Below are positions 1-20,000 of a DNA stretch of 20,000 nt, piece by piece. The notes under the pieces were generated by a model that ran no database searches, was not told the origin of the DNA, and saw nothing but the letters and a program-made list of their open reading frames with translations. How positions within the stretch are numbered: position 1 is the stretch's first letter; each line of letters starts with the position of its first letter. The stretch lies in sequence record SRR2962707_1184; one strand, given 5' to 3'. The translations under genes were made by a program, and so were the position numbers.

Positions 1-1
1 A

Positions 2-481
2 GAAGATATCGCGGCCACGAACCTTACTATTCTTGATACACGAAAGACGCTACCAGGCTTACGCAGCGCACAAAAATACGCGGTTAAAGTCGGCGGCGCA
101 CAAAATCACAGAATTGGACTTTTTGATGCCTTCTTGATCAAAGAAAACCACATTATGGCAGCAGGCTCGATCACCAATGCGGTCAACATGGCCAAGCAAA
201 TTGCGCCAGGCAAAACCATCGAAGTGGAAACAGAAAGCTTGGCAGAGGTTGCCCTAGCCGTGGAGGCTGGCGCCGACATCATTATGTTGGACAACTTTTC
301 CTATGAAGACATGGCAACCGCTGTCACCCGCTTTAAAGGACAAGTAAAATTTGAAGCATCTGGTAACATGGATCAAGAAAAGCTAAAACGGGTTGCCCAA
401 ACAGGGGTGGATTATGTTTCCATTGGCGCCCTCACCAAACACGTTCAAGCCATCGACCTCTCTCTTCGAGTCCATAAATAA
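2..481 (+). CDS. nadC: Quinolinate phosphoribosyltransferase (nicotinate-nucleotide pyrophosphorylase), 5'-truncated by the window edge
   Basis: The frame is open from position 2 and reads [50 protein letters not shown]. It contains the QPRTase motifs DTRKT, NHR, LIKENH, EVE, IMLDN, EASG and SIGALT. Stop TAA at 479-481. Confidence 0.97.
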
Positions 482-491
482 GGAACATATG

Positions 492-1676
492 ATGAGCGAC
501 AGTATATTAGTCATTAATTGCGGCAGCTCTTCTCTGAAATTTGCTGTTCTGTGTGACGAAGGACAATCCGTATTGCTCGAAGGCATTGCCGATAGACTCG
601 GCTATACCAACAGCACTCTTACGTTTAAAAAAGACGGCAACAAAGAGTCTATCCACCTTAAAGAAGGCACTCATAAGAGCGCCGTCGCCGAAATCAAAAA
701 GTGGTTAAGTGACAGACCGGCTATTTTGGACAGCCTAACGGGGATTGGTCACCGGGTCGTACATGGTGGCGAGACCTTTAGTCAATCTGTGCTGATTGAC
801 CAATCTGTCATAAACGGCATTGCTGAATGCGCGAATTTTGCGCCCTTACACAGCCCAGCTCATATTATCGGCATGAATGTGGCCATTGAACTCTTCCCGG
901 GCATACCGCAAGTTGCCGTGTTTGATACCGCGTTCCACCAAACGCTTGCAGCGGAACAGTACCTTTACCCGATTCCTATGGCACTGTATCGACAGCACCA
1001 CTTTCGCAAATACGGTTTTCATGGCACCAGCTATCGCTACATTAGCCGCCGTTTGGCAGAACTTGAACCAAACAGCCTACAACAAGGTGTGCTTGTCGCG
1101 CATTTAGGCAACGGCGCCAGCACCTGCGCAATCAATAAAGGTCAATCCACAGACACCAGCATGGGGATTACGCCACTTGAAGGCCTTATGATGGGGACGC
1201 GCTGTGGCAGTTTAGACCCAAGCCTGCTTTCTTTTATTGCTGAAGCGGAAGGCATTTCCTCGGCCGACGCATTGGATGTATTGAACAAAAAAAGCGGTTT
1301 GCTGGGCATCTCCGAACTGTCCAATGATTGCCGAACCTTAGAAGAAGCCATGGCACTGGGCAATGAACAAGCCAAATTAGCGCTGGATATGTTTGCCATC
1401 CGAACCGCCAAATACCTTGTTAGCGCCGCCACCACTCTCGACAGCATTGATCATTTGGTCTTTACCGGTGGCATTGGTGAAAATTCCTCCTATGTTCGCG
1501 CGGCCATATGCCAACAATTAAAAGCCTTTAATATTTACATTGATGGTGATAAAAACTCTTTACGGGGGGCGACGATGAGCATTGAGTCAAAACAGAGTCA
1601 TGTCAAAGTCTGGATCATCCCAACCAACGAAGAACTTATGATTGCTTTGGATACCATCCACTTAATTCGTCAATAA
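492..1676 (+). CDS. ackA: Acetate kinase
   Basis: Motifs ILVINCGSSSLKF, GHRVVHGG, VAVFDTAFH, KYGFHG, HLGNGAS, MGTRCG, FTGGIGENS and IPTNEE. AAGGA RBS at 480-484 overlaps the nadC stop. Start ATG is 492 (489 possible), not the 393 given in the ORF track. Confidence 0.97.
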   Translation: MSDSILVINCGSSSLKFAVLCDEGQSVLLEGIADRLGYTNSTLTFKKDGNKESIHLKEGTHKSAVAEIKKWLSDRPAILDSLTGIGHRVVHGGETFSQSVLIDQSVINGIAECANFAPLHSPAHIIGMNVAIELFPGIPQVAVFDTAFHQTLAAEQYLYPIPMALYRQHHFRKYGFHGTSYRYISRRLAELEPNSLQQGVLVAHLGNGASTCAINKGQSTDTSMGITPLEGLMMGTRCGSLDPSLLSFIAEAEGISSADALDVLNKKSGLLGISELSNDCRTLEEAMALGNEQAKLALDMFAIRTAKYLVSAATTLDSIDHLVFTGGIGENSSYVRAAICQQLKAFNIYIDGDKNSLRGATMSIESKQSHVKVWIIPTNEELMIALDTIHLIRQ

Positions 1677-1717
1677 TTTATATTAACCAACACTCGTACA
1701 AGTAGGACCCCTTAATT

Positions 1718-3823
1718 ATGTCGACAAACGTGTTAATGACAGTACCGACCGGACCCGGTGTTGGTTTAACATCCGTCTCTGTTGGACTGGTTCGTGCCCT
1801 AGAGCAACAAGGTTTGAAAGCGAGTTTTTTCAAACCCATCGCCCAGCCACACCCAGGCGATAGCGGCCCAGACAAATCAACCGCAATGGTCGCACAAGGA
1901 TCAACGCTTACACCGGCCGAGCCAATTCCCTTGCATGAGGCCGAACGATACCTATACAACGACAATATCGAAGAGTTAATGGAAGAAATCGTTGGTCGCT
2001 TCCAAGCCAGCGTAGAGCCAGATTCCACCGTCATCGTCGAAGGTCTTGCGCTTATCTCAGGGCACCCTTATGCAACCCGCTTGAACAAAGCCATTGCGCG
2101 AACCCTTGATGCAGGCTTAGTACTGGTTACCGCCCCTAATAATATGCGCGTGAACGAACTTGAGCATCACGTTGAAATTGCCGCTGGGTCCTACGGTGGC
2201 ATTAAAGCCCCTGACGTCATTGGCTGCATTTTAAACAAAACCACTCCGGGTTCATTAGGCGTTAAATCCTATGGTGACTTATTTGCTCAGCGCGGTATTT
2301 TTAAACGCAACTTCAGTCTTCTAGGGCAAATTCCCGTTTCTGAAGAACTCACCTACCCGCGAGTCAAAGACGTTGCAGACTTTTTACAAGCCAAAATAGT
2401 CAACGCTGGCGAGATGGAATCGCGACGTGTTCAGTCCTACACTTTGTGCGCCCGTGGCGTTGAAAACATGCTGGAAGCTTTGCGTCCAGGTGTTCTGGTA
2501 TTCACCCCTGGGGATCGTACCGACATCATCATGGCGACCGCCATTGCCGCGCTTAACGACACTAAAATCGCCGCTCTGGTATTAACCGGTGGCTATCAGC
2601 CTAGTGACGCACTAATGGTCTTGTGTGGCAAAGCCATGGCGAAAGGCTTGCCAGTGCTTTCTGTGACGACCAATAGCTGGGAAACGGCGATCACCATGCA
2701 GTCGTTTAACCAAGAAATCCCCTTGGACGACAAAGAACGCATATTGACCGTTAAAGAACACATTGCCCGCTGTATTGATCATGACTGGGTCAATTCTTTT
2801 GCGATGAACCAAGAAGAAAGAAAGCTGTCTCCACCAGCGTTCCGTTATCGCTTAATAGAGCAAGCTCGATCCCTCAACAAGCGAATCATTCTTCCTGAAG
2901 GTGAAGAAATTCGCACGATACAAGCGGCGTCCATTTGCGCTGAGCGTGGCATTGCACGCTGTACGTTATTAGGCAAAGAAGCTGAAATTCTTCGTATTGC
3001 ACAAAATAACGGCATTGAGCTTAGCCATGGCGTCGAAATCTTAGACCCTGAGAGCATTCGTGAACGTTATGTTGCTCCTATGGTTGAGCTGCGCAAACAT
3101 CGCGGACTGACTGACATCATTGCCAGAGAGCAACTCGAAGACAATGTGGTGCTCGGTACCATGATGCTGCAAACCAACGATGTTGATGGTCTTGTGTCTG
3201 GTGCGATCCACACCACCGCCAATACCATACGTCCTGCCCTACAGCTCATTAAAACATCAAAAACAGCGTCGCTAGTCTCTTCCGTTTTCTTTATGTGCTT
3301 ACCAGATCAAGTACTTGTTTACGGTGATTGCGCGATCAATCCAGACCCTACGGCCGAACAGCTCGCTGAAATTGCAATTCAAAGTGCCGATTCCGCTACC
3401 GCGTTTGGTATTGCGCCAAAAGTCGCCATGATCAGTTACAGCACCGGTGGTTCTGGTAGCGGTAATGATGTGGATAAAGTGCGAGAAGCAACCGCGATTG
3501 CACAACAGCGCCGCCCAGATTTGCTGATTGATGGGCCTTTGCAATACGACGCCGCCATCATGGAAAAAGTCGCCAAACAGAAAGCGCCTAATAGCAAGGT
3601 AGCAGGCAAGGCAACCGTGTTTATCTTCCCTGACCTCAACACAGGAAATACCACCTATAAAGCCGTGCAACGAAGCGCAGACGTAGTCAGTATCGGCCCA
3701 ATGCTGCAAGGCATTCGCAAACCCGTTAATGATTTGTCTCGTGGCGCCTTGGTGGATGACATAGTCTACACCATTGCGATTACGGCCATTCAAGCTGGCC
3801 AAACCAACCAAGGTAACGCATAA
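1718..3823 (+). CDS. pta: Phosphate acetyltransferase, long form (BioD-like N-terminus, DRTGG domain, PTA_PTB catalytic domain)
   Basis: 701 aa. N-terminal GVGLTSVS..FFKPI, middle TPGDR..LTGG, catalytic LPEGEE, SGAIHTT, GDCAINPDP, DGPLQYDAA, FPDLNTGN and PVNDLSRG. Follows ackA directly. Confidence 0.97.
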   Translation: MSTNVLMTVPTGPGVGLTSVSVGLVRALEQQGLKASFFKPIAQPHPGDSGPDKSTAMVAQGSTLTPAEPIPLHEAERYLYNDNIEELMEEIVGRFQASVEPDSTVIVEGLALISGHPYATRLNKAIARTLDAGLVLVTAPNNMRVNELEHHVEIAAGSYGGIKAPDVIGCILNKTTPGSLGVKSYGDLFAQRGIFKRNFSLLGQIPVSEELTYPRVKDVADFLQAKIVNAGEMESRRVQSYTLCARGVENMLEALRPGVLVFTPGDRTDIIMATAIAALNDTKIAALVLTGGYQPSDALMVLCGKAMAKGLPVLSVTTNSWETAITMQSFNQEIPLDDKERILTVKEHIARCIDHDWVNSFAMNQEERKLSPPAFRYRLIEQARSLNKRIILPEGEEIRTIQAASICAERGIARCTLLGKEAEILRIAQNNGIELSHGVEILDPESIRERYVAPMVELRKHRGLTDIIAREQLEDNVVLGTMMLQTNDVDGLVSGAIHTTANTIRPALQLIKTSKTASLVSSVFFMCLPDQVLVYGDCAINPDPTAEQLAEIAIQSADSATAFGIAPKVAMISYSTGGSGSGNDVDKVREATAIAQQRRPDLLIDGPLQYDAAIMEKVAKQKAPNSKVAGKATVFIFPDLNTGNTTYKAVQRSADVVSIGPMLQGIRKPVNDLSRGALVDDIVYTIAITAIQAGQTNQGNA

Positions 3824-3880
3824 CCTGCCATCGATGATGGCTGGTGATTGAATGCCACAGAAATAGGCTAACGCCTTCCC

Positions 3881-3918
3881 ATAACCTGATGAAAGCCATT
3901 TCATCAGGTTATTTTTTT
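3881..3918 (+). terminator. Rho-independent terminator after pta
   Basis: Perfect 14-bp stem ATAACCTGATGAAA / TTTCATCAGGTTAT (3881-3894 / 3899-3912), GCCA loop, then a T tract. Confidence 0.9.
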
Positions 3919-4056
3919 ATCTGCTGATCTCTCTCGTTTTTTAATGCCTGTCTTTCCTTAGCCGACCCTCAGCGTTTCTAGCTCGTCCATTTGATTGCAA
4001 AAATTCACACAAGCAAGTGGTGTTATTCCACAAATAGGCTAGTGTTTTATTAACGA

Positions 4057-4100
4057 TTAGCAGGAAGCTAACGTCCCTTACCCTCTTCAAGGAGTGAAGA
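4057..4100 (+). promoter_or_regulatory. Two GGA-loop hairpins in the pilA leader (putative CsrA/RsmA sites)
   Basis: TTAGC-AGGAA-GCTAA (4057-4071) and TCTTCA-AGGAG-TGAAGA (4084-4100). The second places the Shine-Dalgarno in its loop immediately before ATG 4102. Confidence 0.6.
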
Positions 4101-4101
4101 A

Positions 4102-4548
4102 ATGAACCGTCTACGCGCCCATCAAGGTGGATTTACGCTATTGGAATTAATGGTCGTCATTGCCATTATTTCTATTCTTGCCGCCATCACCGCCCCAACG
4201 TTTACCCGTCAAATCACAAAAGCAAAACTGGTTGAAGCTCAAAATATAGCCACCCAAAGTCAATCGTTTATTGAGGAGTACATTCTGCTCAACGGGACCT
4301 TCCCATCCACCACTGAGTTCGCTGCCATAGCGCCCACGGTCGCAAGCGATTCTATTGTGAAAAGTATTGCGGTAAGCGATCAAGAAGAAGGCACTGGCAG
4401 TGTGACTGTGACACTCAACAGCGACACCGGCATTAGCGAGGGGAACTATTTCAAATACAGCAGAGATGACAGCAATGATTGGCAATGCGTCTCCGATTTA
4501 GACAGTAAGCTCCTTCCCCCGCAATGCAGCACGGTAGAGGTCGAATAG
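4102..4548 (+). CDS. pilA: Type IVa major pilin (prepilin)
   Basis: Class III signal MNRLRAHQGG|FTLLELMVVIAIISILAAI with Glu5. C-terminal Cys pair WQC...PPQC (D-region). First gene of the pilABCD cluster. Confidence 0.9.
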   Translation: MNRLRAHQGGFTLLELMVVIAIISILAAITAPTFTRQITKAKLVEAQNIATQSQSFIEEYILLNGTFPSTTEFAAIAPTVASDSIVKSIAVSDQEEGTGSVTVTLNSDTGISEGNYFKYSRDDSNDWQCVSDLDSKLLPPQCSTVEVE

Positions 4549-4550
4549 TC

Positions 4551-5501
4551 ATGACTTTAGAGGAGATTTTAGCCAGTGCCATCAAGCTTGCTGCCAGTGA
4601 CATACACATAGAACAAACTGCCGCTGGCATCCATGTCAATACACGACAATATGGCGTCATTCACGTACTGGCGACCTTAGGGGCAGACAATCCATTGATC
4701 AATCGTATTAAAATGCGAGCCAACTTAGACCTGTCTGAAACGCGCAGAACTCAAGAAGGCCAATTCAGTTTTACCTACCAACAACAAACAACGTTTGTTC
4801 GCGTAAGCCTTATCGCCACCATAAAAGGGGAAAAAGTTGCATTACGTCTGCTGCCCGAAAAAACACGCTTCAACCTTGATAGCATAGGACTGCCCGATTC
4901 TTTGCAAGTACAGCTGGTCAATCAATTGGAAAAGCCAAATGGATTAATTCTCGTCTGCGGGGCGACTGGCGCGGGCAAAAGCACAACGCTTTACTCTTGT
5001 TTAGATTATTTGAACAATGAGAAACGCACTATTTTTACCATTGAAGACCCAGTAGAGCATGAAATAAGCGGACTCTTTCAATGTGAACCAAAGCCAGAAA
5101 TCGGCCTCAATGCCATCCATCTGCTAAAAGCGTTTTTACGACAAGACCCAGACATCATTATGGTGGGGGAAATCAGGGACGCAGAAACCGCCAATCTTGC
5201 GATTAATGCATCGTTAACAGGCCACCTAGTGTTAGCCACTTTGCATACGAATTCTACGCTGGATGCGATCCATCGCTGCCGCAGCTGGCAAGTCGACTTT
5301 TTTTCACTTGTCAGCTCCCTCAAGCTGATCATCCACCAAGCCATGGAATACCGCTCCAGCAGCCAAAATGCGCTGTTTAGTGGCTTGTTGCCTTTGTGGA
5401 AAGAAACCTTGCCAATAGATTACCAGCAACTTATTGCTACCCCTTCATTGTGGCAGGCGTATAGCCATAAAAACTCAGGGGGAGCAGATGCCTTGGTTTA
5501 G
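4551..5501 (+). CDS. pilB: PilB/GspE-family assembly ATPase, unusually short (316 aa)
   Basis: ASDIHIE, Walker A GATGAGKST, Asp box TIEDPVE, Walker B LRQDPDIIMVGEIRD and His box TGHLVLATLH. Lies between pilin and PilC. ATG 4551 is 2 nt after the pilA stop. Confidence 0.85.
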   Translation: MTLEEILASAIKLAASDIHIEQTAAGIHVNTRQYGVIHVLATLGADNPLINRIKMRANLDLSETRRTQEGQFSFTYQQQTTFVRVSLIATIKGEKVALRLLPEKTRFNLDSIGLPDSLQVQLVNQLEKPNGLILVCGATGAGKSTTLYSCLDYLNNEKRTIFTIEDPVEHEISGLFQCEPKPEIGLNAIHLLKAFLRQDPDIIMVGEIRDAETANLAINASLTGHLVLATLHTNSTLDAIHRCRSWQVDFFSLVSSLKLIIHQAMEYRSSSQNALFSGLLPLWKETLPIDYQQLIATPSLWQAYSHKNSGGADALV

Positions 5502-6540
5502 CGTCAAATTTGATGGCACGACTTACTATCGATACGCCGTATCAGAACGCCGTTTGTTACTGCATTATGTGTCGTTAGGGCAATGGAATATAGATTGTCG
5601 ACGCTATACACCACGACACTTCAACTACAAAACCTTGCTTCTCTTTTTCACTGAAATTAACAGTGCACTGCAAAATGGACTGCAACTTAACGAAGCAATA
5701 CACAGCCTTTCTGAGTCCTCCAGTAACCCAATCTTAAATAAAAACTGCTTGGCGATCTGCCATGAGCTGCATACCGGAGAAGCCTTTAACACTATTTTCT
5801 CGAGACTCTCAAATCAACGCTGCCAGCCTTACTGTCAACTCATCGTTAGCGATGGCTCAAGAGAAGATTGCGAGCAAAGCATTAAAACCTCAATAGAACA
5901 ACTTACGTCACTTCTCGCGTGGTCTGCAAAACTGTTAAAAGGCATTACCTACCCCTTTTTTATCATGCAGGTCGCGCTTGCTATCAATTTGCTTCATAGC
6001 CTGTTTGCCAGCACTGACGCCCCTTCTAATCTTCTACTCAACACAAGCATGTATTTAATAACGAGCTTTGTCCAAGCCATAATAGTGATCAATTTCATCA
6101 ATGGAAACGCCAGTAACTGGTTTGAGACTTTCAACGCAAGCTTTCGCTTAACAAAGTTATTGGCGTTATTGAACGCCAGCCGTAAAACAGGCAAGCCCTT
6201 GCAGCAAGCACTGTACAAAATGCCTCTGCACTTTAATCACGCCACATTAAAAGAAGAGATTCTTTTTACTTACTACTCGTTACAACTCGGCAACAGCTAC
6301 CAAACTAGCTTTCCCACAAGTTGGTTTCCCAAAGAATCCGCTTTAGCACTCGATGCCGCCAGTCAAAATGGGGACATCGACAGGGCCCTAACATTAGCAG
6401 CACAAGAGCATGAACGACAATGCCAGCAGGTGATTTATTGGTTTGAAAAGATCGTCCCTGCCTGCTGTCTTTTTATTGCCGCAGGCTTTGTTGTGTCCGC
6501 GTTATTGTCCATCTACCAACCTTTGTTGGCGCTGTCTTAA
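5488..6540 (+). CDS. pilC: PilC/GspF-family inner-membrane platform protein (divergent)
   Basis: Two GspF-like repeats (LQNGLQLNEAI...ITYP and KTGKPLQQAL...SQNGDIDRAL), three hydrophobic segments and a C-terminal SIYQP. GGGGAG RBS before ATG 5488. Synteny supports the call. Confidence 0.75.
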   Translation: MPWFSVKFDGTTYYRYAVSERRLLLHYVSLGQWNIDCRRYTPRHFNYKTLLLFFTEINSALQNGLQLNEAIHSLSESSSNPILNKNCLAICHELHTGEAFNTIFSRLSNQRCQPYCQLIVSDGSREDCEQSIKTSIEQLTSLLAWSAKLLKGITYPFFIMQVALAINLLHSLFASTDAPSNLLLNTSMYLITSFVQAIIVINFINGNASNWFETFNASFRLTKLLALLNASRKTGKPLQQALYKMPLHFNHATLKEEILFTYYSLQLGNSYQTSFPTSWFPKESALALDAASQNGDIDRALTLAAQEHERQCQQVIYWFEKIVPACCLFIAAGFVVSALLSIYQPLLALS

Positions 6541-7334
6541 TGACGCTCACGCTATTATCAGCAGCGCTGTATGCGTTCAGCTTACTGTGTCTTGGTAGTT
6601 TTGCAGCGCTGTTTTCCATTCGCTGGCCTGCCGTTAATCTCTACTTAGCCGAAAAAGAAGCCCATGAGCTGCTCTCTCTAAATTTTATAAAAACACCGCC
6701 CAAAAACAGTGTCTTTGGACGCTCCTACTGCCCCCATTGTCATCACACCCTAGGCTGGAAAGACACAATTCCTCTGTTTAGCTATTGTTATTTAAAGGGG
6801 CAATGCCGCTATTGCGCCAAGTCAATTTCAGCCTATTATTGGCGCATCGAAATACTGTTTTTGATCACTGGGCTTCCTCTTCTGTGGTTACCGCTCAGTC
6901 TTTATGAGCTGATTCTTAACACCGTTATTATCAGTGCACTGCTCAGCGCGGCCATTATTGATTACCAGCACAGACTCATTCCAAATGAATGCAGCGGCCT
7001 TGCCATTGCAGCCGCTTTAGCGCTAAACATAGGCCCCCCTAATCTAGATGCGTCTATTTTAGGGGTCTTGTTGGGATATGCGATTGTTGCCCTGCTAAGA
7101 GAGTGCTATCTTTATTATCGAAACAGAGAAGGCATTGGACTTGGCGATGCAAAACTGCTTGCAGCGCTAGGCGCTTGGACATACATGGAATCGTTATTCT
7201 CTATTCTTTTGTATGCCAGCCTTTTAGGTATTGTATATACCGCCCTTTATTATAAGACAGGCAGGCAAAACATACCGTTTGGCCCTTTTTTAGTCATTTC
7301 AGGCATCGCCCACTTTTATTGCATTCACTTATGA
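6540..7334 (+). CDS. pilD: Prepilin peptidase / N-methyltransferase (A24)
   Basis: LGSF, RSYCPHC and GQCRYC zinc motifs, catalytic IID..HRLIP and GLGDAKL, IPFGPFL. TAATG overlap with pilC. Confidence 0.93.
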   Translation: MTLTLLSAALYAFSLLCLGSFAALFSIRWPAVNLYLAEKEAHELLSLNFIKTPPKNSVFGRSYCPHCHHTLGWKDTIPLFSYCYLKGQCRYCAKSISAYYWRIEILFLITGLPLLWLPLSLYELILNTVIISALLSAAIIDYQHRLIPNECSGLAIAAALALNIGPPNLDASILGVLLGYAIVALLRECYLYYRNREGIGLGDAKLLAALGAWTYMESLFSILLYASLLGIVYTALYYKTGRQNIPFGPFLVISGIAHFYCIHL

Positions 7335-7951
7335 AACAGAATCATTTATCGCCCATTGTTGGGCTTGCTGGCGGCATAGGGTCAGGCAAAACCACCGTGA
7401 CTCAACGCTTCAACGCACTTGGTATTCAAAGCGTCGACGCGGATGACGTTGCCCGTGAAGTTGTCCTTCCAGGATCAGACTGCCTTAACCAAATCGTGGC
7501 GCGCTTTGGCGCCAACATTCTATTAACCGATGGCAATTTAGACCGTAAAGCCCTGCGCGACATTGTCTTTAAGCACCCAGACGAAAGGCGCTGGCTTGAG
7601 TCCATTACACACCCAAAGATTAAACAATCCATCGCCGAACAACTGGCCAAAGCCTCTTCTCCTTATGTGTTATTGGTGCACCCTCTGTTGTTCGAAACTG
7701 GCCAACATAAAACCTGTCAACTCGTGATTGCCATTGACGTTCCTAAAGCGCTACAAATAAAGCGCATTATTCACCGAGATGACAGCACTGAAGAGCAAGC
7801 TCAAAGCATTATTAATGCCCAGATAAGCAATTCAGAACGATTAAAACAAGCGGACTTTATCCTTAAAAACGATAGCAATTTGATTGACTTAGATGATAAA
7901 GTCATGGAATTAAACCAGTGTATTTTAGAACGATTGAATGTAAGAGATTAA
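7331..7951 (+). CDS. coaE: Dephospho-CoA kinase
   Basis: [13 protein letters not shown]-loop, VDAD, LDRKALR, LESITHP, PLLFE. ATGA overlap with pilD at 7331. Confidence 0.95.
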
Positions 7952-7955
7952 AAGA

Positions 7956-8162
7956 ATGACCCTGATTGCCTGCCCTACTTGCCAAAAGAAAACGCCTTGG
8001 TCCGAAGAAAACAAAGACAGACCTTTTTGCAGTGCAAAATGCAAGCTAATCGATCTAGGGGAATGGGCAAGTGAAAGCTATGCGATTCCACAACAAACCT
8101 CAGAGGAAGACGATATTTTTTCTGAGGACTTAGCGATGGACCCTAATAAGTCGTTTCTCTAA
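7956..8162 (+). CDS. yacG: DNA gyrase inhibitor, zinc finger
   Basis: CPTC...[19 protein letters not shown] signature with an acidic tail. Usual position after coaE. Confidence 0.95.
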
Positions 8163-8173
8163 CTTAACTAATA

Positions 8174-8188
8174 AGATACGGATTATCT
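8174..8188 (+). promoter_or_regulatory. GGA-loop hairpin over the RBS of REC-TPR regulator 1 (putative CsrA/RsmA site)
   Basis: AGATA-CGGAT-TATCT ends 3 nt before ATG 8192. It contains the ACGGA motif. Confidence 0.45.
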
Positions 8189-8191
8189 ACA

Positions 8192-9403
8192 ATGGGACTG
8201 ACTGATTTCTCAAGCCACAAAGCCTTGCTCATAGAAGACATGGCCGAAGCCAGAATAATGCAAAAAAAGATGCTAACCGACTTTGGTTTCCAATCGATTG
8301 ATATCGCCATGAAAGCGGAAACGGCTATCGATCTACTTAAAACACAATCTTTTGACCTTATTCTATCGGATTACAATCTAGGCAATGGCAAAGATGGTCA
8401 GCAGCTACTTGAAGAAGTACGACATTCCAAACTTATCCCAAATACCGCAACGTATTTAATGGTTACCGCCGAAACCTCGATTGAAATGGTGATGGGTGCG
8501 ATTGAATTTCAGCCGGATGGTTACATCACCAAACCTTTTTCACAAGCGCTATTACAACGCCGACTTGGAAAGCTTTTAGAAATGAAAGCCAAACTAAAAC
8601 AGGTCAATATTGCACTTGATAAAAAAGACTTCCCTAAAGCCATCGAAGAAGCCTATAAGGTCATCGAAGCGCACCCTTCTCTAGAAGGAAAATGCCATCG
8701 AGTCATCGGTGAATGCTACTTAGAGATGAAAGAATACCGACAAGCAAAAGAGATTTTTGCGAGCGTGTTAAAAAATCGAAAAATGCCTTGGGCAGTCTTC
8801 GGTGAAGCCAGAGCCTGCTTCTACCTTAATCAACTAGAGCAATCTGAAAGCAAGTTCCGTCAATTAATGCTCGACAACCGTTTCTTTGTCAGCGCTTATG
8901 ATTGGTTGGCCAAGATTAAAATTGCACAAAAAGACAATGCGGCAGCACAAGCCATTTTAATTGACGCGATTGAACGCTCGCCAAAAAACCTATTACGTCA
9001 GATGGAGCTGGGCAAACTCAGTTTAATCATTAAGGACTACAATATCGCGGAATTGGCGTTTAGACGCGCGGTATCGCTGGCCAAACACTCTTGCTATAAC
9101 ACGGCTGAGATATATTTAAATCATCTCTCTACTTTCGCCAAACTGTCAGAAGAAGCCCCTCTTTCATCACGCCAGAAAGAAACGTTTCAGTCTACATTGA
9201 AAAAAATACACCAATTGTTTTTTGATGACCCTGCGGTGAGAGCACAAACTTACTCCTATGAGACTGATATTTACCTTAACAGCAAAGACCCCAACAATGC
9301 GAAGAACACTCTTCAGCTATGGATTCGTGATGTGGAAACAGGCATAGCACTGGCTCCGACCAATCAGCAAAACACCCACTATAAACTCGTTCTTGAAGGT
9401 TAA
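8192..9403 (+). CDS. Response regulator with N-terminal receiver domain and TPR-like helical repeats (copy 1)
   Basis: REC motifs LLIED, DLILSD(60)Y, MVTAE and YITKPF. These are followed by TPR-like helices (GECYL..KEY.QA, WAVFGEARA, AYDWLAK, SPKN..RQ..LG). No recognisable DNA-binding domain. Confidence 0.85.
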   Translation: MGLTDFSSHKALLIEDMAEARIMQKKMLTDFGFQSIDIAMKAETAIDLLKTQSFDLILSDYNLGNGKDGQQLLEEVRHSKLIPNTATYLMVTAETSIEMVMGAIEFQPDGYITKPFSQALLQRRLGKLLEMKAKLKQVNIALDKKDFPKAIEEAYKVIEAHPSLEGKCHRVIGECYLEMKEYRQAKEIFASVLKNRKMPWAVFGEARACFYLNQLEQSESKFRQLMLDNRFFVSAYDWLAKIKIAQKDNAAAQAILIDAIERSPKNLLRQMELGKLSLIIKDYNIAELAFRRAVSLAKHSCYNTAEIYLNHLSTFAKLSEEAPLSSRQKETFQSTLKKIHQLFFDDPAVRAQTYSYETDIYLNSKDPNNAKNTLQLWIRDVETGIALAPTNQQNTHYKLVLEG

Positions 9404-9405
9404 TC

Positions 9406-10062
9406 ATGAAAAAGATGGACATAAGCACAATTCTTGCCAGCGCCATACATGAAAGCAAAAACCAAGTAGGCACTCTTCTTTATCAACTGCAAGGCCTCAA
9501 GGAAACGCTACCAAGCAATAATGCTAACGAATCTAAAGTCACCATGATTGAAGAGTCGCTAAAAAAGCTAAACGACGAATGGGTGGAATATCTTTATCTC
9601 TACAGACTCGCATCTAATGGTTATGAGCTGCACGTAGACACTTTTTTACTGGATGAGTTTTTAGACGACCAAGTGTTCGCATTATTAGCGTCCGCTAATG
9701 CCAAACACCTTGATCTAAGCTATCACTGTGAAAAGAGTCTAACCGGTACTTTCGATGAACGCTTAATGACCGCGGTCGTGGGAACCGCTGTCTACAATGC
9801 ACTGCGCTTCGCGAAATCCAAAATTGAAATCCACGCCAGCATCGAAAAAAACTTTTTGGTGATCAGCGTTGAAGACGATGGCCAAGGCTTTAAAGGCACA
9901 CCAGAAGACGAAGATACCCTGAACTCCAACACGGGATTGGGGCTTTATTTTGCCCAGCTGTCTGCCAACGCTCATGTGTGCAATGAGGCAGAGGGTTATA
10001 TCAAAAAAGAGCAATCCACATCATTAGGCGGTGCAAAACTCGCGATTTATCTGCCTCAATAA
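9406..10062 (+). CDS. Small cytoplasmic histidine kinase with no sensor or TM domain (copy 1)
   Basis: H-box ASAIH(15)ESKN at the N-terminus, N-box YNALRF, G1 VEDDGQGF, G2 TGLGLYF and G3 LGGA...LP. 218 aa. Confidence 0.85.
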   Translation: MKKMDISTILASAIHESKNQVGTLLYQLQGLKETLPSNNANESKVTMIEESLKKLNDEWVEYLYLYRLASNGYELHVDTFLLDEFLDDQVFALLASANAKHLDLSYHCEKSLTGTFDERLMTAVVGTAVYNALRFAKSKIEIHASIEKNFLVISVEDDGQGFKGTPEDEDTLNSNTGLGLYFAQLSANAHVCNEAEGYIKKEQSTSLGGAKLAIYLPQ

Positions 10063-10101
10063 ATCGCTTTCATCGGCTGTCTTATGGGCTTTTAGCGCCT
10101 G

Positions 10102-10791
10102 TTAAGGGAGAAAAATTTCAAATCGACTACCGCCTAGCACTGACTCATTATTCAAATGAACCCAGCCACGCTGTTCACGGTTTTGATGCATGTTGGCAAC
10201 CAGGTAACAATAATACCAACCCAGCATCTGATTGGTTAATCCCGAGAAATCTTGCTGTTCTATTATTTCTGAGAAGTGCTGAAGACGCTCTTCTGGATAC
10301 CCCCTGCCGTTATCATCAATGATGATTTTGGTGCCATCTTCGGTTTTCTGTAAATCAATTTGAATAACGCCGTCGCTATAGCGGATGGCATTAACAATGG
10401 CGATGTCCAAAATATGGCTGACCAAATTGATGTCCACATAGCCACTAATGTCATCATTGGCAATGACCTTGATCGTGACCCCAACGCGGCGACAGAGAAC
10501 GTCATGAGAAATCACTTGCTCCTCAATAAGCTCTAATAAGTAGGCATCAGTCAATCGAAAGGTGAGTTCATTTTTTTCGAGCAGATACAAGTTATGCAAT
10601 TGCTCTATACCATTCTGCATACGACTAATTTCATAGTGAATAGAGGTTAAATCTGTCTCTTCTGGCGTCTTGGAGGATGAGCCCAACGGCATTTTCTCCA
10701 ACGTATGCTGTAATAAATTCACAGATTGTTTCATGTCATTCATAGAGGCTATCATGACATGATGAAATTCATTTTTTATCGAGTCTCTCAT
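10102..10791 (-). CDS. Histidine-kinase-like HATPase protein lacking the H-box His (putative pseudokinase, copy 2)
   Basis: N-box VNAIRY, G1 IDDNGRGY and G3 LGGSRFEIFLP are present. The H-box reads ASMN(18)DMKQ and G2 reads QMLGWYY. ATGA overlap with the upstream regulator. Confidence 0.8.
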   Translation of the reverse strand: MRDSIKNEFHHVMIASMNDMKQSVNLLQHTLEKMPLGSSSKTPEETDLTSIHYEISRMQNGIEQLHNLYLLEKNELTFRLTDAYLLELIEEQVISHDVLCRRVGVTIKVIANDDISGYVDINLVSHILDIAIVNAIRYSDGVIQIDLQKTEDGTKIIIDDNGRGYPEERLQHFSEIIEQQDFSGLTNQMLGWYYCYLVANMHQNREQRGWVHLNNESVLGGSRFEIFLP

Positions 10792-12464
10792 GCTGAATCC
10801 TGAGGGTTATATTTTGTAATAAATGTTTTAAGCGTTTGGAGACGAGAGAACTGTTTATGATTCTCTCCCACATGATTCAACCGTTGAAAGGCTTGATGAC
10901 ATCGCTCTAATAGCCTGTCACTACCTTGATCCGCTGCCATTTTTTTAATCACTGTTTGCACCAAGTTTAAATTAAGACCTGGGTGGTTAGGAGAGATTAA
11001 GAGTGCCTCTTCAAACACGGCAAGGGCCTCATCGTACTCTTGTTTCGCATAGTGATTTAACGCCTTAAAATTGAGCGCTTTAGTTTTTGCTCGAGCCCCC
11101 ATAGGAAGCGGCTCATCAATAAAGTCCAAAATAGCCTGCTCTTGCTCTGACGATAGCTGTTGAACAGTGCCTTCAGATTGCCATTGGGCATTTGCCTCTT
11201 CTTTCTTGCCTGCCAAGTAAAGTGTTTTACCTAATTGAACCGAAATGTCAGGCGTTTTTAATTCAGGGGCTTCTTCGATCATTTTAATCGCGGCGTCTAA
11301 GCTTGCTAGCGCCTGCTTAGCATGACCTTGAATGCTGTATAATCGGCTTTCACAAAGGGCTTTTTTGAGACGCACATCATGTTGATCTGAATACTTTTTA
11401 GAGACTCTATTAAGAACCAGCAACGCATCGTCGGTCATTTTTTTACGCTCTCGACCTTCTAGCTCGACCGATGCCTCAGACAACAAATCAGCCAACTGGA
11501 AATATTGCTCTGGTGATTCATTAATCGTGTTCGCCGTCAGCTTCAATGCCAGATTACTGGCCTTGACCGCACTGTGAACATCACCATTCTCGCAACTCAA
11601 CTCCATCATCTTTTTTTGTCGCAGCGCCACCAAGGGAGACAGTTTGACGCTTTCCTCTAGCGCTTGCTGAGCTTGACTAAAGCGCCCTTTTTTCTCAAAG
11701 CAAAAGGCCAACAAATCGTACCCTGTGGTACTCTGTGGAAAGCTTTTTAATGTTGACTCTAAGCACTGAATCGCAGTATCCCAATCATGGCGACCAATAT
11801 GCATTTTGGCCATGCCTAGCATCGCCCAGTCAATATCGCGAGATTCTAACTCAGTGCTACAAAGTTGCGTCAGCGCTTGCCAAGATTCTGTGGCCAAGAA
11901 AGCATCCACCAAGGCTTTTTTACACCAAATAGAGTAGCGACCTTGGCCCGCAATATGTTCCTCACATAACCGTTGCAACTGAGGGTAGTCTTTCTTTGCT
12001 TGAGCTTCTTTCATGTTCGCAAGCGCCTCATTTTGCGCAAACAAACGCTCTAACCTTTTGCTTAACACTCCCTGAGTAAATGGCTTACCAAGGTACTCAT
12101 CAGGGTGTGACTCCATAATGCCAAATACCACATCGCGACTTGTTTCTGCGGAAATCACAATGAAAATAGCATCACTTTTTAATAATTTAAGTTGCCGTAA
12201 TTCTTCTAAAACTTGCTGGCCGTTTTTGCCATGGCCTAACCGGAAATCACACAATACCAAGTCATATTTTCGCGCACGGCACGCCTCAATCACCCCTTTC
12301 CCTGTGGAAGTTTGGTCGACTAAGGCGAAGCCAAGCGCCACCAGCATCTGCCGAATGGATTGTCGGGAGTTTTCAAACTCATCCGCCACCAGCGCAGAAT
12401 AGCTCCCATAGGAAAGAGCGTTTTTAATGGGCCCAGATCGTATCCGTGTATTTATGTCTACCAT
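10788..12464 (-). CDS. Response regulator with N-terminal receiver domain and extended TPR region (copy 2)
   Basis: REC motifs LVADE, DLVLCD(73)F, VISAE and YLGKPF. TPRs include WAMLGMAK, GYDLLAF...GRFSQAQQALEE..KLSP and the C-terminal YDEALAVFEEALLISPNH. Clearly homologous to 8192..9403. Confidence 0.87.
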   Translation of the reverse strand: MVDINTRIRSGPIKNALSYGSYSALVADEFENSRQSIRQMLVALGFALVDQTSTGKGVIEACRARKYDLVLCDFRLGHGKNGQQVLEELRQLKLLKSDAIFIVISAETSRDVVFGIMESHPDEYLGKPFTQGVLSKRLERLFAQNEALANMKEAQAKKDYPQLQRLCEEHIAGQGRYSIWCKKALVDAFLATESWQALTQLCSTELESRDIDWAMLGMAKMHIGRHDWDTAIQCLESTLKSFPQSTTGYDLLAFCFEKKGRFSQAQQALEESVKLSPLVALRQKKMMELSCENGDVHSAVKASNLALKLTANTINESPEQYFQLADLLSEASVELEGRERKKMTDDALLVLNRVSKKYSDQHDVRLKKALCESRLYSIQGHAKQALASLDAAIKMIEEAPELKTPDISVQLGKTLYLAGKKEEANAQWQSEGTVQQLSSEQEQAILDFIDEPLPMGARAKTKALNFKALNHYAKQEYDEALAVFEEALLISPNHPGLNLNLVQTVIKKMAADQGSDRLLERCHQAFQRLNHVGENHKQFSRLQTLKTFITKYNPQDSA

Positions 12465-12474
12465 AGTCTCTCTT

Positions 12475-13095
12475 TTAGTTTGTTGATTTCAGATGACTGA
12501 CTAATAACTGCCCAGCGTCTTTAATATGCTTTTTTAGCAGTGATAATGCCGACGAGTGATCACCCGACTCAATCAATCCAAGTAATACTGCATGCTCTTT
12601 TTGACTGTGGTCTTTGTAGTTCATTGGCCCATATTGGAAGCCCAAATAACGGCTGGCTTGCTGATTTAGGGAACACACTGTCTTGTATAAGGTTGGTCTA
12701 TTAGCTGGAAAATACAAGATCTTATGGAACGCCCAGTTTAATTCCCCTTTTTCCAGTAAGGTGAGTCGGGCGTTATCCAATAACCCTAAGGTGGCTTTGG
12801 CGCGCCCAATATCATCCGCTTGAATACCCTCAAACGCATAAGAAAAAAGTCTGGGCTCAAGGTCTGCACGCATCAAATAAAGATCTTCTGCTTCTTGCCA
12901 GTTCAGATCTGGGATAATGTGCCCAGCTTTACCATGAGGAACCAACCAGCCCTCTGCTTTCAATAGCAAAAGCGCATCACGAACTGGAATGCGACTCACT
13001 CCATAACGATCAGATAATTCCACTTGCCTTAATGGACGACCAACGGGCAATCGGTTGTTTAATATATCGTCCTTTATTTTTTGATACAGTAGCAT
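12475..13095 (-). CDS. GntR-family (FCD domain) transcriptional regulator
   Basis: wHTH LYQKIKDDI...LRQVELSDRYGVSRIPVRDAL..L.AEG. FCD motifs LY.MRA.LE, NWAFH and SQKEH. Confidence 0.92.
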   Translation of the reverse strand: MLLYQKIKDDILNNRLPVGRPLRQVELSDRYGVSRIPVRDALLLLKAEGWLVPHGKAGHIIPDLNWQEAEDLYLMRADLEPRLFSYAFEGIQADDIGRAKATLGLLDNARLTLLEKGELNWAFHKILYFPANRPTLYKTVCSLNQQASRYLGFQYGPMNYKDHSQKEHAVLLGLIESGDHSSALSLLKKHIKDAGQLLVSHLKSTN

Positions 13096-13106
13096 TGGCT
13101 CAACCT

Positions 13107-14279
13107 CTAGTTACTTTTTGTAAGTTTGGCTGCTAACAAGAAGACACTACCCAATACAATCCCCCAAAAAGCAGACGCAATTCCCGCAAAAGATACGCCA
13201 GAGACGGTTACTAAAAAGGTAACTAAGGCCGCTTCACGGTACTGATCATTAGACACCGCACTTTTTAAATTCATACCTATGGTCCCTAATAAAGCAATGC
13301 CCGCCAATGCCGCTATCATGCTTTTTGGAAACACTGAAAACAGAGCAACCACCGAGGTACCGGCTAATCCAGCAAGCAGATAAAAAAACCCTGCAGATAA
13401 ACCCGCAATATAACGTCGCTTAGGGTCCCGATGGCACTCATCGCCCGAGCAAATCGCCGCGGTGATGGCGGCCAAATTAAACGCAAAGCCACCCAAAGGC
13501 GCCAACACAACAGAAGCAAGCCCTGTCCAGCTGATCAAGGGAGACACTGGTGTGTGGTATTGACTGCTGCGCATAACCGCAACACCGGGGATATTTTGTG
13601 AGGTCATAGTGACGATAAACAGAGGAATACCAATGCCAATCAAAGCATTCACATTCCACTCAGGCCACACCCATACAAATTGACCTACAGACAGCGGAAT
13701 ATGGCTCAACATAGCATCATCCGAACGTACGACGCTCAAAATAACACCGACCATAAACACAATCAAAATCACGTAACGAGGCAAAAAATACTTAACCACC
13801 AAATACGTCACCAACATGGCCGCCACTAAAAATGTGTCTGTTTTTAACGACTCAAAAATCCCCAAACCGAACTTAAACAGCACCCCTGCCAACATCGCAC
13901 AAGCAATGGGCAAAGGCACTAACCGCATTAATCGATCAAATAAACCTGTGACGCCAGTAAGCAGCGTTAAGGCGCCGGCAAAGATAAACACGCCAATAGA
14001 CTCTGCGTATGTGATCTGCCCCAAACTGGTTGCCAATAACGCGGCCCCAGGCGTAGACCAAGCCGTAATAACCGGGGCTTTGTACCACAAGGAAAGAAAG
14101 AAACAGCTCGCCCCCATGCCAAGCCCTAAGGCCATGATCCAAGAAACAATTGTGTGTGAATCTGCCCCCGACGCCTGAGCAGCTTGAAAAACAATGGCAA
14201 CAGAACTCGCAAAGCCAACCAATACCGCAATAAAACCAGCCACCACGGCACTAAGACTTATATCTTTGAATACAGACAA
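13107..14279 (-). CDS. benE: BenE/YdcO-family benzoate:H+ symporter-like membrane protein
   Basis: Polytopic membrane protein with AWSTPGAALL, PLFIVTMTSQNIPG, NLAAITAAIC and ALAGIAL. TTG start preceded by a GGAGA RBS. The actual substrate cannot be determined from sequence. Confidence 0.88.
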   Translation of the reverse strand: MSVFKDISLSAVVAGFIAVLVGFASSVAIVFQAAQASGADSHTIVSWIMALGLGMGASCFFLSLWYKAPVITAWSTPGAALLATSLGQITYAESIGVFIFAGALTLLTGVTGLFDRLMRLVPLPIACAMLAGVLFKFGLGIFESLKTDTFLVAAMLVTYLVVKYFLPRYVILIVFMVGVILSVVRSDDAMLSHIPLSVGQFVWVWPEWNVNALIGIGIPLFIVTMTSQNIPGVAVMRSSQYHTPVSPLISWTGLASVVLAPLGGFAFNLAAITAAICSGDECHRDPKRRYIAGLSAGFFYLLAGLAGTSVVALFSVFPKSMIAALAGIALLGTIGMNLKSAVSNDQYREAALVTFLVTVSGVSFAGIASAFWGIVLGSVFLLAAKLTKSN

Positions 14280-14319
14280 CGCTTATCTCCCCAATCTAGG
14301 TTTTCATTAGCACCACTAT

Positions 14320-14562
14320 ATTTCAAAAAATATATTTTTGTATACATTTTTAACAAATCGGCCTAAAAACAAAAAAACCGTCACCATGCTTTGCAGGATA
14401 ATTTCAAAAAAAATATTTTCGTATACATTTTTAACTAATCGGCCCAAAAACAAAAAAGCCGTCACCATGCTTTGCAGGATAATTTTAAAAAATATATTTT
14501 TGTATACGTTTTTAACGAATCTGCCCCAAAACAAAAAAGCCGTCACCATGCTTTGCATGATA
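14320..14562. repeat. Tandem direct repeat, 3 x 81 bp
   Basis: Units 14320-14400, 14401-14481 and 14482-14562 align without gaps. By hand count unit 2 has 5 and unit 3 has 8 mismatches to unit 1. Confidence 0.97.
14329..14356 (-). promoter_or_regulatory. Putative sigma70 promoter with GntR-type operator for the benE-gntR unit
   Basis: Minus strand TTGTTA-N16-TATATT, with the palindrome TGTATACA (14339-14346) in the spacer. It resembles GntR-family GT-N-AC operators. Confidence 0.55.
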
Positions 14563-14571
14563 AACGGCTTT
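14533..14571 (-). terminator. Rho-independent terminator of the ehu operon
   Basis: Minus strand AAAGCCGT-TT-ATCATGC-AAA-GCATGGT-G-ACGGCTTTTTT, about 60 nt downstream of the ehuA stop. Confidence 0.75.
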
Positions 14572-14633
14572 GCGGTGGTCCACTTTTGTTGGCGATAACA
14601 CCCAGTATTGCTTTGCTTTTTATTAGGCTTCTT

Positions 14634-15407
14634 TTATTGACCTAGGTAAGCATTCAAAAATGCTTTGGTTCGCGTTTCTTTAGGGTCTGTAAAAATTGCT
14701 TCCGGCTTGCCTTCTTCCACAATATTCCCGTTATCAAAAAAGCACACCCGATCACTGATTTCGCGAGCAAAATACATTTCATGGGTCACCAAGAGCATAG
14801 TGAAGCTTTGCTCTTTGGCTAAGTTTCTAATCACATCCAGCACTTCATCCACTAACTCTGGGTCTAAGGCCGATGTGATCTCATCCAATAATAAAATAGA
14901 AGGACGCATGGCCAGTGCCCTAGCAATACCAACACGTTGTTTTTGGCCTCCCGATAAGTCATTTGGGTAACTGTCTGCCTTATCTGATAAGCCCACTAAC
15001 TCCAATAGCTCTTCTGCAGATTTTTCCGCCTCTTGTCGAGACAAACCCTTAACTCGCATCGGTGCTTCGGTGATATTGCGCTTTACCGTCATATGAGGAA
15101 ATAAGTTAAAATGCTGAAACACCATACCTAACTGATCACGCATTTTATGCAAATGCTTGTTAGAAGCCGGCACATAGGCTCCATTCCACAACATATGCCA
15201 CAACGACTCCCCTCCAACATTAATGTAACCACCATCAATCCCTTCAAGAGTCATCAAAATCCTCAGCAAAGTACTCTTTCCTGATCCACTGGGGCCAATG
15301 ATGGAGACAATTTCATTCTCTTCAACACGAAAATTAAAACCGTCGAAAATGGTGGTGTCACCAAACTTCTTTTGTACATTTTTAAATTCAATAATAGGCT
15401 GACTCAT
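14634..15407 (-). CDS. ehuA: Ectoine/hydroxyectoine (polar amino acid) ABC transporter ATP-binding protein
   Basis: [52 protein letters not shown] and VTHEM. The LMTLE segment and the insertion after it are EhuA-like. Confidence 0.85.
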
Positions 15408-16081
15408 CGCAAGTTAAATCCTTCTTTTGGAAAACGCCTTTCAATGTGATGGATACTGTAGGCCGCCAACAAACTGAAACATAAGTACAAAACCCCAACT
15501 AGGGTAAAAGGCTCTAGGTAGCGGAAATTTTCAGAACCGATAATTTTAGCCACCTGCAGCATTTCCAATAATGTAATGGCCGATAACTGTGGGGTTTCCT
15601 TAAACATGGCAATAATGTAATTGCCCGTGGCGGGGATCATAGGGCGAATTGCTTGGGGTAAAATGATGTCTTTATAAGTGTCTAGCGTGGTTAGATTCAG
15701 CGCTCGTGAAGCCTCCCATTGGCCTTTATCTACGCCTTCAATTCCGCTGCGAAACACCTCAGACAAGTAGGCTCCATAGTGCACACCAAGGGCGATTACC
15801 CCGGTCACTAAGGGCGACATACTGATGCCAAACTCAGGCATGACGTAATACAAAAAGAATATCTGAATGAGCAAAGGAGTACTGCGGATAAACTCCATCA
15901 ACCAATACACGACAATGCGTATTAGTTTGCTCGGACCACGCCTTAATAGGGCAAAAATCAAGCCCACTGTGACCGCCAATAAACTGCCTAATAAAGTGGC
16001 TAACAAGGTTACTTTTGCCGCCGATAATATCATTGGTAAGACTTGCCAAACAAAAGCCCAATCCCAGGTAAGTTCAATCAT
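15404..16081 (-). CDS. ehuD: Ectoine/hydroxyectoine ABC transporter permease
   Basis: N-terminal [19 protein letters not shown] loop [17 protein letters not shown] and MFKETP. Confidence 0.85.
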
Positions 16082-16740
16082 TAGTTCACCCCTCCGCGGC
16101 CTAAACCTCTGCTTAGACGCTTTTCAAGATAGCGAAAAAATAGGGATAAACACTGAGCCATAGCGAAATATAACACCAACACAACGCCAAAAATCTCACC
16201 CACTTGCAATGTCATGTCAGCCAATGATTTGGCCTTAAAGGTTAGATCTGCGATTGTGATCAGAGAGACGAGCGAAGTGGCTTTGACCAATTCAATAGAC
16301 AAATTGCCAAAGGGAGGAATCATATTAACGAGAGCTTGCGGCAAAATAATATGCACTAAGCGCTGCGATGCTGAAAAATTCAATGCGACCGACGCCTCAT
16401 ACTGCCCTTTAGGTACTGCCTGAATCGCACCCCGAACCACTTCTGTGCCATAAGCGCCTATGTTTAAACCAAGCGCAAGGACACCGGCGGTTAAAGCATC
16501 AATTGAAACGCCAAAGAAAGGCAGCACAAAATAAATCCAATACAACTGAATCAACGCAGAAGTGCCACGAAAAAATTCTATGTATACAATAGCCAACTGT
16601 TTAAAAGGAGCCGGGGCATAGAGTCTAATCAAGCCAAAAACAAACGCCATCAAAGCCGCCAGCGGCAGAGCCATGGCCACGATCTGAATCGTGACCACGG
16701 CTCCCTGGAGTAGTACGGAGACAATTTCTCCAAGTTCCAT
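16081..16740 (-). CDS. ehuC: Ectoine/hydroxyectoine ABC transporter permease
   Basis: YIEFFRGTS, LNIGAYGTEVVRGAIQAVPKGQYEA and PPFGNLSIELVKATSLVSLI. Confidence 0.85.
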   Translation of the reverse strand: MELGEIVSVLLQGAVVTIQIVAMALPLAALMAFVFGLIRLYAPAPFKQLAIVYIEFFRGTSALIQLYWIYFVLPFFGVSIDALTAGVLALGLNIGAYGTEVVRGAIQAVPKGQYEASVALNFSASQRLVHIILPQALVNMIPPFGNLSIELVKATSLVSLITIADLTFKAKSLADMTLQVGEIFGVVLVLYFAMAQCLSLFFRYLEKRLSRGLGRGGVN

Positions 16741-16755
16741 TGCAACAACTCCCTA

Positions 16756-17604
16756 TTATTGGCAAAGCGCTGCGGTGGTCACATCGCCTGGCAATGTGTA
16801 TTTACCAAAACCATATGGTTTCACCAAAGCAAGATGTTCTTTACTACCAATAAAGCTCGCTAATTGCTGGTTGAAAGCATCACGCAATGTCTCGTCCCCT
16901 GGGCGGAAACCAAACGCGCCATAACCTTTAACGGATTTACCTTTAATAATTAAATCATCAAACGGCTGAGCCAATTCGACATGACTGTCTTTGTTAGCCA
17001 ACGTCGCCATAGTAAGGCTAGTGCCTGCAAGGGCATCGATACGGCCAGCTTTCAATGCCGCCACACCGGATGGGTAATCTGGTAAAGTGACAATTTTGTT
17101 CATGGCAATGCCAAAGTCTCTTGCATAACCATACTCTACCGCGCCAGACATAACGCCCAGCTTCACTGATTTTTCTTTTACATCAGCGTAACCGTTTAGT
17201 TTTTCTGGGTTGCCATTTTTGACGATAAAACCTTCACCAATGCTGTACGTCGGATTTGAGAAGAGTACCTGTCGGCAGCGCTTTGGGGTGACATACATAC
17301 CGGCAGCAATCAAATCAAATCGCCCTGCTCGCAACCCTGGGATCAAAGCCCCAAACTCAGTCACGACAACCTTAATGTTTTTCACACCCAATTCATGAAG
17401 CACATGAACCGCAATACTAGGGGCTTCACCTGCCGGCTTTCCATCCGATGTGGTATAGCCATAAGGCACTTCATTGGCAACACCGATTGTCACACTGCTT
17501 TTTTCTTTAATGGTGCTCAAGGTGTCTGCTGATGCAGAAACGGTGACAAAAGAAAGCACCAAACTAATTAGAGATATAAGATATTTATTTACAAAAAAAC
17601 TCAT
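16756..17604 (-). CDS. ehuB: Ectoine/hydroxyectoine ABC transporter substrate-binding protein
   Basis: Signal peptide ending ASA|D, ANEVPYGY, GEAP, EFGALIPGLRAGRFD.IAAGMY.TPKRC..V.FS.P, YGAFGFR and a C-terminal T..LC. Confidence 0.87.
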   Translation of the reverse strand: MSFFVNKYLISLISLVLSFVTVSASADTLSTIKEKSSVTIGVANEVPYGYTTSDGKPAGEAPSIAVHVLHELGVKNIKVVVTEFGALIPGLRAGRFDLIAAGMYVTPKRCRQVLFSNPTYSIGEGFIVKNGNPEKLNGYADVKEKSVKLGVMSGAVEYGYARDFGIAMNKIVTLPDYPSGVAALKAGRIDALAGTSLTMATLANKDSHVELAQPFDDLIIKGKSVKGYGAFGFRPGDETLRDAFNQQLASFIGSKEHLALVKPYGFGKYTLPGDVTTAALCQ

Positions 17605-17842
17605 AAAGGACCTCTTCCATTGTGGTTCGTTAACATTTCTTATACATTTTCCCTTATTACACTAAATAAATTGAAGGAACTATTCAAGAATTAATTAGTC
17701 CTGTAATATTTTTAACTGTTATCTTATTTCGTCTATTTTTACTGATTTCACCTCGCCTTATGTCCTATTTCTGCTGCCACGGTATAATGTGAACTCCAGC
17801 CAAGATCAAACATGACAAGATTGTGCAAACCACCTATTAAAT

Positions 17843-17871
17843 TTGCATATCGAGATATATCGATATAAGTT
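17843..17871 (+). promoter_or_regulatory. Promoter and palindromic operator of the ArsR-OYE unit
   Basis: Inverted repeat ATATCGA-N6-TCGATAT (17847-17866) overlapping TTGCAT-N17-TAAGTT. Confidence 0.65.
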
Positions 17872-17896
17872 AACTCCATCTGCTTAGGTTAAAGAA

Positions 17897-18202
17897 ATGA
17901 CTCAGAACGATTTAGATAGCATCATCAAAGCGCTTTCGAACCCCGCGCGCCGTGATATTTTAGCGTGGCTCAAATCGCCAGAAATTGAGTTTCCAGAACA
18001 ATGCAGCAACTACGAACATGGCGTTTGTGTCGGACAAATATTTGAAAAAGCCGGTCTATCTCAATCTACCGTGTCATCACATTTAGCCAATCTTCAACGG
18101 GCTGGTCTGGTCATGTCAAAACGACAAGGTCAATGGGTTTATTACCAACGGAATGAAGAGTGTATTGCAGAATTTGCAGACTATTTAAAACAAACTTTAT
18201 AA
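17897..18202 (+). CDS. ArsR/SmtB-family transcriptional regulator
   Basis: KALSNPARRDIL..L, CVGQI...GLSQSTVSSHLANLQRAGLV...RQGQWVYY. Confidence 0.93.
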   Translation: MTQNDLDSIIKALSNPARRDILAWLKSPEIEFPEQCSNYEHGVCVGQIFEKAGLSQSTVSSHLANLQRAGLVMSKRQGQWVYYQRNEECIAEFADYLKQTL

Positions 18203-18215
18203 ATATGGAGCCGTC

Positions 18216-19280
18216 ATGTCTCAGCTATTCGAACCTATTACGGTAGGCCAATTAGAACTTAAAAACCGTATTATCATGTCCCCTCTCACACGCTGCCGCG
18301 CGAGTGAAGGAAGAGTACCAAACGATTTAATGGTCGAATATTACACTCAACGCGCTTCTGCTGGCTTAATCATCAGTGAAGCAACGTCTGTTGACCCAAT
18401 GGGCGTTGGCTACCCTGATACACCGGGCATTTGGTCTGATGAGCAAGTTGAAGGCTGGAAGAAAATCACCCACGCTATCCATGAAAAAGGCGGAAAAATT
18501 GTTCTACAGTTATGGCATGTAGGGCGCATTTCTGACCCTGTCTATTTAAATGGTGAACAACCTGTTGCACCAAGTGCCATCGCAGCACAAGGGCATGTCA
18601 GCTTAGTCCGCCCTATTAAAGCCTTTGTAGAACCGAGAGCGCTGGAAACTGACGAAATCAAACACATCGTTGAAGCCTACCGTGTAGGCGCAGAAAACGC
18701 TAAAAAAGCCGGTTTCGATGGTGTAGAAATTCACGGCGCGAATGGCTATTTACCTGACCAATTTTTGCAATCGTCCACTAATCACCGTGATGATCAATAC
18801 GGTGGCAGCTTAGAAAACAGAGCCAGATTCTTACTTGAGATTACTGACGCCGCCATTGACGTCTGGGGTGCTGGTCGCGTTGGGGTTCACTTATCACCTC
18901 GTTGCGATGCTCATGATATGGGCGATGACAACCCAAGCGAAACGTTCGGCTATGTTGCCAAAGCTCTAGCAGAAAGAAATATCGCCTTTATTTTCACCAG
19001 AGAGCATTTTAATGAGCCTGGTTTGACAGCCCAAATCAAAGAACAATTTGGCGGCGTCGTCATAGGCAATGAAGCGTTAACAAAAGCACAAGCAGAAGGA
19101 CTAATCAAAAGTAACACCATTGATGCGGTTGCCTTTGGTAAAGCCTACATAGCCAATCCTGACCTTGTCACACGACTTGAGCAAGATACTGAACTCAATG
19201 AACTGGACACCAACACCATGTATGGTTCTGGTCCAGCTGGCTACACTGATTATCCGTTTTTAGAAACAGAAACAGCTTAA
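18216..19280 (+). CDS. nemA: Old Yellow Enzyme family FMN-dependent alkene reductase (NemA/XenB-like)
   Basis: LKNRIIMSPLTR, YYTQRASAGLIISEAT, LQLWHVGR, GFDGVEIHGANGYLPDQF, NHRDDQYGGSLENRARF, ANPDL and GYTDYP. Confidence 0.92.
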   Translation: MSQLFEPITVGQLELKNRIIMSPLTRCRASEGRVPNDLMVEYYTQRASAGLIISEATSVDPMGVGYPDTPGIWSDEQVEGWKKITHAIHEKGGKIVLQLWHVGRISDPVYLNGEQPVAPSAIAAQGHVSLVRPIKAFVEPRALETDEIKHIVEAYRVGAENAKKAGFDGVEIHGANGYLPDQFLQSSTNHRDDQYGGSLENRARFLLEITDAAIDVWGAGRVGVHLSPRCDAHDMGDDNPSETFGYVAKALAERNIAFIFTREHFNEPGLTAQIKEQFGGVVIGNEALTKAQAEGLIKSNTIDAVAFGKAYIANPDLVTRLEQDTELNELDTNTMYGSGPAGYTDYPFLETETA

Positions 19281-19303
19281 TTCAGAAACATTGTAAGCTA
19301 AAT

Positions 19304-19364
19304 AAAAATACCAGATTAAGAAGACATTGAATTAGATTTTATGTTTTCGATCTGGTATTTTTTT
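19304..19364 (+). terminator. Long hairpin terminator after the OYE gene (possibly bidirectional)
   Basis: Outer stem AAAAATACCAGAT (19304-19316) / ATCTGGTATTTTT (19350-19362), inner imperfect stem GAAGACAT / ATGTTTTC, then a T tract. Confidence 0.8.
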
Positions 19365-19465
19365 GCCCGCCTATTGCGCTTGGAGTCACAGACAAAGGTT
19401 CACGGCCACTTATGACCGTTTCATAGGAATCACCAAAACCTATAGTTGGCTTTTGTAATGATTAC

Positions 19466-19819
19466 TTACCAATGCTGAACTTCTGAGAATCCAAAATCTA
19501 AGCTATCAATATTTTTCATTGCCTGATCGTGAATGTAACGCCTAAGATCCTGCTTTTGACGCATCACCTGTAATATGAAAACTTTCTTGCTCTCAAATTT
19601 ATAGAAGATTCGACAAGGGGTTACTACAACCTCTTGGCAGCTGAACATCGGAATGTCAACAGGCAATTTTTCTGATTCTGGCTGATGTTCTAATCGCTCT
19701 ATTCTTGAAAAAATATTTGTGACTAGTTTCTCAGCCGCAGATTGGTTTGATACCGAGATGTAATCTGCGATGTCATTAAGCTCACTTAATGCAGGAAGCG
19801 TTCAAACTATTTCAGCCAT
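19466..19819 (-). pseudogene. RelE/ParE-family toxin pseudogene (nonsense codon 6)
   Basis: From ATG 19819 it reads MAEIV*TLPALSELNDIADYISVSNQSAAEKLVTNIFSRIERLEHQPESEKLPVDIPMFSCQEVVVTPCRIFYKFESKKVFILQVMRQKQDLRRY. TGA at 19804-19802 falls where this family usually has Trp. The frame is the same as track ORF 19466..19666. Confidence 0.88.
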
Positions 19820-19944
19820 TTTTTCATTTGCTCTTTAGCTGACTGGTTTGAAAGTACCTGACCTTCCTTTACAGTTTTGTCACCACAAGCAATTCCTTCT
19901 AAAATAGCCATGCGTTTTTGCATCATTTCAAAGTCATCTACATC
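19807..19944 (-). pseudogene. Phd/YefM-family antitoxin, C-terminal remnant
   Basis: Reads DVDDFEMMQKRMAILEGIACGDKTVKEGQVLSNQSAKEQMKKWLK* and overlaps the toxin start. The upstream in-frame sequence (VRPLKKSHSALISFSDIN) does not resemble the Phd N-terminal domain. Confidence 0.72.
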
Positions 19945-20000
19945 ATTAATATCGGAGAAAGAGATTAGAGCGCTGTGCGACTTTTTAAGGGGTCTGACCC

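Follow-up and report, generated by a model that had tools for sequence, protein, structure and literature searches.

The window analyzed, a 20,000-nucleotide stretch of a Marinomonas genome, hosts two old, diverged copies of one signalling gene pair, arranged tail-to-tail. Each pair is a member of a widespread, essentially unstudied two-gene module, made up by a REC-TPR regulator gene and, after it, the gene of a minimal kinase reduced to the DHp and CA domains. The likeliest reading, in which moderate confidence is placed, is that an active pair (RR1-HK1, pair 1) lies beside a kinase-dead accessory pair (RR2-HK2, pair 2), possibly a phosphatase or a regulator-binding one, the two forming largely separate branches; every activity assigned here, whether kinase, phosphatase or binding, is deduced from motifs. 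The locus is laid out as follows:

8192..9403, plus strand: RR1, REC-TPR regulator of subfamily 1, shortened, 403 aa
8369..8371, plus strand: RR1 Asp60 codon, predicted phospho-acceptor (from the translation)
9406..10062, plus strand: HK1, minimal cytoplasmic HisKA-type kinase, 218 aa, DHp+CA only
9448..9450, plus strand: HK1 His15 codon, H-box phospho-acceptor (HESKN; from translation and alignments)
10063..10101, no strand: 39-bp spacer separating the convergent stops at 10062 and 10102
10102..10791, minus strand: HK2, histidine-kinase-fold pseudokinase of subfamily 2, 229 aa, DHp+CA
10738..10740, minus strand: HK2 Asn18 codon, site of the missing phospho-acceptor His (from alignments)
10788..12464, minus strand: RR2, REC-TPR regulator of subfamily 2, full-length, 558 aa
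12246..12248, minus strand: RR2 Asp73 codon, predicted phospho-acceptor (from translation and pocket alignment)
12475..13095, minus strand: gntR, GntR/FCD-family regulator (Pfam GntR and FCD), context only
13107..14279, minus strand: benE, BenE-family benzoate/H+ symporter (NCBIfam TIGR00843, 2.4e-128), context only

All four genes lie exactly where the earlier note had placed them, with stops 39 bp apart, and every peptide string quoted there is present in the translations. Two nt separate the RR1 stop from the HK1 start, and the RR2 and HK2 genes share 4 nt. The gntR gene ends 10 nt before RR2 starts, and benE 11 nt before gntR, all on the same strand; gntR is possibly co-transcribed with RR2-HK2, and pair 2 as a whole looks co-transcribed with benE-gntR. 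By their coordinates, the pairs form distinct transcription units that converge. The spacer between them (10063-10101) contains no convincing terminator hairpin (RNA fold z-score -0.87); its counterparts in the other 14 loci carrying pair 2 measure 10-88 bp.

RR1 and RR2 share 26% identity over 362 aa (E 9e-41), the homology running well beyond the REC domain, HK1 and HK2 23% identity over 225 aa (E 3e-17), and both sets are ancient paralogues, as had been proposed. No DNA-level inverted duplication was found, in line with the view that the pairs are too diverged to be recent. RR1 matches Response_reg (2.8e-16), TPR_19, TPR_8 and TPR_2 in Pfam, RR2 Response_reg (1.4e-13), TPR_2 (7.3e-15) and others. 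RR1 consists of a CheY-like REC domain (about residues 1-117), a link formed by helix alpha5, and 16 TPR-like helices (136-402); its AlphaFold2 model is of high quality (pLDDT 93.6, pTM 0.88), and TPR superhelices and CheY were matched separately in Foldseek searches. Residues D60, T92 and K114 do not vary across the 38 aligned RR1 sequences. RR2 has an intact phospho-acceptor pocket (D28, E29, D73, S105, K127), kept in 15/15 orthologues, and its residues 17-546 align end-to-end with a REC-TPR regulator of the P. syringae group (E 3e-61). In both regulators Pfam found several TPR families and no DNA-binding or enzymatic domain; as had been expected, each is made of REC plus TPR-like repeats and lacks such an output.

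HK1 has all it needs, by its motifs, to act as a kinase. It matches HATPase_c in Pfam (28.5 bits), aligns to the DHp-CA structure of SrrB (E 2.7e-9), and carries a complete motif set (H15, N131, D157xG159xG161, T176-G-L-G-L), invariant in 24 orthologues and also in 39/39 HK1 sequences. The phospho-acceptor His is residue 15, which leaves no space for a sensor at the N terminus. Neither TM nor sensor domains were detected by Pfam in HK1 or HK2, and the HK2 model comprises only the DHp hairpin and the CA domain, which bears out the notion of two sensor-less proteins.

HK2 also matches HATPase_c in Pfam (41.4 bits), and is modeled with fold intact (AlphaFold2 pLDDT 85.2). The phospho-acceptor His is absent in 15/15 orthologues, being replaced by N (7), K (6) or Q (2), and is present in 81/81 other family members, namely 39/39 HK1 and 42/42 kinases from outside the genus. 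The G2 box is remodelled as well: TGLGL reads Q188-M-L-G-W192, Gln occupies the Thr position in 15/15 orthologues, and a new motif, Q...W..C, is conserved in all 15 where G2 would be. The other 81 family members examined keep both His and G2. HK2 retains the N box (N134) and the G1 residues D160, G162 and G164; with the N box whole and G1 mostly so, it may still bind nucleotide or carry out an unconventional reaction. All 15 orthologues have D at +1, M at +2 and S at +5 in the H-box flank. On these alignments HK2 is a conserved His-less pseudokinase. Two kinases had been claimed; HK1 qualifies, but without a phospho-acceptor His, kinase is the wrong word for HK2.

Pair 2 might be taken as a functionless, decaying remnant heading for loss. 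HK2 is the fastest-evolving of the proteins (33-38% identity between the window and distant species, vs. 57-65% for HK1), and pair 2 was deleted in two lineages. Decay is nevertheless very improbable, and already largely refuted. The HK2-RR2 reading frames are intact in 15/15 genomes, Q...W..C has replaced G2 in every one of them, the HK2 fold is predicted with confidence, and the catalytic residues of RR2 are invariant. HK2 is under purifying selection: its dN/dS is 0.045, vs. 0.036-0.043 for the other three genes, as measured in the one of six species pairs in which dS is not saturated.

The module extends far beyond Marinomonas. A profile of HK1 orthologues retrieved, at E<=1e-10, representatives of 519 clusters, the top 150 of which are 100-282 aa long. 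A REC-TPR gene resides directly upstream, on the same strand, in 41/42 loci outside Marinomonas, the 42nd being cut at the contig end; the estimated gap between regulator and kinase has a median of 18 nt in outside loci, and of 2 nt in Marinomonas. In the regulator tree, the RR1 clade (support 100) joins 5 outside sequences, the RR2 clade (99) lies nested within 13 others, Pseudomonas included (97), and the kinase tree mirrors this topology (98 and 96); both trees come from quick searches with SH-aLRT support only, and gave long-branch warnings. As judged by these trees, pairs 1 and 2 are shown to belong to two subfamilies which split before the genus Marinomonas, and regulator and kinase to have co-evolved within each pair. 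Both pairs being members of a large two-gene family, the basic unit is regulator plus kinase, not four proteins.

The distribution of the two pairs within Marinomonas is uneven. Pair 1 is found at this site in 38/38 loci of the clade. Pair 2 is found in 14/38, always between HK1 and gntR, for a total of 15 genomes including the window; 24/38 loci have pair 1 without pair 2, and gntR still adjoins HK1 in 19 of the loci devoid of pair 2. Loci were collected by HK1-type motifs, so HK2-like genes lying elsewhere in the 24 genomes classed as lacking pair 2 would be missed, and the observation that pair 2 never occurs in the absence of pair 1 follows from the way the loci were collected. The pattern is explained by two changes on the RR1+HK1 tree, pair 2 having probably been present in the genus ancestor and lost twice. 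The tail-to-tail order seen in the earlier note is vertically conserved in 15 genomes spanning the deepest splits of the genus. Yet with pair 1 in 38/38 loci and pair 2 in only 14, and two pairs together in 0/42 loci outside Marinomonas, an obligate four-component system does not hold.

A rival model, developed from the earlier note, would have all four proteins in one integrated cytoplasmic circuit, HK1 being the sole phosphodonor for RR1 and RR2, HK2 a modulator (for instance a phosphatase, a partner with which HK1 forms heterodimers, or, like DivL, a sensor of phosphorylated regulator), and the TPR domains the scaffold of a hetero-complex. HK2 cannot be the donor for RR2, yet the RR2 acceptor pocket is perfect; another kinase is needed, and HK1 is both nearest relative and neighbour. 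The convergent order, with its 10-88 bp spacer, is moreover kept in all 15 genomes with pair 2. Such a circuit is unlikely, however, given that pair 1 lives without pair 2 in most loci, pair 2 having been lost at least twice, that none of the 42 outside loci has two pairs, and that the pairs are separate convergent units, pair 2 looking tied to benE-gntR. The presumed docking residues point the same way: those of HK1 (DHp alpha2, NDEWVEYLYLY) and RR1 (alpha1, MAEARIMQ) deviate from the family consensus, and have moved away from those of HK2 and RR2, which stay close to it. The divergence of pair 1 from pair 2, a reading of consensus strings rather than a covariation analysis, suggests insulation rather than cross-wiring, and speaks against the hetero-complex formerly proposed; a TPR domain feeding the kinase is among the points not supported.

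At the opposite extreme, the pairs would be two fully independent systems, neighbours by an accident of synteny, with no phosphotransfer between HK2 and RR2; acetyl phosphate or some unlinked kinase could drive RR2, for example, and HK2 could be a partner of the TPR domain, either structural or ATP-binding. Different subfamilies, strands and apparent operons fit this idea, as do the retained N box and G1 of HK2, and the surroundings of the module outside Marinomonas, where neighbours are housekeeping genes without a shared partner (the most frequent neighbour cluster is seen in 7/42 loci). Complete independence is nonetheless improbable: the HK2 H-box flank (D, M, K/R, N, S) and RR2 alpha1 are conserved and consensus-like, which would be hard to explain had REC-DHp docking been abandoned.

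In the favoured two-branch reading, the minimal kinase HK1, translationally coupled to the REC-TPR gene ahead of it, would phosphorylate RR1, and phosphorylation would change binding by the TPR superhelix, the output being a protein-protein one. HK2 would be unable to autophosphorylate, and would still dock RR2, given that neither its DHp surface nor helix alpha1 of RR2 has moved far from the family consensus; it would probably be a kinase-dead phosphatase, or a binder of phosphorylated RR2, and the phosphate on RR2 would come from elsewhere, for instance from acetyl phosphate or another kinase. Pair 1 would have altered both sides of the interface, insulating itself from pair 2. The four genes would accordingly make two neighbouring, largely separate branches, pair 2 being an accessory that can be dispensed with, and would not amount to a single obligate machine of four proteins.

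Against the two-branch reading, the convergent neighbourhood lasts genus-wide in 15 genomes, and could reflect a functional link.

The RedCDEF four-component system of Myxococcus xanthus joins two kinase-like and two receiver proteins in one circuit, one of the kinase-like proteins being mainly a phosphate sink or phosphatase. Unlike the Marinomonas locus, it is a single operon, has no TPR domains, and both kinase-like proteins retain the His. DivL of Caulobacter crescentus has Tyr at the phospho-acceptor site, and membrane and PAS regions, whereas HK2 has N, K or Q and DHp+CA only. DivL is reported to be a histidine-kinase fold without phosphorylatable His, repurposed to sense whether a response regulator is phosphorylated (PMC4211667; bioRxiv 10.1101/812529); for HK2, reverse signalling of this type is an analogy. 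Models of a phosphatase are kinase-dead, phosphatase-competent HisKA mutants (CrdS H371A/E372A, HK853), in which loss of the His abolishes kinase activity and largely spares the phosphatase, the latter depending on N or T at +4 from the His (PMC3510030). In M. xanthus CrdS, H371A abolishes kinase and modestly slows phosphatase activity (half-life 2.6 vs. 0.7 min), and N375A, at +4, abolishes the latter (same source). Like these mutants, HK2 orthologues have N or T at +4 in 12/15 cases; Q is found in HK2 of the window and in its two closest relatives, and the phosphatase reading is hence weakest for this genome. The CrdS and HK853 variants are engineered from bifunctional kinases; HK2 is natural and long conserved, and its G2 box is gone too.

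VieB of the Vibrio cholerae VieSAB system, to which the regulators had been compared, has an N-terminal REC with the conserved Asp, a TPR region, and a C-terminal half without recognised homology; lacking a DNA-binding output, it works via protein-protein contact with a kinase (PMC4352251). The comparison holds for domain architecture only (REC, TPR, no DNA-binding output): the VieB gene accompanies those of a hybrid kinase, VieS, and an EAL regulator, VieA, instead of a minimal kinase gene, and no VieS or VieA homologue was found within the window. VieB-like has been used as a class name for REC-TPR regulators, P. syringae having one per genome (PMC2222644).

P. syringae-group proteins, among them the regulator aligned with RR2 above, are 77-78% identical over their full length to the P. 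graminis family member. PSPTO_1911 and PSPTO_1912 of P. syringae pv. tomato DC3000, adjacent and annotated as Response regulator/TPR domain protein and Sensor histidine kinase (PMC11813219), are probable orthologues of the module. They make up a single pair, not two, and the kinases of 9/9 Pseudomonas loci retain the His, unlike HK2. By Tn-seq, PSPTO_1911 and PSPTO_1912 fall in an 18-gene che group contributing to swimming (PC1 -0.56 and -0.54), a screen-level phenotype without single-mutant validation (PMC11813219). Through these probable orthologues, motility is the only functional lead for the module.

The genes of the two REC-TPR regulators (RR1, RR2) and of their small partners with a histidine-kinase fold (HK1, HK2) form two tail-to-tail pairs in the window, RR1-HK1 (pair 1) on the plus strand and HK2-RR2 (pair 2) on the minus strand. 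On re-derivation the coordinates, the quoted peptides and the 39-bp spacer between the convergent stops all proved correct.

Genes of the Marinomonas window from SRR2962707_1184, in window order
393-3823, plus strand: ackA and pta, first in window order, acetyl-phosphate metabolism
4102-7334, plus strand: type IV pilus-like cluster (148-aa pilin, 325-aa PilB/ComGA-like ATPase, PilC/ComGB-like protein, A24 prepilin peptidase)
After the pilus-like cluster and before RR1: coaE and yacG
8192-9403, plus strand: RR1
9406-10062, plus strand: HK1
10102-10791, minus strand: HK2
10788-12464, minus strand: RR2
12475-13095, minus strand: GntR/FCD regulator
13107-14279, minus strand: benE
14316-14558, minus strand: ORF of 80 aa, between benE and ehuA
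Beyond benE: ehuABCD, arsR and nemA

Only 2 nt separate RR1 from HK1, and the RR2 and HK2 genes share 4 nt. benE, gntR, RR2 and HK2 follow one another closely on the minus strand (11 nt between benE and gntR, 10 nt between gntR and RR2), so that pair 2 and the benzoate-transporter/GntR unit may be transcribed together. A pattern scan found no terminator in the 39-bp spacer, which folds no better than its shuffles (z -0.87), and known RNA families gave 0 matches in the window. The 80-aa ORF had no match in Pfam or NCBIfam. The PilB/ComGA-like ATPase is unusually short, and features the T2SSE domain only. The DNA shows no recent inverted duplication: the repeats found are short and due to chance, and none joins the two halves, consistent with the view that the pairs are too diverged for a recent duplication. 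The homology claimed at the protein level holds for both the regulators (26% identity over 362 aa, E 9e-41) and the kinase-like proteins (23% identity, E 3e-17).

RR1 and RR2 carry, according to Pfam, a Response_reg domain (E 2.8e-16 and 1.4e-13, respectively) and multiple TPR families, nothing else being detected; as the earlier note had stated, neither has a DNA-binding or enzymatic domain. Both REC domains are nearest to CheY in NCBIfam and PDB comparisons. Among the best 80 of 568 loci plus the window, the RR1 pocket (E15, D16, D60, T92, K114) is kept in 38/38 RR1 sequences (the split RR1 of one locus being left out), the RR2 pocket (D28, E29, D73, S105, K127) in 15/15 RR2, with D in place of E29 in two of them, and a full acceptor pocket is found also in all 41 regulators from loci outside Marinomonas. 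In the AlphaFold2 model of RR1 (pLDDT 93.6, pTM 0.88) the last REC helix continues into 16 further helices. Foldseek matched 8-repeat TPR superhelices and CheY to separate parts of the model, and found no solved full-length counterpart. At 403 aa, RR1 is a shortened regulator, without some 180 C-terminal residues that the usual family member has. Residues of the TPR superhelix invariant across 50 family members include W200, D237, S263, R269, D282 and S300.

HATPase_c is the only domain detected by Pfam in HK1 (28.5 bits, cutoff 26.4) and HK2 (41.4 bits), in line with the earlier description of both as devoid of transmembrane and sensor domains. In a profile of HK1 orthologues the N-terminus aligns to the DHp domain of SrrB, and His15 falls on the SrrB His. 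Because the DHp alignment begins at the N-terminus, with the His at residue 15, HK1 has no space for a sensor or membrane segment. The H-box His (H15, in HESKN) is invariant in 39/39 HK1 sequences, and the N, G1 and G2 boxes (N131, D157xG159xG161, T176-G-L-G-L) are all present; on these motifs HK1 is a predicted HisKA-type histidine kinase. A complex prediction with two copies of HK1 and the TPR part of RR1 (residues 128-403), made with alignments unused, scored 0.17 against a mark of 0.34, and counts neither way.

The profile, built from 24 HK1 orthologues, was searched against 1.84 billion cluster representatives. It gave 15,911 matches at E<=1e-3, of which 519 reach E<=1e-10 and 79 reach E<=1e-30. 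Proteins of 100-282 aa make up the best 150, nearly all of them matched end-to-end, no length filter having been applied. HK1 orthologues at 50-99% identity are, every one, named Marinomonas. The best 80 of 568 relatives confirmed by scanning genome contigs correspond to 38 loci of a Marinomonas clade, the nearest being that of M. pollencensis, and 42 outside loci, labelled Pseudomonas, Moraxellaceae, Pseudohongiella, Methylococcales, Chromatiales, Syntrophales/Smithella and Nitrospirota. Two loci of the Marinomonas clade bear the label Maribrevibacterium, and a third, labelled Rhodanobacter aciditrophus, clusters inside Marinomonas. This third locus (L027, strain JCM 30774) is collinear with Marinomonas over the full 20 kb, and all four of its proteins (RR1, HK1, RR2, HK2) fall with those of M. 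piezotolerans; the record is apparently mislabelled, or its assembly contaminated.

In 41 of the 42 outside loci a REC-TPR gene of 515-588 aa, a range exceeded by a few longest-ORF calls, lies directly upstream of the kinase gene, on the same strand; the 42nd locus begins at a contig end. Estimated gaps between the two genes range from -13 to 116 nt (median 18). The same arrangement, a regulator immediately upstream of a DHp+CA kinase of ~215-260 aa, is found in 38/38 Marinomonas loci. REC+TPR clusters of 518-572 aa are many in the ESM Atlas, one holding 3,076 members. The basic unit is thus a two-gene module, made up by a regulator and a minimal kinase, not a set of four proteins.

No conserved output gene was found beside the module outside Marinomonas, beyond small clades, when 538 ORFs from the 42 loci were clustered. 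The commonest neighbours, the ribosomal-protein genes for L9, S18 and S6, reach 7 of 42 loci, and other recurrent ones are mostly housekeeping genes (e.g. fmt, rsmB, trkAH, glyQS, gyrB, recF, rnr, purA). Three loci of uncultured Gammaproteobacteria (L044, L052, L078) carry just upstream of the regulator genes for a 581-aa PP2C phosphatase + Ser/Thr kinase protein and for a DUF6524 protein, the latter found in 5 loci overall. A PAS-GGDEF gene follows the kinase gene in two loci (L045, L050). In four loci of the Pseudomonas peli group (L064, L072, L073, L075) a GntR/FCD gene is directly upstream of the regulator; its product shares only 24% identity with that of the window (E 5e-15).

The two pairs belong to distinct branches of the family, here subfamilies 1 and 2. 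The regulator tree, obtained by a quick search and supported by SH-aLRT values alone, holds 79 sequences (23 of 38 usable RR1, the window included, 15 RR2 and 41 outside regulators). In it the RR1 sequences form a clade (support 100) that joins five Pseudomonadales/Moraxellaceae MAG sequences. Those of RR2 form another (99), placed inside a group (97) with thirteen sequences from Pseudohongiella, Moraxellaceae and Pseudomonas. The kinase tree (80 sequences) shows the same partition, with support of 98 for HK1 and its five partners and of 96 for HK2 and its thirteen. Because the two trees agree, regulator and kinase co-evolve pairwise, and the split between pair 1 and pair 2 is older than the genus. 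The exact sister groups are provisional, since the trees carry long-branch warnings.

RR1-HK1 follows pilABCD-coaE-yacG in 38/38 Marinomonas-clade loci among the best 80 of 568, the pilus-like cluster, coaE and yacG being unchanged in order and size in all 38. One RR1, that of Marinomonas rhodophyticola (L008, 8784-9996), is split in two ORFs of 204 and 192 aa by either a frameshift or an assembly error, and was excluded from the regulator alignments and trees. HK2-RR2 resides in 14/38 loci, in each of them between HK1 and gntR and converging on pair 1, with spacers of 10-88 bp. In the 24 loci in which pair 2 is missing, HK1 is abutted by gntR in 19 and by benE in one, and the downstream region differs in four; the scan was seeded on HK1-type motifs, and HK2-like genes residing elsewhere in a genome are invisible to the 24/38 count. 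Two changes account for the distribution of pair 2 on a tree of RR1 and HK1 sequences (43 rows, L008 omitted). With an outgroup root, the tree reads as pair 2 having been ancestral in the genus and then lost twice, in a 20-species and in a 3-species clade. The branching within RR2 and HK2 parallels that within RR1 and HK1, which argues for vertical inheritance of pair 2. A second pair within 10 kb was found in none of the 42 outside loci (same best 80 of 568). An obligate form of the four-component system proposed in the earlier note does not match this pattern, both pairs being present in 14/38 Marinomonas-clade and 0/42 outside loci, and pair 1 alone at the site in 24/38.

HK1 and HK2 differ in the residues which define a kinase. 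Kinase genes taken from the best 80 of 568 related loci and from the window make up a set of 96 sequences (39 HK1, 15 HK2, 42 outside). In both pairwise and multiple alignments ASAIHESKNQ of HK1 aligns with ASMNDMKQS of HK2, and the His position is Asn18 in the HK2 of the window. The phospho-acceptor His is found in 39/39 HK1 and 42/42 outside kinases, and in 0/15 HK2, which feature N (7), K (6) or Q (2). The G2 box T-G-L-G-L, intact in all 81 non-HK2 sequences, gives way in HK2 to Q-x-x-[GAS]-W: the Thr position is Q in 15/15, and the next position is Gly in 2/15 only. The new Q and W, and a subsequent Cys, are themselves invariant within the HK2 clade. A substitute phospho-acceptor was sought and rejected, as a His at -7 (H11) is found in only 5/15 HK2, and H52 is not conserved. 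With the His absent from all 15 sequences and the G2 box replaced in all, the designation of HK2 as a kinase falls.

Much of the fold is retained nonetheless. Around the lost His, D(+1), M(+2) and S(+5) are found in 15/15 HK2, K/R(+3) in 13/15, and N or T(+4) in 12/15, Q being found at +4 in the window and in its two nearest relatives (positions are counted from the phospho-acceptor). The N box (N134) is kept in 15/15 and the G1 motif DxGxG in 13/15 sequences, and the AlphaFold2 model (pLDDT 85.2) exhibits an intact two-helix DHp hairpin and an alpha/beta CA domain. Reading frames are intact in 15/15, and dN/dS is 0.045 for HK2 vs. 0.036-0.043 for the other three genes in the only unsaturated of six species pairs. 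Because of these intact frames and this low ratio HK2 is, as judged from sequence, a maintained pseudokinase, not a decaying gene. That HK2 is nearly unique, as five word-index hits had indicated, was a sensitivity artefact; synteny gave 14 orthologues, 33-79% identical.

The putative docking surfaces of the two pairs differ as well. As group consensus strings, helix 2 of the HK2 DHp domain (YE..RmQN...QLhgLYL) is close to the family consensus YE..R.Nn.L.qLL.LYK, and helix alpha1 of RR2 (DEFENSRqSIRQML) to DDF..FR.S..ML. The corresponding segments of HK1 (NDEWVEYLYLY) and RR1 (EDMAEARIMQ) have diverged together, and HK1 residues W59, Y62 and Y64 are each found in just 2-3 of 151 aligned family representatives. 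We read this as a sign that HK2 may still dock RR2, and that it is pair 1 that would have moved away, as insulation between coexisting paralogues predicts.

Subfamily 2 very probably includes PSPTO_1911/1912 of Pseudomonas syringae, as judged from P. syringae-group relatives, since proteins of this group are 77-78% identical over the full length to the family member of P. graminis, and one aligns with RR2 residues 17-546 (E 3e-61). One VieB-like regulator per P. syringae genome, PSPTO1911 in DC3000, is listed in PMC2222644. In the Tn-seq screen of PMC11813219, PSPTO_1911 and PSPTO_1912 belong to an 18-gene 'che' group contributing to swimming (PC1 -0.56 and -0.54), a motility hint not followed up there gene by gene. 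In three loci of the P. graminis group (L061, L067, L070) a methyl-accepting chemotaxis protein gene lies shortly upstream of the regulator gene, in the opposite orientation, adjoining it in L061 and L070 and separated from it by one small ORF in L067; this location fits the Tn-seq hint. That hint aside, no functional study of the family was found in the full-text literature, subscription journals being outside the coverage. RR1 and RR2 are VieB-like at the level of architecture, being formed by REC and then TPR without DNA-binding or enzymatic domain, and share with VieB, according to its published domain description, the notion that such a protein acts on a kinase. VieSAB differs, because VieB is accompanied by the hybrid kinase VieS, which it inhibits, and the EAL regulator VieA, and no such genes reside in the 20-kb window.

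What a His-less partner may do is suggested by mutants of the HisKA kinase CrdS. As stated in PMC3510030, removal of the His ends kinase activity and slows phosphatase activity only modestly, the acidic residue at +1 is required for kinase activity only, and N/T at +4 for phosphatase activity only. DivL is the known precedent for a His-less kinase fold reading the phosphorylation state of a regulator. HK2 would similarly be kinase-dead and still dock RR2, and may dephosphorylate or sequester RR2~P. RR2, left without a working kinase of its own, may receive phosphate from HK1, from another kinase or from acetyl phosphate, which could serve a CheY-like receiver as donor. The ackA-pta genes end 4.4 kb before RR1 begins and are likewise placed in most Marinomonas-clade loci; their proximity may be coincidence. 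The output of the module would have to pass via the TPR superhelix. It is improbable that HK2 goes further, as a natural reverse-signalling pseudokinase which reads RR2 phosphorylation and informs HK1, through mixed DHp dimers or the TPR, in a four-component switch of motility or surface behaviour confined to the species keeping HK2. Were this true, two copies of the REC-TPR + minimal-kinase module, otherwise uncharacterised, would make up such a switch.

The earlier observation is thus confirmed, and its interpretation partly supported: the 14/38 and 0/42 co-occurrence speaks against an obligate four-component system, and HK2 is no kinase. The locus is ordinary two-component variation, a protein-binding regulator with a natural pseudokinase paralogue, and no new kind of system. 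Sensor-less kinases pose an open question in two-component signalling, the origin of the input, and the family defined here, a minimal kinase with a REC-TPR partner (41/42 outside loci), is large and phylogenetically broad. The Marinomonas locus is a natural experiment, in which the kinase of one paralogous pair became His-less, under selection throughout the history of the genus, and provides a handle on signalling by phosphatase activity or docking as against phosphorylation, and on how paralogous pairs become insulated.
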